This document shows, piece after piece, positions 1 to 64,000 of a stretch of DNA of 64,000 nt. The number at the start of each line of letters is the position of its first letter. Within the stretch, counting starts at the first letter, position 1. Source of the stretch: a virus; the IMG/VR virus record IMGVR_UViG_3300019776_000212, positions 32,212-96,211 of that record. The stretch is one strand, 5' to 3'. The position numbers and the translations under genes were made by a program. The notes below the pieces were generated by a model. The model did not search any database, was not told where the DNA came from, and worked only from the letters and a program-made list of their open reading frames with translations.

Positions 1-270
1 CTTGTGCGTGCAATCAATCTGCACAGGCTCAGGCCCTTTGAGCTTGGCGATACGCTTAGCTAACGCCTGCTGCCTACCCTCTAAGATTGCCCTAAGGTCA
101 AAGTAGTCATCCGCATCCATCTGGCCAGACTGAGACTCAAGCTCTGACAACAGCTTGTCTAAGTGGTCTGCCTGTTCTGCCGTTGGGTCTATCCGATAGC
201 GTAGGGGCTTTGGTGGCTTGGGCTCTTTTGCATTCTCAACCCAACTGGGCAAGCGTTGACGTCTGGCCAT
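1..270 (-). CDS. hypothetical protein, runs off window start
   Basis: Manual translation MARRQRLPSWVENAKEPKPP..., open to position 1, GAGG upstream; not in ORF track. Confidence 0.65.
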   Translation of the reverse strand, partial: MARRQRLPSWVENAKEPKPPKPLRYRIDPTAEQADHLDKLLSELESQSGQMDADDYFDLRAILEGRQQALAKRIAKLKGPEPVQIDCTHK

Positions 271-285
271 ACATAGTCCTCAGGT

Positions 286-317
286 GTAAAAATGCCCCGG
301 TGTTAACCGGGGCTTGG
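286..317 (-). terminator. intrinsic terminator
   Basis: GCCCCGGT/ACCGGGGC hairpin followed by T-run on minus strand. Confidence 0.65.
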
Positions 318-320
318 GCA

Positions 321-620
321 TTATCGAGAGTTCAGCAGGTAGTTGATATGTTCGGCGGTTACCCAACCGGCCTCCACCTTTGGTGAGACTTTAAAACCGT
401 CCGTTGCATTGCACACGCTGGCATTGCTGACCCCCAAGGCTTCGACAAGGGACATGTAAATGTCCCCTTTCACAGGGTGAACCGAGCATCCTGTCAGAAT
501 GACAAGCAGGGCCATCTGTTCAGCCGTAAGGCCCAGAATGTCGAAAGTTTCTGGCTTGGCTTCTGAGATAACCACCAACTCGGTTACCGCAGCACGGGCT
601 TTGTTCTTGACTACTTCCAC
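321..620 (-). CDS. early hypothetical protein (paralog of 635-946)
   Basis: AGGAG SD; N-terminus AVTE-x-EAKP-x-TFD-x-GL shared with neighbour. Confidence 0.8.
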   Translation of the reverse strand: MEVVKNKARAAVTELVVISEAKPETFDILGLTAEQMALLVILTGCSVHPVKGDIYMSLVEALGVSNASVCNATDGFKVSPKVEAGWVTAEHINYLLNSR

Positions 621-634
621 ATTCTTTCTCCTTG

Positions 635-946
635 TTAAAACTCTTTGCCGAATTCCGCCACGCAGTTATCCACGTGGGTTTTAGTGATTTCAAGATTCTG
701 GCCTCCGTTACTGGGACTCTTGTTCAGGTCGAAAAAGAAGTTATTGGGAAGTCCCGCCAACTTCCTCATACCCTCATAAAGGGCATAGCTCTGCTTGTTG
801 TCACCGCAAGTGCGTGCAACGGACATGATCAACACGGCCAACTGCGCTTCACTCAAACCTGTGAGGTCAAAGGTAGCGGGCTTGGCTTCTGTTACAGTTA
901 CAATTTCAGTTACTGCTGGAGTTGCTTGATGTTTGGTCAGTTGCAT
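635..946 (-). CDS. early hypothetical protein (paralog of 321-620)
   Basis: GGGGAG SD; shared N-terminal motif. Confidence 0.8.
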   Translation of the reverse strand: MQLTKHQATPAVTEIVTVTEAKPATFDLTGLSEAQLAVLIMSVARTCGDNKQSYALYEGMRKLAGLPNNFFFDLNKSPSNGGQNLEITKTHVDNCVAEFGKEF

Positions 947-948
947 AA

Positions 949-1080
949 TTACTCCCCTTGTTCAGTTTGGCGGCGAATGTCACGGCCAGCACGTTTCGAC
1001 TTGTCAGCTTTACGCAGTTCTTTCTGTGCTGCGCGGTATTCACGGTCGCTTGCGAAGTCCGAGGCTTTGAGTTGACGCAT
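949..1080 (-). CDS. small basic hypothetical protein (43 aa)
   Basis: Start reassigned to MRQLKASD, downstream of promoter and AAGGA SD. Confidence 0.65.
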   Translation of the reverse strand: MRQLKASDFASDREYRAAQKELRKADKSKRAGRDIRRQTEQGE

Positions 1081-1113
1081 TTTGTTTCTTCCTTTGTGTG
1101 TGTAGAGGTGTGT

Positions 1114-1142
1114 AGTATGTCTGCTATAAGGACTGCTGTCAA
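1114..1142 (-). promoter_or_regulatory. sigma70-type promoter
   Basis: TTGACA-17-CATACT. Confidence 0.75.
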
Positions 1143-1163
1143 GCAATCCCTATAACAAATTTT

Positions 1164-1415
1164 CTACTTACGTGGTGCCAGTGTGAGGACACCAGCATAC
1201 TGCCCGGTATTGGCAAGTTGCACCTGCCAGCCCAAGCTTTTACGGCACACCCCAGCAGCGCGGAGGGCTTCATAGATGGCACTCATGCCGCCACCGTAGT
1301 TGAACTGACCCACCACATTAAGCAGCAATTCAGCTTCATGTGCGGACAGATTGAGTGTTACGCTGCCAGCTTCCACAACTACTGTACGATCAGGGTTTTT
1401 GATTGCAGTTGCCAT
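1164..1415 (-). CDS. early hypothetical protein
   Basis: Tight gene packing; weak similarity to 321/635 family (TLxLSxxEAxLL...IYxAL). Confidence 0.75.
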   Translation of the reverse strand: MATAIKNPDRTVVVEAGSVTLNLSAHEAELLLNVVGQFNYGGGMSAIYEALRAAGVCRKSLGWQVQLANTGQYAGVLTLAPRK

Positions 1416-1418
1416 GTC

Positions 1419-1730
1419 TCAACCCTCTTTAGTTTGTTTGTCGAATCGATACTCAATACCGGCTACCTTTGCATAGGTGAGGGTGTCGAGATTGATAGTA
1501 CGGAATGCGTCAGCCGCACCAACATCCGCTACAGTGTAAAGCTCTGGCTTGTGTGCAGTAGTGGACTTTTCACGCTTGTTCTTGTCACCGCTTGCGAGCA
1601 TACGCTCTACAAACTTCTTGCACTGCATCTTACGGATGCTGCCGTCTTTCTTCACGAATTCAACAGCAAACATCTGACCTTTTGCAGAGTCGAGAATTGC
1701 GCGCTTACGTTCGATAGTTACGACTGCCAT
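1419..1730 (-). CDS. WYL_2/SH3-like putative nucleic-acid-binding protein
   Basis: FAVEFVKKDGSIRKM...FRTINL motif typical of this phage family. Confidence 0.55.
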   Translation of the reverse strand: MAVVTIERKRAILDSAKGQMFAVEFVKKDGSIRKMQCKKFVERMLASGDKNKREKSTTAHKPELYTVADVGAADAFRTINLDTLTYAKVAGIEYRFDKQTKEG

Positions 1731-1769
1731 TTTTTTTTTGTGTTACTCCGTTGCTTTCTGATGTTTGTC

Positions 1770-1797
1770 ATTCTACAGCGTTGTGGCTAGGTGTCAA
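1770..1797 (-). promoter_or_regulatory. sigma70-type promoter
   Basis: TTGACA-16-TAGAAT. Confidence 0.75.
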
Positions 1798-1812
1798 GCT
1801 TTTATTTGTGCC

Positions 1813-2172
1813 TTATTGCCCTCGGTTGTACAGTTGTTTGATCAGGACTTCGAACCACTGCACTTTGTAGGCATGGCATTTTGGGCAGGTAAGGCCACCT
1901 TCTGCCCTCATCTGTTTGAACTCTGGGTCAGTGCGAGCCAGAAGGCCACTAATGGAGATTGAGGTGTTCACCCCGCCCACTTTGTGTTCATAGTGGGCGC
2001 CCATTTCATTTGAGATTTCACGCTTGGCGTTTTCACGCTCAGCGTTCGACAACTTACCTTCTGCAAACATACCGTCAAGTACGTGGCACAGGTAGCTGCC
2101 CGGTCTGTAGGCTGGGCTTGAAAGGGCGGCACGCAGTACCTTGGAAGTGCGGCGAACTTTTGGGAGCGCCAT
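1813..2172 (-). CDS. hypothetical protein
   Basis: TAATG coupling to upstream gene; CPKC near C-terminus. Confidence 0.75.
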   Translation of the reverse strand: MALPKVRRTSKVLRAALSSPAYRPGSYLCHVLDGMFAEGKLSNAERENAKREISNEMGAHYEHKVGGVNTSISISGLLARTDPEFKQMRAEGGLTCPKCHAYKVQWFEVLIKQLYNRGQ

Positions 2173-2360
2173 TACTTAGCCCCCTTGCGGATCACCAGAA
2201 CGGGTGAGCCACTGATATTGTGCACGGTGCTCATCACTTCTTTACGTTGGCGGCTGCTGGCGTGAACGTCTACACCCCAGCGACGTACGGCCATCGCACC
2301 GTTATCTACAGCTTTGCCGAACGCACGGGCAGCAGAACGGGATTTGAATTGAATTTGCAT
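2172..2360 (-). CDS. small conserved phage hypothetical protein
   Basis: CAACGGAG SD; FKSRxAARAFGKxVDNG...RW motif. Confidence 0.75.
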   Translation of the reverse strand: MQIQFKSRSAARAFGKAVDNGAMAVRRWGVDVHASSRQRKEVMSTVHNISGSPVLVIRKGAK

Positions 2361-2401
2361 GATACTCTCCGTTGTAGGCTTGATTGCCTTGTGTGGTAAA
2401 G

Positions 2402-2430
2402 ATTCTAATCAATGCTGCTAACCTTGTCAA
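2402..2430 (-). promoter_or_regulatory. sigma70-type promoter
   Basis: TTGACA-17-TAGAAT. Confidence 0.8.
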
Positions 2431-2448
2431 CAGCATTTGTTAAAAGCT

Positions 2449-2661
2449 TTACTCAACCGTACACCAATTGTCTGTTCCGTAGTACTGGTGCACGAACCAT
2501 TCGCAATCGTCGAGGAAATCGGCCACTCCGTGCTCTTCCCAGTGAATCACGATCTTACCATCTTCACCACGTTTGATCGTATATACGATCTCATGGTCGT
2601 CACCTTGTGCAGTGAAGCGGTAACCGTCTGGTACATGGCTATTGTCAATGTTTCGTGTCAT
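2449..2661 (-). CDS. hypothetical protein
   Basis: TAAGGAG SD. Confidence 0.75.
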   Translation of the reverse strand: MTRNIDNSHVPDGYRFTAQGDDHEIVYTIKRGEDGKIVIHWEEHGVADFLDDCEWFVHQYYGTDNWCTVE

Positions 2662-2683
2662 GTTGTCAACTCCTTACTCAGAT

Positions 2684-3166
2684 TCATTTGTTTTCTACCC
2701 AGAAAAGGCGGTCAAGTGTTTCGTCCTTTGGACGGCTCAGCAGGTAACGGCCTGCCATATTGGTGCGGCGGTTCGTTGTCTTGCTAAGCAGCTCTACTGT
2801 ACCATCTGGATTTTTGATTGCCAAGCGGTATTTGTTAGGCTTTACAACAAGGCCAACGTCTGGCCCCTTCCAACGTGCAACAGGGTGTGCACCAGTTTTA
2901 AGGCACCACTGTTTCCACACTGGCCCGTGACCGTGACCCGGCCCTGCCAGAGCGTGTGCCACTTCATGCTTGATCGTATCCACTACCAGCTCTTCGCTGT
3001 TGTTCTCAACGTAGAAGGTGCCAAGCTCGATTTGCTTCTTAGTGTAGCAGCACTGGCCCAGACGGCGAGTGGTGCGATTATTGAATACACCTTTCCAACC
3101 TTGAGCCCGTAGTCCCCACTTTTCCAGCTCTTGGATGAGGATGCGAGCCGCGTCTGCCTTATTCAT
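2684..3166 (-). CDS. SprT-like zinc metalloprotease
   Basis: HEVAH zincin motif, LGQC and HGxxWK; start MNKAD after its own promoter and SD. Confidence 0.8.
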   Translation of the reverse strand: MNKADAARILIQELEKWGLRAQGWKGVFNNRTTRRLGQCCYTKKQIELGTFYVENNSEELVVDTIKHEVAHALAGPGHGHGPVWKQWCLKTGAHPVARWKGPDVGLVVKPNKYRLAIKNPDGTVELLSKTTNRRTNMAGRYLLSRPKDETLDRLFWVENK

Positions 3167-3194
3167 TTGCATCTCCGTTGTCTTGATGAGGTAT

Positions 3195-3222
3195 ATTCTA
3201 CAGGGTTCTGATAAGCTGTCAA
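3195..3222 (-). promoter_or_regulatory. sigma70-type promoter
   Basis: TTGACA-16-TAGAAT. Confidence 0.75.
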
Positions 3223-3578
3223 CCGATATCAAAGAAGATTTCGTCATTCTCTGCATAGATGGAACGTGGCCCCATCGCCTTTGCAATCTCGTGAAGCTTG
3301 TCGCCAACGTCACCCCAACCACGATCCCAAAAACCCGTCCCGTGCCCGTTACGGGAAAGCCAGAGGTTGTGACCGATATCCGACCAATCAAGGTCAAGAC
3401 GTTCAAGGATTTCAGCAGCATCGGAAACAAACTTTGCAGCAACTTCCTTTGCCTCTTCGATTGCTGCGAGTGACCAGCTTGCACAAGTGTAGTCACCTTC
3501 ACACCCGTCAGCCCATTCAGCAGTTTCACGATACTGAACAGCGATTGCGATGATTGCGGTGTCGTTGTAATGCTTCAT
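3219..3578 (-). CDS. conserved acidic phage protein
   Basis: GHNLWLSRNGHGTGFWD motif seen in phage early proteins. Confidence 0.8.
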   Translation of the reverse strand: MKHYNDTAIIAIAVQYRETAEWADGCEGDYTCASWSLAAIEEAKEVAAKFVSDAAEILERLDLDWSDIGHNLWLSRNGHGTGFWDRGWGDVGDKLHEIAKAMGPRSIYAENDEIFFDIG

Positions 3579-3611
3579 GTGATTTATTCCGTGTTCGTTT
3601 CTGATGTGGTC

Positions 3612-3639
3612 ATTCTACACCGTCTAGAGAACACGTCAA
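3612..3639 (-). promoter_or_regulatory. sigma70-type promoter
   Basis: TTGACG-16-TAGAAT. Confidence 0.7.
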
Positions 3640-3731
3640 CAACTATTTTCAAAAAGATTTAGAGAATCTACCTATAAAGGAACGCGCACACGCGTAGCAA
3701 ATACAATGCCAACATTTGTTTGCACAAAGGC

Positions 3732-3760
3732 TTGTTTTCGCTGTTTGTGCCTAGTATAAT
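3732..3760 (+). promoter_or_regulatory. sigma70-type promoter (plus strand, no downstream ORF)
   Basis: TTGTTT-17-TATAAT. Confidence 0.6.
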
Positions 3761-3766
3761 GGCCAC

Positions 3767-3850
3767 AGCGGGCAACGGAGTACGGAGTACGGAGTACGAC
3801 CACCGGAGACAAACAGGGAGGGTGCCCGAGATTTAGTGTGGCACGGACTT
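3767..3850 (+). ncRNA. candidate GGA-repeat (Rsm/Csr-like) small RNA
   Basis: Three ACGGAGT tandem copies, six GGA motifs, closed by CGGGCA/TGCCCG. Confidence 0.4.
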
Positions 3851-3883
3851 TGCTAGGTCATAAAAATGAATGTGATTTGGTAG

Positions 3884-3911
3884 TTGACAGGGTATTCCGT
3901 TGGTGTAAACT
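3884..3911 (+). promoter_or_regulatory. sigma70-type promoter
   Basis: TTGACA-16-TAAACT. Confidence 0.5.
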
Positions 3912-4263
3912 GGCAGCACGTTTCAAAGCTGGCCCTCGACGGGGTCGGTGCCCATTCGCCTAAGCGCAGCCAATGCGAGGCTTGTTTGTGCCTGCCGTCT
4001 TTATGTTGGCACGAGACTTGCTAGCTCCAAAGTGTGACTCGATCCTAGTTTCTGGTCGAAAACGTGGAACACTCAGGAATCTCCGTGGAACAATGCTTAG
4101 CTCGCTAACTAAAATAGTTAGCCTCCTATCGAAATTGAGTAGCTCGCTAACTATCTCAACCCTCCCAGAAATATCTCCGCTCCCCCTGTGAAAAACTGTC
4201 CAGTTCCCAAATTTTAAAATCGCCCCAGTTCTAAAAATCTGTCGAGTTCCTAATTTTCCACAG

Positions 4264-4293
4264 ACAAAGAAAAGCCCCACACTTGGCGGGGCT
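4264..4293 (-). terminator. intrinsic terminator
   Basis: AGCCCCGCCAAGTGTGGGGCT followed by TTTCTTT. Confidence 0.75.
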
Positions 4294-4328
4294 CCTTCTT
4301 TCAATGCAGTTGTTCACGAGGTTCCTGA

Positions 4329-4538
4329 CTACCTCTTGCTGGCTTTCTTTACACTGTTGTCTACAGCACCTGCGGATGCTGGTATACCGATGAACAGCCA
4401 GCACACCACGAAGAACAGGCGGCCTCCTGAACTCCAGAGCGTCAAGTCCCAGCTGAAAGGGATAAAGCCTACAACACCCCACAGGAACAGGAATACACCA
4501 AACAGCACTGAAACAAAGATAGCAAACTCACGCATCAC
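4329..4538 (-). CDS. small membrane protein
   Basis: Two hydrophobic segments; AAGGAG SD. Confidence 0.75.
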   Translation of the reverse strand: MMREFAIFVSVLFGVFLFLWGVVGFIPFSWDLTLWSSGGRLFFVVCWLFIGIPASAGAVDNSVKKASKR

Positions 4539-4578
4539 AACTCTCCTTTTAAAATCAAGCTTATAGGGCCACCCCTAG

Positions 4579-4642
4579 AATCGCACGGAAAATAATCGCA
4601 GCGAATAAATAAGGGTGGCACCAATAATCGCACGGAAATAAT
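4579..4642 (+). repeat. direct repeats AATCGCACGGAAA
   Basis: Two exact copies plus a degenerate AATCGCAGCGAATA copy in an intergenic gap. Confidence 0.7.
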
Positions 4643-4659
4643 TACAGTGCAACCAATAA

Positions 4660-5739
4660 TTAAGCTTTCTTGTACACCTTGCAGGAGTAAGTTGATTGAG
4701 TAAGTCCTTTGCGAGGCCCTTCGTAGCTGTTACGAATGCAGTCTTGTTTCTCGTACAGCTTCTTCACCCGCTCAGGGCAGTCACCTCGTCCATCATTGTA
4801 GTAGATGTGCTTGGACAGTGCAACATCCAAGTTTGCATACTCAGGGCCAACCACACCTTCACGGCGTTCAGTGATCTTGACGCTGTTGTTTTCGATCACA
4901 ATACCCGGCTCTTTAGGCCCGTATTCATACTTAGGTTGGCCACCGGGGTACTCCCCAACTTTGATTTGGGTTGTCACGATGTCACTTGCAAACAAGCCAA
5001 CCCACTGGCTGTCTTTCAGAGTCTCGGTGCCGTCATCACGGATGTTAACTTGTTGGGTATAACGGCCACCGTAGTAGCGGCTTTGGTTTCGTTGGTACTC
5101 AGTGTCATACAACTGTCGATGCTGAGTCCACTCAAGCTTCACCATGCCCAAGAACTGGACTTCCTTACTCTCACGGCCAAAGGTGTGTAACTTCACCCAA
5201 TCGCCCGGCATCAAATCTTTGATCTTCAAGGCTTCTTGCACTTTCTCGATCTTGACCACTGCCTTACGGTACTCTTCGGTGTGCACAGGAAGCAGTACAT
5301 GCTTGTTGTCTGTACCCCATACGCACTCTTCCTGAATCACACCATTGATGATGGTGCAGTACTGCATCAGAGTGGTGAGGTTGCCCACTTCCACCTGCAC
5401 CTTGAATCCACGCGGATCTTCAATTTCAATGTATGTGGCCTCAGTAGTCCAACGGCCCGCCTGCCCAACAACCTTAAAACCTTTCACTGGGATGTTGTCA
5501 TAGAAGGTTTCAATACCTTCGTTTGCAGGGATTTTCGGGCCATCATACACCCACTTACCGTCCTCATACTTGGTCGGCTGGTGAGCACCGTTTCTTGCCC
5601 ACTTACGCCCTGTCTCCATCTTCTTAGATGTGGCAGCATCAGGGCTGCCATCTTTCTTTGTAGTCACTTGGGTCATATACGCCAATGGCGTACGGTTCTG
5701 GTCAACTACACTCCAGATTTGGGATTCGATCTTGATCAT
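4660..5739 (-). CDS. conserved phage hypothetical protein
   Basis: 359 aa; EDPRGF...NL...ING...CVW motif. Confidence 0.85.
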   Translation of the reverse strand: MIKIESQIWSVVDQNRTPLAYMTQVTTKKDGSPDAATSKKMETGRKWARNGAHQPTKYEDGKWVYDGPKIPANEGIETFYDNIPVKGFKVVGQAGRWTTEATYIEIEDPRGFKVQVEVGNLTTLMQYCTIINGVIQEECVWGTDNKHVLLPVHTEEYRKAVVKIEKVQEALKIKDLMPGDWVKLHTFGRESKEVQFLGMVKLEWTQHRQLYDTEYQRNQSRYYGGRYTQQVNIRDDGTETLKDSQWVGLFASDIVTTQIKVGEYPGGQPKYEYGPKEPGIVIENNSVKITERREGVVGPEYANLDVALSKHIYYNDGRGDCPERVKKLYEKQDCIRNSYEGPRKGLTQSTYSCKVYKKA

Positions 5740-6146
5740 TTTGCGGCCTCCATTACAATGCGTTTGAATTCACGAAGTTTCTCCACTTCCTCACGAAGCT
5801 CTTGGAGTTCGGAATCCATTCGGATAATGCCTTTGGCGTAATCCACCATCTGACGATTTGATGGTGGCACAATTTCTGTCCGAGTAACGCCCCCAGAGGA
5901 GATGAGTACGAAGTTTGAGAGATGTGGGCCGTCCCCGTAAGGCTCCAAGCCAAGAATCAAAGTATCACCATCCTCGTGCCGTGTGAAGCCAACTACCTTG
6001 AATACCTCACCATCTTTGCATTGGTGGGACACCCCGCCGTCTGCCCAAGCTGCTGAAAACCCCATCCTTAAGGCTGCTCCCTTGTAAGTGGAGTAGCAGC
6101 GTCCCGAGTCAGTGACGGTAACGATATCGCCCTTTTGGTATTCCAT
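5736..6146 (-). CDS. hypothetical protein
   Basis: AAGGAG SD, ATGA overlap. Confidence 0.8.
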   Translation of the reverse strand: MEYQKGDIVTVTDSGRCYSTYKGAALRMGFSAAWADGGVSHQCKDGEVFKVVGFTRHEDGDTLILGLEPYGDGPHLSNFVLISSGGVTRTEIVPPSNRQMVDYAKGIIRMDSELQELREEVEKLREFKRIVMEAAK

Positions 6147-6160
6147 AAAATTCTCCTTTA

Positions 6161-6688
6161 TTAGCTCCAGAATTTAGGTGAGATGCCCCACCAGCTTTTG
6201 TTTTGAAGGGTGATCATACCACCAGCTTCCACCACTTGGCAAGGGATTGTTTTTCGGTGAGGTGCCTTTGTGATTTCACCCATCTTGTGCACCGGGTTGT
6301 GAAATTCTCCGACACGCTCTCGCATCATCTGATCGTGCAATGCGAAAGCCATAACCTCATGCGGATCTTTCTTAACCTTTACACCCTCACGGCGCTTTCT
6401 GTCCCAGTGACGGCCACGTTGGTTGCCAGTAAACTGGCGTTCAGGGTACAGACCCGGTGCAATATCCCACTGCACTTCATCATGGTGGCTCATGCAGCGA
6501 AGTTCAAGATTGGAGAAGTCTGGGCTCTCAAGGCTGATGTAACCAATTCCGGTGCTCTTGGCCATAGCCATGCTTGCAGCACTTGCTGCAAGCTCTTCGA
6601 TGTAAGCTTGCATAAAACTGCTCTTACCATTCATGCCGTAGTGAAGTCCGTACATGATGGTCTTCTGTGCTTGGCGGTCCATTACCAT
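6161..6688 (-). CDS. hypothetical protein with PolA-like motif fragments
   Basis: RQAQKTIMYGLHYG and DFSNLELRCMSH. Confidence 0.75.
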   Translation of the reverse strand: MVMDRQAQKTIMYGLHYGMNGKSSFMQAYIEELAASAASMAMAKSTGIGYISLESPDFSNLELRCMSHHDEVQWDIAPGLYPERQFTGNQRGRHWDRKRREGVKVKKDPHEVMAFALHDQMMRERVGEFHNPVHKMGEITKAPHRKTIPCQVVEAGGMITLQNKSWWGISPKFWS

Positions 6689-6963
6689 TTACCCTCGTAG
6701 AAGAACTTGTGAACTGGAGTTGATTCTGCGCCCTCTATACGTGGTGCTGCAAACAGTGTAACCTCTCCAGTCTCGTAGTTGGTGATCTTAACAGAGATTC
6801 TCTTGTCCTGTCTACTGTCTTCGATCAGAAACTTACCGCGTTGTGTGTAAGTTTTTACATCATAACAGATGCGGCCGCGCTTACCATTCGAGTAGAGGCC
6901 TCCTACACTCTCGCACCAACTACGTGCTTCCCACTCTACTGACTGAAATGCTGCTGCGTCCAT
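6682..6963 (-). CDS. hypothetical protein
   Basis: CAACGGAG SD. Confidence 0.75.
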   Translation of the reverse strand: MDAAAFQSVEWEARSWCESVGGLYSNGKRGRICYDVKTYTQRGKFLIEDSRQDKRISVKITNYETGEVTLFAAPRIEGAESTPVHKFFYEGKW

Positions 6964-7018
6964 TTGTGTAACTCCGTTGTTTGATTGATGTACTCAGTTA
7001 TCGCTTCGTTGTGTGGGT

Positions 7019-7046
7019 AGTATACAGGGTGCAGATATGTTGTCAA
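7019..7046 (-). promoter_or_regulatory. sigma70-type promoter
   Basis: TTGACA-16-TATACT. Confidence 0.75.
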
Positions 7047-7069
7047 CCACTAAATCACTTTTCTACAGG

Positions 7070-7096
7070 CAAAAGAAAGCCCGCACATGGCGGGCT
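7070..7096 (-). terminator. intrinsic terminator
   Basis: AGCCCGCCATGTGCGGGCT followed by TTCTTTT. Confidence 0.75.
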
Positions 7097-7271
7097 AGGG
7101 GTTGGAACGTTCAGCTAGAAGAACCTCAATAAAAGCCATTCTGTCAGCAATCCATTGCCTACGTGGAGCCTTGTAAGTGACATCCATCTCAGCTTTAAGA
7201 GCCGAATATTCGGCCTTCAAATCCCTTGAACTTGTGTCCTCTAGGTGAGAGCGTTCTCTCTCATTGAGCAT
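7095..7271 (-). CDS. small hypothetical protein (58 aa)
   Basis: Manual: MLNERERSHLEDTSSRDLKAEY..., GGAGG SD, own TTGACA promoter near 7320-7349. Confidence 0.7.
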   Translation of the reverse strand: MLNERERSHLEDTSSRDLKAEYSALKAEMDVTYKAPRRQWIADRMAFIEVLLAERSNP

Positions 7272-7349
7272 TAGTCATGCCTCCTATTGTTGTAAAGAGT
7301 AATCCTTTACTCTCACCATATAGTAGCACAGTCTAACGCTCAGTGTCAA

Positions 7350-8243
7350 TCACTTAATCACTCGCTTACCCACCAGATCAACCCACACCAATTCGTAATC
7401 ATCGCCATCCCGATAACGAGGATCATCTGCGTTATCACGGAAATGGATCATATTGCTGTCGTCGGCATCGTCTGTGAGTGTGAACACGTCACCGATCTCG
7501 ATATCAGTCTCGGAATCGTTTACACTCTTCACCTTCATACCGACCTTCCATTGACTTGGATCTTTGCTGATCTGGTAGATCTGCTCCAGAGTGTAATACT
7601 CGACCACCTCCGCAGGGGCAGTGGCAATCACCGCTTTCGCCTCAGCAATCTGTTGCTTAAGGGTTTCTTGCTCTTTCTGCAAGCCATCGAAGGCTTTATT
7701 CACCTCAGCCAGTCGCTTCTCTGCACGACCTTTCTTACTGCCAGTGCGAGTAAGACGTTTCTGTACCTTGTCCAGTACGCTCTGGAGATTGCTCAACACC
7801 TTCTCTACTGATGTTGGGATAGGTTCCTGAGTTTCGGGGTATGCATTGATGTAAGGGCCAACCCACTCAAGTCCACGATCTTGGGTAAGGAATTTCTCCC
7901 GGTAGAAGTACCAGTTACCCTCTGCATCAAGCTTGTGCCAGCGATTAGTGTGACCAGCATAGCCGCTGTAATGGGTTGCACCATGTGGTGCATCGGACCA
8001 TTTTACGTCCCGATTTGACTTAGGACCAACACTTTCATCAACCTTGGTTACACAGTCAAGGCGAACAAACCACTCATTCTTGCCGTCAGTGAACAATGGG
8101 GCGAAAGAGCCATCATCTCGTTTAAGGGTCACTACCTGACCAATTTTAAACTTGTGTACTGCAATGAGGTCTGCTGGCTTATGTTGGGCCGTGATCAGCA
8201 CTTTAACGCCTTTTACGATACCCAGTTCAGATGCTTGAGACAT
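7350..8243 (-). CDS. multidomain hypothetical protein with coiled coil
   Basis: 297 aa, TAAGGAG SD, WSDAPxGATHY motif. Confidence 0.85.
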   Translation of the reverse strand: MSQASELGIVKGVKVLITAQHKPADLIAVHKFKIGQVVTLKRDDGSFAPLFTDGKNEWFVRLDCVTKVDESVGPKSNRDVKWSDAPHGATHYSGYAGHTNRWHKLDAEGNWYFYREKFLTQDRGLEWVGPYINAYPETQEPIPTSVEKVLSNLQSVLDKVQKRLTRTGSKKGRAEKRLAEVNKAFDGLQKEQETLKQQIAEAKAVIATAPAEVVEYYTLEQIYQISKDPSQWKVGMKVKSVNDSETDIEIGDVFTLTDDADDSNMIHFRDNADDPRYRDGDDYELVWVDLVGKRVIK

Positions 8244-8252
8244 AACTACTCC

Positions 8253-8465
8253 TTATTCTATGTTAAGTGTTACAACGAAACCCAGCTCTTTGGTGTACAT
8301 AAGAAGAGCATCAAGGCTGATGCCTTTGAGCTTGAGGTTTACGATCAGGTTTACCCGAGGCTGTGTGGTGTTAAGAAACACAGCCACCTCAGCCTGAGTC
8401 ATATTGTTGTCTTTTGCCCACTGTGCAATGTTCTTTGCCAGTTGCACTTTCAGTGCGTCAATCAC
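8253..8465 (-). CDS. XRE-family HTH DNA-binding protein
   Basis: MTQAEVAVFLNTTQPRVNLIVN...SLDAL. Confidence 0.75.
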   Translation of the reverse strand: MIDALKVQLAKNIAQWAKDNNMTQAEVAVFLNTTQPRVNLIVNLKLKGISLDALLMYTKELGFVVTLNIE

Positions 8466-8719
8466 TTCAACTCAATCCGCAAAGCTTCAAGAGTCAGTGC
8501 GTAGTCACCTTCACCCTCAGGGAGGCCGAGGGCCCGTACGATGAACGGGAAGCTGCGTGGAGGGACGCACTCCAAAGTCTCGCACACATCCATCAGATGC
8601 TCCATGTCGTAATCTTCGTCCAGCTTCATCACGTTGTGCTTCACACCTTTCTGCTCCATAAGACGTTGAGCTTGGTCGCAGGCGGCACAATCCTTCTTAC
8701 CGTAGATAATGTAAATCAC
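8462..8719 (-). CDS. glutaredoxin
   Basis: IYGKKDCAAC redox motif; RSFP cis-Pro motif. Confidence 0.8.
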   Translation of the reverse strand: MIYIIYGKKDCAACDQAQRLMEQKGVKHNVMKLDEDYDMEHLMDVCETLECVPPRSFPFIVRALGLPEGEGDYALTLEALRIELK

Positions 8720-9039
8720 AGCGATGCCTCCAATTCTTCGAGTTCTTCTTTCAGCTGTTGGATACGACGAAGCTTTTCAGTATTCTTGTTGTCGTAATGG
8801 TAGGCGAGCATATCACCCAGTGTATCGAAGTGCAACTCTTCTTTGGTGCTACCACGGAAGATATCGTCAAGGTCGAAAGTTACGAGGCCACCCTCCATAT
8901 CCTCTACCGAATCCTCTGCAAAGCTATAGAAGACAGTATAGCCGAGGTTGCGAAGGCACTCACGTGCGGCCATTGTCTCGCCACGGTTGCGGCAGGACAC
9001 CGTGAACCGCTGGTGCAGTTGGAATTCAAACTTACTCAT
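8716..9039 (-). CDS. hypothetical protein
   Basis: Coupled by 4-nt overlaps. Confidence 0.75.
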   Translation of the reverse strand: MSKFEFQLHQRFTVSCRNRGETMAARECLRNLGYTVFYSFAEDSVEDMEGGLVTFDLDDIFRGSTKEELHFDTLGDMLAYHYDNKNTEKLRRIQQLKEELEELEASL

Positions 9040-9521
9040 TTCATTTCTCCTTGTTTGTTCAGTTGTTGCTGGGCATTATCCAGAGCTTTGTTTGCGTTGT
9101 CAAGTGCTTTCGTTGCACCTTCCACCGCAACACCGGCCTTCTCTTTCAACTTGGCAGCATCAGTTTCATTGATGTTCTCACGTGCCTTCTTGATCAGGTC
9201 ACGGAACATGTCGTAGGTTTCACCAGCAATCTGCTTGGTTGCATCAGCGGTGGCCACTTTCTCAGCAGCGTAGGCACCGATCATATACCAAGTCACTTCC
9301 TTGTTCGGGGTCAATGCACCGATGATGACCAGAGCTACGCAAAGCTTCAACCAGCCGCTCTTGAACCAGAGCTTGATGTATTTGAGCTCACCCTCACTGA
9401 ACAACCAGAGCAACCCGAGAATAGCGGTGACAATCGCCGTCACGAAGAGTGCAGCACCGCCAAGCGAAATGATGAAGGGCATGACAACCATAGTGAGGTA
9501 AACGATCAGGGCCAAGAACAT
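9036..9521 (-). CDS. membrane protein
   Basis: N-terminal TM helices, C-terminal coiled coil; TAAGGAG SD. Confidence 0.8.
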   Translation of the reverse strand: MFLALIVYLTMVVMPFIISLGGAALFVTAIVTAILGLLWLFSEGELKYIKLWFKSGWLKLCVALVIIGALTPNKEVTWYMIGAYAAEKVATADATKQIAGETYDMFRDLIKKARENINETDAAKLKEKAGVAVEGATKALDNANKALDNAQQQLNKQGEMK

Positions 9522-9531
9522 GAAACTCTCC

Positions 9532-9717
9532 TTATTTGATTACAATTTGACCCATAAGGGCGGTGAATGGGATAACTTTAGTCCCGAGGTGATCACTATT
9601 ACGATCCTTGAGAATGTCGATTACAACGTGTCCGTCCTCTGTAAGCTTTACGATTCGGTAAACCATCCCAGCCCGCTTGGCATGATTGAACTGATTACAA
9701 TTCATTTGTTCACGCAT
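9532..9717 (-). CDS. hypothetical protein
   Basis: Downstream of promoter TTGACG-17-TAAGAT (9749-9777). Confidence 0.65.
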   Translation of the reverse strand: MREQMNCNQFNHAKRAGMVYRIVKLTEDGHVVIDILKDRNSDHLGTKVIPFTALMGQIVIK

Positions 9718-9751
9718 CTGAATCCCCTGTCTGTGTTTGATGTTGTGTATC

Positions 9752-10057
9752 TTACTTTGCTGCTTTCACTGCGTCAAGCGCTTTTTGGAATTTATCTCGT
9801 GCTTCGTGCAATTCAATAGCAGCTTGCACAAGCTCTTGTTCCAAGCTTGACAGGAAGCCCACTGGGACAGATTTTACGGGCTCGATCAACTCAAGAGATG
9901 TTGCCAGCCATCGGGTAAAGTCTCCATCGCCAAGCTGCACCCGAACCATCTGCACACCTCCAGCCCCAATGGTGTTCTCGGCAACGACGCCAACTTTCCC
10001 GAAGAAAGTTGAAGGATAGATAATTTTCACTTTGTCGCCTACAGTAAATTTGTTCAT
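9752..10057 (-). CDS. hypothetical protein, SH3/KOW-like N-terminus
   Basis: FTVGDKVKI...GKVGVV. Confidence 0.75.
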   Translation of the reverse strand: MNKFTVGDKVKIIYPSTFFGKVGVVAENTIGAGGVQMVRVQLGDGDFTRWLATSLELIEPVKSVPVGFLSSLEQELVQAAIELHEARDKFQKALDAVKAAK

Positions 10058-10069
10058 TCCTTTTCTCCT

Positions 10070-10300
10070 TTATGCCCATGCCTTGAAGTAGTCTGTAGTG
10101 TATGTGGTGCCACCTCCGTCTGTCAAGCTCTTTAACACTTGGACAACACCCTTAAGTGTTACGTTGTTTCCGTCAACAAACAGTGCATCACCCTCACGAG
10201 GTGCACAAAGTGTTATGTATTTGATGTTCTTGTCAGGCCAGAACATCAGTTGGAAGCCTGCCCGTTGGGTGACATTCAGGGTGAGGCTTGGCCTTACCAA
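10070..10300 (-). CDS. hypothetical protein
   Basis: Gene packing; start uncertain. Confidence 0.55.
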   Translation of the reverse strand: MVRPSLTLNVTQRAGFQLMFWPDKNIKYITLCAPREGDALFVDGNNVTLKGVVQVLKSLTDGGGTTYTTDYFKAWA

Positions 10301-10517
10301 GCACTGTCAACTCTACGAGTATGTTCCACTCCACCTTCCAAACAGGCGATCCATCTTCAATGTCACGCCAAGCTTTTACACATTTACCGGATGCAAGGAG
10401 GTGTGAGACACGCTCCGATGCGGCACTGAACATATAGTATTTCTCGAATACACCCATAAAAATAGCCTCCATTGTGGAAGACGTTGTGTCTTCGTAATGG
10501 AGGCTAGTCTACTCAGC

Positions 10518-10871
10518 TTACGGGTGGCCGTCAAGACCTTTTACGTAAGATTCGAAAGCAAGTTTTGTTGTCGTTTGCACGTAGTCGAAATTGGCATCCT
10601 TGACAAGTGCTTGGCTGTTCCAAGCCAGAAGCTCTGCACCCATCTCAGTTTCGAAGTAGGCTTGGTTTGTACGCTTCGTTTCAAGGTCACGGGCGTTTTC
10701 TCCTGTGTACATGCCGTTGGCGATTACACGGCTCTGTACAGGAGTCACATCGAAGTTGAAGTCAGGGATGGAAGCGTCCCCAAGCATCTTGAAGTTGGTG
10801 CCAGTGTCGCTTGTAGTGACTGTAAATAGGCCACTGGTTGGTAGGGTTGTTACTGTGATTACTGGAGTCAT
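10518..10871 (-). CDS. hypothetical protein
   Basis: AAGGA SD, follows nrdA. Confidence 0.75.
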   Translation of the reverse strand: MTPVITVTTLPTSGLFTVTTSDTGTNFKMLGDASIPDFNFDVTPVQSRVIANGMYTGENARDLETKRTNQAYFETEMGAELLAWNSQALVKDANFDYVQTTTKLAFESYVKGLDGHP

Positions 10872-10922
10872 TGTCTGTTCCTTGTGTGAAGGGGCAGTAT
10901 TGCCTGCCCCAATTATACCACG

Positions 10923-12659
10923 TTACATACACATCTCGCAAGATTCAACACGAGAAATATCACCAGCCCCACGCTTGGAGTAGATGTAATACAGGGAAAG
11001 AATTCCCTCATCTTCCATTGCCATCTTGTGAATGCGGCTGATGTATTCTTCACTGTCGTTTGAAGTGAAGTAGAGGTTGATACTTTGTGCTTGGTCGATG
11101 TATTTCTGACGTTGAGAGCACAGACGCAAGTGATCTTCCATTGGAATCTCAAACGCTGTACGGAACACAGCCTTCTCTTCATCGTCCAGCCAATCCACCT
11201 TCTGAACAGAGCCACCCGCATCAATGATTTGCTTGACGCATACGTCGAAATCAAGGCCACGCTCTTTGATGATCTCCAGCAACACCTTGTTCACACGGAA
11301 GAATTCGCCACCAGCAGATTGCTTGGTAAATGCCATGGCAACATCCAACCCAATGCCCTCAGAAGCCCCTGCCATCAGCTCTGCCGTCGATTTGGTCGGA
11401 GGCATCATCATTGTAGTGGCATTACGTTGCCCCAGCCCTTTGCAGCCCTCAGGCTCTCCCAGCACCACTGCCAACCACTCTGTGGCTTCGTAGGCTTGCT
11501 TCTTCATGCCTTTGAAGATTTGGGTGTTCAAGAACATAGCCTCCATGCTCGACACACTCATACGCTCACGTTGGAGCAGTGTGTGGAAGCCAAGCACACC
11601 AGACCCAAGTGCACGGAATTCTTTAGTGAATTTCATGATCTTGGCCATTGCACGGCGGTCTTGCTCGGACAGAGTCTCTTCCATGGTTTCGATGTATTCA
11701 CTGATGTTGCAGTCAGACATCACTTGACCAATGAACACCAAACGCTTAGGCCATGTACGGTACAGCTCAAGGTTGTAGTTGAGGATTACGCAAGAGAACG
11801 TGTACAAGTCCGAAGACGGCAAGCAGGTTTCTTGGCAGAGGTTGCTTGCTTCGACGCGCAAGCCCATACGCTTAAACGCTTTCGCCAAGTGACGGTTCAT
11901 CTTATCAATGAAGGTGAAATAGCCCTTACCCCTCACCATCTTGATCCAGAGGATTCGGTTCCAGAACTTCAACACTTTCGGGTTCTTGGCTTTCATCTCT
12001 TCTTGCCACTTATCGCACAGCAACCAACCTACGTTGTTACTCTCTGTACGGTTGTACAGGTGATCAGCCACTTTCTCAGCATCGCCATGGAATGGGCTGA
12101 TAGAGTATGCACAGGAACCAGCACGCGGGCCTTGAGCCACGTCCTCCATCACATCAATAGTGTCGTGGACGATTGGCATTACACCTTTCGAATAGCCACC
12201 ACGGATCTTCTGGCCTTCGTGTGGCCATGCGTTCAACGAGAATGACGTACCGTGAGAGTGCTTTGTAAGGATTGCAATCTCAGTCATCATGTGGTAGCGG
12301 TCATACAGGTTGTTGTTGATTACACCACCAGCACAGCTCACTGTAGTGCCTTGATGACGCAAGCCAGCGTTCGCCAGCATTGGCGTAGACGGGCTGATAA
12401 AGCCATCCCACAGGGTGTTAAAGAACACCTGCTCCCAACTCAAACCCTTGGTGTAAGGATCTTCATTCCACCATGTTGGTGTAATTGTTGGTGCGTGTTT
12501 TGCCATAGTCCTTGCAAGGGTTTGGAACCGGCTTCTCACCGATTCCCCCTTGTGGCTATAGCGTTTCATGAACAACTGGAATCCACCAGTGGTGTACCAG
12601 CTTGGGCACTCACCGTCAATGATTGCCTGTTTACGTTGTGCACTATAGTCTACTGTCAT
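10923..12659 (-). CDS. nrdA: ribonucleotide reductase class I alpha subunit
   Basis: SPSTPML, SNLCQE, PTKST, QSINL, LYY and C-terminal CEMC; start MTVDY coupled to nrdB stop. Confidence 0.93.
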   Translation of the reverse strand: MTVDYSAQRKQAIIDGECPSWYTTGGFQLFMKRYSHKGESVRSRFQTLARTMAKHAPTITPTWWNEDPYTKGLSWEQVFFNTLWDGFISPSTPMLANAGLRHQGTTVSCAGGVINNNLYDRYHMMTEIAILTKHSHGTSFSLNAWPHEGQKIRGGYSKGVMPIVHDTIDVMEDVAQGPRAGSCAYSISPFHGDAEKVADHLYNRTESNNVGWLLCDKWQEEMKAKNPKVLKFWNRILWIKMVRGKGYFTFIDKMNRHLAKAFKRMGLRVEASNLCQETCLPSSDLYTFSCVILNYNLELYRTWPKRLVFIGQVMSDCNISEYIETMEETLSEQDRRAMAKIMKFTKEFRALGSGVLGFHTLLQRERMSVSSMEAMFLNTQIFKGMKKQAYEATEWLAVVLGEPEGCKGLGQRNATTMMMPPTKSTAELMAGASEGIGLDVAMAFTKQSAGGEFFRVNKVLLEIIKERGLDFDVCVKQIIDAGGSVQKVDWLDDEEKAVFRTAFEIPMEDHLRLCSQRQKYIDQAQSINLYFTSNDSEEYISRIHKMAMEDEGILSLYYIYSKRGAGDISRVESCEMCM

Positions 12660-13735
12660 TACTGTTCCTCTGTCCAAGCAGCCGAGAAGCATTCTTCCTT
12701 CCAGCCCATTTCGTATTCCATTCCCATGCCACTTGAGAAGAAGTCAACCATCTTATAGGCGTAGGTGTTCATTTCAAACCAATCTTTGATTGGGGTTTCA
12801 TCGTCCTCAAACGCAGGATCAAGTCCGATTCGAGTAAGGAAGATATTCAGACGATAGCGAACGAAGGCTTTGAAGTCTTCTTTTGTCATGCCGTTCAGCT
12901 TATCAGTGAGGAACGCCATATCGATGATTCGGCATTCATGCTCGTAAGCATAATTCACAGCCTCGTAAATCTTGACCACACGTTCTGTATCTTCTTTAAG
13001 TGGCCTTCCAAGCTCTCTGTACCGTTGGTTGATAATCTCAGCCGACATGACGCCGTGCAAGTCTTCGTCAACAGCACTCTGGTTTGCACCACGAGCAATC
13101 ACAGAGATTTCATTGTGACCATTTGACTGGAACGACTTAAGAATGGCGAACGAGGAGAACAACAGAGCTGTCTCTGTCATGCTGAACACGATAGTGGACA
13201 ACACTTTGTCTTCACCAGACAACACCTTATCAAGCCATTCTACACGTGCAGCAAGAACTGGATCGTCAGCGAACGCCAGATAATCCTCATCCTTGTCCAT
13301 TCCCAACACTTGGTTGATCTGGTTGTAGAATTCAGCGTGCACAGCAAGTTCCATCATGCCGAGGATGGAAGCAGCAAGCTTAACCTCTGGCCGTGGGAAC
13401 TCACGAATTACCATACCGTTCCAGAACTCTTCACCAACAATCAACTCATAACGCAGGAAGAGCTGCAACACGGTCTTAACAGCGTGGAGTTGTTCAGGGC
13501 TAAGTTCGTACAGCAGCTGCATCTTATCACGCTCTACGATCATCTCGCTAGAGAACCACAGCTTTTCTTCAAGCTGTTGGTTTGCAAGCTTCACAATCTC
13601 AGGGTAGTGACGTGTGTAAGAGAGGGTTGGGGTTTGAATCTGTGTCTTGCGGTTCCAGTCAAACACTCCTGTGCTGTCGAGCACTGGTGTCTGAACAAGA
13701 GGGGCCTGTACGGCCCCAGTTGTTGCTTCTGTCAT
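12659..13735 (-). CDS. nrdB: ribonucleotide reductase class I beta subunit
   Basis: YEL, ELAVHAEFY, ETALLFSSF, DEDLH ligands; DFF...EY C-terminus. Confidence 0.9.
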   Translation of the reverse strand: MTEATTGAVQAPLVQTPVLDSTGVFDWNRKTQIQTPTLSYTRHYPEIVKLANQQLEEKLWFSSEMIVERDKMQLLYELSPEQLHAVKTVLQLFLRYELIVGEEFWNGMVIREFPRPEVKLAASILGMMELAVHAEFYNQINQVLGMDKDEDYLAFADDPVLAARVEWLDKVLSGEDKVLSTIVFSMTETALLFSSFAILKSFQSNGHNEISVIARGANQSAVDEDLHGVMSAEIINQRYRELGRPLKEDTERVVKIYEAVNYAYEHECRIIDMAFLTDKLNGMTKEDFKAFVRYRLNIFLTRIGLDPAFEDDETPIKDWFEMNTYAYKMVDFFSSGMGMEYEMGWKEECFSAAWTEEQ

Positions 13736-14091
13736 TCGTAGCGCTCCGATGTTCCTTGGTAACTCATTACACGAAGATCTTTGCGGAGGTGCTTGTCACC
13801 TACAGCAGCGATACGTGCGTCCATACTTGCACAGCCAGTGGCCAGCCAAGCTTTATCAGTACGCTCAAAGCCCTGAACACGAATACCGGTAAACTCAATC
13901 CGGTTGATTGTTCTATGTGTGCAGCGGTGAAGTTCATACCCCTTAGTGAGGTCAAATCCGTTTGTATGAAGTGTGGCTTCTACAAACTTGGTGTTGCCGT
14001 TTTCGTAAGCTTCTTTGAATCCTGTAATCAAATACAGATCATGAAAACTCAGGGCATACTCTGGGCTATTATGTTGTTTATTGTCAGCCAT
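13732..14091 (-). CDS. hypothetical protein
   Basis: Coupled between thyX and nrdB. Confidence 0.8.
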   Translation of the reverse strand: MADNKQHNSPEYALSFHDLYLITGFKEAYENGNTKFVEATLHTNGFDLTKGYELHRCTHRTINRIEFTGIRVQGFERTDKAWLATGCASMDARIAAVGDKHLRKDLRVMSYQGTSERYE

Positions 14092-14093
14092 AA

Positions 14094-15041
14094 TTACATC
14101 TCCTGCTTGACGTTATTCGGAATCAATTGACGATGTTGCACGAAGCCAAGCAAGTTACCAGACCAGAAACGCCCTTGTCGATCAAGGTGTGTTACACCAG
14201 CTGGCCAGTCAGCGTCTCCTGAACTTTGGCAGTCGAAGCAGAAGAACTCAAGGTCAATCGGAGTTGCTTGGTGTTCGAACGGGCTGGCATGCACAGGTTC
14301 ACTCTCAACCAGACGTTTGTAAATGTCCTTGGCTTTCTGCAAGTCATCATTCAATGCACGGAAACTTACCTGAGCACAACACGAAGCACTCACCATCAAG
14401 GCGTCTTCAAGAGTGTACTCTGTCATCAGACCCAGTGGCTTGTCGAAGTAGCGGATACGCCCTTCAAGGTCACGCACGGTGTAGATGTACGGAAGGTGCC
14501 AGTCACCCGGTTCAAGGTCGAATGGTTCAGCAGAATCCAGAGCTTCGATTGCAACACGGGCCAGCTCTTTGATCTCGGGTTGTGCATCCTTGTGGAAGCG
14601 AAGCCAGTTCCAGTTTTCCCAGCATGTCGATGTAACAACAGTCTTCATAATCTGGAAGGGTTCCAGAACACGATTCACCACCTGCTTGTGCAAACCGATA
14701 CGATCCATACCCTCAGCAGCCCCAGCGGCAAGCTGGGCTGCGTTCTTCCACAGGTAGATGGCTACCTTACGGAGGATTGGGTTAAGCTCTTCCTGAGCTT
14801 GCATACCAGCCTGATTACGCCCCCAATGAATCGGGAATGCAGGGTTTGTCTTCACCTGTTCAATCATTTTCTTGATTGGAATGGCACGAGAGCTTGCAGC
14901 GTTACGGGAGAACAGACGATGAGTCATCAGTTCACCGTGAATGAAACGGGGGTAGTAGAACTCGAAGGTTGCGATCTTACGGCCTGTGCGTTTGCAGCGG
15001 CTGTAGGCAATTACTTTTGCTGTGATTTGTACCGGGGTCAT
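14094..15041 (-). CDS. thyX: flavin-dependent thymidylate synthase
   Basis: THRLFSRNAASSR motif, HKQxxNR, AQPEI, HASPFEHQA. Confidence 0.9.
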   Translation of the reverse strand: MTPVQITAKVIAYSRCKRTGRKIATFEFYYPRFIHGELMTHRLFSRNAASSRAIPIKKMIEQVKTNPAFPIHWGRNQAGMQAQEELNPILRKVAIYLWKNAAQLAAGAAEGMDRIGLHKQVVNRVLEPFQIMKTVVTSTCWENWNWLRFHKDAQPEIKELARVAIEALDSAEPFDLEPGDWHLPYIYTVRDLEGRIRYFDKPLGLMTEYTLEDALMVSASCCAQVSFRALNDDLQKAKDIYKRLVESEPVHASPFEHQATPIDLEFFCFDCQSSGDADWPAGVTHLDRQGRFWSGNLLGFVQHRQLIPNNVKQEM

Positions 15042-15218
15042 GCCCAAACTCCAACATGGGAAAGAGCGATGGCCATGAAGCAATACAGCTCCATGATCTG
15101 AGTCATCAGAAATGGACCAATGGCACACTCGGTTTTAAATTCTTGCCACATGATTATCTCCTTGTGTTGTTGAGGGAGAAGATTGTACTCCAATCCTCCC
15201 CTATATGTCAACTACTTG

Positions 15219-15827
15219 TTAACGCTCCTCTGCAAACTCACCACGGAGCAGCAGTTCCAGCTGGGCCAGCACTCCGAATGCCTCGTGAGCCTTGTGCACG
15301 ATCTTGCTTTCATGATCCACACAATCAGTTGGTGCAAGGCTGTCAACGATACGTTGCTTGATGTAGTCTGTACGGTGACGGCTTGCAGCGGCAGCAAGAG
15401 CCACCTCAGCGTTCGGAAGGTTCTGCCAGTCGTGGTCTTTGTAACCTTTGGCAGTTTGTGCCCAAGTCATCACTTTGGCCACTTCCCGAAGTGCCAGAGG
15501 GAATCCATCGTCTACAAGCTCCACCCTCACCTTACCAACTTTTCGGGTGGTCAGGTCAGGTCGATACACACCTTCTACATCAGCTGGTGTAATCGTATCT
15601 GGACAGTTGACAGTGTTGTCCACTTTTTGTGGGGATTCAATGATGGCCCATTCGCCATCATCAACAAAGCGAGTGACCTGATCAACTGTCCAGTCAATCT
15701 TATCGGTGGTTGTATGGCCCTCTGACTTATACCAACTTACAATGTACCCACCATCAAGAAGCTCTGCATGGTAAACTTCGTTGTCCCCATAAAGGAACGA
15801 GAACGATTTTGGAAGATTATTACTCAT
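15219..15827 (-). CDS. DUF5664-like dATP/dGTP diphosphohydrolase-domain protein
   Basis: C-terminal ALREVAKVMT..KGY..W...AAxRH...DxES..HxAH pattern. Confidence 0.6.
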   Translation of the reverse strand: MSNNLPKSFSFLYGDNEVYHAELLDGGYIVSWYKSEGHTTTDKIDWTVDQVTRFVDDGEWAIIESPQKVDNTVNCPDTITPADVEGVYRPDLTTRKVGKVRVELVDDGFPLALREVAKVMTWAQTAKGYKDHDWQNLPNAEVALAAAASRHRTDYIKQRIVDSLAPTDCVDHESKIVHKAHEAFGVLAQLELLLRGEFAEER

Positions 15828-16032
15828 CTTTCACCTCCACTTCCACAGGTTTAATTCCAAGAGTCTCAAGCTCTTTTTCGATTGTCTGTGCTGCAACTTT
15901 GAGGCTCAGGTAGATGGACAAGGCTGCCTCATCATCTCCATCAAAGCGATCAAACAGTTCTGCAACTGTAGTGAGTACAGCTTGATATACGTCAGGGCGG
16001 ATAAGCCCGTCTCCATTTGCTTGGGTCATCAT
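15820..16032 (-). CDS. hypothetical protein
   Basis: TAAGGAG SD. Confidence 0.75.
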   Translation of the reverse strand: MMTQANGDGLIRPDVYQAVLTTVAELFDRFDGDDEAALSIYLSLKVAAQTIEKELETLGIKPVEVEVKDE

Positions 16033-16038
16033 TTCTCC

Positions 16039-16314
16039 TTAACAAATTGCTGGTGGAATTCCAGTGTGAGTGTGACCAATTTTAGTCCAGTCAATTACCC
16101 TTGGTGGCATCCATCCGGGTGTAACCTCATCTTGCACAATTTTTGGCCATTTGAGATCCACTGGTTGTTGGACTCCATTATCTCGATTAGGGGTCTGCTT
16201 GTCAAACACTTTTGCAAGGTGATCTTTGATGATGAGCCACTGTACATCGTTCGGAGTTTGTCCATTAATCTCTACATAACCTTGGAGCCAGTATGCAAAA
16301 TTAAGTGCTTCCAT
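16039..16314 (-). CDS. conserved phage hypothetical protein
   Basis: NFAYWLQGYVE...QW.IIKDHL motif. Confidence 0.8.
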   Translation of the reverse strand: MEALNFAYWLQGYVEINGQTPNDVQWLIIKDHLAKVFDKQTPNRDNGVQQPVDLKWPKIVQDEVTPGWMPPRVIDWTKIGHTHTGIPPAIC

Positions 16315-16356
16315 TTATATCTCCTATAAAGAAAGGGCGCTTAAGCGCCCTATTGG

Positions 16357-17148
16357 TTAGGCGTACTTCGCCTTGAGGTAGTTAAGGGACACAGGCATTG
16401 GAAGGCCAAAGCCATCTTTCACTTCATGGATCAACGTGATGCCACGGAAATGGTCATTGCCCTGATGGCCTTTGTACTCTTCGTCATGATCATAGCATGC
16501 ACCGTTGATCAAGCCGAGCTTCATCTTACCACACAGTTGGTTGTCAAGGATAGCAATATCCAGAGTTTGACGATGACCCATCACGAAGCTGTCACCAACT
16601 TGCTTGAGGATGTTAAGAGCCTTGCCTCCCATAGCCTTGCCGTTCATTGGGTGTTGGATGTAATGTACATAGTGGATGCCGTCCACCTTTACAGGCTTCA
16701 AGAACTCGCCCACTTTCCAACCCATTTCTGAAAGTGGGAGGGTATCTACACCAACAAATCCATCAAGCTCTGGGTTGTCATTTGCGTAACGGTTGAAGCG
16801 CTCTTCATGGTTGCCCGGAATGAAGATGAGTTCGGGATCATATACTTTCTTTCTGTTTGCACGCTGTCGTTCTTGAAGTGCACGAAGTGGAGCAAGCAGA
16901 AGTCGCATACCCTCGTTACCCGCTTCAATGTCGTCCTTCAAACGACGGCCTTCCATCACTCGCTTACCCTTATCGTAGCTCGACAGGCTTGGGAAGTCAT
17001 AGTGATCACCGATGTGAATCCAGACGTCAGGACGCTTCTCAACAAGGTACTCACCAACCCAACGCATATAGTCAAGACTTACTCCGGGTTTTGCCTGTGT
17101 ATCTGCAATTACAGCGTGTGTACGCCCAATCTTAACTTTCTTTGCCAC
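16357..17148 (-). CDS. calcineurin-like metallophosphoesterase
   Basis: DxQ, GDHYD, GNHE, GH motifs. Confidence 0.85.
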   Translation of the reverse strand: MAKKVKIGRTHAVIADTQAKPGVSLDYMRWVGEYLVEKRPDVWIHIGDHYDFPSLSSYDKGKRVMEGRRLKDDIEAGNEGMRLLLAPLRALQERQRANRKKVYDPELIFIPGNHEERFNRYANDNPELDGFVGVDTLPLSEMGWKVGEFLKPVKVDGIHYVHYIQHPMNGKAMGGKALNILKQVGDSFVMGHRQTLDIAILDNQLCGKMKLGLINGACYDHDEEYKGHQGNDHFRGITLIHEVKDGFGLPMPVSLNYLKAKYA

Positions 17149-17531
17149 TATTGGTTCTCCTTTCTAAAACGGTTGGCCTCTGCAATGAGGTCAGGGTACT
17201 GAGACTCAATGTCTGTGTGGAACAAGGCGTCTTGGAGGTCGAAGATAAGCTCCAGAGCTTTCTTAAGCGAGCCCGGCTTCTCCAGTTTGTACTCCATCAC
17301 CTCAACAATGTCAGACACTTTGTCAAATGGAATGCTGTTTCGATAGCTTTGGCGCCGCTCTTTAAGGTATGGGTGATCAGGGAAAACTTCAAGAAGTTCA
17401 CGCATGCTGGAGTAGGACAGACCAGAGGTGGTCATGGAAGCCTTGGCGTGACCAGCAGCATTCCAGATATACTTACCACTGTTCATGTGCAGAAATTTGT
17501 CTGTACCTTTGATTCTGAGTTTGACTGGCAT
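17148..17531 (-). CDS. hypothetical protein
   Basis: GGAGG SD. Confidence 0.75.
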   Translation of the reverse strand: MPVKLRIKGTDKFLHMNSGKYIWNAAGHAKASMTTSGLSYSSMRELLEVFPDHPYLKERRQSYRNSIPFDKVSDIVEVMEYKLEKPGSLKKALELIFDLQDALFHTDIESQYPDLIAEANRFRKENQ

Positions 17532-17556
17532 TACTTACCTCCTTTAGGATGAAGCC

Positions 17557-18099
17557 CTATTTCAGGGCTTCTACAATTTGCTTTCGGCGTTCAGCAACAG
17601 TTCGTGCTGGCTCTATGCCGCGTTGAAGAAGCCACGACTTTACCACAGCAGCAGGCTGTTTGCAAATGGCAATTGCTTCTTTTTCACGTGCAGCGTCTTC
17701 CTTACTCATCCCTTGACGTTCTGAGTAGGTTTTGATCTTGTGGCATGATTTGCAGAGGATTGCAAGGTCTTCCTTCCTGACGAACACAATGCCCTCCACA
17801 AACGCCTGAATGTCAGATGACTTTCTGAGGCTGTGTTCACCTGTCTTGTGATCCACTTCAATCTCTTTCTGTGTTACAAGCTTATTACACTCTTCGCACT
17901 GTGCACCCCATACCTGAGCCTTAGCGCCTTTACGTGTAGAGGGGTTTGGGATCATCACGCGACGGTCTTTCATAAACTCCAACTTCACTGGGTTCTTAGA
18001 CCAGAGATACCTCCTAATCCCACCCCTGATCCAAGATAACCAAGCCGACTCTGTTTTCCAGATTTCAGGGTAAATTTCCCAAGGACGATACTCAGCCAT
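17557..18099 (-). CDS. HNH endonuclease-like protein
   Basis: CEEC...EVDH...LCKSCHKIKT. Confidence 0.75.
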   Translation of the reverse strand: MAEYRPWEIYPEIWKTESAWLSWIRGGIRRYLWSKNPVKLEFMKDRRVMIPNPSTRKGAKAQVWGAQCEECNKLVTQKEIEVDHKTGEHSLRKSSDIQAFVEGIVFVRKEDLAILCKSCHKIKTYSERQGMSKEDAAREKEAIAICKQPAAVVKSWLLQRGIEPARTVAERRKQIVEALK

Positions 18100-18598
18100 G
18101 ATTAAAATACCCCTTATGAGCCTTCTCACGGTAAGCTACCATAGCTTCACGTGCCTCTTCGATACTTGAAAAGAGTCCGATCTGTTTGTGCCTACCATTC
18201 TCAGAGATAGTGGCTCGCCATTTTGAAGTGGCCTTGTGCCAGCTGACACCTTTGACGCCAGATGTGTTCCTTTTTGTGAGCTTCATATTGTACATGTTCT
18301 GCCTGTTTGTTGCCAGCCTCAGATTATCAATCCTATTGTCCTCCCCATTACCGTTGATATGGTCAATGAGTCTTGGCGCTGGTTCGCCGTAATACAGGAG
18401 CCAGCAAACCCTGTGTACATAGTATTGGACTTTATTGTAGTGCAACCTGAGGTGCCCCTTACCGTTCGAATTTCCGGCGACAGAGCCTGCAAGACACTTA
18501 CCTGCACGAACCTTTCTGATAAGGTTTCCAGTTGTGCTGTCGTAAGAGAAGAGTTTATCAGCCTCTTCAAAGCTCAAGTCATTAACCCCATTCGGCAT
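18092..18598 (-). CDS. HNH homing endonuclease with AP2 domain
   Basis: VHR...IDHINGNGEDNRIDNLR, NTSGVKGVSW, LGxF..EEA. Confidence 0.88.
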   Translation of the reverse strand: MPNGVNDLSFEEADKLFSYDSTTGNLIRKVRAGKCLAGSVAGNSNGKGHLRLHYNKVQYYVHRVCWLLYYGEPAPRLIDHINGNGEDNRIDNLRLATNRQNMYNMKLTKRNTSGVKGVSWHKATSKWRATISENGRHKQIGLFSSIEEAREAMVAYREKAHKGYFNHG

Positions 18599-18740
18599 GA
18601 TATGCCTCCTCCGGTGTCATCCCACATTCATGATAGTCTTCATACATGAATGGTGAGTTTACAATAAGGTCGGTAATGCCACAGGTGCCAGATTGACTGG
18701 AATAATCCACAAGTGCAAAGAACCACTCTTCAAAGCTCAC
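18582..18740 (-). CDS. small acidic hypothetical protein (52 aa)
   Basis: Manual: GTG start MSFEEWFFAL...GMTPEEAYHAEWG; AAGGAG SD. Confidence 0.6.
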   Translation of the reverse strand: MSFEEWFFALVDYSSQSGTCGITDLIVNSPFMYEDYHECGMTPEEAYHAEWG

Positions 18741-18978
18741 TCGTGGTACTCCTTACATAGGCTTTGGATGCCTCATACAAACACGCAATCAAATCAATTT
18801 TCATTGGGTCACCAGCCTTCACAAGTTGGTGAGGGTTGTTGGTGTAGAGGATGGCCCAATTAATCCACTCAAATGGTATATGTTGAATTGCGTACTCGCC
18901 TGTTGCCAACCTGAACATAACATCACTGTTTGGCTTGGAAACCCAAGTGTCTTCCCCTACTATACGTTTAGACATCAC
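18730..18978 (-). CDS. hypothetical protein
   Basis: Coupled to exonuclease. Confidence 0.7.
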   Translation of the reverse strand: MMSKRIVGEDTWVSKPNSDVMFRLATGEYAIQHIPFEWINWAILYTNNPHQLVKAGDPMKIDLIACLYEASKAYVRSTTSEL

Positions 18979-20030
18979 AACACCCCCATCTTGGCCAACA
19001 TCTCTTGTACATTAATCCGATCACCACTCCAACGTCTCATATGTGCACAGTCAAAATACACTTGCATGATTTCAATGTAATCTTTGAGTTGTGTTTGTCC
19101 GAAGCAGTCTTTGTACAGTACCGGTTCTGGATACCACTCTTCAAACTGTGCGGCAAGAGTTCTGAGGGCTTCACGGTCATTTGTGCAATCCTTGAGGAGG
19201 TTGTAAGCAGCAACTTCCCCAAACTGTGCCTTCCTTCCTTGCCTATCCTCTTCAATCTTCCAGAGGTCTGCGGCGTGGTAACAGTCAACGTCGTCACCGT
19301 ACAGCACTTGGAAGTAGAGCCAGAGACGCCCTGTACCCTTAACATCAGCTTCTTTACCCTTCTTAATTTCACGGTGAAGCTCACCGAACCCTTGGATAAA
19401 CCGTGGGGCTTTGTCTTTGTCAGGGTTGAACAGCCAGCCAGAGCATTGCAGGGCATCTTTGTCAGAGGTCACTTGGACAATCTTCCCTTCGCCCTTAAAG
19501 CCGCTGTAAGCGCGAATAGAGGACATATCATCCACCTCCTGCCCATGTACAGGCTTAGCACCCAACTCACGCTGCATGAAGTCTCTGAGCTCTTTGAGCT
19601 GTACAGGTCGAATGTTGCCCTCTCGCTTGCCTTTGTATGCACCAGCCCAAACAGGGTCAGTGCCCTTCTTCTTATTCACTTCGCTAGGCTTGTAAGCCTC
19701 TGGAAGTGGGATCAGGTCACGGAAGTTGTCATCACCGCTGATGTAGATCTCCCTACGGGAGATGCCTGTACGCATGCTGTAGCCCTTGAGCATATCACGG
19801 ATAAGGTTTTCACCATAACTCAAGTGCTTTGGCTCTTGGATATCCTCAATGGTGTACATGTCTTCTGTGTGGTTTGTTGTGGACAGATACTGTCGGAATG
19901 CTGTGCGATGGTCCCATGTTTCAGGGATGCCAGTGTCTTGGTGCACAGTTCGGATACGACGTCGTTCGTTTGCAGCGGCTGCCTTGTATGCAATGCTATC
20001 TGCGTCACAAATCAGAGCATCATTATTCAC
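18975..20030 (-). CDS. 5'-3' exonuclease (FEN/T5 D15-like)
   Basis: DADS, NFR, YKGKR, EVDD, DKD, GDxVD acidic motifs. Confidence 0.88.
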   Translation of the reverse strand: MNNDALICDADSIAYKAAAANERRRIRTVHQDTGIPETWDHRTAFRQYLSTTNHTEDMYTIEDIQEPKHLSYGENLIRDMLKGYSMRTGISRREIYISGDDNFRDLIPLPEAYKPSEVNKKKGTDPVWAGAYKGKREGNIRPVQLKELRDFMQRELGAKPVHGQEVDDMSSIRAYSGFKGEGKIVQVTSDKDALQCSGWLFNPDKDKAPRFIQGFGELHREIKKGKEADVKGTGRLWLYFQVLYGDDVDCYHAADLWKIEEDRQGRKAQFGEVAAYNLLKDCTNDREALRTLAAQFEEWYPEPVLYKDCFGQTQLKDYIEIMQVYFDCAHMRRWSGDRINVQEMLAKMGVL

Positions 20031-20211
20031 CCATCACCTCCAGTTTGGTGAAACCGATCAAACCCTCTTCGTAAACCTCTTCGTAGGTCATTTCACACTC
20101 AACCTCAAGCCAGTTGTTGAATTGTTCTCTTGCCCACGCAACAGCAGACTCTCGGGTGACCCACACGCGGTCTTGCTGACCAATCTCCCATTCACACCAG
20201 ATTGAATACAT
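20023..20211 (-). CDS. hypothetical protein
   Basis: GGAGG SD. Confidence 0.7.
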   Translation of the reverse strand: MYSIWCEWEIGQQDRVWVTRESAVAWAREQFNNWLEVECEMTYEEVYEEGLIGFTKLEVMGE

Positions 20212-20260
20212 TTCATTACCTCCAGATGCAAGAAGGGGCGCACGAAGCGCCCCTTGTTAA

Positions 20261-20527
20261 TCACTTATTGTAGCCGGTCAGTCGTTCGTATGTGTTCTGG
20301 ATATCACCAGTACGTTCTGCATACTCTTCATACTGAGCGTCAGCTTCGATCTTTGCACAAGTGGCAACGATACTCACTCGGGCTGCGGGAAGGCCCTCGG
20401 GGTTGTCTTTCTTGTGATATTTTGCTGCATCTTTAGCGCCTTTGACAGCGTCATTGGCTGCCATTTGAGCAGTGATCAGCGGGACCAGTGCATCAAACAG
20501 TGCCTGCTCTTGTTCGTTAAATTGCAT
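20261..20527 (-). CDS. hypothetical helical protein
   Basis: TAAGGAG SD, followed by terminator at 20231-20255. Confidence 0.75.
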   Translation of the reverse strand: MQFNEQEQALFDALVPLITAQMAANDAVKGAKDAAKYHKKDNPEGLPAARVSIVATCAKIEADAQYEEYAERTGDIQNTYERLTGYNK

Positions 20528-20536
20528 TTTTACTCC

Positions 20537-20731
20537 TTACCGGCGACGACGGTGAATTTTACTATCTGCCACAGCTACGAAAGCTGCACCCAGACAAATG
20601 AAAACGATCCAGATGATTGGGATAATCCAGAATGGGGCCAACACCCAAACCCAGCTAAGGGCAATCAACCCACAAAGCTTCAAGATCACCAGCACAACTC
20701 CAATTACACCAAGCAGGCTCATTTCAGCCAT
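20537..20731 (-). CDS. small membrane protein
   Basis: LKLCGLIALSWVWVLAPFW motif. Confidence 0.7.
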   Translation of the reverse strand: MAEMSLLGVIGVVLVILKLCGLIALSWVWVLAPFWIIPIIWIVFICLGAAFVAVADSKIHRRRR

Positions 20732-20970
20732 CCCAGCTCTTTGGCTTTCTGGAGAGCTTTGATCAAGTTGTCTGCGTGTTCAGCAGAGCTGATAACAACA
20801 TAATCACCACCATCAGAGATGGCTACACTATTCTCGCCTTTACTTCGTTGCTTCCAACGCTCGATTGAAAATCCTTGGATGTAGTTAGGGCCTTCGCCTC
20901 GGTTGAAATCTCGTTCTGCGAATTGAATTGTGTGAATCTCAGCCTCTGGCTTACGTACGTCGAAATTCAT
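20719..20970 (-). CDS. hypothetical protein
   Basis: AAGGAG SD. Confidence 0.75.
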   Translation of the reverse strand: MNFDVRKPEAEIHTIQFAERDFNRGEGPNYIQGFSIERWKQRSKGENSVAISDGGDYVVISSAEHADNLIKALQKAKELGWLK

Positions 20971-21056
20971 TCTAGTCTCCTTGTTTGTTTAGATGGGGCC
21001 AATGCCCGAGGAACGAGGGCCACTTTACCAGCTGGCCCTTCCTGAGTCAAGCCCTA

Positions 21057-22082
21057 TTAAAAGGGAATATCCTCATCAAACTCGTCTTCCTTCTGAGGAA
21101 TCGGAGTCACCTCTGGCTTCGGAACAGCTTGTTCAGCTGGCTTGTCGCCTTGTGGCTTGTAACCTTCACCGATTACTGCTTTCAGAGGGCTGTCAGTGAC
21201 GACGCCTTGTTCTTCACGGGTGAAGTTCAGAGCTTTACGCTGGTGGTTCTTGATCGAAGCACGGGCTTCAAGAGCCGCGTTCTTGTCAAGATTGGTGTCC
21301 CACATTTGCACCAGAGCCAGAGTTACATCAGCTGGCAGCTCAGGAATCGGCAAGCCTTCTGGCACCATACCAGCGAGGTTGATTCGCTCGGTGTAGAAGC
21401 CTTTGGCGTTGTTGAACACCTGAATCTGGAACTGTACAGTTTTGCCAAGCAGCTCGTCAATACGCTCCGCCTTGAACAGACCATCAGCATCCAGCAGACC
21501 AGCAGCTTCTGCCAACTTGTGGATACCGTTGTTCTTGGCCAGTGCCCACTTTGCAGCACCCGGTTTGCCTTGGTTGTGGTTCATCGAACGCAGGTTGTAG
21601 GGGCGTTGCACCAGACGATTGAACTCACCGTTCAGAATCAGGCGAAGTGGCATTGGCTTGGATTCACCAGTGATGAACGAGCCTTTGTCAACCATGATCT
21701 GAGGGAAGTCAGCAGCAATAGCGATTTGCTGAACAGGTTTTTGCTTGTAGCGGAAGCACATATTACCTTCGAACATCTCGAAGCGAGCATCTTCACGCTT
21801 GCTTTCAGAGATGATTCTCTGGGCATCAGCCCCAGCCACATCACCGTCGAATGGGCCAACACGTTTCAGCCACTCAGCATCAGTGATCTGGATTGCTGCA
21901 TCTGCAAGCTCTTGCAGACCCAAGTCGTAAATGCCGGTGATTGTGCCGGGCAGAGAACGTGGTTTGCTCTGAGTATTGGCAGCGTCGATGACGTGCTGAT
22001 TCATTGCCTTGTAATCAACTTGACGGCGTGGAGCCTGCTCGCTGCCGGAAGTTTGTGCGTTACCTGCTGTCATGAAAGCCAT
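21057..22082 (-). CDS. putative ssDNA-binding protein
   Basis: Acidic C-terminus EDEFDEDIPF; located in replication module. Confidence 0.6.
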   Translation of the reverse strand: MAFMTAGNAQTSGSEQAPRRQVDYKAMNQHVIDAANTQSKPRSLPGTITGIYDLGLQELADAAIQITDAEWLKRVGPFDGDVAGADAQRIISESKREDARFEMFEGNMCFRYKQKPVQQIAIAADFPQIMVDKGSFITGESKPMPLRLILNGEFNRLVQRPYNLRSMNHNQGKPGAAKWALAKNNGIHKLAEAAGLLDADGLFKAERIDELLGKTVQFQIQVFNNAKGFYTERINLAGMVPEGLPIPELPADVTLALVQMWDTNLDKNAALEARASIKNHQRKALNFTREEQGVVTDSPLKAVIGEGYKPQGDKPAEQAVPKPEVTPIPQKEDEFDEDIPF

Positions 22083-22166
22083 TTGCTTCTCCTATCTAAA
22101 TTGCCCACTTACTGGGGCTGAAATGAAAAGGGAACCTTTTCGGGTTCCCTTATTTATTGGAAGCTC

Positions 22167-22877
22167 TTACCGAACTTCTTTGTGTGCGTTGTACTGGATG
22201 ATGACAACGCCTTTCTCTTTACCGCCGAGGGTGGCCTTGATAGCCCGAGCCCGCTTACGGTTCTTTGTGAGCAGAATGGATGTGCCATCGCTCAGCTGCA
22301 CTTCGTAAACAACCTTGGTGCGTGGCTTCACTTCCTCTGCCTTATGTTTGACAGTGTACTGCGGTTTCTGTTCTGTGTCAACAGCCTTCTCAAGCTTTTT
22401 CACACGGAAGAAAGTGGCTACTTTGAGATGCCGCTGCACAAACCACAAACCATTATCGAAGGTTTCACCAAACTGGAGGTGATAGTGTTCAGAGCCATTG
22501 TCGATGGCGAGCACAGTGAATACCCCACCAGCCACAACACCATACTGACTGTTCTCAGATCCATCTTCTGCAATGTTACTTGGGAGATAGTTTTTGGTGT
22601 AGGCTACATCACCTACCCCCAGCTTGTCAAGGCTGACGATCTCCATCTCAACAACGTCACAGGCGTGGAGACATTGTGAGTAGTTGTCGGACTTAGCCCA
22701 CTTAGACTCCGAGCACGCCGGACGTCCGAAGACCAGCTCGGCTGTGGTGGCGCCGCTGAGGTATACGTTTCTACTGTCGGCGTAGCCAGTCAGAATCTGG
22801 CCAGCTTTGTAACCGTGCATGATTCGTGGGCGTTGTTCGGATTGGTAGTCACGAAGTACCATGAAATACTGAGTCAT
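22167..22877 (-). CDS. hypothetical protein
   Basis: 236 aa, followed by terminator at 22126-22150. Confidence 0.8.
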   Translation of the reverse strand: MTQYFMVLRDYQSEQRPRIMHGYKAGQILTGYADSRNVYLSGATTAELVFGRPACSESKWAKSDNYSQCLHACDVVEMEIVSLDKLGVGDVAYTKNYLPSNIAEDGSENSQYGVVAGGVFTVLAIDNGSEHYHLQFGETFDNGLWFVQRHLKVATFFRVKKLEKAVDTEQKPQYTVKHKAEEVKPRTKVVYEVQLSDGTSILLTKNRKRARAIKATLGGKEKGVVIIQYNAHKEVR

Positions 22878-23050
22878 TATTTACTCTCCTTTTTGAGATG
22901 ATCTTTCTTCACGTAGCTTTGAATACCACGTGCATTCTGGCAAAGATAACCCTCGAAGATGAAATTGTAATTGGCGATGGCTGTTACAACCTCACCATGC
23001 TGGAACAGGTGGTCAAACTTATTTCCACCCACTACAACGTATTTATCCAT
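22877..23050 (-). CDS. small hypothetical protein (57 aa)
   Basis: Manual: MDKYVVVGGNKFDHLF..., coupled on both sides. Confidence 0.65.
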   Translation of the reverse strand: MDKYVVVGGNKFDHLFQHGEVVTAIANYNFIFEGYLCQNARGIQSYVKKDHLKKESK

Positions 23051-23283
23051 CAGCCTTCGCCTCGATCAATTGCTTCCTGAGCTTTAGCGGCTTCCTCAAA
23101 TTTCTTCAAGGCTTTGCGAAGCTTCTTCGACCCTTCTACGTCGAGGATGACGTTATCGCCGGTGAGGTTGATGGCGAATGATGCATACTGCTTACCTTTG
23201 AAGCCTCCCTTAATGACGTCCAAATCGACACCAAGGGTATCTCCGTAGATATCTGTGAATTCGAGACGATGTTCTTGTTCCAT
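23050..23283 (-). CDS. hypothetical protein
   Basis: AAGGAG SD; promoter TTGACA-17-TATTAT upstream. Confidence 0.75.
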   Translation of the reverse strand: MEQEHRLEFTDIYGDTLGVDLDVIKGGFKGKQYASFAINLTGDNVILDVEGSKKLRKALKKFEEAAKAQEAIDRGEG

Positions 23284-23366
23284 ATTACTCTCCTTTGTTT
23301 GTTGTGCTTCGATGAGGTGAATAATACATACTTCACCTCACCTTGTCAACACCTAAAATACCTAAA

Positions 23367-25634
23367 TTAGTGAATGTCGCTGTATCTTGGGCCGAATTGA
23401 GTTTCGCAGTCAAGCTTACGACGCAGACCATAGTCCTCATTCACCTTGTGTACAGCATCCTTGATCATCTTTGCGATGATCAGGCGGTTTGCCTCAGTGT
23501 CACCCATGCAGATGATGCATTCGTCGTGGAACGAGCCCGACAGCCGCTTCACACCCCATTTAGCTTTCATTGCAGTCAGGATGTTATCCACCCACATATC
23601 GAAGAAGAACGAGCCAGTGCCTTGGGCCAGTGTAGAGAATCGGTCACTCTCCTTACGAAGAGAGTAGCAGAAGCCGTTGATTGGGTTTACCAACCACTTC
23701 GCACCACGTGCATCCCGAATCACCACCTGCTCTTCTGCAATAGCCTTAACGCTCCAGTTCAGCTCCCAGTAAGCTTTGTGCAGAATGATGCCCTCAGCCT
23801 CAGGAACACCTGCTGCTTGAGCAATCTTAGCAGCGCCAGCGTTGTACACGGAAGCGTAGTTTGTAGTCTTACCCTTCTTACGTGCTGCTACAGCGTTCTT
23901 ACTCTTCTTACCAGCCTTGAAGTCGTCAAACTCTTGCTGGGTCACCATCTTGGCGATAAGCGCCATCAGGATGTGTGGATCGAAGTCATCAGCCTGCATC
24001 GTCTCAACATACTCTGGGTCATGCGGGAGCATGAAGTGGTGCTTCACACGGTCTTCAAGAGACGACATGTCAGAGCCTACCAGAATCTTCTTCAAGCCTG
24101 CAATCAACCCGCCACGAATGTCATAGCCATAAGCCTTGTCCACGCCCGGCAGGTTTACCAGCTCACGGTGCTTAACACGCAGGGTGTTAGTGAATCCACC
24201 AATGCGCGCCTTCAACCATTCTCCATCCTCCAGAGCTTCAAGGAAGCCCTCAAGAACACCCAGACGGTTTTTGGCCACAGTGTAGTCAGCATACACCTTA
24301 ATCTGTGGAACCTCTTCTGCCAAGTCTTCCAGAGAAGGGCAAAGCTCCTTGCCGTCATCACCAGCTCGGGTTACTTGTGGAATCTCACGTTCTTTCGGAC
24401 GGTTCTCCTTCCACTCTGCCCAAGCTCTTTGGTTCTTTGCATTCTTGCCTTTTGGCTTGCTGGCCACCCATTTGTTGAAAGCCTCTTCGTCTTTCTCGTA
24501 TTTGAAGGTTTGAGGAATCCAACCCATCGCAAACAAGAAGTCTTTCACCTGTGCAGGGGAGCCACAGTTTGGTTCTTCGTTCTTGTTCCACACACGATAA
24601 TACTGCTCACCACGCTCATCCACTCCATCTTCTGGGTTGATGTAGACAAGCACCTTACCCGTTTCTGGGTCTGTTGCTTGATCTGCGTAGTCAGCCATTA
24701 CACCGTCCCACTTAATCCAGTGGGATGCCCTGTCGCCGTTCTTTTTGAACGGGTCGATCTTCGGTGAACTCTTCTTGACATACTTTGGCACCTTTGGCAT
24801 TACGCTTTCCAGCTCTGCCTTGGCAGCCTCTACGATCTTTGCGAGCTTGTCACGGCTAGCGATCACAGTGGGAACATCCACCTGCCAGCGAGTCTTCTCC
24901 TGCAACCGTGCACAATCCATTTTGAACATCAGGAATGTGAGGATACTGTCAACTGCACTGTCAACCGAACGTCCAACCATATCGTCAATTGGAATCCACT
25001 CATCAGCATGCTGACGTCGGCCACCGACGTTCAACCAGTTGCCCGTCTTTTGATCTTCAACACCATTGTCAATAGCATCTTGAGCAATCGTGTAGATGTT
25101 CTCAAGTCGAGCCATGTGGTCGTCCCACAGTGCCCAGTTGATCTTAACGTCCTCTTGGCATCGGTGAGTCATAGAGTCCAAGAACTCTTCAAGGGTTTCA
25201 CCCTCTTGTTGCTCCCAGTGCTCGATAGCTGGCTTGGCAATGCCGTAGTCGGCAAAGAACGAATCCAAGCCGTGCATGTTACGGTCTGGGCTCAAGTACC
25301 AGCTAGTTGCCAGAGTGTCGATCACCATCAAATTGGTGAGATCAATTCCAAACAGCTTTTCCAAAGCTGGTGCGTCGTAGCCGATACCGTTGTGCATTAC
25401 AATTGGAATGCCATTCTTGATGTGGTAGTCAAGGAAGGCAACCACTTGGGCCTTATAGTCACGGCCCTTTGCATCCAGACGATCACGACGAATGGTTTTT
25501 TCGATGAATGCACCTTCCAGACCGGGGCTGTGCATCTTGTAAGACAACACGTGCATCTCAGTTACTGCGTACAACAGGCCATTGGCCTCGACGTCAGCTA
25601 CAGTGGCCTTACGCCAGTTTGTCACCTGTTTCAT
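23367..25634 (-). CDS. DNA polymerase, family A with 3'-5' exonuclease
   Basis: DVE, HNGIGYD, RCQEDV exo motifs; DMSSLEDR (A), RKKGKTTNYASVY (B), HDE (C). Confidence 0.93.
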   Translation of the reverse strand: MKQVTNWRKATVADVEANGLLYAVTEMHVLSYKMHSPGLEGAFIEKTIRRDRLDAKGRDYKAQVVAFLDYHIKNGIPIVMHNGIGYDAPALEKLFGIDLTNLMVIDTLATSWYLSPDRNMHGLDSFFADYGIAKPAIEHWEQQEGETLEEFLDSMTHRCQEDVKINWALWDDHMARLENIYTIAQDAIDNGVEDQKTGNWLNVGGRRQHADEWIPIDDMVGRSVDSAVDSILTFLMFKMDCARLQEKTRWQVDVPTVIASRDKLAKIVEAAKAELESVMPKVPKYVKKSSPKIDPFKKNGDRASHWIKWDGVMADYADQATDPETGKVLVYINPEDGVDERGEQYYRVWNKNEEPNCGSPAQVKDFLFAMGWIPQTFKYEKDEEAFNKWVASKPKGKNAKNQRAWAEWKENRPKEREIPQVTRAGDDGKELCPSLEDLAEEVPQIKVYADYTVAKNRLGVLEGFLEALEDGEWLKARIGGFTNTLRVKHRELVNLPGVDKAYGYDIRGGLIAGLKKILVGSDMSSLEDRVKHHFMLPHDPEYVETMQADDFDPHILMALIAKMVTQQEFDDFKAGKKSKNAVAARKKGKTTNYASVYNAGAAKIAQAAGVPEAEGIILHKAYWELNWSVKAIAEEQVVIRDARGAKWLVNPINGFCYSLRKESDRFSTLAQGTGSFFFDMWVDNILTAMKAKWGVKRLSGSFHDECIICMGDTEANRLIIAKMIKDAVHKVNEDYGLRRKLDCETQFGPRYSDIH

Positions 25635-25696
25635 TTTCGCCTCCTTTAAAATGACGAAAGGGAGAGTACCCTAAGGCACCCTCCCATGTCAACTAC

Positions 25697-27580
25697 TCAG
25701 TCCTCGCTACCTTCGGCAGCAAGCTTGTTTGCTTCCCACTCTTGCCTCACCTTCGGATGACGGTCCATATAATCCTCAAGATCATGGATGGTGTGGGTTT
25801 CGTTATCGTAATAATACTCGCCCGCCTTGGGGCTCGTATTGCCAGTCCAACGGCACTTGGTCATCTTCATGCGAGTGATGTTACGCTCGATTGGGCACTC
25901 AGCCTCTTTGTTACGGGTGAACAGCAGGTTGCATGCACCAGACTTGAAGATTGCAGAAGACCCTTGGAAGTCCTCTTCGCTCAGGTCTGCACCTTGCGAG
26001 TTCTGCTTGCCGCCACCAGCACTCTTACGGACGTGGTTGATGTTGATGAACGTCACCTTGTGGGATTTGTTCATACCCTTCTGCCAACGCATGAATACAG
26101 CTTGCTCTTCGTTCGACATTCCGTCAAGGATATCTTGCAGAGGGTCAAGGATGATCACCTTGCAATCACAGGCAACAATCAGCTCCATGATCTTCGCTTT
26201 CAGGTCATCCAATCCACCATCACGCTCATCCATCAGGTAGTAGCGGTGGCTGCCATCTGGGAGGAATTCGATATCAGTTTGTTGAGCTTCAACCTCTGGA
26301 CGGCACAGATACTCATACTTGTCCTGAGGCGATTCGATAAGGTCAATCTTCAACCCCATCTTACGAGACAGCAGTTTGATGCCGTATTCGTCAACGTCCG
26401 ACTCCAGAGACACAACACCAATCTTGTGCGGAGACTCATAAATCCAGAACAACACACATTCGTCAACGATGGTTGATTTACCAGTACCAGATGCAGAACC
26501 CAAGTTGATGATACGCCCAAGTGGGAAACCACCAGCAGTCATCTTTTGCAGCTTCTTCATGAACGGAGGCAGTGGAATCTTTGGAACCAGAACACTCTGC
26601 TTCATACGGTCCATCATGCCACCACTACCAACAATACCGTTTGGTGTATGTGGAAGTGCACGGAAGACACGGTTTACGAAGTCTTCATGCTTACCCTTCA
26701 CAAGGTATTCGTTAGGATCTTTCAGGTCCATAGACATGATGTGGCACTTGCCCTTCGGCATTGCCTTCACCAGCTTCTCAGCGGCATCTTTGCCAGCTTC
26801 GTCACTGTCCATGCAGATGATGATCTTCTCGAAACGGTCAAACCACTGGTAGTGCTTGACAGCTTGTTTGTGTGCACCAGCCTCACCGATGGTGGACGAT
26901 ACAACAGGAATCGGATCATACTGAGTGCCGTTACGGGCGTTAGCTTTGTCTTGGTAGTCTTTCAGCATCTGGAATGCTGACAGTTGATCCACCTCACCGC
27001 CGACAACGATTACTCGGCTGCCCTTGCCACCCATATGGTTTTTGAAACGGAAGTAGCCAAACAGGTCGGCGTCCTTACCAGTTTCACCCAATGGAGGTTG
27101 ACTGAAATCCTTGGGGATACGACGGATTTTGTAGCCGGTCAATGCACCGTCAGTCGTGCAAGGATAGTATTGTTTTGCGACTTCACCAGTCTTTGTGTCG
27201 ATCTCATGTCGTACACCAAAGAACGTGGTAATTTCAGCACGGATGCCACGGAAGCCTTTGCTATCAGTTGTTGTGATAGCTTTCAGGTCTTCGTGGATCT
27301 GCGGATTGAATGCTGTACCCACTACATCAAACTCCTCTTCATGTGGCTCTTCGCCACGTGCTTCAATCTCTTCTTCGCTCAGGAGGGTGTATCCACAACG
27401 GCCACCCCAACAGAACGCTCCTTTGTGCTTACCAGTGGAGTGATCAGTGCCATACACCATAAGGTTGTCGCCACTACTGTCTCCACCTTTCTGTGCACAC
27501 TTCGGACACTGCACTTTACCCTCTTGGTAAAGATCAATGCCGTACAACCTCAACACTTTTTCGTGAAGCTTTTCTTTCAT
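25697..27580 (-). CDS. DNA primase-helicase (T7 gp4-like)
   Basis: CPKC Zn finger, TOPRIM GGEVD/DSD/KDPNE, Walker A SGTGKST, IILD, HVRK. Confidence 0.93.
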   Translation of the reverse strand: MKEKLHEKVLRLYGIDLYQEGKVQCPKCAQKGGDSSGDNLMVYGTDHSTGKHKGAFCWGGRCGYTLLSEEEIEARGEEPHEEEFDVVGTAFNPQIHEDLKAITTTDSKGFRGIRAEITTFFGVRHEIDTKTGEVAKQYYPCTTDGALTGYKIRRIPKDFSQPPLGETGKDADLFGYFRFKNHMGGKGSRVIVVGGEVDQLSAFQMLKDYQDKANARNGTQYDPIPVVSSTIGEAGAHKQAVKHYQWFDRFEKIIICMDSDEAGKDAAEKLVKAMPKGKCHIMSMDLKDPNEYLVKGKHEDFVNRVFRALPHTPNGIVGSGGMMDRMKQSVLVPKIPLPPFMKKLQKMTAGGFPLGRIINLGSASGTGKSTIVDECVLFWIYESPHKIGVVSLESDVDEYGIKLLSRKMGLKIDLIESPQDKYEYLCRPEVEAQQTDIEFLPDGSHRYYLMDERDGGLDDLKAKIMELIVACDCKVIILDPLQDILDGMSNEEQAVFMRWQKGMNKSHKVTFININHVRKSAGGGKQNSQGADLSEEDFQGSSAIFKSGACNLLFTRNKEAECPIERNITRMKMTKCRWTGNTSPKAGEYYYDNETHTIHDLEDYMDRHPKVRQEWEANKLAAEGSED

Positions 27581-27786
27581 ACCAACTCCAGTTCAGACGC
27601 ATTGAACCACAATGCGGTTGCGTCCACTTCATTGTACTCAGAGTCTTCTATTACTCCGAGATTCACTTCGTACTCTGGACAGTCAGGATCATCCCAAGTT
27701 TCCTTAGCATACACCTTAGTGATGGTGCCGATCATACCATAGAACGGCCCACTGTCAAGCACCCTTACCTGATTTCCACGCTTCAC
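27577..27786 (-). CDS. hypothetical protein
   Basis: Coupled; KOW-like start. Confidence 0.7.
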   Translation of the reverse strand: MKRGNQVRVLDSGPFYGMIGTITKVYAKETWDDPDCPEYEVNLGVIEDSEYNEVDATALWFNASELELV

Positions 27787-27995
27787 TTCAACACCTCCAC
27801 ATAACCTTTTTCTGCCCAGATGTGATCCACTCCGTATCCAAGCTCATCGTGGTATGTGCACATACCCATGAACTCTACGTAAGCCGGGTCGTTGTCAGTA
27901 ATGGTTTTGACAGTGAACTGATAACCACTCTTAAGCCCAGTATTGTCGCTATCGACCACAACAAGCTTAGTTCCAATCTTAAGGATATCCATCAC
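27783..27995 (-). CDS. hypothetical protein
   Basis: Coupled. Confidence 0.7.
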   Translation of the reverse strand: MMDILKIGTKLVVVDSDNTGLKSGYQFTVKTITDNDPAYVEFMGMCTYHDELGYGVDHIWAEKGYVEVLK

Positions 27996-28165
27996 ATTTT
28001 CACCAGAGTAATCTGGAGCTTGTCGTCACGGGAAGCGGCATGTTCGATGGCCAGCTTGGCTCGGTCACGTTCAGGTACGGAGGCAAACTCCACAACGGAG
28101 GTGGACCCGCCTTCAAGCTCCCAGCCATTTTTCATGAATTTTATGATGATGAGCAGTTTGTACAT
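27992..28165 (-). CDS. small hypothetical protein (57 aa)
   Basis: Manual: MYKLLIIIKFMKNGWELEGG..., AAGGAG SD. Confidence 0.65.
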   Translation of the reverse strand: MYKLLIIIKFMKNGWELEGGSTSVVEFASVPERDRAKLAIEHAASRDDKLQITLVKM

Positions 28166-28296
28166 TATTCATCTCCTTTGTGTTTGTGCTTTGGTTTTCT
28201 ACGGTACACACCCTTCTTAGGTGTTTCCACCTTGTGCTTGTTAACTCTCCGATTTGGAGCTGCAAGTGGGTTTCTGTTCAAATCTGTCTCACCCAT
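28165..28296 (-). CDS. small basic protein, ArfA-like C-terminus
   Basis: Manual: ...RNPLAAPNRRVNKHKVETPKKGVYRRKPKHKHKGDE. Confidence 0.55.
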   Translation of the reverse strand: MGETDLNRNPLAAPNRRVNKHKVETPKKGVYRRKPKHKHKGDE

Positions 28297-28537
28297 GTCC
28301 ACTGAGATTCAATAGGGTTGCTGTGGTTTACCCAGTATTTGTCTTCACGGCCTTTGGCATCAAAAACCACGACAACAGACTCACAATTTAAGGATGGATA
28401 GATTTTTACGTCATACACACACCCTCGTGGTCATCATACAGCTTCTTCGCAAACTCCACAAGCCTTTCAGTGACCTTATCCATGCTTCCTCCAAATTCAG
28501 GCGTAAAAATGGCCCCGCGTGAGCAGGGCCGATAAGC

Positions 28538-28780
28538 TTAGAAGCGTTTGATGCTCAGGGTAAACTCACCGTGCTCGACAATACGGCCATACTCCAGCAC
28601 TTCGTAATGACCAGTGTCGTAAGCAAGGAGCAGGGAGCACCCGTCGAAGCGGTCAAGGCCGCTCAGCAGCTTGAAGTCACAGCTGTGGAAGACTACACCA
28701 GCATCACCGATGTTTTCCCAGCCATCATAACTTTTCAGGAAAGCTTTTTCAACACCCATTTCACGTTCAAAAATACGCAT
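28538..28780 (-). CDS. hypothetical protein
   Basis: GGGGAG SD; terminator at 28504-28530. Confidence 0.75.
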   Translation of the reverse strand: MRIFEREMGVEKAFLKSYDGWENIGDAGVVFHSCDFKLLSGLDRFDGCSLLLAYDTGHYEVLEYGRIVEHGEFTLSIKRF

Positions 28781-28790
28781 TCATCTCCCC

Positions 28791-29114
28791 TTATTTAAAA
28801 TATTCGTCGATATAAACCAGAGCCTCAGCCTTAGTCATTGGCTTGCCCTCAACTTCGATGCAAGAGCGTTTGATCTCAGAGACAGCTACCACAAATTTTG
28901 GAACACCCTCTTCATGGGGCTGTTCCCTCCAGTAACTGAGGGTGTCACCTACCGTGATGCTGCCATTGCGCTCTGTGTAGAAATAGAGACGGTCAAGATT
29001 GCGCATGCCATCACCCCCGCTAGCCCAAGTGTAACCAAGGCTGAACAGGTGGCGAAGAAGAGCTTCCGCCTCATCGCGAGTGCTCACTTTGAATTTCAGG
29101 CGTTTAAAGTTCAT
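28791..29114 (-). CDS. hypothetical protein
   Basis: LFSLGYxW motif; AAGGAG SD. Confidence 0.75.
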   Translation of the reverse strand: MNFKRLKFKVSTRDEAEALLRHLFSLGYTWASGGDGMRNLDRLYFYTERNGSITVGDTLSYWREQPHEEGVPKFVVAVSEIKRSCIEVEGKPMTKAEALVYIDEYFK

Positions 29115-29125
29115 AAACTGCTCCT

Positions 29126-29533
29126 TTAATGTTTGCTTGCTCGTTTGCCAGCCGTGAATATACAGCCCTGTTCCTTGTTGGGTGCATCGTTGTCAACAGC
29201 CCAAGGGTTGTCGTCAATCCAAATTGCCACTTCAATGCCTTGGGACTTCATGTATTCACGTTTGGCTTGCAGTGAAGTATAGAACACAACGAATCCCGCG
29301 TCAACAAGAAATTGGAGGTCTTCTGGATACACATCTGGTGCCCGCCAAGTGCAAATCACCACGTGGTAGCCAATACGCTCCAAATTGCGGAGGATCTGGA
29401 GCCAGCCAGATTCATTATCGCTGATTGTTTCGTCGAAGTCCACAGCAACAACCTTCGGCTCTTGCATCATGAAATCAGTACGAGCCCACGGATCAATATT
29501 CCGTGGTGGTTTAAATCCAGCCAGTGTTTCCAT
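29126..29533 (-). CDS. HAD-superfamily phosphatase
   Basis: VAVDFDETIS, ICTWR, K, IDD motifs. Confidence 0.75.
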   Translation of the reverse strand: METLAGFKPPRNIDPWARTDFMMQEPKVVAVDFDETISDNESGWLQILRNLERIGYHVVICTWRAPDVYPEDLQFLVDAGFVVFYTSLQAKREYMKSQGIEVAIWIDDNPWAVDNDAPNKEQGCIFTAGKRASKH

Positions 29534-29735
29534 CAGTTGCTCCTTTAGCGAACCTGTAAATGTAGTTTTTAACAACCTCACAACCCCATCCATCGACAAC
29601 GGCCAACCCTTTAATGTGGGACGGGATGGCATAGTAGGCCATGTCAATCACGAAGTCTTTTGGGCTATCGTTACCGGCAGCAACGAACGCATCATAGATG
29701 GTGTCGTAAGCTGCCTTTGGTGCTTGTAAAGCCAT
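29511..29735 (-). CDS. hypothetical protein
   Basis: GGGAGG SD before MALQAPK. Confidence 0.65.
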   Translation of the reverse strand: MALQAPKAAYDTIYDAFVAAGNDSPKDFVIDMAYYAIPSHIKGLAVVDGWGCEVVKNYIYRFAKGATDGNTGWI

Positions 29736-29736
29736 A

Positions 29737-30012
29737 TTACCTCCCGTAGTACTGCCACATGACAGCGTTACAATAAGCGTGGACTGCACCCTCTGTCAGC
29801 CCGGTTTTGTGGTCGTGTTGCAGATGTACAGGATATTTAAGGAAGTTCGGTGGAAGCCGCTTCCAATTGATATCCAGCAATGCTACAGCTCTTGGCACTG
29901 GTTTGTCAAGTGGTGATGAGCAAAAGAGGCAGATGCCCTTCTGGTACTTTACATACTCTTCCCGCTTAAGACGTCTCTCATAAGGTGTGAGGTTATCGTA
30001 GATTACGTGCAT
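29737..30012 (-). CDS. endonuclease VII/HNH-like Zn protein
   Basis: QKGICLFC...HLQHDHKTG...VHAYCN. Confidence 0.7.
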   Translation of the reverse strand: MHVIYDNLTPYERRLKREEYVKYQKGICLFCSSPLDKPVPRAVALLDINWKRLPPNFLKYPVHLQHDHKTGLTEGAVHAYCNAVMWQYYGR

Positions 30013-30213
30013 ATTTCTCTCCTTTATTGCTTGCTTTTGATCTTGCTCTTAAATCCACAATGGGTTTCGCAGCAGAAGGCACATCTATCCCAAGGAACGC
30101 CATACACAGTGAAGTGCCTAAGACGTACCTTTGGATGTACCTCATGTCATCGTTCCACAATTGGGATCGCTGGCAGCCTACATGTGTAGGAATTGGCTGA
30201 GAGCCTTCCCTCG

Positions 30214-30324
30214 TCAGAGGTCATCACTACGCTGTTCTCTCATAAACATCTCAGCTTGGCCAGTAGCCCACTCTTCATAGCCATACACTGTCAGGTCGGT
30301 GAGGGATGGCTTACGCCGCGACAT
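30214..30324 (-). CDS. small hypothetical protein (36 aa)
   Basis: Manual: MSRRKPSLTDLTVYGYEEW..., GGGGAG SD after promoter. Confidence 0.5.
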   Translation of the reverse strand: MSRRKPSLTDLTVYGYEEWATGQAEMFMREQRSDDL

Positions 30325-30344
30325 ATCTCCCCTGACACATGAGC

Positions 30345-30406
30345 GATATTACCATAGAAAATTCTTTCGTCAAGGGGGTTGACTGGTTTGTTCGATGGTG
30401 TATGAT
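30345..30406. promoter_or_regulatory. back-to-back divergent sigma70 promoters
   Basis: Minus TTGACG...TAATAT; plus TTGACT...TATGAT. Confidence 0.7.
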
Positions 30407-30435
30407 GGCCTCACATTCAACAGTAAGGAGTAACT

Positions 30436-30684
30436 ATGAAATACGAATTCCACATCCCAACAGACAAGAACACCGACTTCTTCAACGGGCCTGTAATCTT
30501 CCGTGAAGACGGTAGCTTCATGGCATTCTGCAACATGCATGGTCGTGGCCAAGCTTGTGTGGACGAAGTGTCTACTGCTATTAGCTGGGGCGACGGCTGG
30601 CTGCCAGCCGAAGAAGACAAAGACGTCCGTAAGCAAGTGGCCGTTGAGGGTATGTTTGAGATTTTCGTTTTGGAGGTGAAGTGA
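30436..30684 (+). CDS. hypothetical protein
   Basis: TAAGGAG SD after plus-strand promoter. Confidence 0.8.
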   Translation: MKYEFHIPTDKNTDFFNGPVIFREDGSFMAFCNMHGRGQACVDEVSTAISWGDGWLPAEEDKDVRKQVAVEGMFEIFVLEVK

Positions 30685-31079
30685 TGACTGTTATGACCAA
30701 CACCCAAGTGCGGGAAGGCCAGCTGCTGCAAGCTGCCATTTACGAAGGTAATGTGAAAGCAGGCTGGTGGACAAACCTGCTCACTGGTGAGCCAAAACCA
30801 CGTGGTGATGTTGAGCAGATTCTCTCCAAGCTTGCACTGGTGCACAGCGAAGTTAGTGAGGCGTTGGAGGGTGCTCGTAAAGGTCTGATGGATGACAAGC
30901 TCCCGCATCGTAAGATGATTGAGGTTGAACTGGCAGACGCCGTCATTCGTATCCTTGATCTCGCACATCATGAATGTCTCGATGTGTTTGGTGCAATGCA
31001 GGAGAAGCTGGCGTATAATGCTGTACGTGCAGACCACAAAATCGAAAACCGTCTCGCTGATGGCGGCAAGAAGGCATAA
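30681..31079 (+). CDS. MazG-like nucleotide pyrophosphohydrolase
   Basis: LALVHSEVSEALE...VELADAVIRILDL...KLAYN.R. Confidence 0.85.
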   Translation: MMTVMTNTQVREGQLLQAAIYEGNVKAGWWTNLLTGEPKPRGDVEQILSKLALVHSEVSEALEGARKGLMDDKLPHRKMIEVELADAVIRILDLAHHECLDVFGAMQEKLAYNAVRADHKIENRLADGGKKA

Positions 31080-31089
31080 GGAGAAAGAA

Positions 31090-31509
31090 ATGGTACACAG
31101 TATTATCAAGTATAAAATTCAGGAAATCCGTGAAACCCGTGAGATGTCAATCCTCACGGATAACCGTGATCAACTTGTAGAGCTTAAACGTATGTTCTCA
31201 GAGGCTGGAATTCCTGCAACCTCTGGAAGTTCGGAGCTTCGCTTACACTTCCGTTACGCCAACTGTCTCGGTTATTACTGGACTTCCGACTTCCGTGGTG
31301 GCGGCGGCACTTTGGTGATTAGCTTCACAGACTTTATCCGCCGATACTGTGAGCTTCCGGCAGAAGAGCCACCAAAACTGCCTAAGCTGCATGACAAGCA
31401 GGTACTCCAACTGGCCGCCTTGATCGGAGTTCAAGACTCTCTTGTCGAGCAGCTGAAAGCCAACGGTAATGCAATCAAGGCCCTTAAGGCCGAGATGGGT
31501 ATTGCCTAA
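31090..31509 (+). CDS. hypothetical protein
   Basis: TAAGGAG SD before MVHSIIKY. Confidence 0.75.
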   Translation: MVHSIIKYKIQEIRETREMSILTDNRDQLVELKRMFSEAGIPATSGSSELRLHFRYANCLGYYWTSDFRGGGGTLVISFTDFIRRYCELPAEEPPKLPKLHDKQVLQLAALIGVQDSLVEQLKANGNAIKALKAEMGIA

Positions 31510-31520
31510 CGAGTGGATAC

Positions 31521-31556
31521 AAAGAAGCCCCGTACCAATTAGGTCGGGGCTTTTAG
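31521..31556. terminator. bidirectional terminator between convergent units
   Basis: AAGCCCCG/CGGGGCTT hairpin with A- and T-runs on either side. Confidence 0.7.
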
Positions 31557-31859
31557 TCTTGCTCGCAAATCATCAATTTCACGTTTCAATCCTTTGATAT
31601 CGTCATCCGTAGCCTCAGTGCGTTTACGGTGCACAAACTCAAGAGAGTTGATTTGTTCTTGTAGTCTATTAATGGCATCAGTGTATCTCCTGTCCTGATC
31701 AGCCATATCTCTCTTGTGTTGTTGCTGGGCAACTTCTATCTGCATTTGTATATTCTTGTTTTTATTGTCAGGAGCAGCCAGTAGCATCAGACATACAATG
31801 ACGATGATTGTCAGGCAACCTAGCGCCACATAGAGCGGTACGGTTTTATCTGAGCCCAT
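31539..31859 (-). CDS. membrane-anchored coiled-coil protein
   Basis: N-terminal TM helix; end of lysis module. Confidence 0.75.
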   Translation of the reverse strand: MGSDKTVPLYVALGCLTIIVIVCLMLLAAPDNKNKNIQMQIEVAQQQHKRDMADQDRRYTDAINRLQEQINSLEFVHRKRTEATDDDIKGLKREIDDLRARLKAPT

Positions 31860-31870
31860 GCCCTTTCCCC

Positions 31871-32176
31871 TTATTTCTTATACAAGCTGTCTGCGATCCT
31901 TTCTAGCAGTCTGTTCTGAGATTGCATCTCGCTACGAATCAATCCAACTTCACGTTGCAAGTTGCTGTTAATACGTGCCTCAGTGTCTTTCAGCTTGTCC
32001 TCTGTGATACTGCTCTTCTGGAGTTCTAGAATCCACGCAGCCTGTTTGTCTTGGTCAGCCTTGAGCCCATTGTAAGCCGCCCCAGTTACACCAACCACAA
32101 TCATCAACAGTGCACCAGCAATCCAGCCAGCAACACTCTTCACAATCTCAAACGTATCTCTACTTGGTTCTGCCAT
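31871..32176 (-). CDS. membrane-anchored protein (lysis module)
   Basis: Single TM helix plus coiled coil. Confidence 0.75.
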   Translation of the reverse strand: MAEPSRDTFEIVKSVAGWIAGALLMIVVGVTGAAYNGLKADQDKQAAWILELQKSSITEDKLKDTEARINSNLQREVGLIRSEMQSQNRLLERIADSLYKK

Positions 32177-32447
32177 AAATCTTCTCCTGCTCTGATCTCC
32201 AATCTCTCAGGGAATCAATTTGACTTCCACACTTGAGCAGATCGAATGCCGTCTTTACGTGTGCAACACCGACAGCCTGCATGTTATTTTCTGCCACCTT
32301 GGTTGGCTTGTTGCAAGCCATCACCAGTGACTCCGGTGGAACAATAAGGATCGTTTCCGTTTCCTTCACAATACGCGTCGTTGAGCAGCCTGACATACTC
32401 AGGATCAAGCTCGAACACAGAAGCGCTTGTAGGGCCTTTCTCAGCAT
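32160..32447 (-). CDS. o-spanin (Rz1-like lipoprotein)
   Basis: Lipobox MSGC, PP motif, overlaps i-spanin. Confidence 0.8.
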   Translation of the reverse strand: MLRKALQALLCSSLILSMSGCSTTRIVKETETILIVPPESLVMACNKPTKVAENNMQAVGVAHVKTAFDLLKCGSQIDSLRDWRSEQEKIYGRTK

Positions 32448-32757
32448 CTTTCACCTCAGGCTTAGCCTTGGTTGGGGTCTTCTTTGAAAGCTTCTCCAGC
32501 GTGCTCTCCTGAGCCTTGCTGAGCGTATTTTCCTTCTCAATCTGAGCCTTTAGAACACCAACAGTGCTTTCACAGCTTTCGATGTACGCATTTAGAGACA
32601 GCTTATTCTTTTCTGCTGCATCCACGGCAATATCACGCTCGCTGATGAGGGTGTTCACACGCCCCTCCAGCTTGGTAATATCTGTCTGGTGTACAAAATA
32701 CGATACACCTAGGTATGCGATAATTGCACCCATGATTGCAATGATATACTTACTCAC
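32284..32757 (-). CDS. i-spanin (Rz-like)
   Basis: N-terminal TM helix and coiled coil; GTG start. Confidence 0.8.
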   Translation of the reverse strand: MSKYIIAIMGAIIAYLGVSYFVHQTDITKLEGRVNTLISERDIAVDAAEKNKLSLNAYIESCESTVGVLKAQIEKENTLSKAQESTLEKLSKKTPTKAKPEVKDAEKGPTSASVFELDPEYVRLLNDAYCEGNGNDPYCSTGVTGDGLQQANQGGRK

Positions 32758-32995
32758 AATTACCCTCCACTTTACAAACTGTTGGAATGTCCTCCAGCTG
32801 TTCATTACCAAATTTACCGATAGCCAACATCACTCCAAAAACGATTGCGTTGATTACCAGAACAGGTACTGAAACATACGCAGAAAGCACTCCAAGGATT
32901 GCGAAAGCAGCAGCAGCGATTGCAATCATACAGTTTGTAATAACCATGTATGTGCCATAGTGTGCAAGCAGGTGTTTCCGAATCCTATCTTTCAT
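32750..32995 (-). CDS. putative holin
   Basis: 81 aa, two TM helices, between endolysin and spanins. Confidence 0.65.
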   Translation of the reverse strand: MKDRIRKHLLAHYGTYMVITNCMIAIAAAAFAILGVLSAYVSVPVLVINAIVFGVMLAIGKFGNEQLEDIPTVCKVEGNCE

Positions 32996-33519
32996 TACAG
33001 TTTTCCTTGTCTATACAGTTCAACCACTCGTTCAGCTTCTTCCACTGCCTGCTGGTTGTTTCCTAGGCAAACTTTCAACTCTGACTCACGTCTGTTTGTC
33101 AAACCTTTCACTTCCTTACCACCAGCTTTATTCCAGCGTAGCAGTTGGTAGCATGCCTCTGTATACTTACCTTGGTTCAAGAGTTTAAGAGCTGTGCTCT
33201 TATTCCACTGAGGTCCGCCGATGTTGTACACAAGAGATGTGAAAGCAGCCTCTTGGTAGATTGTGAGTGGCACCTTTACAGGTTTCATCATAATCTCGTT
33301 GTGACGCTTCACTTCCTCGGCGAGTTCTGATGTACATTGAGCGTCAGTTTTTGCCTTTGTTTTGTCAACTCCGTAAGTGTTGCCGTAGCACTGAGTCCAC
33401 ACACCTATAATATCCTTATAGGCAGTCAAACTTAGACCCTCCCAAGGGGCAATCAAGCCCCCTGCGAGAACTAGTGAAGACCCAAGCCCCATTGCAGCAA
33501 GCTTGTGCACCACTTTCAT
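32995..33519 (-). CDS. endolysin, GH24 lysozyme (possible SAR)
   Basis: EG...YxD..G.WT.CYG catalytic triad; GLTNRRxxE; weakly hydrophobic N-terminus. Confidence 0.92.
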   Translation of the reverse strand: MKVVHKLAAMGLGSSLVLAGGLIAPWEGLSLTAYKDIIGVWTQCYGNTYGVDKTKAKTDAQCTSELAEEVKRHNEIMMKPVKVPLTIYQEAAFTSLVYNIGGPQWNKSTALKLLNQGKYTEACYQLLRWNKAGGKEVKGLTNRRESELKVCLGNNQQAVEEAERVVELYRQGKL

Positions 33520-33522
33520 ATC

Positions 33523-34764
33523 TTATACTCCGATTGCAATCCATCTTAGTGTAAAGTTACCAGCTCCCCATGGCCATGCCGTCGCACCAGTTCTAGAGCC
33601 CTCAGAGATAGCAGCACTTGACGGGTTACCGTATGTGTTACCAATAGGTGTACCAGAGATGTGGAACACTGCCGTTGTGAATGGAACTGGGAACGTGATG
33701 TTAGCCGGGCCAGTGCCAAGTACAACTCTGCCCCACTGGATAATCAACCCGCTGCCACCAAGCTTCGCGTACCCGTTAGGGGCTTGCAAAGATGTGAAGT
33801 CGAAGTCACCGGGAACACCAAAGACGTTCTTAACAGCAGCTCCACCAAGTCCAAGGTTGTTCCTTGCATCCTGAGTGTTTGTTAGGTCACTTAGGTTGTT
33901 CCCACTCTGCAACACTTGGTTCAAGTTTAGAACAGACGCTGTACCAAGCCCTAGGTTTGTTCTTGCAGTTGCAACGTTAGCCAATCCAGCTAGGTTATCG
34001 GACTTAAGCAGGAATGCGGAGATGTTGGTTGTTGCTGTTGTGGTAAGCCCTAGGTTTGAGCGTGCAGCTGATGCACTCTGCAAGTCTGACAGGTTCTGTG
34101 CAGATCTCAGGAAGTAGGACTCAGGGAAGGTCGCCGTGCTTGTGATCCCTAGGTTTGTGCGGGCTTGGGCAGGGCTTGGCACATCACCTAGGTTTGCACT
34201 TCTCTCCAACACTTGGCTGAGCCTAGGAGCTTGCTCTGGCTGTGTAGCGAGGGCTACAGCAAACACTTGAGACGTGCTACCACTGACACTCGCAAATCTG
34301 GTATCAGCCTCAGCCTTCGAGTAGACAGACAAGTTGTTCCTTGCTGCCGTTACGTTAGAGATGTTTGAGAGTGTTTGGTAGTTTGCGATATGGGCATTCA
34401 GCTGTGTTTGGACAGCTGCAACAGATCCGTACTCCTCAAATGCGGTAGACCAGTAGTCACCGTTAAGGGGGTTTGTTGGATCTTTGCCGATATTTGTTTG
34501 AATGCACTTATACAGAATACCGTTCGCCCCTTGTGTATAACTTAGGAGTCCTTGATACTCTGTAAGGTTGTCCCACTCAGGGACACCGTGCTGGTTGATG
34601 TGAGCGATGGCTCGGTCTTGGCGGTTGTCTACCCAGTTTTGGTACTGGTAGGGTGGCAATTGCACCACCCATCCAATATTAACCTTCGAGTCGCCCGGAT
34701 CAACTTTAGTGCCACCCTCGGCCCAAATCTTGCTAAGGCCGGAAGGTTTTGTGATATTAGGCAT
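33523..34764 (-). CDS. tail fibre protein with NLSDL...ARxNLG repeats
   Basis: Baseplate-anchor N-terminus, repeats, GLIIQWG...FPVPF C-terminal domain. Confidence 0.88.
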   Translation of the reverse strand: MPNITKPSGLSKIWAEGGTKVDPGDSKVNIGWVVQLPPYQYQNWVDNRQDRAIAHINQHGVPEWDNLTEYQGLLSYTQGANGILYKCIQTNIGKDPTNPLNGDYWSTAFEEYGSVAAVQTQLNAHIANYQTLSNISNVTAARNNLSVYSKAEADTRFASVSGSTSQVFAVALATQPEQAPRLSQVLERSANLGDVPSPAQARTNLGITSTATFPESYFLRSAQNLSDLQSASAARSNLGLTTTATTNISAFLLKSDNLAGLANVATARTNLGLGTASVLNLNQVLQSGNNLSDLTNTQDARNNLGLGGAAVKNVFGVPGDFDFTSLQAPNGYAKLGGSGLIIQWGRVVLGTGPANITFPVPFTTAVFHISGTPIGNTYGNPSSAAISEGSRTGATAWPWGAGNFTLRWIAIGV

Positions 34765-34777
34765 TTCTTATCCTCGT

Positions 34778-35107
34778 TTAAGTTAGGCTATCTGGTGCTA
34801 CAGGTCTTACACTCTTGAAGTGCTCTGACTCTGGATAAGCTCTCAGGAGATTTCTGTAAGCTCTCCACTCAGCCTCTGTTCCAATGTTCTCAGCACCATC
34901 CTGAACGATCAGAAGTTGGATATCAGATCTTCTTAGTTCTGCATCTCTCCACACTCTTTCAAGTACGTCGCTCGTGTCAAGTGCAGCAAGGTGCTTTTCA
35001 ACCTCTGCTTTGGTAAGCTTCTTCATAGCCTGCTTGGCGTACTCTTTATACTCCTGCACAGACTCATAAGCAAAAACCTCACCTGATTCTGTCTTGTAAT
35101 AGACCAT
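34778..35107 (-). CDS. tail fibre assembly chaperone
   Basis: ERxWRDxEL...WRxYRxxLR...RP. Confidence 0.75.
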   Translation of the reverse strand: MVYYKTESGEVFAYESVQEYKEYAKQAMKKLTKAEVEKHLAALDTSDVLERVWRDAELRRSDIQLLIVQDGAENIGTEAEWRAYRNLLRAYPESEHFKSVRPVAPDSLT

Positions 35108-36885
35108 TATCTCAACTCCGCCCATTGTACAACCCCAGTAGCACCTGCGACTCTGTAAGTAGAAGCCACAGGCACAATGAAGGTCATAAAGTAAATATTA
35201 CCACCAGATCCGTTGTTAGCTAGAGAACCTAGCGTAACGCTGTCTACAATAGCTTGTGCTGTAACCCCTACGTTAACAGAGAGACCAACAGAAACAGAAA
35301 TTGGCTTGCCTGTTGTGTTTGTATAGGTTGTCCCGATTACACGAGAACCTGACAACTGAGTCCACGACTGACCAATACCAAGGCCACCACCAGTTGTAGA
35401 AGAGCCATCACGCTTAAGGTAGTTTACACATCTCCAATTACCACCACCCAATGAGACAAACTCTGCCACGTCACCAGCCGACACCGCGATATCGAAGTTA
35501 CCCGGAAGGATTAGTGAGGTTGAGTTGTATGTCAAGGTTAGGGCATTGCTGAATGTAATTCTTCTTGTGTAACCATCTGGAGCCGTGCCGAACGAAGTGA
35601 TCGTGGCCGTGCCTGAGATCGTGATGCTGTTACTTCCAGCAGCGCCAATATCTACAGTTGCAGCCGATGGAATTGTTACGGCCGGTGCCAAGTTTACAGC
35701 TTTGTCGAAGCTGTTGATTGGAAGCCACTGAGTGTTTTGATATCTTTCAAGCTCATTCAGATCCGTATTGTAACGGATCATGCCAGAGGATGGAGACGCT
35801 GTTCTTTGCGAAGTTGTACCAGCTGGTAGCTGTGCAGAGCCTGTAGCTGAATCTCTTATTACCACTGGAAGTGTAATGTTCGCTGTACCGTCAAACAAAA
35901 CACCTTGAATAGTTCTTGGAGTTTGCAAGGCAGTTGCTGTGGCTGCGTTCTTTCCAACCAAGTCATTAGGGAGTCTTGCAAGGGCCACTTGACCTGTTGT
36001 AAGGTTGGTGGCATTATCAGCCCCAATTGTAGTCCTAACAGCCAGAGCATCTGCACCAGCAATAACATCTCTTGCGAAAGGTGTGATGGGGGTTTGTGCA
36101 AAGGAGTCTACACCCGTAGAGTAGGCAAGCTGGTTTACACCAGTAGCCAGCCCAGCTAGGGCAGTTAGGGTTGCGTCAAGAGGTTGTTTTGTGCTAAGAC
36201 CAGCAGACAAGTTGGCGTCAACCTCAGTTGTGCTGTACACTGAGATCAGAGTTCTTGCAGCCTGAGCATCAGCGAGGTTTACAAGTGAACGACCAAAGCT
36301 TGTGATTGGGGTTCCTGCCATAGTTGTAGTGCCAGTGAAGTATGGCAGTACGTTGGTCGCAGCAGTTACGCCTGACAGTGCTGTCAAGTTCGAGTGGCTG
36401 GCTTGCGCGGATAGGGTTGTACGCATAGATGCTGCGTCACTGTTAGCCAAGAGGGTTCTTGAGAACGATGTGAACGCAGTTGTAGATGCAGAGTTAGTGC
36501 CAGTGAAGTATGGCAGCCTGTCCGCAGCAGGAGTTACAGATCCAAGAACACTAAGTGCTAGGCTGTAGTCTGCGAATGCTCTTGCCCAGTGTGTAGGGCT
36601 TGTTACAGGTTGTCCAGTATTAGTGAACAGGCACTTGTAGACAACACCACCAGAAGTTACGAATGACTTGTTGGCTAGGTATTCTGTTGTTGCATCCCAC
36701 TCAGGGATACCTTTTTGTAGCAGATAGGCAATGTTGGAATCTGCACGATACTGCATCCAGTTCCACCATTGACGTGGTACAACTTCAACTGCCCAACCCG
36801 CTCTAACTTTTGCACTATCTGGTGCAACAACGTCACCACTGATAGCCCAAAGATCTGTCATATCCTGTTTTACGATATCGACCAT
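35107..36885 (-). CDS. tail fibre protein
   Basis: Shares N-terminus with 33523 fibre; KQPLDATLTALA, YTNTTGKPI, WAELR. Confidence 0.88.
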   Translation of the reverse strand: MVDIVKQDMTDLWAISGDVVAPDSAKVRAGWAVEVVPRQWWNWMQYRADSNIAYLLQKGIPEWDATTEYLANKSFVTSGGVVYKCLFTNTGQPVTSPTHWARAFADYSLALSVLGSVTPAADRLPYFTGTNSASTTAFTSFSRTLLANSDAASMRTTLSAQASHSNLTALSGVTAATNVLPYFTGTTTMAGTPITSFGRSLVNLADAQAARTLISVYSTTEVDANLSAGLSTKQPLDATLTALAGLATGVNQLAYSTGVDSFAQTPITPFARDVIAGADALAVRTTIGADNATNLTTGQVALARLPNDLVGKNAATATALQTPRTIQGVLFDGTANITLPVVIRDSATGSAQLPAGTTSQRTASPSSGMIRYNTDLNELERYQNTQWLPINSFDKAVNLAPAVTIPSAATVDIGAAGSNSITISGTATITSFGTAPDGYTRRITFSNALTLTYNSTSLILPGNFDIAVSAGDVAEFVSLGGGNWRCVNYLKRDGSSTTGGGLGIGQSWTQLSGSRVIGTTYTNTTGKPISVSVGLSVNVGVTAQAIVDSVTLGSLANNGSGGNIYFMTFIVPVASTYRVAGATGVVQWAELR

Positions 36886-36896
36886 TTAATCCTCTC

Positions 36897-37628
36897 TTAT
36901 GTAATCAAGTTTGACAAAATCCCACCAACCGCTGGGTTGTTGAGGTCGCCAGTGCCGTAGCCACCCGGAAACCCTTCTGTTGCAAACACCCTGTCTGCAA
37001 GGAATTCTGTGTATGTGTATGAGACACCAACTGTCTTTGGCAGTAGTGTACCGGCGCCACTAAGGTCGAACAGCAGTCCACGTTCAACGTTTGTCAAGAT
37101 CTTTCCGATACCAATACGAGCCTCAGCAGGCCCAGATTCTGTAATCGTAACCCTTGACGCACCGAACAAAAACTTATAAGCTTCGATCACGTCCTCAGGT
37201 CTTGACAGAGTTCTGTTCTTGATGATCTTGGCTTTTAGGATTAGTCTGTACTCTTCGTCAGATGGTGCCCTGCTTCTGTCAAGTGGAGCCCCTAGGCTGT
37301 ACCAAGGCGCACCAACTGTTGGGTCTGTTGCAGATCCGAATCCACCTGCCTGCTCTGCACCATCGAATCCGAAGTATGTGAACAGTGTTGCGGATACCAA
37401 ACCTCTTGGTCTTCCTACAATGATACCAATTACATCAAGCTGCGCCCCGACAGCAGTGTCAATACTGCGGAGCGTCTGCACTTGTTCCATGGCATCTTGC
37501 AGAGAGTTTTGATCAGACATAAGCAGTTGGAGGTATTTGTCAATAACTCTCTTGCCTTTGAACTGATCGGTAATACGTTCACGTGCAACCGCTAGGAAGT
37601 TGTCACGCTCAAACTGGTTCAATGCCAC
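36897..37628 (-). CDS. baseplate wedge protein (DUF2612-like)
   Basis: AVGAQLDxIGxIVG, DEEYR. Confidence 0.8.
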   Translation of the reverse strand: MALNQFERDNFLAVARERITDQFKGKRVIDKYLQLLMSDQNSLQDAMEQVQTLRSIDTAVGAQLDVIGIIVGRPRGLVSATLFTYFGFDGAEQAGGFGSATDPTVGAPWYSLGAPLDRSRAPSDEEYRLILKAKIIKNRTLSRPEDVIEAYKFLFGASRVTITESGPAEARIGIGKILTNVERGLLFDLSGAGTLLPKTVGVSYTYTEFLADRVFATEGFPGGYGTGDLNNPAVGGILSNLIT

Positions 37629-37638
37629 AGTGGCCTCC

Positions 37639-39102
37639 TTATACTACAGTGATCTCAATCATGTCTGCTGAGGTTCTAGCCACTTGATCGAAGTTGATTG
37701 TGATGTTAGTCATGCCTGTTGGGCTTGCTGTTGTGCCGATTGTCAAACTCTGCACCATATGCCCCGGAACTTTGTTGATTGGGGTGTACAGTCTTGAATA
37801 AATGACGTCATCGCCAATCTTGTTGTTCTCTTCGAAGTAGTCAGTTAGGTTCTGCCTAACAAGCTGGGCAGCATCACCCGGCAGTGTGCCAGACCCGTCA
37901 GATACAAGCTCCATCTTAATGTAGCAAGGCACCTCTTCTGGCCTGTTAAAGCTGATCTGGTGAGGCAATCCCTGACTATCGACAATCTGCACAGTGCTTG
38001 ACCCATAGGACAAAATTCCTGTAGGCTTGTTTGTCCAGATTGCATTTGCAATGTCAGACGGCAGACCTCCAAGAACAAGAGGCATGAAGCTCTTTCTAGG
38101 CACTCCGTAAATGTCTGTTACGTCACTGTCGTTCTCGTACACCATAACGTCAGTCACGCCTTGAACGTTGTTCAGGGCGTCGATCAGAGCTTCAATGATG
38201 TTGGCAGACTGTACAAACTTAGAGTTTCTGAATCTCTCACGAAGTTCAGAGTCAGTTTCAGTGTATCGACCTGTTGTTGCTGCTGTTGGGTTCCAGATGG
38301 AATCCCATCCGCTAATAGGGACAGAGATTTGATCAATGGAGTTTGCAGGCTGTTCAAATGGACCCGTCTCGTCATCACTGACCAATCCAAGTTTGATAAT
38401 CTTCTCCATCAACATGTTAGGAGACACTTGGAATGTGGATACTTGGAACGGATCAAGTCGAGATATAAACAGTCTACCATCTTGCATGTAGCTTGTAAAG
38501 ACCCCAGCAAGAGAAATGTCTACAGCAGCCTCAAGTTGTGCCAAGATAGAAGCCTCAGTGGCATCTGGTGCAGAAGTGATGGAAACCTCTACGAAGTTTA
38601 CACCGCCGTCACTAGAATATCTGAAAGTGTACAGTGTACTTGGTTGTACGTTACTCACCTTCAAACCAACACCTGAGGCTGCCTGTGGCGTCATCAGGAC
38701 GGGGTTCATGATACTGAATGTACGCTGAGTTGTCGAGCTTCTTACCCTACCCTGAGGGCTGCTGATTACAATGCCGTTATCACCCTCAAGCAATACTTGA
38801 GATCTTGTAGGCTGGGCAGCAAGTCGATTGATACCAGACAGTGATACGATATTGTCTAGCGATACACCAGTTGCTGCGTTAGGGTTGAAGCTGTCGTGGA
38901 TTAGCTGTAGTTGCTCCCAAAGCTCGGCCTCTGCTGGTGCGATTACACCAATCAGACGACCAAGTGTAGAGTTTGGACCCATATCAACAACGTCACCAGC
39001 TGCCACAAGGTCAGCAAACAACGAAGCAGCTAGAGTGTAGAGATCGTTTCTGACGTCATCTAGGTCTTTGATCTCAAGTCCGTTTTCTGTTAGACCTGCC
39101 AT
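37639..39102 (-). CDS. baseplate J-like protein
   Basis: ATGxSLD, ETDSELRxR motifs. Confidence 0.85.
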   Translation of the reverse strand: MAGLTENGLEIKDLDDVRNDLYTLAASLFADLVAAGDVVDMGPNSTLGRLIGVIAPAEAELWEQLQLIHDSFNPNAATGVSLDNIVSLSGINRLAAQPTRSQVLLEGDNGIVISSPQGRVRSSTTQRTFSIMNPVLMTPQAASGVGLKVSNVQPSTLYTFRYSSDGGVNFVEVSITSAPDATEASILAQLEAAVDISLAGVFTSYMQDGRLFISRLDPFQVSTFQVSPNMLMEKIIKLGLVSDDETGPFEQPANSIDQISVPISGWDSIWNPTAATTGRYTETDSELRERFRNSKFVQSANIIEALIDALNNVQGVTDVMVYENDSDVTDIYGVPRKSFMPLVLGGLPSDIANAIWTNKPTGILSYGSSTVQIVDSQGLPHQISFNRPEEVPCYIKMELVSDGSGTLPGDAAQLVRQNLTDYFEENNKIGDDVIYSRLYTPINKVPGHMVQSLTIGTTASPTGMTNITINFDQVARTSADMIEITVV

Positions 39103-39473
39103 TATACTTCTCCGAATGAGATTGTGATTGGAAGCGATTCAGTGTTGTCAATAACCCTAACTGAGAACACCATAGAGTAACCCCTAGAGGCATTCTCAAG
39201 TGTTGACTCAAAAGAAAGGATCTCAATGACGTCAGGATCAGCTGCAATGATTTGTTGGAAGATCAAGTCAACAGATTGCTTACTTCTAATCTTTCCGAAA
39301 ACTTGTTGCACATAAGGAACTCCTACAGATCGATCCAAAAACCACTCACCAAGGAATGTGTACAACGTTACTTTAAGTCTTTGTGAAACTACGCTAATGA
39401 GTTTCTGTGTAACAGGGCAGTCACCATTGACGAATACCATGTCGTTTGTTTCTGAGTCAAGTAGAAGATCCAT
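39102..39473 (-). CDS. baseplate wedge / sheath initiator
   Basis: QRLK..L.TFLGEWFLD..GVPY. Confidence 0.75.
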   Translation of the reverse strand: MDLLLDSETNDMVFVNGDCPVTQKLISVVSQRLKVTLYTFLGEWFLDRSVGVPYVQQVFGKIRSKQSVDLIFQQIIAADPDVIEILSFESTLENASRGYSMVFSVRVIDNTESLPITISFGEV

Positions 39474-39480
39474 ATTATCC

Positions 39481-40296
39481 TTATCCGGCAACAGGGCCGC
39501 TGTTGTTTGGTCCTGACATAACACCGCTGTGGAAGTGTGTATCGAACAGTACGCCGTTGAATCTGGCTTGTCCTGTGATTGAGTAGTTTCCAGTTTGGGT
39601 GTAGTCGCCTGTTTGTGTAACATTACCCATGTGAGTTACGTCACCAGTGTGGTTTATATCGCCGTTCCAGTTTGTTGTATCAACGTTCACATCCATCTGT
39701 GGTGCATTGATCTCCACCTTCTCCCTTGCGTTCACAGTTGCAGTGAGGCTGTTTGTGATCACATTGAAGTCTGTGTTTACGATGATATCGCCATTCTCCT
39801 TCATCTGAATCATAACCTCTGAACCAGAGCCTACGTTATGTGCGATAACAAGGTCTTTTGAAGGATCATGAGGAAACTTTCGAATTGCCACTTTGTTCAT
39901 TGAACGGGCAAAAGTGCGAAGACCGGGGATGGCAATCGCGTCCTGATCTGAAAACTTCCTAAAGTCGTTAGGTGGAGTTGGCAGTCCGTTTGAGATCTTG
40001 AAGTTGTCCATTGATCTCTGTGAGAATACACACAGAACAGTGTCACCAACATTAAGAGGGAAGCTCACAAGGGATGTGTTACTGCCCGGAAGTACAACTG
40101 GTACACTCAAAATCTGTGGTTGTGGGTCAGACGTACCGTCCTTGTAGAGGTTGTTGATAGCTGGCTGCACATCAACCCTCTGGTCACCAAAGTCACCGTG
40201 CACATTAGTGATGATACACGGGATGGCTGTTGCCACTGATCCCATTTCAATCTGGAATTGTGTGGCAACGAAGTCGTCAATTAGGGCTTCAATCAT
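39481..40296 (-). CDS. baseplate central spike (Gp138-like)
   Basis: VDVQP, GDxVLxVFSQR, C-terminal HxH iron-binding motif. Confidence 0.85.
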   Translation of the reverse strand: MIEALIDDFVATQFQIEMGSVATAIPCIITNVHGDFGDQRVDVQPAINNLYKDGTSDPQPQILSVPVVLPGSNTSLVSFPLNVGDTVLCVFSQRSMDNFKISNGLPTPPNDFRKFSDQDAIAIPGLRTFARSMNKVAIRKFPHDPSKDLVIAHNVGSGSEVMIQMKENGDIIVNTDFNVITNSLTATVNAREKVEINAPQMDVNVDTTNWNGDINHTGDVTHMGNVTQTGDYTQTGNYSITGQARFNGVLFDTHFHSGVMSGPNNSGPVAG

Positions 40297-41177
40297 TCTA
40301 GTTCCTCCGAACTCATCTCTGAACAGAAGCACTCAACATACCAGTCATCTGATCTAAAATCTCCTGAGAACCTAGACGAGTTGACTCTGTAGACGCCATT
40401 GATGAACTGTGACTCAAGCTTCACAATAGCACCCGGAATGCACTCTGTGTTTAGGAGTGTTTTGAACTGCACACCGGACTTTCTCTTCTGGCCTTTCTTA
40501 GGTCTTCTTCCCATTTCAGTGGTTGTGAAGGGGACGTCAATCATACCTGTTTCAGCGGAGATCAACGGGGCCATAATCACGTTCTTTGTGTAAGCCCCGT
40601 TGATATCTGAGACATTCAGAACCCCACCAGATACAGCATACTCAATGTCATTGGCTTCGCACAACTTCTTAAGCATCTGTGCAGGAGTCCCATTAAGCCT
40701 CCAACCGAACACGATTGGGTTGTTGAGGTTTGTACCTGTGTAAGCTCCACGGCTCACTCCGGGCATCTGTGCTCTAATGTCTTCGATCACTTGTTGCACT
40801 GTAGATCCCGGAGGAACAATTCCTTTAACAGATTGGTGATTCAGATCACTGTAGCCTTCACCCATCTTAACCTGTGTAATGTACTCTGTGCCGCGTTTTA
40901 CAGTCTTCACCTCAACAACGTTTCCACTCACAACAACCCGAGCACCAGTGTCAGCGTATCCCACTGAGAACGTGCACTCAAGGTAATCTCCTTGTAGGAG
41001 TGCAATCTGGCTCCGATTCAGGTTGTAGATCTCAATTACGGCTGAGTTGCCATTGTTTCTTTTCGAGTCAGCTGTTTTGGAGATATCAAAGGTGATCTGA
41101 GACTCGGTGATTCTAATCCCATTACCTGTCTTGTAATCTCCAACAATAAGCTCGTACACCCTGTTTCTTTGAACCAT
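40293..41177 (-). CDS. baseplate hub protein
   Basis: IYNL...VGY motifs; position. Confidence 0.75.
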   Translation of the reverse strand: MVQRNRVYELIVGDYKTGNGIRITESQITFDISKTADSKRNNGNSAVIEIYNLNRSQIALLQGDYLECTFSVGYADTGARVVVSGNVVEVKTVKRGTEYITQVKMGEGYSDLNHQSVKGIVPPGSTVQQVIEDIRAQMPGVSRGAYTGTNLNNPIVFGWRLNGTPAQMLKKLCEANDIEYAVSGGVLNVSDINGAYTKNVIMAPLISAETGMIDVPFTTTEMGRRPKKGQKRKSGVQFKTLLNTECIPGAIVKLESQFINGVYRVNSSRFSGDFRSDDWYVECFCSEMSSEELE

Positions 41178-41185
41178 ATTGCCTC

Positions 41186-41527
41186 CTAGTCGGCTGTTGT
41201 ATACACGTAGTACAACCTAAAGAACTCTGGAACCGTGCTAAACTCTTCACCAACTTTTGAAGCTAGATCAGGATTTACTGGCAATAGTTCGAAGTGTCCG
41301 TTAAGGCCCACCTCTTCCAAGTTGTAGTCTACGATGATTGGATATTGAGGTACAAGTGCGATCCCAAGTACAATAGGAGTCCTGTCCTCAAGTCTGATAT
41401 CAATATACCAAGACCTTGATTTACGATTCCACTTAAAGGTGAGCGTGTAGGCTCTACCCTCCAAGCTCATACCGTATGTGTAGTTTCTCTCGGCGTAAAG
41501 TGGAAGTTGAATAAAGGTTGTTGTCAT
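41186..41527 (-). CDS. virion/baseplate protein
   Basis: WNxxxxxWYxDI motif; synteny. Confidence 0.7.
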   Translation of the reverse strand: MTTTFIQLPLYAERNYTYGMSLEGRAYTLTFKWNRKSRSWYIDIRLEDRTPIVLGIALVPQYPIIVDYNLEEVGLNGHFELLPVNPDLASKVGEEFSTVPEFFRLYYVYTTAD

Positions 41528-42384
41528 ACTCCCTGTGCCTCCGAGTTTTCTTGAGCATTCTCTTGCAATCTTTTTAGTGCAGACTTCTTAGAAAGGTTTG
41601 TTGGTTGGTTCTGAGAATCATCACCCTCTTCGGTAGGCTTCTTAGTAACCTCACCACTCTTCCTTCCTTTGTTGTTCACACCTTTATTAACCCTTACAGT
41701 TACCCTCACTTTCTCGATATCAGTGTAGTGCACCTTCTCAAAGGCCATCTGAGGGAACAACCCAAGTCCACTGTCAGCATCTTGAGCAAAGGACAATCTC
41801 GTAAACACCATATTGTCCCAGTAGCGAGATACAACGTTACCATCATACTCCATGAGTGTGAAGTTTTCTTTGTTCTCCCACATACTGATAAGTTCGTCCC
41901 TAACTGCCAAAGCTGTCTTCACTTTGTTCTGTGCGGTAACTTCAACAGTTGGGATTGTGTCTTTTGTAAACTGGCTTACAACCTCTGGCAAAAACTTCTT
42001 GAGAGTGCTTCCAGTTGTGTTGTCTTTGATCGTAACTGTGGTGTTTGTTGGGGTGTTGTTCTGATATTGTTTCTGCTGCGTCTTTGGCGGCTTCAAGATA
42101 TCATACAAACCAGTTTCAGGGTTTAGTTCGTAGTTACTGTAAGACAGCTGGCTTTCTACAAGTCTAGGATCATTACCGGTAAGTGATGGCCTGTCCAAGT
42201 TGAAGTCAGCGTCAGATAGGACAGCAGACAGTGTAAACTTCTTGTTGTCCTTGATTGTGTGGTCAGAGATATAGCCACCTGTAGCCACTGGGTGCTTTGT
42301 GACGGTCGATGTGTACGACTCTTCAATACTTGTTACGGCATCAAAGTAGATCACATCGCCGTTTTCACGGCGAAGTACATACAT
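41524..42384 (-). CDS. baseplate/tail tube initiator-like protein
   Basis: FDAV...VTKHPV..G..ISDH; follows tape measure. Confidence 0.7.
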   Translation of the reverse strand: MYVLRRENGDVIYFDAVTSIEESYTSTVTKHPVATGGYISDHTIKDNKKFTLSAVLSDADFNLDRPSLTGNDPRLVESQLSYSNYELNPETGLYDILKPPKTQQKQYQNNTPTNTTVTIKDNTTGSTLKKFLPEVVSQFTKDTIPTVEVTAQNKVKTALAVRDELISMWENKENFTLMEYDGNVVSRYWDNMVFTRLSFAQDADSGLGLFPQMAFEKVHYTDIEKVRVTVRVNKGVNNKGRKSGEVTKKPTEEGDDSQNQPTNLSKKSALKRLQENAQENSEAQGV

Positions 42385-44747
42385 TACTTATCATCCTTCT
42401 GTCTGGCACGAGCATTCTCAATCATCTGTGTGAAGGCTTGCTCTGCGACTTTTTTGATTGGCTGCTCAAGTTGTTGAGACAGGTCTGTAGCGTTTAGCAA
42501 ACTTCCTTCAATTGTGATAGGGATGCTAATTTGCACACCGCCAATGATACCATTTCTGGCTACACCCTCAGCTTGTTGTGCAGCTACGGCAGCCGCTGCT
42601 CTAGCAGCAATCTCTTCCATGTTAAGGAGTGATTGTGCACCCGGAACGTCTGCACTACCATTCGCTGTACGCTGTTGTACGGATTCTGCGGTGATTTGGT
42701 TGCTTTGATCCATTGCCCACTCAGGGCCCATCGCAATGGCTTGGATGTTCCTCAGGTTGGCTTCAAGGGCAGTACCCGTCTGGTTGGCGTTCTGTGAGAA
42801 GACACCAGCAGCAACAAACCTATCTACAAGGTTGTTGAAGGTTTCAAGGATCACTTTAAGTTCTTGCATTGTGGTGATCAGCATGTCAGAGAATTGAAGC
42901 CCTTCCATACCTGCCGCCAGTTTAACAAGTTCCTCAAATGCAGCTTTGATGTTGTTTCCAAACTTCTCAGCTTCTGCTGACAGTTCAGTGAAAGCTGCTT
43001 GAGCTTCTGGTGTAGAGGCCAGCCAGTCACCAAACACAGACTCACCACCTTCCATGAAGGTAATCAGGTCATCGAAGGCAAGAGCAAGGGAGCCAACTAC
43101 AGCAAGAATACCACCGAATGGAAGCATAAGGGTAGAGGCTGCAATACCGATAGCCATCATCTGGCCAGATGTCAGTCCCATTGTACTTGACAAGTTTGCG
43201 AGCCAAGCCACTAGATGTGCACCAACGTTGATCACAGCATTAACTGGTTCAACCAAGTAGCTGAAAGCTTCACCAAGGGCTTTGATCATTGGTGTGGCTG
43301 TATCAAGTCCGTCAGCAAGAGCTTTGAAGAAACCTCCCATACCTTTGTCGAACCCAGCAGCAGAGAACACCTCTACAGAGCGACTGAATGCGTTGTTGAA
43401 TCTACCCTGCTGTGCTGCTGTAGCTTCCATTGCCTTTTCAAGTGCGCCACCTGATCGTGCGCGCTCTGCAAGGATTCCAGCAAACTTCTCCATTACAGCT
43501 TGAGATTTAACTTCACCATTTTCCATAGCTTTGAACAGCTTAGCAACAGAGTCAGCGTCAGAACCAAATCCAGCAGCCTCAGCCATAGCAGAGATCGCCC
43601 CCGGCATACGTTCAGCAAGCTGACCTTTAAGTTCTTCGGACATTACCTGTCCTTTGTTCATCATCTGTTCGATGGCTTTCATGGAACCTTTCATAGACTC
43701 GTTGTCCAAGCCCATAACTCTACCATACTCTGTAACACCTTTGAAGATGTTCTGTACAGATTCTGTAGACATTCCAGAAGTCTTACCAGAGGCAAGCATC
43801 TTGTTGAATGAAGGTCCAACTTGACGGAAGTCGAAACCAATCTGATCAGCAAGGTTTCTAACCCATGCAGTTTGCTCTGCACCGGCTTCCTTACTTCCCA
43901 TTACAGCAGTCATGGCCAAGTTCTGGCCTTGCATCTGTTGGTTGATTTGGTTCAGCTGTGATAGTGCAAATGCCGCTCCAAGCCCCGGAATGGCCCCTCT
44001 CATGAACCCCATGCCAGCACCCATGATACCACCGCCTACAGCACCAGCTCTGCTGCTACGGCCCCCGCCAGCGCCCTTAGGGGCACCACTGGCATCAAGC
44101 TTGATCTTGAACGCATCTTTCAATGCAGCTCTGATCTGCTCACGAAGGTTTTCCTTGTCAACCTGCAACCTCACTTTAGGGTCTTTCAGGTTGATCTTGA
44201 TCTCACCAATCTTGCCTTGAGCATATCTCAGGCTTCTACGGGCATTTGCGATAAGCTTAGCTCTTGAGATATCAGCGTTGAGGTGTAGTTTGAATTTGTT
44301 CTCTGTGAGTGCCTTCCAAGTTTTGAGTTGGCCTTCTGCTTCTTTCATACGAAGGGTAACAGGAAGTTGAAGAGACATCTTTCCAAGTGTTGTGCGGATT
44401 ACGTTACGCTGTGCAAGTAGATCTGTTAGGTTTACTGTGATCCCTCTCAAAGGGATTGGAGTGCTTCCTAGCCTATGTTTGATCTTTGCTGAAATGGCTG
44501 CAACAGCTTCTTCACTCACTGTGAAGTGCTTTAGCACCACCTTGGCATTGGCAGCCTTTTCAAGTTGTGCACGGAGCGAACGAGAGTCGAGGCTTACCTT
44601 GATATTGTATTTCTTGTTAGCTTCTGCTCCAAACTTCTGGAGCATCCCGGTAACTTTCTCAAGACGTTTCTCAAATGCCATCAGTGGGCGGTTGTCAACG
44701 TTAAACTTGAGCGTACCCGTCAGGCGGGCGATTTCTTGTTGAATCAT
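42384..44747 (-). CDS. tape measure protein
   Basis: QMMNKGQVMSEELKGQLAER tape-measure motif. Confidence 0.9.
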   Translation of the reverse strand: MIQQEIARLTGTLKFNVDNRPLMAFEKRLEKVTGMLQKFGAEANKKYNIKVSLDSRSLRAQLEKAANAKVVLKHFTVSEEAVAAISAKIKHRLGSTPIPLRGITVNLTDLLAQRNVIRTTLGKMSLQLPVTLRMKEAEGQLKTWKALTENKFKLHLNADISRAKLIANARRSLRYAQGKIGEIKINLKDPKVRLQVDKENLREQIRAALKDAFKIKLDASGAPKGAGGGRSSRAGAVGGGIMGAGMGFMRGAIPGLGAAFALSQLNQINQQMQGQNLAMTAVMGSKEAGAEQTAWVRNLADQIGFDFRQVGPSFNKMLASGKTSGMSTESVQNIFKGVTEYGRVMGLDNESMKGSMKAIEQMMNKGQVMSEELKGQLAERMPGAISAMAEAAGFGSDADSVAKLFKAMENGEVKSQAVMEKFAGILAERARSGGALEKAMEATAAQQGRFNNAFSRSVEVFSAAGFDKGMGGFFKALADGLDTATPMIKALGEAFSYLVEPVNAVINVGAHLVAWLANLSSTMGLTSGQMMAIGIAASTLMLPFGGILAVVGSLALAFDDLITFMEGGESVFGDWLASTPEAQAAFTELSAEAEKFGNNIKAAFEELVKLAAGMEGLQFSDMLITTMQELKVILETFNNLVDRFVAAGVFSQNANQTGTALEANLRNIQAIAMGPEWAMDQSNQITAESVQQRTANGSADVPGAQSLLNMEEIAARAAAAVAAQQAEGVARNGIIGGVQISIPITIEGSLLNATDLSQQLEQPIKKVAEQAFTQMIENARARQKDDK

Positions 44748-44762
44748 ATAAGCCTCTTATCC

Positions 44763-45029
44763 CTAGCTGGGTTTGTTTTGCTCTGCTGTGAGTTTTGCGA
44801 TAGCTGCATACTCAGCCTTAGCTTCGATAATCTCCAGCATGTTGTACAAGTCCTCGGTGTTACAGACGGTATCAAGCTCTACGTAAGTGGCTAGTGGATG
44901 GTCATCCGACAGCACCATATACACTTCCCAATCCTGAGAGTATGTGTCTTGAAGAGCTTGAATACGAGGATTCACCGTCTGCGATTCAGATTGCTCTAGG
45001 CTACGTCTGAACCGAGCATTGTAAAAACC
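44763..45029 (-). CDS. tail assembly chaperone, -1 frameshift extension (GT-like)
   Basis: Frame open from slippery GGTTTTT (45023-45029) to 44763. Confidence 0.7.
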   Translation of the reverse strand, partial: GFYNARFRRSLEQSESQTVNPRIQALQDTYSQDWEVYMVLSDDHPLATYVELDTVCNTEDLYNMLEIIEAKAEYAAIAKLTAEQNKPS

Positions 45030-45355
45030 GAGCCATAGTTGAACATGAAACTCTCCTTGGCAAGGAGGTACAGCTTGTCATACTCACCAGCAAACTCCAT
45101 ATCGTAGCTTAGTGCAACACCGCCCTTAGAGGCGCTTGATACAAGTTCAGTGATGAGCAAGTCGGAATCTTCGTCCATGGCTTCGATGAAGCTCTTGAAA
45201 GCGTCCTCGATACCCTTGCCAGCTTGTAGGGATACAAAGCCCGGACCCAACACCTTCAACAGCTTCTTAAGAAGCCTCTGACCACGAAGTGTAGGGAATT
45301 GGGTTAGAAGGTAGGTTGTTCCTTTTACAGTAACTTCTTTTTGCTGAATAGCCAT
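44996..45355 (-). CDS. tail assembly chaperone (G-like)
   Basis: Position before tape measure; slippery site near 3' end. Confidence 0.8.
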   Translation of the reverse strand: MAIQQKEVTVKGTTYLLTQFPTLRGQRLLKKLLKVLGPGFVSLQAGKGIEDAFKSFIEAMDEDSDLLITELVSSASKGGVALSYDMEFAGEYDKLYLLAKESFMFNYGSVFTMLGSDVA

Positions 45356-45365
45356 GTCATTTCTC

Positions 45366-45905
45366 CTATGAGATTATGTCTCCGATAGTGTCGGAGGCTG
45401 TGTCAATTACATCAGATGCCAAACCACCTAGGTAGTCAAGAGCACCATTTACAGAGTCGAATACATCAAACCCTTGTCTTGCGTTACCACCAACTCCACC
45501 ATCCAAGAAGTTCAGACATTCAATACCCCACACTCTGGTCTGTAGCTCGCCAGTTAGGGGAATGTCTGGATACTTACCAATAAAGGCTGTGGTGCTTTGA
45601 TAGAATGTCGATCCGCGTGTATCAGTGACAGAGAACTCAAGTCTAGCTGATCTGTTTCTTCTATCTTGGACAAGGATTTGTGTGAGGATGTCATTCGAGA
45701 TGCTGGTTTGTAGCAGCTCAACCTCCACAATAGCATGAAGGTTGTTGTTGAACACTCTTGTGTGCTTTCCGTTCAAACCATGAATAACACGGAATGGGGG
45801 TGGGCCTTGCCACTTTAGTGTCACGGCGACAACGCCAGTAAGAACGTATCCGCAAAGGATAAGTTTAACATCGGCTGGGCTGTACGTCAATACGTTAGAA
45901 GCCAT
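45366..45905 (-). CDS. tail tube-like structural protein
   Basis: TYSP.DV...LLQTS.SNDIL...D..G, paralogous to tube. Confidence 0.7.
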   Translation of the reverse strand: MASNVLTYSPADVKLILCGYVLTGVVAVTLKWQGPPPFRVIHGLNGKHTRVFNNNLHAIVEVELLQTSISNDILTQILVQDRRNRSARLEFSVTDTRGSTFYQSTTAFIGKYPDIPLTGELQTRVWGIECLNFLDGGVGGNARQGFDVFDSVNGALDYLGGLASDVIDTASDTIGDIIS

Positions 45906-45916
45906 GAATTACCTCC

Positions 45917-46420
45917 TTAGAATACGCCAAAGTTTTTGAGCATTGGCAGTGTAGAACTTCCCATCAGAAGCATATCTTCGATGAGGCTTGTGTCACCATT
46001 ACCACCGATTGTAAGTGCAACGTCTGTGCACCCAAAGGTCCAAGTACGGGTATCAAGTTCTGCACCAAATGTAACCTCAGGAATATCAGAGATCCATGCT
46101 GTAGCAGCTAGGAAACTTGTCTGTCCTCTGCCGTCTTTGATGAACAGGGGAATCTTCCCCATGTGTGTGACAGAGTCAACGTTGTACAGCATGGACAGGA
46201 TGTTGTTTGTTGGTGAGGACTGTGCGAGAGTCAACTCAACCTTGTAGCCAGCATCGTCGAAGTATTGACGTGCAATCTCCCCGTCCATAGCTCTCACTTT
46301 GTTGAACGGTTTGATGTCTTTTGTGATCTTAATGAACGTACCATCCGCATACCCTACAACGGAGTGGATACCGGCAAGAGTTACAGTTACGTCCATAGGT
46401 GAATAAGTTGAGATAGCCAT
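45917..46420 (-). CDS. tail tube-like structural protein
   Basis: TYSP.DV, LAQSSPTN motifs. Confidence 0.75.
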   Translation of the reverse strand: MAISTYSPMDVTVTLAGIHSVVGYADGTFIKITKDIKPFNKVRAMDGEIARQYFDDAGYKVELTLAQSSPTNNILSMLYNVDSVTHMGKIPLFIKDGRGQTSFLAATAWISDIPEVTFGAELDTRTWTFGCTDVALTIGGNGDTSLIEDMLLMGSSTLPMLKNFGVF

Positions 46421-46493
46421 TCAGTCCTCCTTAAAACTAAAAGGGCTCCCACCCGTTAAGGTAGAAGCCCGAGTTGGATAACCTTTCGGTTTA

Positions 46494-47024
46494 TTAGCTT
46501 GCGATCCAACGTTGGTCAACTGTGAACCCAAGGGCTGATAGTGTATCCTGATCCTCTGGGGACAGAATAGCGTTACCACCGATGTAAGTGTCAAGGTTGT
46601 GGGCTTGAATTACCCAGTCACGTGTTTGCATGCTGTTTGCAAATGAAGAGTTTGGAACTACTCCAATATAGGCGTCGTCCGAGAAGTATCGGCTACGTCC
46701 CGATGCGTCCGAGATCTGCAAGCTGAACAAACCTGTGCTGTTACGACTGGCAGCGTCATTTTGGTAAAGAGCTGACAGGATGTCGTTAGAGGCAGAAGTT
46801 TGCTGCAAACTCAGAGTAACTGTTGCACTCTTGTTTGCGTTGTAGATGCGGGTTGAAGTGTTATCTGCACCAGTGTACATTGTAAACGTCTCTGCAATAC
46901 GCTCGATGTTTACAATGCTGTCTTCCGAGAAGCCACTGACAATGTGTGCAATACCTGTGTCACGTTGCGTCAGAACAACAGTAACGTCGTTTGGTGCGAA
47001 TGTAGCTAGGCGTTGAACTGCCAT
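46494..47024 (-). CDS. tail tube protein
   Basis: Follows sheath; GAD, LQQTSxSN motifs. Confidence 0.8.
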   Translation of the reverse strand: MAVQRLATFAPNDVTVVLTQRDTGIAHIVSGFSEDSIVNIERIAETFTMYTGADNTSTRIYNANKSATVTLSLQQTSASNDILSALYQNDAASRNSTGLFSLQISDASGRSRYFSDDAYIGVVPNSSFANSMQTRDWVIQAHNLDTYIGGNAILSPEDQDTLSALGFTVDQRWIAS

Positions 47025-47071
47025 ATTTTTCTCCTAGTTAGTGGAAGGGGCCTTTCAGCCCCGAACAATCC

Positions 47072-48364
47072 TTAGACTGTTACAGTACCACGGATTTTAA
47101 CGAAGTGGATGGCACCAGCCAGACGTGCTTCGAATGTGATGCCTTCGAAGATACGTTGTGCTCTCAGGTTTGGTGCAACAGACAGAACATCTGGAACACT
47201 TACTGTTGGAGCAGGGCTGTCAGACAAACCACCAGCACGGATACCGTCATTCAACTGAGCACGTACTTCTGCTTCGATGATTGCTGTACCAGCTGCTGTG
47301 TAAGGGATTTTCTTGCTGTTACGCATACGGAACCACAGGCGCTCTTTCATGCGCTGCTCAAGCCAGTCTACGAACACCATAACGTCGATCCATTCGCCAC
47401 CGAACATCTTACCACCAACAGTGCTGTTCAAGCCACCAATGGTTTCGTAAGTGTTACCGTTCTTGCCTAGGATGTTGGCAGATACAGTGTCGCTCAGTCG
47501 AGAAACCAATACACCAGAAAGCTCCTTGTAGGCCCATGTGTTGCTGCCCGGCTGCTCTTGGAGTTGGTAACCGATCCATGCACACTCTGGGTATTCAGTG
47601 TCAGCTGTTGCCGACCACAGTCCGAATGTACGCTGGTAAGTGAGTGCCTTCATCTGGCTGAATACGTCAGTTGTGCCAGTTGTCTGGATATCCTGAGAAG
47701 CCGAAGATGTTCCAAAGATTTTCTTCTTGCTTTCGATAACAGCAGCAACGTCTAGTACGTCAGCTGGAAGGTGAGACTCGATAGCTAGGGCATACCAAGT
47801 GTCATCAACCGATTGAACAGCTTCAATAGCTGTTGGCCAGCTTTCTGTTGAAGGCGCGTTAGCAATCGACATGTTTGAAGTAACTTTCAACGAGTATCCA
47901 ACCTCTGGGGCTGCCGACACTGTCATGGTTCCATCAAGTTTGTCTTCCAATGTAACACCAGCAACTGGAGATACGTTGTATTCCACCAGCAGACCAGCCA
48001 TGATATCGGCTGAGGTGTCAGCTGTGACAGTTGTGTAAGTGAAAGTTTGACCGCTCACTGTGATCGAATAAGCAACCCCGATAACGACGTTGTTAATGGA
48101 CACTGTAGAACTAGGGACATGTCTGCGACCAATTACAATCTTGGTCGGCTTAAGTTGTTGTCCGAACAGCTTAGTAGCCGCAATGTAGGCTGTGTCGGTT
48201 GTCTCGATGTCTTCGGCAACAGCTTCAATTGTAGAGTATGCACGTGCACGCTCTGGGAACGCCGTGTGGGCAGAGATGAACAGAGGTACGTTGAAGTTTG
48301 TCTGAGTCACTGCCGCAGTTTCGCGTGTGATCTGGATATCAATGATATCTGTAAGTCTAGTCAT
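47072..48364 (-). CDS. tail sheath protein (DUF3383-like)
   Basis: PGSNTWAYK, GEWIDV..DWL, KIPYT.AG, LAGAIH. Confidence 0.9.
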   Translation of the reverse strand: MTRLTDIIDIQITRETAAVTQTNFNVPLFISAHTAFPERARAYSTIEAVAEDIETTDTAYIAATKLFGQQLKPTKIVIGRRHVPSSTVSINNVVIGVAYSITVSGQTFTYTTVTADTSADIMAGLLVEYNVSPVAGVTLEDKLDGTMTVSAAPEVGYSLKVTSNMSIANAPSTESWPTAIEAVQSVDDTWYALAIESHLPADVLDVAAVIESKKKIFGTSSASQDIQTTGTTDVFSQMKALTYQRTFGLWSATADTEYPECAWIGYQLQEQPGSNTWAYKELSGVLVSRLSDTVSANILGKNGNTYETIGGLNSTVGGKMFGGEWIDVMVFVDWLEQRMKERLWFRMRNSKKIPYTAAGTAIIEAEVRAQLNDGIRAGGLSDSPAPTVSVPDVLSVAPNLRAQRIFEGITFEARLAGAIHFVKIRGTVTV

Positions 48365-48394
48365 GATGACTCCTATTCATAGGTTGTGTTTTGT

Positions 48395-48943
48395 TTATTT
48401 GCAAACGGTGATTGGATCAAATTCTGCAATTGCTCCATCATATTGACCTTGAAGTTCCACCGCCTCAATCCAGTCAATCTCGCTTACGATCACATTTGAG
48501 AACGCAAACTTGCAGACCAATTCGTACACCATGTAAATGTCATTGTCCCTCTTCTGGGCTGATCTAGGGAACTTAGTGACACCGTGCAAAGCCAGATTGT
48601 TAGCTGCTAGCAATTGATACCCCTTGGGTGTGCGTAGCATTAGCTGTAGCAAATTGACCATCTCGGATGTCTCTGTGTTGTGATCTTGTAGCCCGATAAA
48701 CTTGAAGCTGACGTCTGCCATGTTGTCTTGGATTGTAACCGAGGTAGCTATGTCTGCCGATGTAGGTGTTGCTAGGCTAGACTGATACTCACGTCCAATC
48801 ATTTTGATCTCCTGCACGTCAATTGAACAGTACGGAGAGAGTTGCGACTCTTCATTGTAGTATGCGAAGATCATTCTCCACTCAGGGAACAAACCTTCCA
48901 GCACATTGAAGATAGAGTCTTCTAGGTTTTGGTATGAGTTCAT
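48395..48943 (-). CDS. tail terminator/neck protein
   Basis: Synteny. Confidence 0.65.
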   Translation of the reverse strand: MNSYQNLEDSIFNVLEGLFPEWRMIFAYYNEESQLSPYCSIDVQEIKMIGREYQSSLATPTSADIATSVTIQDNMADVSFKFIGLQDHNTETSEMVNLLQLMLRTPKGYQLLAANNLALHGVTKFPRSAQKRDNDIYMVYELVCKFAFSNVIVSEIDWIEAVELQGQYDGAIAEFDPITVCK

Positions 48944-49308
48944 GTCAGTGATACCCTCATGCAAATTGCTTTGTAGTGGTTCAACACTCCCATGTCGTAG
49001 TCAATGACTTTCATCACTTCGTACAAATCACCCTTCCAGTAGAATCGGTCAGCAGCCCAGCCATTTGGGCCTTCTTTCAACTGACGGATCTCAGACCCCT
49101 TTGAGTATACTTTTAGGCAGGCTTTGCTCCTGTCTCCCTCTGGCAACAGAATAGTGTCAGTGGATTTCAAAACAGGCTGTACGTTGCATACAACCTGAAC
49201 AACAACTTCTTCACCCGGTACAGGTCGGCCACGATCAGTCCTGCCAGCCTCTCTTCGGATGATATCTAGCTTCACCCTTCCGACAGACAGTAGTGGTGGG
49301 ATTCTCAT
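48940..49308 (-). CDS. head-tail connector/closure protein
   Basis: NVQP..LPEG.R, HYKA motifs. Confidence 0.7.
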   Translation of the reverse strand: MRIPPLLSVGRVKLDIIRREAGRTDRGRPVPGEEVVVQVVCNVQPVLKSTDTILLPEGDRSKACLKVYSKGSEIRQLKEGPNGWAADRFYWKGDLYEVMKVIDYDMGVLNHYKAICMRVSLT

Positions 49309-49316
49309 GATACCTC

Positions 49317-49775
49317 CTATCTGAGTTTGAACTTCACAGATTCAAGCATTATATCTGTGTCACGTAGTGGCGTGTTCTTGCCCTTCCTCTCGATTGTTGC
49401 ACGGGAGTTACTACCGGGCCATGTTAGGATTCTTTTTCTAATCCTGTCGCTGGCTTCTGAACCTAGCTCTTTAAGCAGGCGTTGCACCTGCCTTCCATCA
49501 ATTAGTGATGACTGGAACGTCTTAGACATTATCTTGCCAAGAGCGTCCTGAGTCTCTCTGTCCCCAAAAGTTGTAGCCATGAATGGCCTTCTTGGGTTTG
49601 TAAGTGTGCCACGTTCGTTGAAGTAGGCTACTTGGGCAACTTGAAGGTTGTCGTTCTCAGGTCCGTACTTGTCCTCTTCAAAGAACCCGACGTCCATCTG
49701 AGTACCATCAAGCTTAGTTGTATTTCGAATAACAGATTCCAATTTCTTGGTGTCAAGCTTAAAGGTAAAACCCAT
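49317..49775 (-). CDS. neck/tail completion protein
   Basis: NE.GT...P.RPFM, NS..TI.RKG...PL.DT. Confidence 0.75.
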   Translation of the reverse strand: MGFTFKLDTKKLESVIRNTTKLDGTQMDVGFFEEDKYGPENDNLQVAQVAYFNERGTLTNPRRPFMATTFGDRETQDALGKIMSKTFQSSLIDGRQVQRLLKELGSEASDRIRKRILTWPGSNSRATIERKGKNTPLRDTDIMLESVKFKLR

Positions 49776-50223
49776 TCCTAACACCCTCATTGCAAACTGT
49801 TGCTCTGCTGTTTACACAACAAGGATCGTACATTGTACGTGCACCTGCAATGCCAAGCCTGACGTTTCGTGGGTCACACCTGTTGTTCAGCATGTCAACC
49901 AAATCAATACCACCAGCATAAGGCATAGCGATATCAATGCTGATGTTTGGATTCTTGATTACAAGGGTTAGTGCATCTTTGTAGTTCTTGAACCACTCAT
50001 TACCGTATACGTCAATGTCTCCAGTGCGTTCACGTGTAAAACGAGTGAGCTTGAACAAGATTGCACGAGCAGCATCCATTACAGCTCTTGAGAAACTGCC
50101 AGCCCTGTCAAGGAAGTATTGATAATCAGCATCGGACAACATCTCAAGGTCATCCCAAGTATCACCAACAGTTAGCCTAAGTTCATCGATCTTATTGGTG
50201 GCAGGGTTTCCAGTATAAGGCAT
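49759..50223 (-). CDS. head-tail adaptor
   Basis: RL.VGD...LSD..Y, PYAGGI. Confidence 0.75.
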   Translation of the reverse strand: MPYTGNPATNKIDELRLTVGDTWDDLEMLSDADYQYFLDRAGSFSRAVMDAARAILFKLTRFTRERTGDIDVYGNEWFKNYKDALTLVIKNPNISIDIAMPYAGGIDLVDMLNNRCDPRNVRLGIAGARTMYDPCCVNSRATVCNEGVRNGFYL

Positions 50224-50279
50224 AATCCCTCCTAAGGAACTTTGAACCAAAGAAGGGGCGCCGAAGCGCCCCTCTTCAA

Positions 50280-51329
50280 TTAGGCACCAACGATACCTTT
50301 AACGATCAACTGAGGACGACGAAGAACGTGCAGGAAGTTGGATTCCGATTGCAGTTCGATCATCTGACCACGGTTGTCGCCGTATTCGAAAGCGTACAGC
50401 TCTTTACCAGCAGTGTTCACGAAGTCGAAGTGGCTTGCTGGGCTGAAATATTGAACGAAGTTTTCGCCCATATCAGCTGGCAGGAAGTAGGCTTCGTTTG
50501 CAGGGATGTAACGAACCCCGTCTGGGCCTGTACCACGGTATTCGATGTAGGTGATCGAACCGATAGTGAACGAACGGTAACGGGCGTCGTATCCACCAGC
50601 ACGCAGACGTTCCATCAGGATGTTGGGCTGCATCTGATACGCAAGGTACAGAGCTTTCATTGTTGGGTGAGCAATCAGTTTGCTAAAGAACTCAGGGGAG
50701 GCGATAGCAAAGATTTCACCACGGATGCTACCATCGTGTGCACCGTCTTGGATGTGAGCGAACACTTCCTCGGTCTTGGCGATGATGTCTGTGGTGCTGA
50801 CGTTCAGTTGGAAGTCAACAGTTTTACGTGTTGCACCAAACTCTGTGTACCAGTCGTAGCTTACGTTGCCGTTAGGAGCGTAAGGAGTACCTGTTACGAT
50901 TGTGTGCCAGATGGCTTTTTCTGTGGTAGCCGACCAGCTTTGACGCATAGTTTCCAGCTTACGTGCACGCACGGCAGCAATGGTTTCTAGGATGTCAACA
51001 CCGTAAGCACGCTTACCTTGGATGTCACTTGGAGTGATTGCATCGTCAAGTGTAAAGTGCGGAATCGCGTAGGATTGCATTTTACGGGTTGGGTCGATGC
51101 TCACTTGGTGACGGGCGCCACGGTGAACGTCAGTGATGATCCCGTGACCTTTTGTGATCACTTCAACAACAACTGACTCTTGGCTTACGAAATCTTTACC
51201 AAACAAACCTAGTTGTTGTCCCAGACCCCAGACGTTCGGAACGATCATCAGAGGGGCTGTAAGGTCTTGGTACTCGTAGTTGTTGCCGTCGTAGCTACGT
51301 ACAGCGGCCTTTGCGATTTGAACAGTCAT
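50280..51329 (-). CDS. major capsid protein
   Basis: Lambda E-like features; C-terminal SESN.L...RP; followed by terminator. Confidence 0.9.
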   Translation of the reverse strand: MTVQIAKAAVRSYDGNNYEYQDLTAPLMIVPNVWGLGQQLGLFGKDFVSQESVVVEVITKGHGIITDVHRGARHQVSIDPTRKMQSYAIPHFTLDDAITPSDIQGKRAYGVDILETIAAVRARKLETMRQSWSATTEKAIWHTIVTGTPYAPNGNVSYDWYTEFGATRKTVDFQLNVSTTDIIAKTEEVFAHIQDGAHDGSIRGEIFAIASPEFFSKLIAHPTMKALYLAYQMQPNILMERLRAGGYDARYRSFTIGSITYIEYRGTGPDGVRYIPANEAYFLPADMGENFVQYFSPASHFDFVNTAGKELYAFEYGDNRGQMIELQSESNFLHVLRRPQLIVKGIVGA

Positions 51330-51344
51330 GGATTTCTCCTTCTA

Positions 51345-51734
51345 TTAGTTACGGATGGTGATGTCAAGCTGATCAACAACGAAGATGTTCAGTGTCTTCA
51401 ACTTAGCAAATGCAGCAGGCTTGTCAGCGTCTAGTACATCAGATCCGAATACCAGTGCACGACCACCAACCTTGGCATGACCACGGGCAAGAACTTGAAC
51501 GTTCTTAAACTCTTTCGAAGCTGGTGTGGTCAGGTCGTCAATCAGGATGTAAGTGGCATCGGCAACGGTGGCCTTAACTACCAGCTTACCAGCGCTGTCC
51601 AGAACCGATCCAGTGATGGTGGCGTCTGTAACAACAGTCTTTGCCAGAATCTCGCGGGTTACACCAGATCCAGCTTCTTCTTCGTACTTAAGCCAGTTAG
51701 AAAGGCGTTGTACGTCAGCAGCATATTGAGCCAT
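51345..51734 (-). CDS. head decoration protein
   Basis: Directly upstream of MCP; VLARG motif. Confidence 0.7.
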   Translation of the reverse strand: MAQYAADVQRLSNWLKYEEEAGSGVTREILAKTVVTDATITGSVLDSAGKLVVKATVADATYILIDDLTTPASKEFKNVQVLARGHAKVGGRALVFGSDVLDADKPAAFAKLKTLNIFVVDQLDITIRN

Positions 51735-51752
51735 ATTTTAATTCTCCTAGAA

Positions 51753-52670
51753 TTAGTCTTTGATGCCGTAGCGATCTTTAAGGATTTGTGTTGTACGATC
51801 TACTACAACCGGGTCTTGTTCGCCAGCACCGCTCACGCCTTTTTGCACGAACATGTCAGCGTCAGTTGAAGTTACACTTGCTGGTGAAACAAACTTAAGA
51901 GTTGCAGCGAAAGCTTCATCGCTCAGAGTAGACAGAGATTTGAACAGCTCTTCAACTTGGTCAGCAGGAACTTTGGCAGCAACGATAGCTTCTTTACGAG
52001 CCTTAACTACAGCCTCAGCAGCGGCAGTTTCAAACTCAGCAACTTTGGCTTGTGCAGTGGCCAGTTCTGCTTTTGCTTCATCAAGTGACTTCTGAACAAT
52101 TGCAACAGCGGCAACGCCAGCAGCTTTCTCAACTTCTACAGCAGCGGCGACAGCTTCAATGTGTGCCGACTTTAGGATGGTATCCAATGTTGTTTCCTCT
52201 TGGGTTGTGGTTTGCTCAGAGATATTCCCCAGAGCCTTTTCCAACGTCTCTTGATCTTGCTTGAGAGTCAGGGTTTGTTCTGGAGTCAACTCAGATAGAG
52301 CCTTCTCCACATCCTCAGAACGATAGACAGCTTTCATGATATTCATGGATTCAATCTTCTGATCAATCCAATCCTTACCACTATCGAAATCAGGATATTC
52401 TGTACGACCGTAGCCCATTGCAACAGAAAGAACCTCGGCGTCATCGTAGTACATACCGAAGAACTTACGAAGGAACTCAGGGAATTGCAAAGTTACAGTC
52501 ACTTCCTTTGCCTTTTCAATCACTGCCTCTGGGATAGTGTTTGTGGCTTTGGTAATTAGTGTTGTGTGCCCATTTGCTGCACCGCCTTGGGCGATCCCAA
52601 CAAGGGCAACGTGAGCACCTTCATGCTCAAACTTGATGTCTGTGAGCTTACGAGTAGCTTTAATTGTCAT
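51753..52670 (-). CDS. capsid scaffold protein
   Basis: HVALV...GAANG N-terminus; Ala-rich coiled coil. Confidence 0.7.
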   Translation of the reverse strand: MTIKATRKLTDIKFEHEGAHVALVGIAQGGAANGHTTLITKATNTIPEAVIEKAKEVTVTLQFPEFLRKFFGMYYDDAEVLSVAMGYGRTEYPDFDSGKDWIDQKIESMNIMKAVYRSEDVEKALSELTPEQTLTLKQDQETLEKALGNISEQTTTQEETTLDTILKSAHIEAVAAAVEVEKAAGVAAVAIVQKSLDEAKAELATAQAKVAEFETAAAEAVVKARKEAIVAAKVPADQVEELFKSLSTLSDEAFAATLKFVSPASVTSTDADMFVQKGVSGAGEQDPVVVDRTTQILKDRYGIKD

Positions 52671-53128
52671 TGCACGTCCTCAACGTTGGCTTTAGCTCCG
52701 ATGGAGACGCCAGTGATATCACCAGTTTTTACACCCTCCCAAAGTAGATCGCCTACCTCAGTTTCAGGGAAATGCCACCACTGCAACCAAGTACCCTTCT
52801 GGATAACTCGGCCATCATCTGTGGTGAACGATGCTGGTGTAATGAATGATTGAACGATCTCAGCTTCCTGAGTTTCCACTTTGTGGAACAGGTTTGCTGT
52901 ATTGCAGTGTTGGTTGAAGTTGATACAAGCCTTCTCAATCTCTTCCTCGGTGTATGTGTCACCGTGAAGGTCGGTAGTTGTATCTCCACTCTGTGGCTCA
53001 AGCACAACGAACATTGCCATTCGCTTTTCTTGGTCTACAGACTTGGTCACTTCAACCTCAGGGGAAGTCTTATTAGACTCCCCAAAGGCTTTAGTCAACA
53101 CAGCAACAAGAGTTTCAAGAGTAATCAT
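52667..53128 (-). CDS. XkdF-like prohead protease
   Basis: DLHGD, N..H, GTW, W..VK.G..TG.SIG. Confidence 0.8.
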   Translation of the reverse strand: MITLETLVAVLTKAFGESNKTSPEVEVTKSVDQEKRMAMFVVLEPQSGDTTTDLHGDTYTEEEIEKACINFNQHCNTANLFHKVETQEAEIVQSFITPASFTTDDGRVIQKGTWLQWWHFPETEVGDLLWEGVKTGDITGVSIGAKANVEDVQ

Positions 53129-53136
53129 GATCTCTC

Positions 53137-54579
53137 CTATGCGTTGTTAGCAGCTGAGTTGTCTCTGCCGCTGGCTGTCCTTGATGCTCCATTACCTACG
53201 CCAGCTTTACCGGCTTGTGATTGGCCACCCATGATGTTGTCTTCCTTCACTTCCTCATCATCAGGACGAGGCTTGACGCCCAACACTTCACGCATCTTGT
53301 TCATAATCTCACGATCACGTTCAAGACCACCAACACTACCAATACGCTGCACGGCTTTGGAGAATTCATCCAAGTCAACTTCGTCAAGGTCACCATACTG
53401 CAACTTAGGAAGATCTTTACGAGGTGTAAAGTCTTTGTTCAGTGCAAACAGCTGTGGAATCAAGTCGTTGTTTAGTGTGTCTTGGATCTCTTGTAGGCGA
53501 GCTTCGATAGCCATCGCCATGATGTTTGTTTTTGCACCAGCTAGCGAGTATGAACCAACTTGGTCCTGACCCATCTTCAACATGTCAGCAAACAAAGCCA
53601 TCAGGATCTTGTTGTCCCAACGTTTGATGATTGCGTCAGTGTCGTACATCTTACCGCCTTGTGTGCTCATTAGTTCAAACTTGAACAATGGTTGGCGGGA
53701 ATCAGGATCATACTGCTGAGGAAGAATCAAACCACTCTGCTCGTTCATCTGGATGTTACGGATGACCCTTTCGTAGTAGGCCCTTACTGCCTTCTCGTTT
53801 GGGCTTGCATCATCAGACAAATAGCGTGGTGGAAGGTAGAGAGTTGGCATACCGTTCATGTCACGGGTGACACCAATGGCTTCCTGCTCTTCAATGATTG
53901 TGCGATACTTCCAAGCGTGGTATGCTGCACGCAATGGGCTGTTGCCTTCCGGGTTATCTCTCCGAGCATCTACGCGGAAAAGAAGAAACTTCTTACGAGG
54001 GATCTCTACAGTGCCATCATTACTGTCCATCTTGATATAACGATCTGAACCGTCGAAGATTAGGGACAGGTTTTGTTCAACTCCATTAAGTGTTCTACCA
54101 TCGTCAGAGAAGATCCAACGGCTGATAGTGTCTTGGGAGCGGATTGGCAATGAGCGGATGCCCACTTTACCATCGTCGTAGTCGGAGCCATTTGCGCGGC
54201 TCCGGACTCGATAAACTTTTTCTTGTACTGAGAATCCATATGTGAAGCAGCTTGTCACTTCCTGAATGAATGAACGCCATGAATGTTCCATGTCGTGCAT
54301 GCACTCTTCAAGAAACTTGCCACGAGCCTTAGAACTCTCGTCTGGGTCAACACCCAAGTCTACGGTCCAATCAACTCTGCTCACCATCATCTCAAACAAT
54401 GACAAAGCTGAGTAGATTGTAGCGTCCTGAGCCATCGTTGAGAATGTTCGGCAAGCTTGTGGGAACCTAAGTTCTCTGCGAGCCTCCTCAGCGATGTGTC
54501 CGTTATACTGTCTCAGGCCAACTTGACCAATCTCTCCAAGCCTCATACGAGGGAGAGCTGCTTTGTCAATGTCTTCCAT
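53137..54579 (-). CDS. portal protein
   Basis: YGFSVQEKVY, NPEGNSPL, GSYSLA; follows TerL. Confidence 0.9.
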   Translation of the reverse strand: MEDIDKAALPRMRLGEIGQVGLRQYNGHIAEEARRELRFPQACRTFSTMAQDATIYSALSLFEMMVSRVDWTVDLGVDPDESSKARGKFLEECMHDMEHSWRSFIQEVTSCFTYGFSVQEKVYRVRSRANGSDYDDGKVGIRSLPIRSQDTISRWIFSDDGRTLNGVEQNLSLIFDGSDRYIKMDSNDGTVEIPRKKFLLFRVDARRDNPEGNSPLRAAYHAWKYRTIIEEQEAIGVTRDMNGMPTLYLPPRYLSDDASPNEKAVRAYYERVIRNIQMNEQSGLILPQQYDPDSRQPLFKFELMSTQGGKMYDTDAIIKRWDNKILMALFADMLKMGQDQVGSYSLAGAKTNIMAMAIEARLQEIQDTLNNDLIPQLFALNKDFTPRKDLPKLQYGDLDEVDLDEFSKAVQRIGSVGGLERDREIMNKMREVLGVKPRPDDEEVKEDNIMGGQSQAGKAGVGNGASRTASGRDNSAANNA

Positions 54580-54588
54580 AAGGGCCTC

Positions 54589-56130
54589 TTAGTAAAGTTT
54601 GAAGTGGTTATGTTGAACCATTTCAGGGATAGTGAAATCAGGAATATGAATGTCTGTGGATAGTGCGTTGAATGCATCGGACGTTGCGTCCACCATGTCA
54701 TCCTTGATGTTACGCGATCCATCAAATCGTTCAAGTTCTGAAATATAATCTTCGTTCCAAACATCAACCACCATTTGTACACCACCAGCTTCTGCAACAG
54801 CAGCGAACGGTGCAAATCGGGTTAGCTTGGATTTGTTTGTGGCTTTCATTCGAGCATAGAAGCCGTGCTCTGCCAAGTCCCGCACAAGCTGTGCTGCGTA
54901 TGCTTTACCAGCTGCTCCGGGGTCTTGAGGGATAATGATTTGAACATCATCGCCGTCTTGTTTTGCTGTATCTAGTATTAGGTCAAAAACACCACCATGT
55001 CTACGTCGTTCTCTAACAACGTGCTCAACAGTGTACATTGAGTTTTTGTCCTTCGACATAAGCACACCAGCTGTCCAGTCTGGATCAGGGTTGGTGTCGC
55101 TTGGCATCGTACCGGAGATATCCCACGCTCTGACTCGCTTCAAGGCGTTTAGAGGTGGCATTGGAAGTTTATGTACCCACTCCTCTTTGAAGTAACCTGC
55201 ACCCTCTTCACGGGCCAGCCAAGAGCCATCAAGAAGACGTTCTCGGTCTACACGAGGCTGAGCTTCAAGCTGAGCTACGTAGTCAGGGTTGTTCAACATC
55301 AGGATAGGGTTGTCGAAGCAGTTGGCTGCGATGAACTTGAACGATACAGGCTTCACCTGATCTTCATCATCATACCCAAGGTTTTTACGACCATACAGGT
55401 CGATTGCTTCTTCTCTTGTTGCAGCCCAGTTCATCTTTCCGCCGAGACGGACAAACCAGCGAGTTACACCAGAACGTTCAGGAATGGGAATCCCTGTGTT
55501 AGGGTCAAGCCACCAATCAATCCATTTACGCAAGAATGAGTCATAGTCTGGGTTACATGTAATCTTCATGTGTGGTGGAACTTCTGGACACTTAGGGTTA
55601 CGCATACGTGATTGTAGGTACGTTACCATCGTCTCCAAGAACTGCTGTCCTTCGTCCACCAAGAACTTGTTTACTTCCCAACCTTGGAAGTTGTCACGGT
55701 CAGCCTCTGTCTCAAAGTGTCGAAGGAAGATCGATGCACCAGATGAGAAAACAAACTTACCGTCTTTGTCTTTCCAACGTACTTTTGGGTCAACAAGTTT
55801 GAATAGGTCCATACACTTCTCGTGCAAACCACCCGGCCCTTTTAGCTGGGGAGTTGTCCGGCGTGTCATAACGCCACGGAAGGCAGGTAGGTGAATGTAC
55901 TGTAGGAAGTCCATTACACCGAGGTATGATTTACCAGCACCGGCGGCACCACCAAATACTGTAATGGTGGCATCACTTTGCATAAACTCAAGCTGCTTGA
56001 AACTTTTAGGACCGATTACGTTTTCGCTTAGGTCGAAATTATCTCTGGCCTCTTTAAGGGCATCAGCAATGCGACTTCTAGGCTTGTTAGGTACTGGGGG
56101 TAGCTCGTTGACAACAGTGATCTGTTCCAT
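54589..56130 (-). CDS. terminase large subunit
   Basis: GGAAGAGKS Walker A, LVDE, TCNP, RAWD, DDMVDA. Confidence 0.95.
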   Translation of the reverse strand: MEQITVVNELPPVPNKPRSRIADALKEARDNFDLSENVIGPKSFKQLEFMQSDATITVFGGAAGAGKSYLGVMDFLQYIHLPAFRGVMTRRTTPQLKGPGGLHEKCMDLFKLVDPKVRWKDKDGKFVFSSGASIFLRHFETEADRDNFQGWEVNKFLVDEGQQFLETMVTYLQSRMRNPKCPEVPPHMKITCNPDYDSFLRKWIDWWLDPNTGIPIPERSGVTRWFVRLGGKMNWAATREEAIDLYGRKNLGYDDEDQVKPVSFKFIAANCFDNPILMLNNPDYVAQLEAQPRVDRERLLDGSWLAREEGAGYFKEEWVHKLPMPPLNALKRVRAWDISGTMPSDTNPDPDWTAGVLMSKDKNSMYTVEHVVRERRRHGGVFDLILDTAKQDGDDVQIIIPQDPGAAGKAYAAQLVRDLAEHGFYARMKATNKSKLTRFAPFAAVAEAGGVQMVVDVWNEDYISELERFDGSRNIKDDMVDATSDAFNALSTDIHIPDFTIPEMVQHNHFKLY

Positions 56131-56218
56131 AACTGCATCTCCTGATGAAGGAGACTTTGTTATGAAGGCTTGTGTTGTCTCCGTTAATGTGGTGGGCTTC
56201 TTTGCCCTTATATGAGTA

Positions 56219-56260
56219 GTATGCCACAGAAATTAATCATGTCAACCCCTGTGGCATACA
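56219..56260 (-). promoter_or_regulatory. terL promoter embedded in an 11-bp inverted repeat
   Basis: TTGACA...CATACT; GTATGCCACAG/CTGTGGCATAC. Confidence 0.55.
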
Positions 56261-56267
56261 TTTTGCT

Positions 56268-56609
56268 TTATGGTGTGAATGTCTCACCAATTGCAATTAC
56301 ATGAATCACCGTACCATCTGGTACAGTTCTAACTGTAGGTCCGAGAACCAAAAGGTTTGCACCTCTCACCGCATAGCCACTTGCACTTGTTGTAGTTGGC
56401 GCACCACTCAAACTGGCAAAGCCTCTGTCATAAACGTTGGCGCTGTTCAGCAAGCATGTTGCATGTACAATCGGTGCTTCGGTGAAACCTGCTGCGGTGT
56501 AGTCCACAGACCAAGTCCCGCCAGACACTGTTGCCTTTCCTACCCAAATCATTGGGCCATCCATGATTCCATTGAGGTCGTAGCCCCACACTGCGATATG
56601 ATCTGACAT
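56268..56609 (-). CDS. putative fibre-associated protein
   Basis: F...P...VIAIG gp53/H-lectin-like pattern. Confidence 0.7.
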   Translation of the reverse strand: MSDHIAVWGYDLNGIMDGPMIWVGKATVSGGTWSVDYTAAGFTEAPIVHATCLLNSANVYDRGFASLSGAPTTTSASGYAVRGANLLVLGPTVRTVPDGTVIHVIAIGETFTP

Positions 56610-56618
56610 ATTGCCTCC

Positions 56619-59207
56619 TTACAATACCCTATACATGAAGTTGAAGTAGTGGTCACGAGCAACAGAGCTTCCAGATTGGAACTCAATGATGGCCCTGTCG
56701 TTTGCAGTGTTGGCCATAATAGCTCCAGACTGGTTTGTATCTCCACAAGAAGATACTCCAGCCAAGTCACCAGTGGCTGCCAAGTTTGATGCGATTGGAA
56801 GTGACAACTCAATTCTGGTTGTTGTACCAGAGCTTGTTGGGTCAATATTGATCCTGCCGTTCACAGTCACCATACCATCAACCCTTGTGTACATGCACAG
56901 GAATGCCGTAGAAGCTGCTGTGTTTGTAGAGTTTGTCAAGGTTGGTGTATATGTCCCGCCAACCATTGTAGGTGCCGAGATTGTAATGTCGTTTGTATTC
57001 TGAGTGACTGTAATCAGCCCAGAACCAACAACAGACCTTATGGCTGCGTTACCAGATACGTTACCTTGGTAAACTTGAGCACCAGATCCAACGTTTGACA
57101 GCAACTTGACGTTGTAACCGTTTGTTGTCAGGTAAGTGCCTACTCTTGCATCTGTGTAATACAGATTTGTCAGTTCTGAGATGTTGCTTGTGTTCAGAAC
57201 GACGGCACCAGTAGATCCGTTTACAGACGTCACTGGAGGTGCAGGAACGTTGATTGTGATGTCATTTGTGTTCTGGGTAACTGCTGCTACGCCAGTACCA
57301 ATGATCGACCTAAGTGTGACAGCGCCAGATGAGTTTGTGGCATATACACTGGAACCAGCACCAACGCTTGCAACGCTCTTAACGTTGTAGCCTGTCGAGG
57401 TTAGGTAGTTGCTCACTCTCAAGTCTGTGTAGTAAAGGTTTGACCCTTCTGCTACGTTAGTGGTTGACAGTACAACTGCACCAGTTTGTCCATTGACGCT
57501 TGTAACAGATGCGGCAGGTACGTTAATGGTGATATCGTTTGCATTCTGTGTAACAGTGGCAGCCCCAGTCCCGATGATAGATCTGAAACTTGCGATACCG
57601 CCAACAGCACCTTGGAATACACCTCCACCAGTGCCTACGTTGTTAGCAGACCTGATTGTGTATCCGTTCGCTGCTAGGTACGATCCAACCCTTGCATCGG
57701 TGTAGTATAGGCTGCCGGACTCTGGGATGTTACCTGTGTTAAGGGATACAACCCCAGTGCCACCATTCACAGACTGTACGGGTGCGGCAGCAGACGCCTC
57801 AGCAGCAGTTGTATACTGAGGGTGAGGATCTACAGCAGCGTTGTGCTGTGTAATGCTTAGGTTGATTGCAGCTTGTTGGGCTGTAGACACTGGCTTGTTG
57901 ATGTCAGATGTGTTATCCGCGTTAGCAAGGCCAACATCAGCTTTCACAAGAGTTACGGCCCCAGTCTTACCAGCAACAGACGTGACTGGAATAGCAGAGG
58001 CTGTAATGTACCCAGAATCGTTTGTAAGCTCTGATGTTGACGAAGGGATGGTAGGCTTACCTGTAAGGTCTGCATACGCCCCAGAGGTCGCCACAGGGGC
58101 CAATCCTCCCACATCAGCTGCTGTCAACACAACCACACCAGTACGACCGGCTACACTAACAACACCATCCTTGATGGCAGACATAGATAGTCTGTTTGTC
58201 CCAGTTAGGCTTGTCAGTTTGTCTCTGATGTTAGCTGGCGTGTAATCACGGAGCATTACAACATCTTGGAACGTCCCAAGCTGATCAAGGCCACCAAAGT
58301 ATGCAACACCGTTTGAGTCACCTTTCAGTGCTACAACATCTGCTTCAATTTCAAATCTAACAGCCTGACCTGTTCTAAGGATCAGAGGTGTGTCATTGAA
58401 GTCGAATGTGTTGTCACCAACTGTCCAAGTTAGCCCGCCAACGCCAGTTTCCCAAGCCTCTTTTGTAGGAACATATTTCAGTGCAACATTGTTAGACACT
58501 TGAGTAATCTTGATTCTAACGTTGTGCATTGCTGCAAATGTTCGCATGAACAGTGAGTATGTTCTTGACGTGTTTTGGATTGTATAATCGAACACAAGTG
58601 GATTTGTAGACAGACTGCTTGTATCAACAGGTTGAGCTACAAACTGGAAAGCTTGAGCATCAGCCATGAATGCACTAGGCACCGATGAAGCAGCGTCACG
58701 AGGTGTGTAATAGTCCAGTACAGTGTATGGACGGTTATTCACCATGTTGTTTACTTGCAGGAATCCTGCTGCCTCAGACAGCAACAGAACATCCCCAAAC
58801 TTAACAGAACCTGATTCTACACCAAACCCCGGTGGGGCTAGCAAGCTTCCGTCATCCAGCACTCTCATACGAGATCCACCGAATGTACCGTCAAGTCTCT
58901 TGAATGGAAGTTGACCAACTGGCACGTCAACTAGGGATGCAACCTCTCCCGGCTCACCTTGCAGTACTGGGGTGTAATCAACCCAAACTCCACCAGAGTA
59001 TCCTTGGAATGTTGTGGCTCCAGTGTACACCAATCTAATCAGTAGGTTTGGGTTGCCTTGATAGGCTGCGAACACAGAAGGATTAGAAGTGAAATATGTG
59101 TCTCGGGCAAGCTCAGCCGCAGCCAAGTCTGCACCAGTGAATGTGTTCTGCTCTGGGCCAAGTCTTAGACCCCCAGAGTTGCTACCACCCGGCTTACTCC
59201 AAGTCAT
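56619..59207 (-). CDS. large repeat-containing fibre-like virion protein
   Basis: Repeated VTSVNGxTGAVVL and NLYYTDARV; DPHPQY motif. Confidence 0.8.
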   Translation of the reverse strand: MTWSKPGGSNSGGLRLGPEQNTFTGADLAAAELARDTYFTSNPSVFAAYQGNPNLLIRLVYTGATTFQGYSGGVWVDYTPVLQGEPGEVASLVDVPVGQLPFKRLDGTFGGSRMRVLDDGSLLAPPGFGVESGSVKFGDVLLLSEAAGFLQVNNMVNNRPYTVLDYYTPRDAASSVPSAFMADAQAFQFVAQPVDTSSLSTNPLVFDYTIQNTSRTYSLFMRTFAAMHNVRIKITQVSNNVALKYVPTKEAWETGVGGLTWTVGDNTFDFNDTPLILRTGQAVRFEIEADVVALKGDSNGVAYFGGLDQLGTFQDVVMLRDYTPANIRDKLTSLTGTNRLSMSAIKDGVVSVAGRTGVVVLTAADVGGLAPVATSGAYADLTGKPTIPSSTSELTNDSGYITASAIPVTSVAGKTGAVTLVKADVGLANADNTSDINKPVSTAQQAAINLSITQHNAAVDPHPQYTTAAEASAAAPVQSVNGGTGVVSLNTGNIPESGSLYYTDARVGSYLAANGYTIRSANNVGTGGGVFQGAVGGIASFRSIIGTGAATVTQNANDITINVPAASVTSVNGQTGAVVLSTTNVAEGSNLYYTDLRVSNYLTSTGYNVKSVASVGAGSSVYATNSSGAVTLRSIIGTGVAAVTQNTNDITINVPAPPVTSVNGSTGAVVLNTSNISELTNLYYTDARVGTYLTTNGYNVKLLSNVGSGAQVYQGNVSGNAAIRSVVGSGLITVTQNTNDITISAPTMVGGTYTPTLTNSTNTAASTAFLCMYTRVDGMVTVNGRINIDPTSSGTTTRIELSLPIASNLAATGDLAGVSSCGDTNQSGAIMANTANDRAIIEFQSGSSVARDHYFNFMYRVL

Positions 59208-59470
59208 TATGAAATCACCTCTACTGCGATACGACCAACACCTTTAGCCCACAACCCTGAGATTGTGCCAGTGAGTTCGATGAATTCATTAGGGATCAAC
59301 CAGAATCCATTCAGAGATCCGCTTGAAGGCTGCGTAGCAATGTTTTGTAGATAGACAACATTGCTTGATTTATTTTGCACAGTAACTGCTGTACCCACTA
59401 CGATGCCTGTTGCAGCGTATACGTTTTGGTATGCAGTGCCTGTCAGGGTAACATCTGGAATTGTCGCCAT
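59207..59470 (-). CDS. small beta-rich virion-type protein
   Basis: VQNKS..VYL motif; coupled to fibre gene. Confidence 0.7.
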   Translation of the reverse strand: MATIPDVTLTGTAYQNVYAATGIVVGTAVTVQNKSSNVVYLQNIATQPSSGSLNGFWLIPNEFIELTGTISGLWAKGVGRIAVEVIS

Positions 59471-59618
59471 GTTAAAATTCCCTCTAAGATTGAACGACAA
59501 AACCCCCAGCTCCTAAGAACCGGGGGTTGATTGCAGGCTTATTCAGCCTTGTTTGACAACGAAGCAACGCGTTGTATTTTGGTGTCCTAGGAACGGTGCC
59601 GTTGTCTTCGGACATATT

Positions 59619-59694
59619 TGGTGCACGCTCTTGGTAACGATCCAAGTCCTACGGCTTTTCAAACCGTCGCTTCTACCTAGTTAGCTTAACATGC
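59619..59694 (-). tRNA. tRNA-Phe(GAA)
   Basis: Cloverleaf, CCA; T-loop ATCG variant. Confidence 0.85.
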
Positions 59695-59700
59695 ATTGTT

Positions 59701-59775
59701 TGGTGCGGGTGGAGAGAATCGAACTCTCATCCTCTGGGTGGAAGCCAGACATAATAGCCGTTATACGACACACGC
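59701..59775 (-). tRNA. tRNA-Gly(TCC)
   Basis: Cloverleaf, TTCGA, CCA. Confidence 0.9.
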
Positions 59776-59781
59776 ATTGTT

Positions 59782-59856
59782 TGGAGCACCTTGCTGGAAT
59801 CGAACCAGCCTACGTGGGTTTGCAATCCACGACCTAAGCCACTCGGACAAAGGCGC
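59782..59856 (-). tRNA. tRNA-Cys(GCA)
   Basis: Cloverleaf, U73, CCA. Confidence 0.9.
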
Positions 59857-59942
59857 ATTGTTAGTATTGAGAGGTAGCTTGCTCTGATCAGATTTCGCTA
59901 CAAACTTTCACCAGCCTAGCATCACATGGCCGATCCTCAAAT

Positions 59943-60016
59943 TGGGGTGACAGCGGGTTTCGATCCCTACCTGAGAGGTTCACAGCCTCTCGTGCTCCCA
60001 TTACACTACAGCCACC
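59943..60016 (-). tRNA. tRNA-His(GTG)
   Basis: Cloverleaf with G-1/C73. Confidence 0.8.
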
Positions 60017-60086
60017 ATTGATACTTGGTACAGGGACTCCAGTGGTGCTCATAACCTGCTGGCGCCTTGTTCCTGCCCATTTTAAT

Positions 60087-60160
60087 TGGTCACCCCGCGT
60101 GGAGTCGAACCACGGCCACCTCGTTCCAAACAAGGTACGCTACCGTAACGCTTCGGGGAG
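60087..60160 (-). tRNA. tRNA-Pro(TGG)
   Basis: Cloverleaf, CCA. Confidence 0.9.
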
Positions 60161-60165
60161 ATGAT

Positions 60166-60255
60166 TGGTGCGTCATGGTCGGAATCGAACCACGCAGTCG
60201 AAGGACACCGAGTTTACAGCCCGGCGGGAATCCCAGTTCCCATAAATCACGACGC
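60166..60255 (-). tRNA. tRNA-Tyr(GTA), atypical D/T arms
   Basis: CTGTAAA loop, long variable arm, CCA. Confidence 0.75.
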
Positions 60256-60260
60256 ATAAT

Positions 60261-60335
60261 TGGCTCCAGAGTGTGGGATCGAACCACAGACCAACCGGGT
60301 AACAACCGGACGCTCTACCGCTGAGCTACACTGGA
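60261..60335 (-). tRNA. tRNA-Asn(GTT)
   Basis: Cloverleaf, G73, CCA. Confidence 0.88.
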
Positions 60336-60853
60336 ATTTTACTAATTTCTCTGATGAACTCATCTTTGAAGTGGATTGGAACCCACTCACCACTTTCATC
60401 AGATACTGAGAACTTTTCGAGAAGAAGCTTTTCGGCTTGCCTTCTGTCGAGTGTAAACTCGTAATGAGTTACACTGTATGCTCTATATGGATCATATGTT
60501 TGGAACTGAGACAGCCTCTTTGCAAGGTCTGTAGTCATTCCAATCTTACAATGGTCTGGGAATGCGGGGTTCTCTATAAGATAGACAACTCCAGCTGGTA
60601 TCTCTGTAAGCTTCGCACCAAGATACACGTTATGTTTTATGAGGGTCCTACCTGCTAGCTTCCTAGCAAGTCGTTTGTCAGACGATCTCATCCTACCGTT
60701 ACCAGCTGTAAACAGCTCTCCGTAGGTTTGTACATAATCGGAGAGAATTTCCTCCGTTATCGTGTATGTTGTGTCTGGGATTTTACCAGACTTGTGAAGC
60801 GAATCAAGGACTTTTAACTCCTTGTTAGAGAAACCTTCCACAGAACCTCCCAT
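60326..60853 (-). CDS. GIY-YIG (T5orf172-like) free-standing endonuclease
   Basis: GVVYLI...KIGMT.....RL..FQT.P...E...GEW; likely GTG start at 60841. Confidence 0.75.
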   Translation of the reverse strand: MGGSVEGFSNKELKVLDSLHKSGKIPDTTYTITEEILSDYVQTYGELFTAGNGRMRSSDKRLARKLAGRTLIKHNVYLGAKLTEIPAGVVYLIENPAFPDHCKIGMTTDLAKRLSQFQTYDPYRAYSVTHYEFTLDRRQAEKLLLEKFSVSDESGEWVPIHFKDEFIREISKIPV

Positions 60854-60874
60854 GTAAGTTTGATTAAATTTAAG

Positions 60875-61050
60875 GCCCGTTACTTTTTGACTGCTCCACG
60901 GGGCCGGGACCAGAGATGCTGGATCACCTCCTTATATTGTGTGCACGCACACTATCAAGTTGGCTTACAATCTCACGATTGTGTTCTACAGCTTCTGTAA
61001 TGCACAGTTGTGGCGGACATCAGGGATGTATGGCCAATGTCGTGCATGTT
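60875..61050 (-). ncRNA. candidate ncRNA with 17-nt complement to the 16S rRNA 3' end
   Basis: TAAGGAGGTGATCCAGC at 60934-60918, no start codon downstream. Confidence 0.45.
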
Positions 61051-61053
61051 TGA

Positions 61054-61123
61054 TTTGAACGTGAGGCATGCTTGCTGGGATGTCCACTTAAGGAGGTCTG
61101 GGCTCTGATGCAGCACGTTCAAA
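61054..61123 (-). ncRNA. candidate hairpin RNA displaying anti-SD ACCUCCUUA
   Basis: 10-bp closing stem TTTGAACGTG/CACGTTCAAA. Confidence 0.45.
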
Positions 61124-61125
61124 TT

Positions 61126-61202
61126 TGTATTTGAATGGTTGGACTCGAACCAACGCACACCACTCCTGCGTGGCAGCTCTTCCGACTGAGCTTACATTCA
61201 AA
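61126..61202 (-). ncRNA. tRNA-like RNA with 6-nt anticodon loop, no CCA
   Basis: Canonical D and T arms; GCCAC-GCAGGA-GTGGT. Confidence 0.6.
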
Positions 61203-61204
61203 TT

Positions 61205-61286
61205 TGGTAGCGAGACCGTGAGTCGAACACGTAGGCATCCGGTTATGAGCCGGGTGACAGTACCCTCCAGTCTTAGCCATCTCGCT
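61205..61286 (-). tRNA. tRNA-Met(CAT), enlarged D region
   Basis: CTCATAA loop, TTCGA, CCA. Confidence 0.8.
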
Positions 61287-61292
61287 ATTGTT

Positions 61293-61368
61293 TGGCACAG
61301 AGAGCAGGGGTCGAACCCGCCTAAGCTTCCTTCGTAGGGAAGTGCCTATCCAATCGAGCCATCTCTGT
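61293..61368 (-). tRNA. tRNA-Arg(ACG)
   Basis: Cloverleaf, CCA. Confidence 0.88.
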
Positions 61369-61374
61369 ATTGTT

Positions 61375-61439
61375 TGGCGCCCTATCGTGCCCTTAGTGAA
61401 CACCTATGACGGTGTTCTGGGGCCCAGCACGAATCAGGC
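61375..61439 (-). ncRNA. CCA-ended rod-like hairpin
   Basis: TCGTGC/GCACGA and GAACACC/GGTGTTC stems, loop GTCATA, ends GCCA. Confidence 0.5.
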
Positions 61440-61445
61440 ATAAAT

Positions 61446-61519
61446 TGGTTGCCAGAGTTGGGAACGATCCAACTTCTCTCGCTTATCAGGCGAATGTAAT
61501 ACCTTTATACTATCCGGCA
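61446..61519 (-). tRNA. tRNA-Ile(GAT)
   Basis: Cloverleaf, CCA; T-loop ATCG variant. Confidence 0.82.
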
Positions 61520-61540
61520 GTTGTTTGGATTAACTAAAGT

Positions 61541-61620
61541 TGGTGGAGGTACCGTAGATTCGAACTCGGCTGATATTCACATTGCAAATGTGATGGCCAC
61601 TCCTAGCAGCCCCTACCCCC
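61541..61620 (-). tRNA. tRNA-Ala(TGC)
   Basis: G3:U70 pair, CCA. Confidence 0.82.
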
Positions 61621-61752
61621 ATGAAATTGTGCTTGGTGTGTCTCACTGAGGCAAGCCCCAAAGACATCAGGAATCCGCGTCAGCCCCAAGCAGCTAACCC
61701 TGTCAATTTGCCCGGCGACTACTACAGTAGTCCAGCCTGTCGGCCTGTTGCT

Positions 61753-61826
61753 TTGACGTATCAGGTTGCTAGATCTGATATCTCCTCCAGCACCCCCGGA
61801 GAGCTTTGCCTTTAAGCTAACGTCAA
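61753..61826 (-). ncRNA. degenerate tRNA-like cloverleaf
   Basis: TTGACGT/ACGTCAA, GCTT/AAGC, CTCC/GGAG, ATCAG/CTGAT; no TTCGA, no CCA. Confidence 0.5.
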
Positions 61827-61890
61827 CTAATGGGGCGTCTACCCCGTTCGATCAATAAGCCAGCAATAGGCATGATCCGACATTTGAAAT

Positions 61891-61964
61891 TGGTGCTCCA
61901 TCACAGAATCGAACTGCGTTCACGGCGTTACAAAGGCCGGGTAATACCAATATACGAAAAGAGC
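61891..61964 (-). tRNA. tRNA-Thr(TGT)
   Basis: Cloverleaf, C-C mismatch in anticodon stem, CCA. Confidence 0.78.
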
Positions 61965-62008
61965 ATGGCTGGCCTGTATTTAAAGTCGTCAGGCTCCCCG
62001 CGACTATT

Positions 62009-62084
62009 TGGCGAGTAATACGGGAGTCGAACCCGCAGCGACCACATAGACAGTGTGGCTTCCTTCCCAGAGGAATCATTACCC
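62009..62084 (-). tRNA. tRNA-Asp(GTC)
   Basis: Cloverleaf, G73, CCA. Confidence 0.9.
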
Positions 62085-62090
62085 ATTATT

Positions 62091-62166
62091 TGGTACAGTA
62101 TGTCGGATTCGAACCGACGTCTTCCTGATTGAAAGTCAGGCATCCTAACCGCTAGACGAATACTGT
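62091..62166 (-). tRNA. tRNA-Glu(TTC)
   Basis: Cloverleaf, CCA. Confidence 0.9.
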
Positions 62167-62174
62167 ATTGTTAG

Positions 62175-62251
62175 TGGTAGGGGCGGAGAGATTCGAACTC
62201 TCACTTTACTGATTCTAAGCCAGTCACCTCTCCCAGTTGGGCTACGCCCCC
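62175..62251 (-). tRNA. tRNA-Leu(TAG), short variable arm
   Basis: Cloverleaf, CCA. Confidence 0.88.
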
Positions 62252-62259
62252 ACTATTTG

Positions 62260-62391
62260 TTACTTACCCTGACGTTGTTTACCAGAGTAGGGATTCTTTT
62301 CTTTCAAGCCTTTATTCGGATGACCTTTAGAAGGTGTCTTCGAACGCTCAACTGGAGCATGTTCTTTGGTTGCATCATACGGCTTAGCCAT
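62260..62391 (-). CDS. small basic protein (43 aa)
   Basis: Manual: MAKPYDATKEHAPVERSKTPSKGHPNKGLKEKNPYSGKQRQGK; AAGGAG SD; promoter TTGACA-16-TACAAT near 62425-62452. Confidence 0.65.
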   Translation of the reverse strand: MAKPYDATKEHAPVERSKTPSKGHPNKGLKEKNPYSGKQRQGK

Positions 62392-62480
62392 CTTGTTGCT
62401 CTCCTTGTGTCTGTGTATATGCTCATTGTAGCAGGAAATTTACTCCTGTCAACAACTTTGTGAATCTTTTTTTTTTTATT

Positions 62481-62557
62481 TGGCAGCCCTGCATGGATTC
62501 GAACCATGTCTACAAACTTAGAAGGATTGTGTGCTAATTCCCTTACACTACAAGGCC
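62481..62557 (-). tRNA. tRNA-Arg(TCT)
   Basis: Cloverleaf, CCA. Confidence 0.88.
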
Positions 62558-62567
62558 ATATAAAATT

Positions 62568-62741
62568 GTACAGAGGTGTGCTATTACGCCAAAGGGAGAT
62601 TCAGCCTTACCGTTTCCGGGGTGCCTCTTCACTTTGCCAGTGTACGTCCCTCCACCCCACTACAGAGCTTCAACGAGCTGATAGTACACCTAGTCCCACT
62701 CTTTAAAGGATGGCTGCTTCTAAGCCCACCTTCCACTGTAC
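62568..62741 (-). ncRNA. 23S rRNA GTPase-associated-centre (uL11 site) mimic RNA
   Basis: AGGTGGGCTTAGAAGCAGCCATCCTTTAAAGAGTG...CGTAATAGCACAC, closed by GTACAG/CTGTAC. Confidence 0.7.
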
Positions 62742-62748
62742 TTTAAAT

Positions 62749-62824
62749 TGGCGGGCCACCAAGGAGTCGAACCTTGAACCTGAGGATTTGGAATCCACTG
62801 CTCTGCCAGTTGAGCTAATGACCC
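62749..62824 (-). tRNA. tRNA-Trp(CCA)
   Basis: Cloverleaf, CCA. Confidence 0.9.
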
Positions 62825-62929
62825 TGAATTCGAGGGAGACATTTATAGCACGCTGTCTCCTGAGCGTCAACATGCAAGAGTTGGTTTCTTGCACACATCC
62901 CAAGGCGCTTGGAGTCTCAGGTATGTTCT

Positions 62930-63508
62930 CTAGTTATCACCATAGCCATCAAACGGATTGAACGTTCCGACAAACTGGGCGTAACCTCTTTCAGCAAACT
63001 TATCTGTGGCAATCTTCCATCCCAATCTCACCCGAAGGTCTTTGGTTGGGTTTGCACCAGCCCACGGCTTGATGAGGTAGTATTCGAAGCCTACCAGCTT
63101 ACCACCCTGCTTGTCAAACACTTTCATGAAGTAGTGGCCGGGAATTTTGTACTTGTCGCTGATGTTAAGGTTGCCTGTGTGAGTAATCACATAATCAGCA
63201 CTGTACGGCAACGACATACGTCTTGCAAGCCCGTAGAGCGGATTTCTAAGCATCCAGAACACTCGGTTGATGTAACCCTTGAGCCCTGTCAATTCATTCG
63301 TGAAAGGGGCTCGTTTGGTGTGGTAGCCTTTGTCACCTTGAGGAGGGTTGTCGTGTGTACCCCAAATCCAGCCCCACGTGTATGTGTCTTTTCGCTCCCA
63401 TTCCTGTGCTCTCGTGAACAAAGGGATAATTATGGCAGCTGGCAAAGCCGTGAAGATTAGCATGAACAGATCAAGGATCAGCAATGCAAACCATTTGATG
63501 TAGATCAC
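62930..63508 (-). CDS. conserved membrane-anchored phage protein
   Basis: N-terminal TM helix; YxNRVxWxxRNPxYG motif; AGGAG SD. Confidence 0.8.
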   Translation of the reverse strand: MIYIKWFALLILDLFMLIFTALPAAIIIPLFTRAQEWERKDTYTWGWIWGTHDNPPQGDKGYHTKRAPFTNELTGLKGYINRVFWMLRNPLYGLARRMSLPYSADYVITHTGNLNISDKYKIPGHYFMKVFDKQGGKLVGFEYYLIKPWAGANPTKDLRVRLGWKIATDKFAERGYAQFVGTFNPFDGYGDN

Positions 63509-63525
63509 GCGTATCTCCTATTGTT

Positions 63526-63600
63526 TGGCAGCCCCGCTAGGATTCGAACCTAGAATACGTGAGTCAAAGTCACGTGTGATAACCATTTCACTACAGAGCA
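63526..63600 (-). tRNA. tRNA-Gln(TTG)
   Basis: Cloverleaf, CCA. Confidence 0.9.
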
Positions 63601-63606
63601 ACTGTT

Positions 63607-63684
63607 TGGTAGTCCGTGTAGGATTCGAACCTACATCACACCCGTTTTGAGCGGGCGAAGTCTTCCAGTTGCAATCAACGGACC
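63607..63684 (-). tRNA. tRNA-Leu(CAA), short variable arm
   Basis: Cloverleaf, CCA. Confidence 0.85.
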
Positions 63685-63857
63685 ATAGAATTTGGCGCAG
63701 TTTATGAGGGCTCTTACCCCTGCTCTTTTACCGTCTTCAACCGCGAAATGACGGGGCTAGCTTACTTTCTGTACCGTCGTACAGTTAATTTGATTTGAAG
63801 CTCGGACAATGTACGCTCTATTTGGCAGTCCGATCTTTTTAAGAGACACTTCAAATT

Positions 63858-63946
63858 TGGAGGCGCGTGAAGGAATCGAACCCTTGCCGTATCTCTACAG
63901 CAGCCGGGGGTTCAAGCCCCGTTTGTACCCTTTGTAGCCACACGCC
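63858..63946 (-). tRNA. tRNA-Ser(TGA)
   Basis: Long variable arm, TTCGA, CCA. Confidence 0.8.
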
Positions 63947-64000
63947 AGAAATTGTGAACTGCCCTTGCCAAGGGATTGACGGTGGACCTTGCCACTGCCC

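Follow-up and report, generated by a model that had tools for sequence, protein, structure and literature searches.

A tRNA array of an Otagovirus-like Pseudomonas phage as a probable expression platform for diverse small RNAs

Stable RNAs other than tRNAs have been described in the tRNA regions of at least two phages. RNAC and RNAD of T4 derive from its tRNA region (PMC3014915, PMC9697503), and the RefSeq record of T5 has annotations for eight stable RNAs without known function in the tRNA region, three of which are tRNA-like. As it is annotated in T5 and reported for T4, the mixed architecture of tRNAs and stable RNAs is not new, and the operon studied here, which a preliminary description of this DNA had believed to be undescribed as a system, is built like these two regions.

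The window analysed is a 64,000-nucleotide stretch of an IMG/VR virus record (IMGVR_UViG_3300019776_000212, positions 32,212 to 96,211). Its minus strand between 59500 and 63947 carries 20 tRNA genes, three ORFs, two promoters and one terminator, and additionally a single tRNA-like gene whose anticodon loop is abnormal (E3; Table 1). Strict ARAGORN predicted 16 tRNAs, to which Rfam added a tRNA-like match at 61130-61201 (40.6 bits) and the long-armed Ser-UGA (63861-63947) and Tyr (60170-60255) genes, with Ala-UGC (61541-61620), Met-CAU (about 61205-61287) and the odd tRNA at 61130-61202 being further calls of relaxed ARAGORN. The count of 20 tRNAs interleaved with non-tRNA spacers given in the preliminary description was therefore confirmed. 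The array runs on past the end of the window into the beginning of the genome, which was assembled as a circle; tRNAs for Val, Lys and Ser-GCU are found there, so that a tRNA for each of the 20 amino acids is present. Every element has the same orientation, a promoter lies at 62452-62425 and a terminator at 59528-59501, and comparison with 12 related arrays shows the gain and loss of modules. It is suggested, with a probability of roughly 60% for the explanation as a whole, that this locus of an Otagovirus-like Pseudomonas phage constitutes its tRNA operon and a platform from which diverse small RNAs are expressed, and not one coordinated decoy system.

Table 1. Features of the tRNA array, listed from the high-coordinate end (cited identities and conservation are to related phages).
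Feature	Position	Strand	Evidence or remark
tRNA-Ser(UGA), long variable arm	63861..63947	-	Rfam tRNA-clan match; 89% identity to annotated tRNA-Ser in Kassivere, NoPa, XD2
E1, 62-nt cassette, closing stem AUUUGAAG/CUUCAAAU	63794..63855	-	
S1, structured RNA ending ...GCCAAAUUCUAU, just 5' of tRNA-Leu	63685..63793	-	
tRNA-Leu(CAA)	63607..63684	-	ARAGORN, Rfam
tRNA-Gln(UUG)	63526..63600	-	ARAGORN, Rfam
ORF192, 192 aa, DUF7338 / phrog_2143	62930..63508	-	
Spacer with promoter-like TTGACG-17-TATAAA at 62870-62842	62825..62929	-	Read from sequence; 3' 46 nt conserved 93-96%
tRNA-Trp(CCA)	62749..62824	-	ARAGORN, Rfam
S2, mimic of 23S rRNA H42-H44, copy split by ~110-nt insert	62558..62748	-	Rfam LSU match
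tRNA-Arg(UCU)	62481..62557	-	ARAGORN, Rfam
A-run, sigma-70 promoter, ribosome-binding site of 43-aa ORF	62392..62480	-	
43-aa ORF, basic, phrog_11200	62260..62391	-	Conserved among relatives
tRNA-Leu(UAG)	62175..62251	-	ARAGORN, Rfam
tRNA-Glu(UUC)	62091..62166	-	ARAGORN, Rfam
tRNA-Asp(GUC)	62009..62084	-	ARAGORN, Rfam
S3, 44-nt spacer, small hairpin	61965..62008	-	Fold z -0.96; conserved 92% in 4 P. putida phages
tRNA-Thr(UGU)	61891..61964	-	ARAGORN, Rfam
S4a, 63-nt two-hairpin element	61827..61890	-	Conservation equals best tRNAs
E2, 74-nt cassette, closing stem UUGACGU/ACGUCAA	61753..61826	-	Precise insertion
S4b, rest of Thr-to-Ala spacer	61622..61752	-	Conserved in part
tRNA-Ala(UGC), G3:U70, enlarged D region	61541..61620	-	Relaxed ARAGORN; 98% identity in XD2
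tRNA-Ile(GAU)	61446..61519	-	ARAGORN, Rfam
S5, rod-like hairpin ending GCCAAACAAU	61369..61445	-	Fold z -2.75; precise insertion
tRNA-Arg(ACG)	61293..61368	-	ARAGORN, Rfam
tRNA-Met/Ile2(CAU)-like, oversized	61205..61287	-	Relaxed ARAGORN; acceptor stem 8 bp; 80% conservation
E3, well-formed cloverleaf, 6- or 8-nt anticodon loop, AUUUGAAUG ends	61130..61202	-	Rfam tRNA match, ARAGORN drawing; CCA not encoded; insertion
E4, 70-nt cassette, 10-11-bp closing stem, holds ACCUCCUUA	61054..61123	-	Insertion; fold z -3.9
S6, conserved structured RNA carrying UAAGGAGGUGAUCCAGC (60920-60936)	60854..61053	-	
ORF175, 175 aa, MUG113/T5orf172 (GIY-YIG-like) domain	60326..60853	-	Overlaps tRNA-Asn 5' end
tRNA-Asn(GUU)	60261..60335	-	ARAGORN, Rfam
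tRNA-Tyr(GUA), long variable arm	60170..60255	-	Rfam, relaxed ARAGORN; 93% identity in UNO-G1W1 and VCM
tRNA-Pro(UGG)	60087..60160	-	ARAGORN, Rfam
S7, hairpin ending ...CUGUACCA	60016..60086	-	
tRNA-His(GUG)	59943..60015	-	ARAGORN, Rfam
E5, cassette, ends UUUGAGG...CCUCUCAA	59857..59942	-	
tRNA-Cys(GCA)	59782..59856	-	ARAGORN, Rfam
tRNA-Gly(UCC)	59701..59775	-	ARAGORN, Rfam
tRNA-Phe(GAA)	59619..59694	-	ARAGORN, Rfam
S8, trailer, weak hairpin ending ACCA, then intrinsic terminator 59528-59501	59500..59618	-	Terminator with 12 pairs; 3' 55 nt conserved 79-84%; hairpin z -1.1

Within the array, about 12-13 segments of 44-270 nt each are neither tRNA nor ORF, and two of these consist chiefly of a promoter and 5' leader. 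The promoter scan detected the sigma-70 promoter TTGACA-16-TACAAT at 62452-62425 with 11 of 12 matches and made no call on the second promoter-like sequence since its last base is not T. ORF192 is conserved within the tRNA arrays of many phages, while no counterpart of ORF175 was found in the related arrays compared. With promoters, leaders, a terminator and a homing-endonuclease-like gene among them, the spacers do not form the one coherent set that had been envisaged.

Helices H42-H44 of 23S rRNA make up the GTPase-associated centre (GAC), the site of uL11. The LSU match of S2 lies at 62682-62735, a 40-nt stretch shows 87.5% identity to the 23S rRNA of E. coli, and the H44-loop motif GCGUAAUAGCAC is found downstream. 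A homologue occupies the same Trp-to-Arg slot in UNO-G1W1, and a 17-mer of this family was detected in at least 117 viral contigs, none of which represented a true 23S gene. Pairing in the 8-bp closing helix reaches 82-98% across 49 unique members, with 2-6 pair types per position, whereas in a slid-register control most positions pair far less (mostly 14-55%), and an H43 base pair occurs as all four Watson-Crick types. A tRNA lies within 1 kb at 67 of 97 unique sites, on the same strand in every case (67/67). S2 belongs to a large family of phage RNAs with covarying helices and linkage to tRNAs, which copies the uL11 site. The Rfam scan proposed for the spacers in the preliminary description returned this LSU match and the tRNA match of E3; the S2 family itself was found neither in Rfam 15 nor in the literature searched.

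The 17-mer of S6 is the complement of the 3' end of Pseudomonas-type 16S rRNA. It is present and invariant in seven of seven arrays, namely those of this phage and its six closest relatives, although the ORF192 DNA of these phages is just ~75% identical. Against the E. coli 16S rRNA, 15 nt of S6 are antisense, compared to a 95th percentile of 12 for shuffled sequences. Compensatory changes were observed in the hairpins flanking the 17-mer, while the helices that would sequester it are invariant among the relatives and offer no variable pairs to score.

S1 shares motifs with a family of pre-tRNA RNAs marked by the sequence GGGGUAAGAGYCCUCA, within which covariation is present, and gave a weak match to the covariance model of this family (63689-63784, 18.3 bits, E about 0.1); the long-range helix of the family is not evident in S1. 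The architecture of S1 is common to NoPa and XD2. On this sequence similarity, S1 resembles a second widespread pre-tRNA RNA family, of which it may be a divergent member. S4a has 100% identity in five relatives; in XD2 it retains 98.4%, next to a tRNA-Thr of just 76% identity. No homologues of S4a were found outside the six relatives. S7 shows 85% identity to the sequence after tRNA-Pro in phage VCM, with a compensatory change from CCAG/CUGG to UCAG/CUGA, and a search of IMG/VR yielded no homologue.

Such conserved spacers could be cis-acting parts of the operon (leaders, processing guides, RNase E entry sites or attenuators) which tune the maturation or transcription of the neighbouring tRNAs. 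This is in keeping with the S1-family motif, which was found on 31 IMG/VR contigs and mostly at a fixed 30-47 nt upstream of a same-strand tRNA, with the position of S4a directly after tRNA-Thr and with the AU-rich linkers through which the elements abut tRNA ends. However, the S1 family precedes tRNAs for Asp, Asn, Met, Trp, Gly, Thr, Val and Leu and is therefore not tRNA-specific, at 30 of the 97 sites the GAC mimic has no tRNA within 1 kb, and neither a near-exact copy of the uL11 site nor a perfect 17-nt complement of the 16S tail has an obvious role in tRNA processing. A purely cis-acting role is considered unlikely.

A further group of elements consists of cassettes closed by stems. All five stems quoted in the preliminary description are in place, and their shared style is real and recurs in relatives. 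As bare stems, only those of E4 (10-11 bp) and E3 (8-9 bp) are above chance, those of E1 (7-8 bp), E2 (7 bp) and E5 (5 bp) are not, and the array (8 in 6.9 kb) is not enriched in perfect closing stems of at least 8 bp over the rest of the genome (80 in 89 kb). The cassettes are regarded as real units because the boundaries of E2, E3, E4 and S5 are exactly those of insertions relative to related phages, ATTTGAA-type stems of at least 8 bp are confined to the array genome-wide, and ends reading CCAA and then AUUUGA...UCAAAU recur in related phages around unrelated interiors. In NoPa the slot of E1 holds another interior with UUGAAGCA ends. E3 bears out the claim that tRNA-shaped non-tRNAs exist. 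E2 has no homologue in related arrays and was not called as a tRNA by Rfam or relaxed ARAGORN. The conservation of spacers in relatives, a point raised earlier, holds for S6 and S4a and fails for E1-E4 and S5, which are absent from all 12 related arrays compared.

E1-E4 and S5 could lack function. It is possible, though doubtful, that these cassettes and E5 are decayed tRNA genes, or scars and passengers of recombination or homing endonucleases, with the stems being DNA-level inverted repeats or recombination ends. Close relatives differ in which of them they carry, the repeats mark the exact boundaries, homing-endonuclease-type genes lie in such arrays (ORF175 here, HNH genes in KoPa-4 and T5), and the interiors are unrelated, those of E1-E4 and S5 folding no better than shuffled sequences; mean interior fold z-scores of -0.6 for cassettes and -0.3 for true tRNAs make fold stability uninformative. 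E5 is homologous to a 72-nt AUUUGAGAG...CUCUCAAAU cassette in another slot, Tyr-to-Pro, of Kassivere-type phages, yet the hairpin loop is conserved between the two. Perfect stems of 8-11 bp are also longer than a decaying 7-bp acceptor stem, and their inner positions vary between cassettes and are always complementary. An active miniature transposon would differ from the cassettes, which have no identical copies repeated in the genome and no visible target-site duplication. S1, S2, S4a and S6 are not covered by this explanation.

The preliminary description had proposed a single RNA-only module of counter-defence or translation takeover, in which all the RNAs are excised by tRNA-processing RNases and act as decoys. 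In its favour, S2 and S6 have a demonstrable relation to rRNA sites, E3 has the body of a tRNA but is unable to decode normally, an arms race could yield hypervariable cassettes with constant ends, and phages are known to use tRNAs against tRNA-cleaving defences (PMC10264068, PMC11555353). Against this, S2 and S6 are the only two spacers to exceed shuffles against rRNA, and all others are at chance. The anti-SD 9-mer of E4 is likewise at chance level (sense 8-mers were observed 9 times with 15 expected over 100 kb), and the suggested CCA minihelices dissolve into background, with five non-tRNA CCAA[A/T] ends compared to ~4.7 expected. Relatives differ in the elements they have gained or lost, each independently of the rest, and several spacers turn out to be promoters, leaders or selfish genes. 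None of the other loci retrieved combined the GAC-mimic family with the S1 family, which argues against obligate linkage between the passengers. No defence system directed at the GAC is known to us. A single coordinated module is thus improbable, more so than a purely cis-acting role.

The reading as an expression platform would see the array as modules strung along one strand and transcribed from sigma-70-type promoters up to a single terminator; the slots between tRNAs may serve three uses, for non-tRNA RNAs, selfish nuclease genes and small ORFs. From established tRNA processing, an RNA between two tRNAs would be freed as a by-product of tRNA maturation: RNase P would cut at the 5' end of the tRNA that follows, and RNase E together with exonucleases would trim behind the CCA of the tRNA that precedes. 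The passengers would be heterogeneous, each gained and lost independently: S2, of a family which would rebuild the uL11-binding GTPase-associated centre; the lineage-conserved S6, which may expose or sequester its complement of the 16S tail; S1, a putative divergent member of its structured pre-tRNA family; S4a, under apparently tRNA-like constraint; and cassettes the size of a tRNA in which AUUUGA/UCAAAU ends stay constant around unrelated interiors, probably swapped or inserted between close relatives. The most likely targets of S2 and S6 would be the ribosome or its factors, on or away from the 30S and 50S subunits.

The window makes up the final 64 kb of a 96.2-kb viral record, the ends of which overlap by 21 bp, indicating a circular assembly. 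Its six closest relatives are the P. putida phages vB_PpuM-Kassivere, NoPa, KoPa-4, Amme-3 and Roomu-2, together with Pseudomonas phage XD2, while the Otagovirus members UNO-G1W1, phiPsa374, VCM and Bobbio are more remote. Strict ARAGORN predicted 16 tRNAs, to which Rfam and relaxed ARAGORN added those for Ser(UGA), Tyr, Ala and Met(CAU) and one aberrant tRNA-like gene. The window total is thus 20 tRNAs plus the stem-closed cassette E3, the cluster lying on the minus strand. Between these same-strand tRNA genes lie about a dozen segments of 44–270 nt that are neither tRNA nor coding, which is the layout of the T5- and T4-type stable RNA regions. This confirms the count of 20 tRNAs and the interleaved non-tRNA segments reported in the preliminary description of this array.

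Features of the tRNA array, with coordinates in the window
Feature	Coordinates	Strand	Description
E1	63794-63855		stem-closed cassette
S1	63685-63793		spacer RNA
DUF7338 ORF	62930-63508	minus	192 aa, inside the tRNA array
Second promoter-like site	62870-62842	minus	
S2	62558-62748		spacer RNA, putative GAC mimic
Strong sigma-70 promoter	62452-62425	minus	
Basic ORF	62260-62391	minus	43 aa, phrog_11200, without Pfam family, conserved across Otagovirus-like phages
S3	61965-62008		spacer RNA
S4a	61827-61890		spacer RNA
E2	61753-61826		stem-closed cassette
S5	61369-61445		spacer RNA, rod-like hairpin
E3	61130-61202		stem-closed cassette, tRNA-like
E4	61054-61123		stem-closed cassette
S6	60854-61053		spacer RNA with complement of the 16S 3' end
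MUG113/T5orf172 (GIY-YIG-like) ORF	60326-60853	minus	175 aa, between S6 and tRNA-Asn
S7	60016-60086		spacer RNA
E5	59857-59942		stem-closed cassette
Terminator	59528-59501	minus	

The array is cut by the window end and carries on into the start of the record (window 63948-64000 into G000:C1:22-2500 of the full record, minus strand), where two sigma-70-like promoters, a small ORF, tRNA-Val, an HNH-motif ORF, tRNA-Lys and tRNA-Ser(GCU) were found. A spacer of approximately 165 nt within this stretch contains GGGGUAAGG. Three protein-coding genes lie among the tRNAs of the window. Relatives of the DUF7338 protein occur in 169 phage records, including Felixounavirus-like, Aeromonas T4-like, Bacillus and cyanobacterial phages, and the very basic 43-aa protein is served by a strong promoter and a ribosome-binding site of its own within the array. 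The MUG113/T5orf172 ORF covers the first 10 nt of tRNA-Asn and is absent in every relative compared, as expected of a mobile nuclease gene. Sorted by comparison with 12 related arrays, the spacers are not one class, and the inter-tRNA slots are remodelled fast between close relatives.

All spacers were screened for exact matches to the 5S, 16S and 23S rRNA of E. coli in both senses. S2 and S6 alone exceeded shuffled sequences, so that no further rRNA mimics emerged among the spacers. With regard to decoys, the only resemblances demonstrated are to rRNA.

The GTPase-associated centre (GAC) of bacterial 23S rRNA comprises helices H42–H44 (E. coli 1051–1108) and binds uL11 and thiostrepton. Spacer S2, located between tRNA-Trp and tRNA-Arg, matches H42–H44 and gave an Rfam LSU match, with 87.5% identity to E. 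coli 23S over 40 nt and an H43 loop that is exact over 18 nt. It carries the H43 loop core GGCUUAGAAGCAGCCAUC with the covarying 1058/1080-type pair and, approximately 136 nt after the core, GCGTAATAGCAC, with the closing strands GUACAG/CUGUAC; it thereby shows the family's 3' motif, the H44 loop UUUGGCGUAAYAGCAC, and after it a strand that can pair with the 5' flank to form the H42-like closing helix. The core 17-mer was found in at least 117 IMG/VR contigs, none of which is a real 23S gene. In an alignment of 49 unique members, the window included, the 1058/1080-type pair is 98% paired and represented by all four Watson-Crick types, and the 8-bp closing helix is 82–98% paired, individual positions showing as many as six pair types; in neighbouring registers pairing is far lower at most positions, for the most part 14–55%. 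A true 23S gene or a captured rRNA fragment was considered as a source of S2 and rejected, as only query positions 10–49 align to E. coli 23S; none of 118 viral matches aligns to 23S over 120 nt or more.

A tRNA was present within 1 kb at 67 of the 97 unique GAC-mimic sites, on the same strand in all 67 cases and at a median distance of 170 nt. Cultured carriers include UNO-G1W1 (in the same Trp-to-Arg slot), pf16, Milchi, Astolliot, Aeromonas 4_4572, XacN1, XaC1, GAP32 and CBB, in none of which is the GAC mimic annotated. Neither Rfam 15 nor the papers searched yielded a description of the family or of a GAC mimic in phages. S2 thus reproduces the H43 loop, the H44 loop motif, the compensatory 1058/1080-type pair and the H42-like helix of the bacterial GAC; it differs in being free-standing, phage-encoded among tRNAs and interrupted by an insert of approximately 110 nt between its H43 and H44 parts. 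The inserts of the family are diverse (45–311 nt) with the recurrent words GGUAAGG, UGCGAAA and CACCCC, and that of S2 (window 62590-62700) holds CACCCC and GGUAAGG. A pattern search of the S2 insert did not find a sarcin-ricin-like motif, which was seen in one other family member. S2 may act as a free-standing imitation of the site that binds uL11 and the factors.

Spacer S6 is 81–87% conserved in all six close relatives, with compensatory changes in two hairpins and an invariant 17-mer, UAUAAGGAGGUGAUCCAGC. Fifteen nucleotides of this 17-mer are complementary to E. coli 16S, and as a whole it is a perfect complement of a Pseudomonas-type 16S 3' end. Such a sequence could also be an ordinary Shine-Dalgarno element, with a start codon 4–12 nt downstream that opens a conserved ORF. 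However, the only start codon nearby is a GUG that overlaps the 17-mer; in XD2 the frame of the ORF that would have to be conserved is disrupted by a 2-nt indel; and in the relatives it is tRNA-Asn, and no ORF, that comes after it. A role as ribosome-binding site or initiation region was therefore rejected. Outside the lineage, a 14-mer of the 16S complement showed no link to tRNAs, with 3 of 118 other viral matches near one. The 5' part of S6 (window 61005-61053; XD2 L003:3982-4048) forms a hairpin slot with (A/U)UGCAC...GUGCA(U/A) as its closing strands; the window, XD2 and the P. putida phages have wholly different interiors here, with a conserved core downstream. S6 would pair with the 16S tail.

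S1 shares with elements in 31 IMG/VR contigs a common 5' hairpin, AAAGUAAGC and the 16-mer GGGGUAAGAGCCCUCA. The architecture of this family consists of a 5' hairpin, AAAGUAA(A/G)C, an invariant 5-bp/7-nt hairpin motif and a same-strand tRNA 30–47 nt downstream; such a tRNA starts at this distance at 18 of the 33 S1-family sites, and at no site is the nearest tRNA on the opposite strand. The window copy has the hairpin CUGUAC-GACG-GUACAG and a tRNA-Leu approximately 22 nt after the end of the motif, in keeping with the 'GGGGUAAGAGYCCUCA' family. Members of that family are approximately 110–130 nt long; beside the 5' hairpin and AAAGUAA they have a long-range helix that covaries, and their 3' end is often CCA-like. 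They directly precede a wide variety of tRNAs, and the phages concerned measure 30–430 kb. Of the 20 pairs given by RNAalifold on 11 members, which include a long-range 8-bp helix, 11 show double compensatory changes. The window scan gave no Rfam match for S1. A covariance model (R1) built without the window copy detected XD2 (32.5 bits, E 8e-5) and NoPa (E 0.018), each just upstream of a tRNA, and the window copy weakly at 63689-63784 (18.3 bits, E about 0.1), also just upstream of a tRNA. The long-range helix is not evident in the window copy, which is probably a divergent member. The model also matched a spot upstream of tRNA-Ser in Kassivere-type phages and VCM, at the position of the GGGGUAAGG spacer. 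The GAC-mimic and S1 motifs did not co-occur in the loci fetched.

S4a is 100% identical in five relatives and 98.4% in XD2, where the adjacent tRNA-Thr is 76% identical; no homologues were found in IMG/VR or in cultured phages beyond the six relatives. Kassivere and NoPa (L001:3447-3492, L002:3503-3548) carry an extra hairpin of approximately 46 nt, ending in ...GGACAACCA, between tRNA-Thr and S4a, which is absent in the window. S3, S7 and E5 are conserved in parts of the lineage, with a compensatory change in S7 of VCM and an E5 homologue in another slot of the Kassivere-type phages; neither S7 nor E5 has a true homologue in IMG/VR, nor one in cultured phages beyond the six relatives. S2 and the S1 family are both conserved and covarying, and S6 and S4a show constraint on their sequence.

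The five closing stems quoted in the preliminary description for the cassettes E1–E5 all exist in the window sequence, although as bare stems only those of E4 (10–11 bp) and E3 (8–9 bp) are beyond chance. Perfect closing stems of at least 8 bp are as frequent elsewhere in the genome as in the array, an enrichment being tested for and not found; stems of the ATTTGAA type of this length occur in the array only. None of the relatives compared has a homologue of E1, E2, E3, E4 or S5; all of these but E1 are exact insertions relative to these phages. The relatives carry other cassettes of 64–106 nt which start with (A)UUUGA right after a tRNA CCAA and end with UCAAA(U); their inner stem pairs differ yet stay complementary, and their interiors are unrelated. 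Most spacers fold no better than shuffled sequences, and cassettes and true tRNAs cannot be told apart by MFE z-score (mean −0.6 vs. −0.3 for interiors).

E3 folds as a cloverleaf and scored 40.6 bits against Rfam RF00005 (threshold 29). It departs from a canonical tRNA in its anticodon loop of 8 nt (ARAGORN, 'cagg') or 6 nt (MFE), in position 33, which is not U, and in its 3' end, ...UCAAAUAC, which lacks the encoded CCA of its neighbours. E1, E2, E4, E5, S5 and S7 gave no Rfam tRNA match at E up to 1 and no relaxed ARAGORN call. The suggested anti-SD mimic in E4 was not borne out, ACCUCCUUA occurring at chance level and 8-mers of the 16S tail being found 9 times on the transcript strand against 15 expected in 100 kb of arrays. 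Likewise, the proposed CCA minihelices were not upheld, as CCAA[A/T] occurs in non-tRNA spacers at background frequency. The inverted ends of E1–E5 would suit miniature inverted-repeat mobile elements, but the genome holds no repeated copies and no target-site duplication is visible at the empty sites; self-BLAST of the genome revealed no internal repeats apart from tRNA arms. The cassettes may be either fast-evolving functional RNAs or recombination debris.

Maturation of tRNAs proceeds by RNase P cutting at the downstream 5' end, with RNase E and exonucleases trimming behind the upstream CCA. An RNA situated between two tRNAs would be set free by this ordinary processing, so that its release needs no special assumption; its stability and function do.

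Comparable arrangements are found in well-studied phages. In the T5 RefSeq record (NC_005859), eight stable RNAs of unknown function (RNAI, RNAIII, RNAIV, RNA1, RNA2, RNA2H, RNA3 and RNAX) are annotated in the tRNA region; three of these are tRNA-like, and RNA3 (73 nt) abuts a tRNA. Like the present array, the T5 cluster interleaves same-strand tRNAs with non-tRNA RNAs; it also has internal promoters, HNH homing endonucleases and small ORFs. As stable RNAs those of T5 were observed experimentally, and they have no annotated relation to rRNA, whereas those of the window are predicted from sequence. When every window element was compared with the T5 region by BLASTN, only tRNA-type or chance matches were returned, with no homology to the T5 stable RNAs. 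As the T5 stable RNAs are annotated alongside HNH genes, small ORFs and promoters, the architecture was already known, and the array cannot be called undescribed as a system. RNAC and RNAD of T4 (species 1 and 2 RNAs) are likewise small non-tRNA RNAs transcribed from a phage tRNA region, with a role still unknown (PMC3014915, PMC9697503). T4 did not turn up among the phages in which the GAC-mimic core was found.

The tRNAs of T5 bypass tRNA-cleaving defences such as anticodon nucleases, retron effectors and PARIS, an activity that concerns decoding tRNAs only (PMC10264068, PMC11555353). The window array occupies the same genomic compartment and fits the same general idea of a cluster that would supply translation components during infection, but its passengers are non-decoding, in contrast to the functional, decoding tRNAs of T5. 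Other RNA-based counter-defence mimics, namely RNA anti-CRISPRs and the pseudo-ToxI of phage PhiTE, take after the RNA part of a defence system. S2 resembles these as a phage RNA that would imitate a host RNA, in its case a ribosomal site.

The interpretation of the array as an RNA-only decoy is partly supported, in that S2 resembles an rRNA site and S6 is a 16S complement; the comparative data do not support one coordinated decoy system, a reading which, while interesting, is of low probability. The array belongs to a known kind of modular tRNA operon, and its passengers would comprise two RNAs directed at rRNA as well as representatives of two widespread RNA families that have apparently gone undescribed. 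A broader reading is that large phages use the slots between their tRNAs as a general platform from which ribosome-directed RNAs are launched and on which they can be swapped. The free uL11-site mimic and the anti-16S-tail RNA, together with variant tRNAs and tRNA-shaped cassettes, would then reprogram or shield the host translation apparatus in infection, and this would be what the 'stable RNAs of unknown function' of T4- and T5-type tRNA clusters do, a function long sought. We consider this reading unlikely, with a probability of roughly 0.15.

Non-tRNA stable RNAs in the tRNA clusters of T4 and T5 have been known for decades without a function, and the present array gives two such RNAs a concrete, testable target: for one the uL11/GTPase-associated centre, for the other the 3' tail of 16S. 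Among the passenger RNAs, at least two are members of covarying families that many uncultured large phages share. The GAC mimic is present in UNO-G1W1 and pf16, and phages of P. putida KT2440 carry the 16S-complement RNA and S4a; since individual elements are present in these cultured relatives, the question may be addressed directly at the bench.

Follow-up and report, generated by a model that had tools for sequence, protein, structure and literature searches.

Locus and 16S rRNA complement

The phage has a complete genome of 96,211 bp with direct repeats at its termini, and the stretch of DNA analysed here, which we call the window, is 64,000 nucleotides long and makes up the right-hand two thirds of that genome. 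By BLAST, the phage groups with Pseudomonas myophages of ~95 kb that are related to Otagovirus and Pakpunavirus. A minus-strand cluster at 59.6-63.9 kb contains at least 17 tRNA genes, identified with ARAGORN and Rfam, and all tRNAs and genes at the locus under study lie on that strand. Within this cluster, plus-strand positions 60918-60934 read GCTGGATCACCTCCTTA, and the corresponding minus (tRNA) strand, 60934..60918, reads TAAGGAGGTGATCCAGC.

An initial annotation of the window had described this segment as a 17-nt perfect complement to the 16S rRNA 3' end, and comparison with Pseudomonas genomes upholds that description. The reference was a 38-nt Pseudomonas 3' end that is matched exactly in many Pseudomonas genomes (it is also exact in some other genera, mostly gammaproteobacterial), and the 17-mer is the exact complement of its last 17 nt. 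In P. putida PSE7, the Rfam SSU model stops on the final A of the 38-nt end (L140:2944). Because the 38-nt end is matched and the SSU model ends there, the 17-mer can be described as the exact complement of a host-type 16S terminus.

By chance, the two strands of 64 kb would be expected to contain any one 17-mer ~7e-6 times. The next-longest complements to the 16S tail in the phage's 96 kb are one 11-mer, one 10-mer and ten 9-mers, and the 11-mer and most of the 9-mers are ordinary ribosome binding sites (RBSs) with an ATG at normal spacing. The exact 17-mer occurs only six times in IMG/VR, in unrelated contexts. A lone 17-mer could arise by chance over a very large scan; the present one rises above chance because it is conserved inside a covarying RNA, whose elements, together with the next gene, are as follows.

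60868..61052, minus strand: whole non-coding RNA, ends approximate; 87% identity over 180 nt to the Amme-3 group; no conserved ORF
61000..61047, minus strand: variable 5' hairpin P1 (AUGCACG...UGUGCAU), present in the MFE fold
60989..60996, minus strand: closing helix, 5' strand (AGAAGCUG), which pairs with 60914-60921
60967..60982, minus strand: inserted hairpin P2 with a GNRA tetraloop; three of six pairs show compensatory changes
60939..60952, minus strand: inserted hairpin P3 (GUGUG-CGUG-CACAC), invariant in the three lineages that have it
60918..60934, minus strand: 17-nt complement of the 16S 3' end, UAAGGAGGUGAUCCAGC; its first 13 nt (60922-60934) match the free tail
60914..60921, minus strand: closing helix, 3' strand (CAGCAUCU), which overlaps the final 4 nt of the 17-mer
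60874..60913, minus strand: H-type pseudoknot; stem S1 pairs 60907-60913 with 60891-60897, and stem S2 pairs 60898-60905 with 60874-60880
60326-60853, minus strand: T5orf172/MUG113-domain gene (GIY-YIG clan), between the RNA and tRNA-Asn

The RNA is about 125-185 nt long and occupies the stretch between an upstream hairpin and the T5orf172 RBS. No ATG, GTG or TTG lies 5-13 nt after the GGAGG of the 17-mer, in agreement with the earlier statement that a start codon is lacking at initiation distance. The only nearby GUGs either overlap the 16S-complementary segment, hereafter the arm, or lie 25 nt downstream within the pseudoknot stems. The GIY-YIG gene downstream likewise has an RBS of its own, as previously stated: a GGGAGG follows closely on the ATG at 60853 and is separated by 4 nt from a GTG at 60841, which is probably the true start rather than the ATG. 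This gene is absent at the same site in the related phages Amme-3, XD2 and Y1-MI, and it is therefore probably a free-standing insertion of the homing-endonuclease type.

ARAGORN and Rfam identified no tRNA or tmRNA in positions 60860-61120. With permissive thresholds, no Rfam 15 family came at or near its gathering score for the window RNA or for the unrelated members described below, and the searches returned noise and a partial match to the CC2171 family. SRP RNA, riboswitch pseudoknots and self-cleaving ribozymes were dropped as candidates for want of any Rfam signal. A comparison of the RNA with P. putida 16S, 23S and 5S rRNAs for a second rRNA contact or rRNA mimicry yielded only 9-mers.

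Several other features of the cluster were recorded. Directly upstream of the RNA, positions 61054-61123 (minus strand) form a stable 70-nt hairpin (-23.7 kcal/mol, z = -4) with the apical sequence ACCUCCUUA, which equals the last 9 nt of 16S rRNA and is perfectly complementary to nucleotides 1-9 of the 17-mer. This hairpin could mask the arm in cis; it is missing in Amme-3, XD2 and Y1-MI, where the RNA directly follows a tRNA, and on the plus strand its bases read as the SD and ATG of an 8-codon frame. Positions 61130-61201 (minus strand) hold a tRNA-like gene that scores 40.6 bits against the Rfam tRNA model, receives no ARAGORN call and is absent from the relatives examined. A further tRNA-like gene at 61208-61290 (minus strand), whose anticodon loop is CAU, whose D region is oversized and which encodes its CCA, is missed by both ARAGORN and Rfam and is ~79% identical to a Pakpunavirus segment annotated as tRNA-Met, as tRNA-Tyr or not at all. 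In a tRNA spacer, positions 62682-62735 (minus strand) give a local LSU rRNA match (model positions 1180-1233, the uL11/GTPase-associated centre; 26 bits, E = 8.6e-5). Weak tRNA-Sec matches in gaps of the array (60170-60255 and 63861-63947, minus strand; 28 and 32 bits) are probably tRNAs with long variable arms (Ser/Tyr/Leu type) missed by ARAGORN.

Conservation and covariation in Pseudomonas phages

Representatives of this RNA occur in Pseudomonas phages as a long form (8 genomes) and a short form (164 phage records), always on the tRNA strand. Five P. putida phages (the Amme-3 group) are 87% identical to the window over the 185 nt upstream of the T5orf172 gene, whereas the P. aeruginosa phage XD2 keeps the 3' 130 nt and the P. 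fluorescens phage Y1-MI keeps the 3' 63 nt. In these relatives, a tRNA(CAU)-like gene and tRNA-Asn flank the RNA, and the interval that it fills contains no ORF. The short form was found with a covariance model of the 3' 130 nt run with filters off, which retrieved the Pakpunavirus phages K8, PAK_P1 and phiMK. It is ~72 nt long, and the K8 sequence is AUUAGAUGCUGUAAGCCAUAGGAGGUGAUCCAGUAUCUCCCGGAGAGGCCCGGGUUAAAAACCUCC. The 164 records come from Pakpunavirus and Nankokuvirus (123 with the full length, and 41 PAK_P3-like Nankokuviruses with 82% identity), and the element is almost never annotated among them. In PAK_P4, the module begins 20 nt past the RNA-seq-annotated PAK_P4sRNA1. In PAK_P3, it lies ~40 nt downstream of the annotated promoter_18 and before tRNA-Tyr and sRNA2, at the head of a tRNA/sRNA transcript; its position next to a promoter is newly described here.

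With the covariance model R1, neither the closest IMG/VR relatives (L010, L011 and L012) nor Otagovirus 16Q yielded a homologue, and two P. putida genomes yielded no host copy. The same slot in L010:6940-7005, L011:1775-1835 and L210:2935-3000 holds a different conserved element of ~70 nt (GCUCCCCACG..CAGCCAGAUAGAGUGUGCUGU.UAAAUAUAGUCUCUAUC). The published PAK_P3 sRNA2 (L214:1806-1935) itself looks tRNA-like, with a 7-bp acceptor-type stem (GCUGUGU/ACACAGC), a canonical T arm (GGAGGUUCGAUUCCUC) and ~75 nt inserted between the two.

The short form (K8, PAK_P1, PAK_P4 and PAK_P3) shares with the window RNA the arm (AGGAGGUGAUCCAG), the UCUC junction, the H-type pseudoknot with its A-rich loop L3, the closing helix AGAnGCUG/CAGnnUCU and its location, which follows a tRNA(CAU)/Tyr-like gene. 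The window form differs in that its 16S complement continues to the very last nucleotide (UA-AGGAGG) and spans 17 nt, compared with 15 nt including a wobble in the short form. It also has two hairpins inserted in the loop, an added 5' hairpin and a pseudoknot of 7+7 bp rather than 5+4 bp. Both this enlarged 17-nt variant and its anatomy are new.

The six Pseudomonas-phage lineages have no invariant blocks other than GA-GCUG, AGGAGGUGAUC, AG and UCUC. The core arm is AGGAGGUGAUC(C/U)AG, and the loop 5' of it is wholly different in each type; the conserved stretch begins at AGGAGG, which is where the 16S complementarity begins. In the window, 60931-60911 reads AGGAGGUGAUCCAGCAUCUCU and aligns with K8, PAK_P3, Y1-MI and XD2, such that the arm is followed by YN-UCUC and, within ~5 nt, by an H-type pseudoknot whose S2 is formed by the S1 loop and the tail after an A-rich linker. 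There is no start codon and no conserved ORF. The initial annotation had named absence of conservation as grounds for giving up its reading, and we find the motif conserved in these relatives and present in other phage lineages.

The pseudoknot starts 5 nt downstream of the arm, and its loop L3 occupies 60881-60890 (UCAAAAAGUA). When the lineages are aligned, 98% of pseudoknot cells are paired, compared with 29-41% in slid-partner controls. Five of the 13 pairs carry compensatory (double) changes, and the covariation score was reached by 0 of 500 shuffles. For the hairpins, the picture varies. The P1 stem ends AUGCAC/GUGCAU become UUGCAC/GUGCAA in XD2, its interior is unconserved, and the 5' domain of Y1-MI is different. 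The P2 tetraloop is GUGA in the window, GCGA in Amme-3 and GAGA in XD2, and P2 is missing from the Pakpunavirus and Nankokuvirus forms. The small GUGUG/CACAC hairpin noticed earlier upstream of the 17-mer is real and corresponds to P3, although covariation offers no test of it because P3 is invariant where present; Y1-MI has a GAAA-capped hairpin in its place.

The last four nucleotides of the 17-mer (CAGC) double as part of the 3' strand of the closing helix. In the six lineages, four pairs of AGAnGCUG/CAGnnUCU are invariant and two alternate between G-C and G.U, while one position holds a mismatch (A.A or A.G) in four lineages and A-U or U-A in the remaining two. Paired cells make up 90% of the total, compared with 23-49% in controls with a slid partner strand. 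The free RNA therefore probably keeps the final four bases of the 17-mer paired, for which the evidence is only moderate because the same C-to-U changes would keep the 16S pairing too. For example, the two C-to-U changes of Y1-MI preserve pairing with both 16S rRNA and the internal GCUG and do not discriminate between them. Because CAGC probably pairs internally, the effective 16S pairing would be with the 13-nt free tail, and the loop-exposed part of the arm, UAAGGAGGUGAUC, exactly complements the 13 single-stranded nucleotides beyond helix 45. The previous claim was that the match reaches into helix 45; the CAGC more probably pairs with GCUG at 60989-60992 of the RNA itself. This probable use of the last four bases by the closing helix is newly described here.

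These data also bear on the strand from which the RNA is read. The plus strand reads exactly as the 16S terminus, and antisense RNAs are annotated near the PAK_P3 tRNA region, so one could propose that a plus-strand copy of the 16S 3' end serves as an anti-SD decoy. However, the tRNAs and genes at the locus are all on the minus strand, and the similarity to 16S rRNA stops at 17 nt with no helix-45 look-alike. Moreover, the G.U pairs in the helices fit the tRNA strand only: those in the closing helix and in S2 of PAK_P1 and L232 (assigned by hand) would become A.C mismatches in a plus-strand transcript. We regard a plus-strand decoy as extremely improbable.

The only recurrent weak Rfam match was to RF01867 (CC2171), whose consensus starts with GAAAGGAGGUGAUCCAGUGUCUC. 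The window RNA scores 12.4 bits (E = 1.6) over model positions 1-60 only, against a threshold of 75 bits. In the CC2171 members retrieved, which are from Alphaproteobacteria, the G of CCAG opens a GUG or AUG start codon that is followed by UCU and a short ORF (sORF) of ~20-26 codons (VSHCH...). These small mRNAs are of the rre type, and the position that holds their start codon reads GCA in the window, GCG in XD2, GUU in Y1-MI and GUA in Pakpunavirus, and the pseudoknot follows 5-6 nt later. The rre RNAs are defined by at least 16 nt of perfect 16S complement, which the window RNA exceeds with its 17 nt, and by a GUG/AUG start that ends the complement and opens a conserved sORF, which the window RNA lacks. 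On sequence grounds, the phage RNA is not an RF01867/CC2171 member, as indicated by its 12.4 bits, the missing start and the missing sORF. The link between the CC2171/rre RNAs and the phage arm is made here for the first time. Genes of the rre/CC2171 type that encode small mRNAs (GAAAGGAGGUGAUCCA-GUG-UCU-CAU-UGU...) are present on three IMG/VR contigs classed as viral (L225, L246 and L251).

Given that the arm matches an rre RBS up to the start codon, a giant SD might be imagined to drive initiation at an AUC, CUG or GCA of a tiny ORF, or to feed the T5orf172 gene 65 nt downstream, into whose ATG at 60853 the frame from 60931 is open. Some unrelated members described below also follow or overlap a mini-ORF (L232 and L249). 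However, none of the triplets found at the start position in the different lineages is a start codon. Reading frames are not conserved among the relatives, and the codons downstream of the arm covary as RNA stems, with compensatory substitutions in the helices, rather than being conserved as protein. The ORF readings that we tried (GUG in the arm, AUC, CUG and the frame into the T5orf172 ATG) were all rejected on this basis. In Amme-3, XD2, Y1-MI and K8 the next gene after the RNA is a tRNA, and in the window the T5orf172 gene carries its own GGGAGG. An unconventional start is, in our estimation, highly improbable.

Arm and pseudoknot in other phages

A scan of IMG/VR for AGGAGGTGATCYAGYNTCTC returned 47 loci. 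Roughly one third of them lie in coding sequence (EEVIQ..., GGDPAS...) and match by chance, and three are rre-type genes. The remaining loci carry a pseudoknot at the same offset from the arm, with stem sequences that are quite different. They represent ~10 distinct lineages other than the Pseudomonas phages (L221/234/247, L231, L232, L233/236/243/248/262, L245, L249 and others). In these unrelated members, the second stem always joins the first-stem loop to the tail past a UAA/A-rich linker. A simple pseudoknot finder with mononucleotide shuffles proved non-discriminating for single GC-rich sequences and was replaced by a swap test of loop-tail complementarity. For 12 family members, with loops and tails delimited by hand, matched loop-tail pairs had a mean complementarity of 4.9 compared with 3.1 for swapped pairs, and 0 of 20,000 permutations were as high.

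Because the IMG/VR search pattern contained the arm, arm conservation can be judged without bias only among the six Pseudomonas-phage lineages. An arm-independent pseudoknot pattern (TCTCCCGG..CCGGGTTA) returned mostly chance palindromic hairpins and added one divergent member, L280, whose arm GGGGGUGAUCC achieves anti-SD pairing via a wobble. Full-text literature searches with the arm sequence were dominated by the universal 16S reverse PCR primer. Taken together, the searches indicate that the window RNA is an enlarged member of a motif that has no Rfam family and is common to many unrelated phages.

The unrelated members reside in untranslated gaps, mostly of late operons, where they are found after holin genes and before an endolysin gene, an HNH-terminase module, a large terminase gene or a scaffold gene, and some finish in an intrinsic terminator. 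The initial annotation had proposed to look for enrichment in tRNA clusters; the element is not peculiar to such clusters, since most of its other members occupy late-operon gaps. In two members (L232:7240-7330 and L249:3010-3090), a well-formed mini-ORF with an SD, an ATG and 7-12 codons precedes the module, and its stop codon lies in the arm or overlaps the first few nucleotides of the arm, a hint that some members are connected with translation termination.

Only the Pseudomonas phages have known hosts, and those of the other members appear to be diverse as judged from sequence composition and neighbouring genes. The persistence of a 14-nt sequence in phages this varied favours a partner that is itself universally conserved, as the 16S 3' end is.

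The complementarity to 16S rRNA could instead be incidental, if the arm had another structural or protein-binding role, for instance as a processing signal, as a site for RsmA/CsrA or S1, or in a tertiary contact. Internal pairing is indeed predicted for part of the arm, its CAGC belongs to a helix with some covariation, and neighbouring conserved blocks such as AAGCCAACUUGAUAG have no rRNA complement. The AAGGAGGU within the arm also fits loosely what we take to be the RsmA/E consensus, A/UCANGGANGU/A, although the RNA offers a single GGA site and known Rsm sponges offer many. An exact match of 11-17 nt to one specified sequence would be very unlikely for an arbitrary conserved motif, and the arm is kept where composition and gene content suggest hosts that range from Firmicutes-like to high-GC, all of which share the 16S tail; to our knowledge, CsrA is not found in all such hosts. 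Furthermore, rre RNAs with the same arm bind 30S subunits (PMC5711450). We judge an incidental match to be improbable.

Candidate docking of 30S subunits and comparison with known RNAs

The RNA is conserved, folded and free of ORFs, its arm is an exact complement of the host 16S tail, and a pseudoknot follows 5 nt on. The explanation that we favour, and consider on balance probable, is that the 17-mer is the docking arm of a conserved, start-less and pseudoknot-backed module carried on a non-coding RNA processed from the tRNA cluster. We read the element as one that pairs with the ribosome without initiating translation because an invariant arm lies in an ORF-free RNA, its conservation starts at AGGAGG, the pseudoknot is suitably positioned and rre RNAs bind 30S subunits (PMC5711450). 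All steps beyond the complementarity itself are inferred from sequence.

In the proposed mechanism, the arm would bind a 30S subunit by pairing with its single-stranded 16S tail (nt 1530-1542), about twice as strongly as a normal SD. Predicted duplex energies with the 16S tail are -31.9 kcal/mol for the 17 nt, -21.0 kcal/mol for the free 13-nt tail and -12.2 kcal/mol for AAGGAGGU, a good SD. Pairing of all 17 nt would require opening of four helix-45 base pairs and of the RNA's own closing helix. The pseudoknot is placed where an mRNA must thread into the decoding channel and would block accommodation, leaving an RNA-30S complex parked on the platform, as with the structured rpsO mRNA. The docked complex should be unable to initiate because GCA replaces the rre start codon and the pseudoknot would obstruct the channel. 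Thermodynamic folds also pair part of the arm internally (GCC with GGU, and CUUGA with UAAGG), and access to the arm may be gated because of this partial pairing and because CAGC lies in the closing helix.

The likeliest outcome would be that the docked subunit shields or marks an untranslated late or tRNA transcript, or an excised non-coding RNA, against decay, much as STAB-SD elements do. Protection or marking seems likeliest because late transcripts carry the other members in 5' leaders and untranslated gaps. At the present locus, protection in cis is less evident than in late operons because tRNAs need no stabiliser. The main alternative outcome is an effect in trans on the free 30S pool, which is a serious option for an RNA excised from a tRNA cluster.

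As a full explanation, such a trans-acting modulator would be a stable excised RNA that builds up late in infection and occupies the anti-SD of some 30S subunits, thereby reducing SD-dependent initiation, chiefly on host mRNAs, or keeping the 16S tail protected or occupied against nucleases or hibernation factors. The RNA does form a discrete unit between tRNA processing sites, with hairpins P1, P2 (with its GNRA loop) and P3 that would be superfluous for a simple cis barrier, and its predicted affinity is above that of any mRNA. The same cluster contains the match to the 23S GTPase-associated centre and the ACCUCCUUA hairpin, which suggests a set of RNAs directed at translation. Set against these features, the phage's own genes rely on strong SDs, stoichiometric titration of tens of thousands of ribosomes would be demanding, and most other family members sit within mRNAs and are not excised. 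Moreover, a 20-fold overproduction of 17c-rreB did not slow the growth of B. japonicum (PMC5711450). We consider a trans-acting modulator unlikely. Wholesale sequestration of 30S subunits is likewise unlikely because phage genes use strong canonical SDs and heavy titration would hurt the phage. Of the earlier proposal of a 30S-binding RNA that does not initiate, pairing without initiation is the best-supported part, whereas a global ribosome trap fits poorly with the strong SDs of the phage.

A broader proposal, which we put forward as possible but doubtful, is that phages of many lineages carry an RNA device that captures 30S subunits without translation by means of an invariant 14-17-nt arm locked to a pseudoknot. 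At the present locus, this device would have grown into an autonomous RNA of ~185 nt that, beside a copy of the 23S GTPase centre and a 16S-tail hairpin, forms part of a ribosome-manipulating toolkit. If this were true, capture of 30S subunits by RNA alone would be a strategy common among phages, and phage tRNA clusters would have some of their unannotated 'spacer' accounted for. The motif is present in more than 170 sequenced Pseudomonas phages, candidates for therapy among them, and the module could serve synthetic biology as a compact part for ribosome tethering or RNA stabilisation.

Start-less SD elements that hold ribosomes are represented by few cases, namely STAB-SD, the SP82 stabiliser and the rre mRNAs. 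Among phage RNAs, species 1 and 2 of T4 (rnaC and rnaD) are stable, small non-tRNA RNAs that are encoded among tRNA genes and freed by tRNA processing. We know of no 16S complementarity in these T4 RNAs, to which the phage RNA is likened by description only. With regard to the pseudoknot, Marzi and co-workers are said to have described in 2007 how the rpsO (S15) mRNA has its SD paired to the anti-SD while a pseudoknot on the platform keeps the RNA off the decoding channel. This entrapment reportedly needs protein S15, is reversible and involves an mRNA with a real start codon.

The rre mRNAs (rreB and rreR; Hahn et al. 2016, PMC5711450) resemble the phage RNA in their 16-17-nt 16S complement and are the same through GAUCCAG-N-UCU. 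They differ in that a GUG or AUG start lies at the last base of the complement and opens a 14-26-codon sORF, and in that they have a promoter and a terminator of their own and lack a pseudoknot behind the arm. The rreB mRNA, with a 17-nt SD, binds 30S subunits strongly, co-sediments with them and is barely translated, and its ribosome association is lost when the complement is shortened (PMC5711450).

The closest functional precedent is, in principle, the STAB-SD of the B. thuringiensis cry3A mRNA (Agaisse & Lereclus 1996), a start-less SD that binds 30S subunits and blocks 5'-to-3' decay (PMC4113751). Like the phage arm, STAB-SD resembles an SD in its complementarity to the 16S 3' end and does not direct initiation, a likeness that for the phage concerns sequence. 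STAB-SD is a short unstructured polypurine tract near the 5' end of transcripts in Gram-positive bacteria, where it blocks RNase J1. The phage RNA, in contrast, belongs to a Gram-negative host, presents an arm of 13-17 nt in a closed loop and has a pseudoknot attached, and any effect that it exerts on RNA stability is putative.

Follow-up and report, generated by a model that had tools for sequence, protein, structure and literature searches.

A phage tRNA-cluster hairpin with a copy of the 16S rRNA 3' end adjoins a conserved non-coding RNA complementary to that end

Results and Discussion

Main finding

The tRNA cluster of the phage genome analyzed here encodes a 70-nt hairpin RNA whose tip contains a copy of the last nine nucleotides of 16S rRNA. 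The exact complement of this copy is found downstream on the same strand, inside the core of a non-coding RNA (ncRNA) that is conserved in Pseudomonas phages. The hairpin is a real, non-random RNA structure and its motif is unlikely to have arisen by chance. By this motif the hairpin would be an RNA that displays an anti-Shine-Dalgarno (anti-SD) sequence, and the reading that we tentatively favor is that it pairs with SD-type sequences, the core of the neighboring ncRNA being its first partner. The unusual feature is that the motif is a literal copy of the 16S tail, and that the adjoining conserved phage ncRNA is a literal complement of the same tail. The core of this ncRNA is conserved and non-coding, and most of the wider significance rests with it. 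If the hairpin does pair with SD-type sequences, the phage would have an RNA regulator made from a literal copy of the ribosomal anti-SD. Together with the ncRNA it would then provide a direct handle on the RNA-only manipulation of translation initiation by virulent phages of Pseudomonas that are related to the therapeutic Pakpunavirus and Nankokuvirus groups, and it would lend weight to the view that functional RNAs, not junk, fill the "spacers" of phage tRNA clusters.

Genomic context and transcript

The stretch under study (the window, to which all positions refer unless a locus is named) makes up the right-hand 64 kb of a phage genome that is complete at 96,211 bp and has direct terminal repeats. 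Among named phages, its closest relatives are those of the vB_PpuM-Amme-3 group of Pseudomonas putida, P. aeruginosa phage XD2 and P. fluorescens phage vB_PF_Y1-MI, while Pakpunavirus and Nankokuvirus phages are more remote relatives. ARAGORN found 16 tRNAs between 58000 and 64000, all of them on the minus strand, and Rfam concurs. Because all tRNAs of the cluster are on this strand, the hairpin RNA is expected to be the reverse complement of the window. A preliminary description, made from the letters of this DNA, had placed the hairpin and its complement on one transcript. This is consistent with a promoter-like site upstream (Table 1), which could drive a transcript carrying both the hairpin and the ncRNA, and no minus-strand terminator-like site was found between this site (62452..62425) and the hairpin. 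Expression itself we infer, and the sequencing runs labeled RNA-Seq are probably DNA.

Table 1. Features around the hairpin and copies of the adjoining ncRNA in the window and in related loci.
Feature	Position	Strand	Remarks
Promoter-like site TTGACA-16-TG-TACAAT	62425..62452	-	sigma-70-like, strong; 11/12 matches, consensus match only
tRNA-like RNA	61130..61201	-	6-nt anticodon loop GCAGGA, no encoded CCA; Rfam tRNA 40.6 bits, no ARAGORN call
70-nt hairpin	61054..61123	-	10-bp Watson-Crick closing stem, two short inner helices, weakly paired tip
ACCUCCUUA, copy of the last 9 nt of 16S rRNA	61089..61097	-	hairpin tip
Variable 5' hairpin of the ncRNA	61000..61047	-	closing stem AUGCAC/GUGCAU; between hairpin and core domain
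ncRNA core domain	60874..60999	-	5' motif AGAAGCUG, covarying hairpins, SD-like core, 3' hairpin with conserved A-rich loop
17-nt exact complement of the Pseudomonas 16S rRNA 3' end	60918..60934	-	first 9 nt (60926-60934) complement the hairpin tip
ncRNA copy, window	60874-61047	-	
ncRNA copy, locus L001	1597-1779		
ncRNA copy, locus L002	1445-1640		
ncRNA copy, locus L009	1071-1273		vB_PF_Y1-MI
ncRNA copy, locus L018	1963-2096	-	
Further ncRNA copy, locus L020	about 1148-1228		
Further ncRNA copy, locus L014	about 1448-1530		PAK_P3
Further ncRNA copy, locus L146	252-326		K8/ZGC-type Pakpunavirus

Structure of the hairpin and its tip

The closing stem joins 61123..61114 to 61063..61054 through ten Watson-Crick pairs, as the preliminary description had it, and gains an eleventh A-U pair in context. 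It contains no G-U pairs, so that the hairpin folds on either strand. The MFE of the 70-nt hairpin is -22.0 kcal/mol, against -12.3 +/- 2.5 in 200 dinucleotide shuffles (z -3.92), only one of which folds as well. The 9-mer ACCUCCUUA in the tip had been taken for the last nine nucleotides of 16S rRNA, and this is confirmed by named Pseudomonas genomes, which have a 29-nt 16S end finishing in ACCUCCUUA. The complementarity that had been noticed to an element about 150 nt downstream is also real: it is exact over nine nucleotides and lies 154 nt away on the same strand (60934..60926). A given 9-mer is expected within +/-200 nt on one strand about 0.0015 times. In the window, ACCUCCUUA and its complement occur three times against 0.37 expected, and the whole 96,211-bp genome also has three occurrences. 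The hairpin holds the sole anti-SD-sense copy on the minus (tRNA) strand. The other two copies are SD-sense on the minus strand, one being an ordinary RBS and the other the downstream element.

The tip is predicted to be accessible in part. Five of its nine bases are mostly unpaired in the predicted ensemble, three to four of the nine belong to a weak 3-bp apical helix, and opening all nine would cost about 4.7 kcal/mol. The CCA/UGG closure that had been drawn around the 9-mer is absent from the predicted MFE structure.

Several other identities were considered for this RNA. The predicted fold is a rod, and it resembles the neighboring tRNA-like module in its closing stem and flanks only. ARAGORN and the Rfam tRNA model (E <= 1) make no call in 61054-61123, and no Rfam family matches 60854-61129 on either strand at E <= 1. 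The alpha-r14/Cuckoo family and other described families of anti-SD-loop sRNAs were rejected, as there is no covariance-model match (Rfam, E <= 1). A mimic of the 16S 3' domain (helix 45 plus tail) was also rejected. There is no SSU model match, the flanks align with Pseudomonas 16S/ITS no better than shuffles do (p 0.42 and 0.15), and the identity of hairpin and 16S ends at 9-10 nt, the tenth being the first ITS base. A coding reading was discarded as well, since the 61-aa minus-strand ORF at 60973-61158 overlaps the tRNA-like RNA and has indels of 1-3 nt inside it in X3 and X4, the two metagenome contigs that carry the hairpin.

The neighboring conserved non-coding RNA

The downstream element had been described as a "super-SD". 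It does not serve a gene, and is instead the core of a conserved ncRNA that lacks a start codon. No ATG, GTG or TTG occurs at initiation distance after the 17-nt element, and the frame is open only to an ATG 72 nt on. That ATG starts a 175-aa T5orf172/MUG113 protein, whose gene is absent from all relatives examined. In Amme-3, XD2, Y1-MI and two metagenome contigs (L018 among the loci), the ncRNA sequence leads directly into tRNA-Asn. A cis-acting SD-sequestering regulator of a gene was rejected as an identity of the hairpin, because the core has no start codon within initiation distance.

The core domain was defined by an alignment (A1), RNAalifold and helix tests. Homologs of the ncRNA are found in the Amme-3 group, XD2, Y1-MI, two metagenome contigs, Pakpunavirus and Nankokuvirus, that is, in three groups of Pseudomonas phages, and the family is positioned between the CAU tRNA-like gene and the next tRNA. 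Ten sequences, including those of PAK_P1, PAK_P4, K8 and ZGC (Pakpunavirus) and PAK_P3 (Nankokuvirus), share the core GGAGGUGAUC without any change, and at least 123 Pakpunavirus records cover at least 80% of the query. In the family the core reads GGAGGUGAUC(C/U)AG and can pair with 13-17 nt at the 3' end of 16S rRNA, and no ORF follows it. The hairpins of the ncRNA show compensatory changes, such as GUGUGC...GCACAC versus GCCUGC...GCAGGC. The variable 5' hairpin (61000..61047) keeps its closing stem in Amme-3 and XD2 with a divergent interior, and has many substitutions and indels in X3 and X4. A small CCAG/CUGG hairpin after the core is confined to the clade of the window.

Two mutually exclusive internal helices fit 10 of the 10 sequences: one joins AGAAGCUG to CAGNAUCU after the core and the other joins GGAGGUG to CAUCUCY. 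In such models these helices could form a switch in the ncRNA. The GAUC of the core is unpaired, in a loop, in either helix model, yet it is invariant, and pairing with an outside partner, the 16S tail, would explain this best. The core probably docks on 30S subunits, to judge from its complementarity.

In PAK_P4, the RNA-seq-annotated PAK_P4sRNA1 stands directly 5' of the core motif, on the tRNA strand (PMC5563952). In PAK_P3, the core motif follows "putative promoter_18" by about 45 nt, at the head of the tRNA region (L014 1398-1514, equivalent to PAK_P3 85,897-86,013). The motif itself maps to about 85,967-86,013 in PAK_P3 and 92,088-92,140 in PAK_P4. The sRNA1 and sRNA2 of PAK_P3 were considered as relatives and found non-homologous to both the hairpin and the core. 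No published description of the conserved ncRNA element was found in the literature. Exact-pattern scans of IMG/VR with the 17-mer and with the core plus A-rich loop returned ordinary gene starts only.

Distribution, conservation and origin of the hairpin

The hairpin has a narrower distribution than the ncRNA. It is absent from Amme-3, XD2, Y1-MI, PAK_P1 and PAK_P3. A soil contig (run X1, Logan) has neither the hairpin nor the tRNA-like module, as in Amme-3. When 60300-61300 was compared by BLAST with 50,697 phage records, no record covered the hairpin or the tRNA-like module. In IMG/VR the exact 18-nt pattern of the tip had 0 matches, and a permissive pattern of handle, aSD and handle had 45, all unrelated and mostly the antisense side of ordinary RBSs. 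Five complete remoter IMG/VR relatives, reached through an 862-aa neighbor protein, had no match to the hairpin or ncRNA at BLAST sensitivity, a result of low evidential weight.

Two Logan contigs carry the hairpin. X3, an 85.7-kb phage contig from a mine metagenome, covers 60875-61213, with the hairpin and the tRNA-like module included. X4, a wastewater contig, covers 60870-61127 and then joins directly to the CAU tRNA-like gene; its hairpin still adjoins the ncRNA, yet the tRNA-like module is missing. Both hairpin copies are identical to ours at 69 of 70 bases, the only change being 61064 A>G in a 2x2 internal loop, where no base pair is affected, and 17 gap letters of X4 that are not itemized may include an indel within its copy. 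In the 52-nt spacer between the hairpin and the ncRNA core, X3 and X4 each show six substitutions, and X3 has 15 indel letters as well. In X3, the difference in divergence between hairpin and spacer has a Fisher p of 1.5e-8 with indels counted and 0.04 with substitutions only. This pattern suggests that the hairpin is either constrained over its full length, loops included, or was recently exchanged between lineages. The three hairpin-bearing lineages probably stem from one insertion, and therefore the adjacency of hairpin and ncRNA is not independent evidence.

From the CAU-anticodon tRNA-like gene to the ncRNA, the window is about 150 bases longer than Amme-3, and this surplus is made up of the tRNA-like RNA followed by the hairpin. 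The tRNA-like RNA (61130..61201) has intact acceptor, D and T arms, and its loop GCAGGA contains an SD-like AGGA. It is present in X3 and absent in X4, and in this phage it was inserted together with the hairpin. A flank-and-stem design, CAAA-UUUGAA...UUCAAA-U, is common to the hairpin, the tRNA-like RNA and a module at 63794-63855 (3 matches versus 0.30 expected), and the interiors of these three modules do not align with each other. This shared design suggests that modules are shuffled within tRNA clusters and that they have a processing handle in common.

Pairing of the tip with the core

The preferred explanation takes the hairpin as a real accessory module of the phage tRNA operon, which selection has kept or which was exchanged recently. 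It would be transcribed on the minus strand together with the tRNAs. Its acceptor-like closing stem and its CAAA-type flanks, the latter also present in two neighboring modules, make it probable that it is cut out along with the tRNAs. Its flexible tip would pair with SD-type sequences, the first of them being the orphan SD-like core. By competing for the first 9 nt of the 16S-complementary site, the hairpin would delay or damp the docking of 30S subunits.

The preliminary description had suggested joint folding of both elements as a check. In the joint MFE structure (264 nt) each element folds locally and the pairing is absent, and forcing the nested 9-bp helix between tip and core changes the ensemble energy by +1.1 kcal/mol. 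The 9-bp duplex is worth -12.5 kcal/mol, opening the core costs +5.8 kcal/mol, and a loop-to-strand contact in which the hairpin stem is kept has a net value of about -2 kcal/mol. Pairing of tip and core is thus predicted to be feasible but marginal. Pairing between core and 16S tail, over 14 or 17 bp, is predicted at -24 to -32 kcal/mol. As this pairing is far stronger than the contact with the tip, the 30S subunit would win at equilibrium, and these energetics mean that a hairpin mask could delay or damp docking and would not prevent it.

The hairpin always adjoins the ncRNA, but the co-occurrence that had been proposed as a check is not strict, as the core is present without the hairpin in most relatives, namely in the Amme-3 group, XD2, Y1-MI, two metagenome contigs, X1, Pakpunavirus and Nankokuvirus. 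For this reason masking would be an accessory function at most. Tip and core are both invariant in X3 and X4, so that there is no covariation to test. The earlier idea that the hairpin internally masks a 16S-complementary element is viable, and we prefer it in a modified form, in which the partner is not the SD of a gene, the pairing is not part of the MFE structure and the two elements do not strictly co-occur.

Indirect support for masking may come from Pakpunavirus. Phages of the K8/ZGC type (L146 290-326, L147) have a cis partner, ACCUCCUA, 38 nt 3' of the core. It can pair over 8 bp with UAGGAGGU, the variant of the core that these phages have, and is no copy of the 16S tail. In the MFE structure it is paired with the core and closes the element. 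In PAK_P1-type phages the 3' stretch is different, ACCUC-AUG, and is able to pair in another register. In these models ACCUCCUA looks like a lineage-matched mask. A cis partner fitted to the local core variant is predicted by masking and not by a 16S decoy.

Alternative explanations

The hairpin may have no anti-SD function, being a structural or processing spacer or a decayed tRNA-like duplicate in which the 9-mer is fortuitous and the identity between lineages reflects recent lateral exchange. We consider this a serious rival, though somewhat unlikely. Duplication or shuffling is suggested by the closing stem and flanks that the hairpin shares with the adjacent tRNA-like RNA and the 63794-63855 module. 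X4 shows modular gain or loss, most relatives do without the hairpin, the tip is partly paired, its complementarity is unused in the joint MFE structure, and our search for a meaning was post hoc. However, a fortuitous 9-mer would have to account for an exact complement at a distance where it is rarely expected, and for the hairpin being the only anti-SD-sense copy on the tRNA strand of the genome. In addition, loops as well as stems are unchanged in two relatives whose neighboring spacer is scrambled, and a lineage-matched cis partner occurs in Pakpunavirus. If the 9-mer is nevertheless fortuitous, what is left is an additional processed hairpin within a tRNA cluster of mosaic make-up.

An anti-SD riboregulator that acts in trans on messages of the phage, or of its host, is equally possible on sequence grounds, and we regard it as unlikely overall. 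The excised hairpin would occlude strong RBSs of the UAAGGAGGU type, and the neighboring ncRNA would not be its main partner. The phage itself uses RBSs of this kind. The tip (GACCUCCUUAAG) is complementary over 9 nt, as it is to the core, to three of them: those of two paralogous genes for virion proteins (phrog_280; window 45919 and 46434) and a plus-strand RBS at genome position 22474. Its complementarity extends over 8 nt at about ten more sites directly before start codons. The aSD motifs in the hairpin loops of NfeR1 have been shown experimentally to silence target RBSs (PMC10746234). But a regulator of the NfeR1 kind would lack selectivity here, since it would bind nearly every strong RBS of the phage. 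The hairpin also has a single aSD motif, partly paired, no Rfam family match and a restricted distribution. A genome-wide duplexfold of the 38-nt tip was uninformative, GC-rich partial matches being dominant.

The preferred pairing of tip and core could be part of a more elaborate two-part device, which we regard as quite improbable as a whole. The ncRNA would dock on the 16S 3' end through 13-17 bp and park or redirect 30S subunits, the hairpin with its copy of the tail would act as an antidote or timer in some lineages, and both would belong to a larger array of rRNA-imitating RNAs between the tRNA genes.

The preliminary description had proposed, as its other option, that the hairpin is a decoy of the 16S 3' tail for nucleases that cleave the anti-SD. 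In a wider form, such a decoy would draw off a nuclease, toxin or protein that recognizes the anti-SD (of the MazF type or other defense RNases) and so protect ribosomes during infection. This is poorly supported and very unlikely. Phage tRNA clusters are known to counter RNA-cleaving defenses (PMC10264068, PMC11555353, PMC11464382), MazF toxins that remove the aSD exist (PMC12274833), and the same cluster has a match to the GTPase center of the Rfam large-subunit rRNA model (62682-62735, E 9.4e-5). However, the identity to 16S/ITS stops at 9-10 nt without an Rfam SSU match. The MazF-mt11 site CACCU (PMC12274833) is absent, the hairpin having GACCU, and the motif is internal and partly paired and not a free 3' end. 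Such a decoy would also need stoichiometric competition with the whole ribosome pool, and no candidate enzyme in Pseudomonas is known to us.

Finally, it is highly improbable that the plus strand is the functional one. An antisense RNA from this strand would have a small hairpin, then 17 nt identical to the 16S tail, and then a hairpin with an SD-like loop. In its favor, the hairpin can fold on either strand, the tRNA region of PAK_P3 has annotated antisense RNAs and there is a weak plus-strand promoter-like site (60709-60738, 9/12). Against it, the minus strand has all the tRNAs and the strong promoter-like site, the covarying ncRNA helices have U-G pairs that would be C-A on the plus strand, and PAK_P4sRNA1 beside the homologous core is annotated on the tRNA strand.

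Comparison with known RNAs

RsaE and RNAIII are sRNAs with anti-SD loops. The alpha-r14/NfeR1 RNAs ("Cuckoo", RF02344) resemble the hairpin in having a pyrimidine anti-SD motif at the tip of a hairpin, unpaired in these RNAs and predicted to be partly unpaired here, which could occlude SDs by antisense pairing. The hairpin is unrelated to them in sequence and in Rfam, and carries one motif where the known system has three redundant ones. It lies within a phage tRNA operon without a terminator of its own, and its motif reproduces the last 9 nt of 16S rRNA exactly. The best partner nearby is not an mRNA but the orphan SD-like site of a different ncRNA. Compared with the 3' tail of 16S rRNA itself (Pseudomonas ...GCUGGAUCACCUCCUUA), the last 9 nt are identical, but the motif is internal in the hairpin and 3'-terminal in 16S.

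Riboswitch expression platforms and RNA thermometers are cis-acting elements that sequester through anti-SD sequences. Like them, the hairpin and core present anti-SD and SD-type stretches on one transcript that are able to pair. In contrast to these elements, the SD-type stretch precedes no start codon here, with a tRNA next in relatives, and the pairing is long-range (154 nt) and outside the MFE structure.

The core of the ncRNA can be compared with the orphan SD stabilizers of Bacillus (STAB-SD and SP82-type), which are 5' stabilizers of mRNAs in Gram-positives. Both have an SD-like sequence without a start codon that would bind 30S subunits on untranslated RNA. However, the core lies inside a structured ncRNA between Pseudomonas phage tRNAs and has 13-17 nt of complementarity.

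Abundant non-tRNA RNAs that are processed free are known between phage tRNA genes, as PAK_P4sRNA1 and PAK_P3 sRNA2 (PMC4933390, PMC5563952, PMC10914365), and T4 band C/D RNAs are cited in PMC4933390 as small RNAs of a phage tRNA cluster. PAK_P4sRNA1 and PAK_P3 sRNA2 have no sequence similarity to the hairpin, and none of them is described with a copy of the 16S tail.

Other elements of the tRNA cluster

Several further elements were observed in the cluster, all on the minus strand. The T5orf172/MUG113 (GIY-YIG-like) ORF of 175 aa (60326-60853) is an insertion that separates the ncRNA from tRNA-Asn, and it overlaps the 5' end of tRNA-Asn by its last 10 nt. The ATG lacks an SD, and GGAGG precedes a GTG located four codons into the ORF. 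No relative of the protein was found in IMG/VR. The CAU tRNA-like gene (61205-61289) has 85 nt, a CAU anticodon loop and an enlarged D region, and is not called by ARAGORN or by the Rfam tRNA model (E <= 1). About 136 records of Pseudomonas phages have it at 78-85% identity, and in some of them it is annotated as tRNA-Met.

Two hairpin modules are not tRNAs: 61372-61442, a CCA-ended rod (z -3.4), and 63794-63855, with the UUUGAA/UUCAAA handle (z -2.4). The large-subunit rRNA match (62682-62735) lies between two tRNAs and corresponds to positions 1180-1233 of the Rfam model, the GTPase-associated center, with 26 bits. Weak matches to the Rfam tRNA-Sec model were found at 60170-60255 and 63861-63947 (28 and 32 bits, below the gathering score), with no ARAGORN call, and these may be long-arm tRNAs or tRNA-like RNAs. 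In the vB_PF_Y1-MI record OR500437.1 (L009), the GenBank tRNA features are on the strand opposite to that of ARAGORN, which looks like an annotation error.
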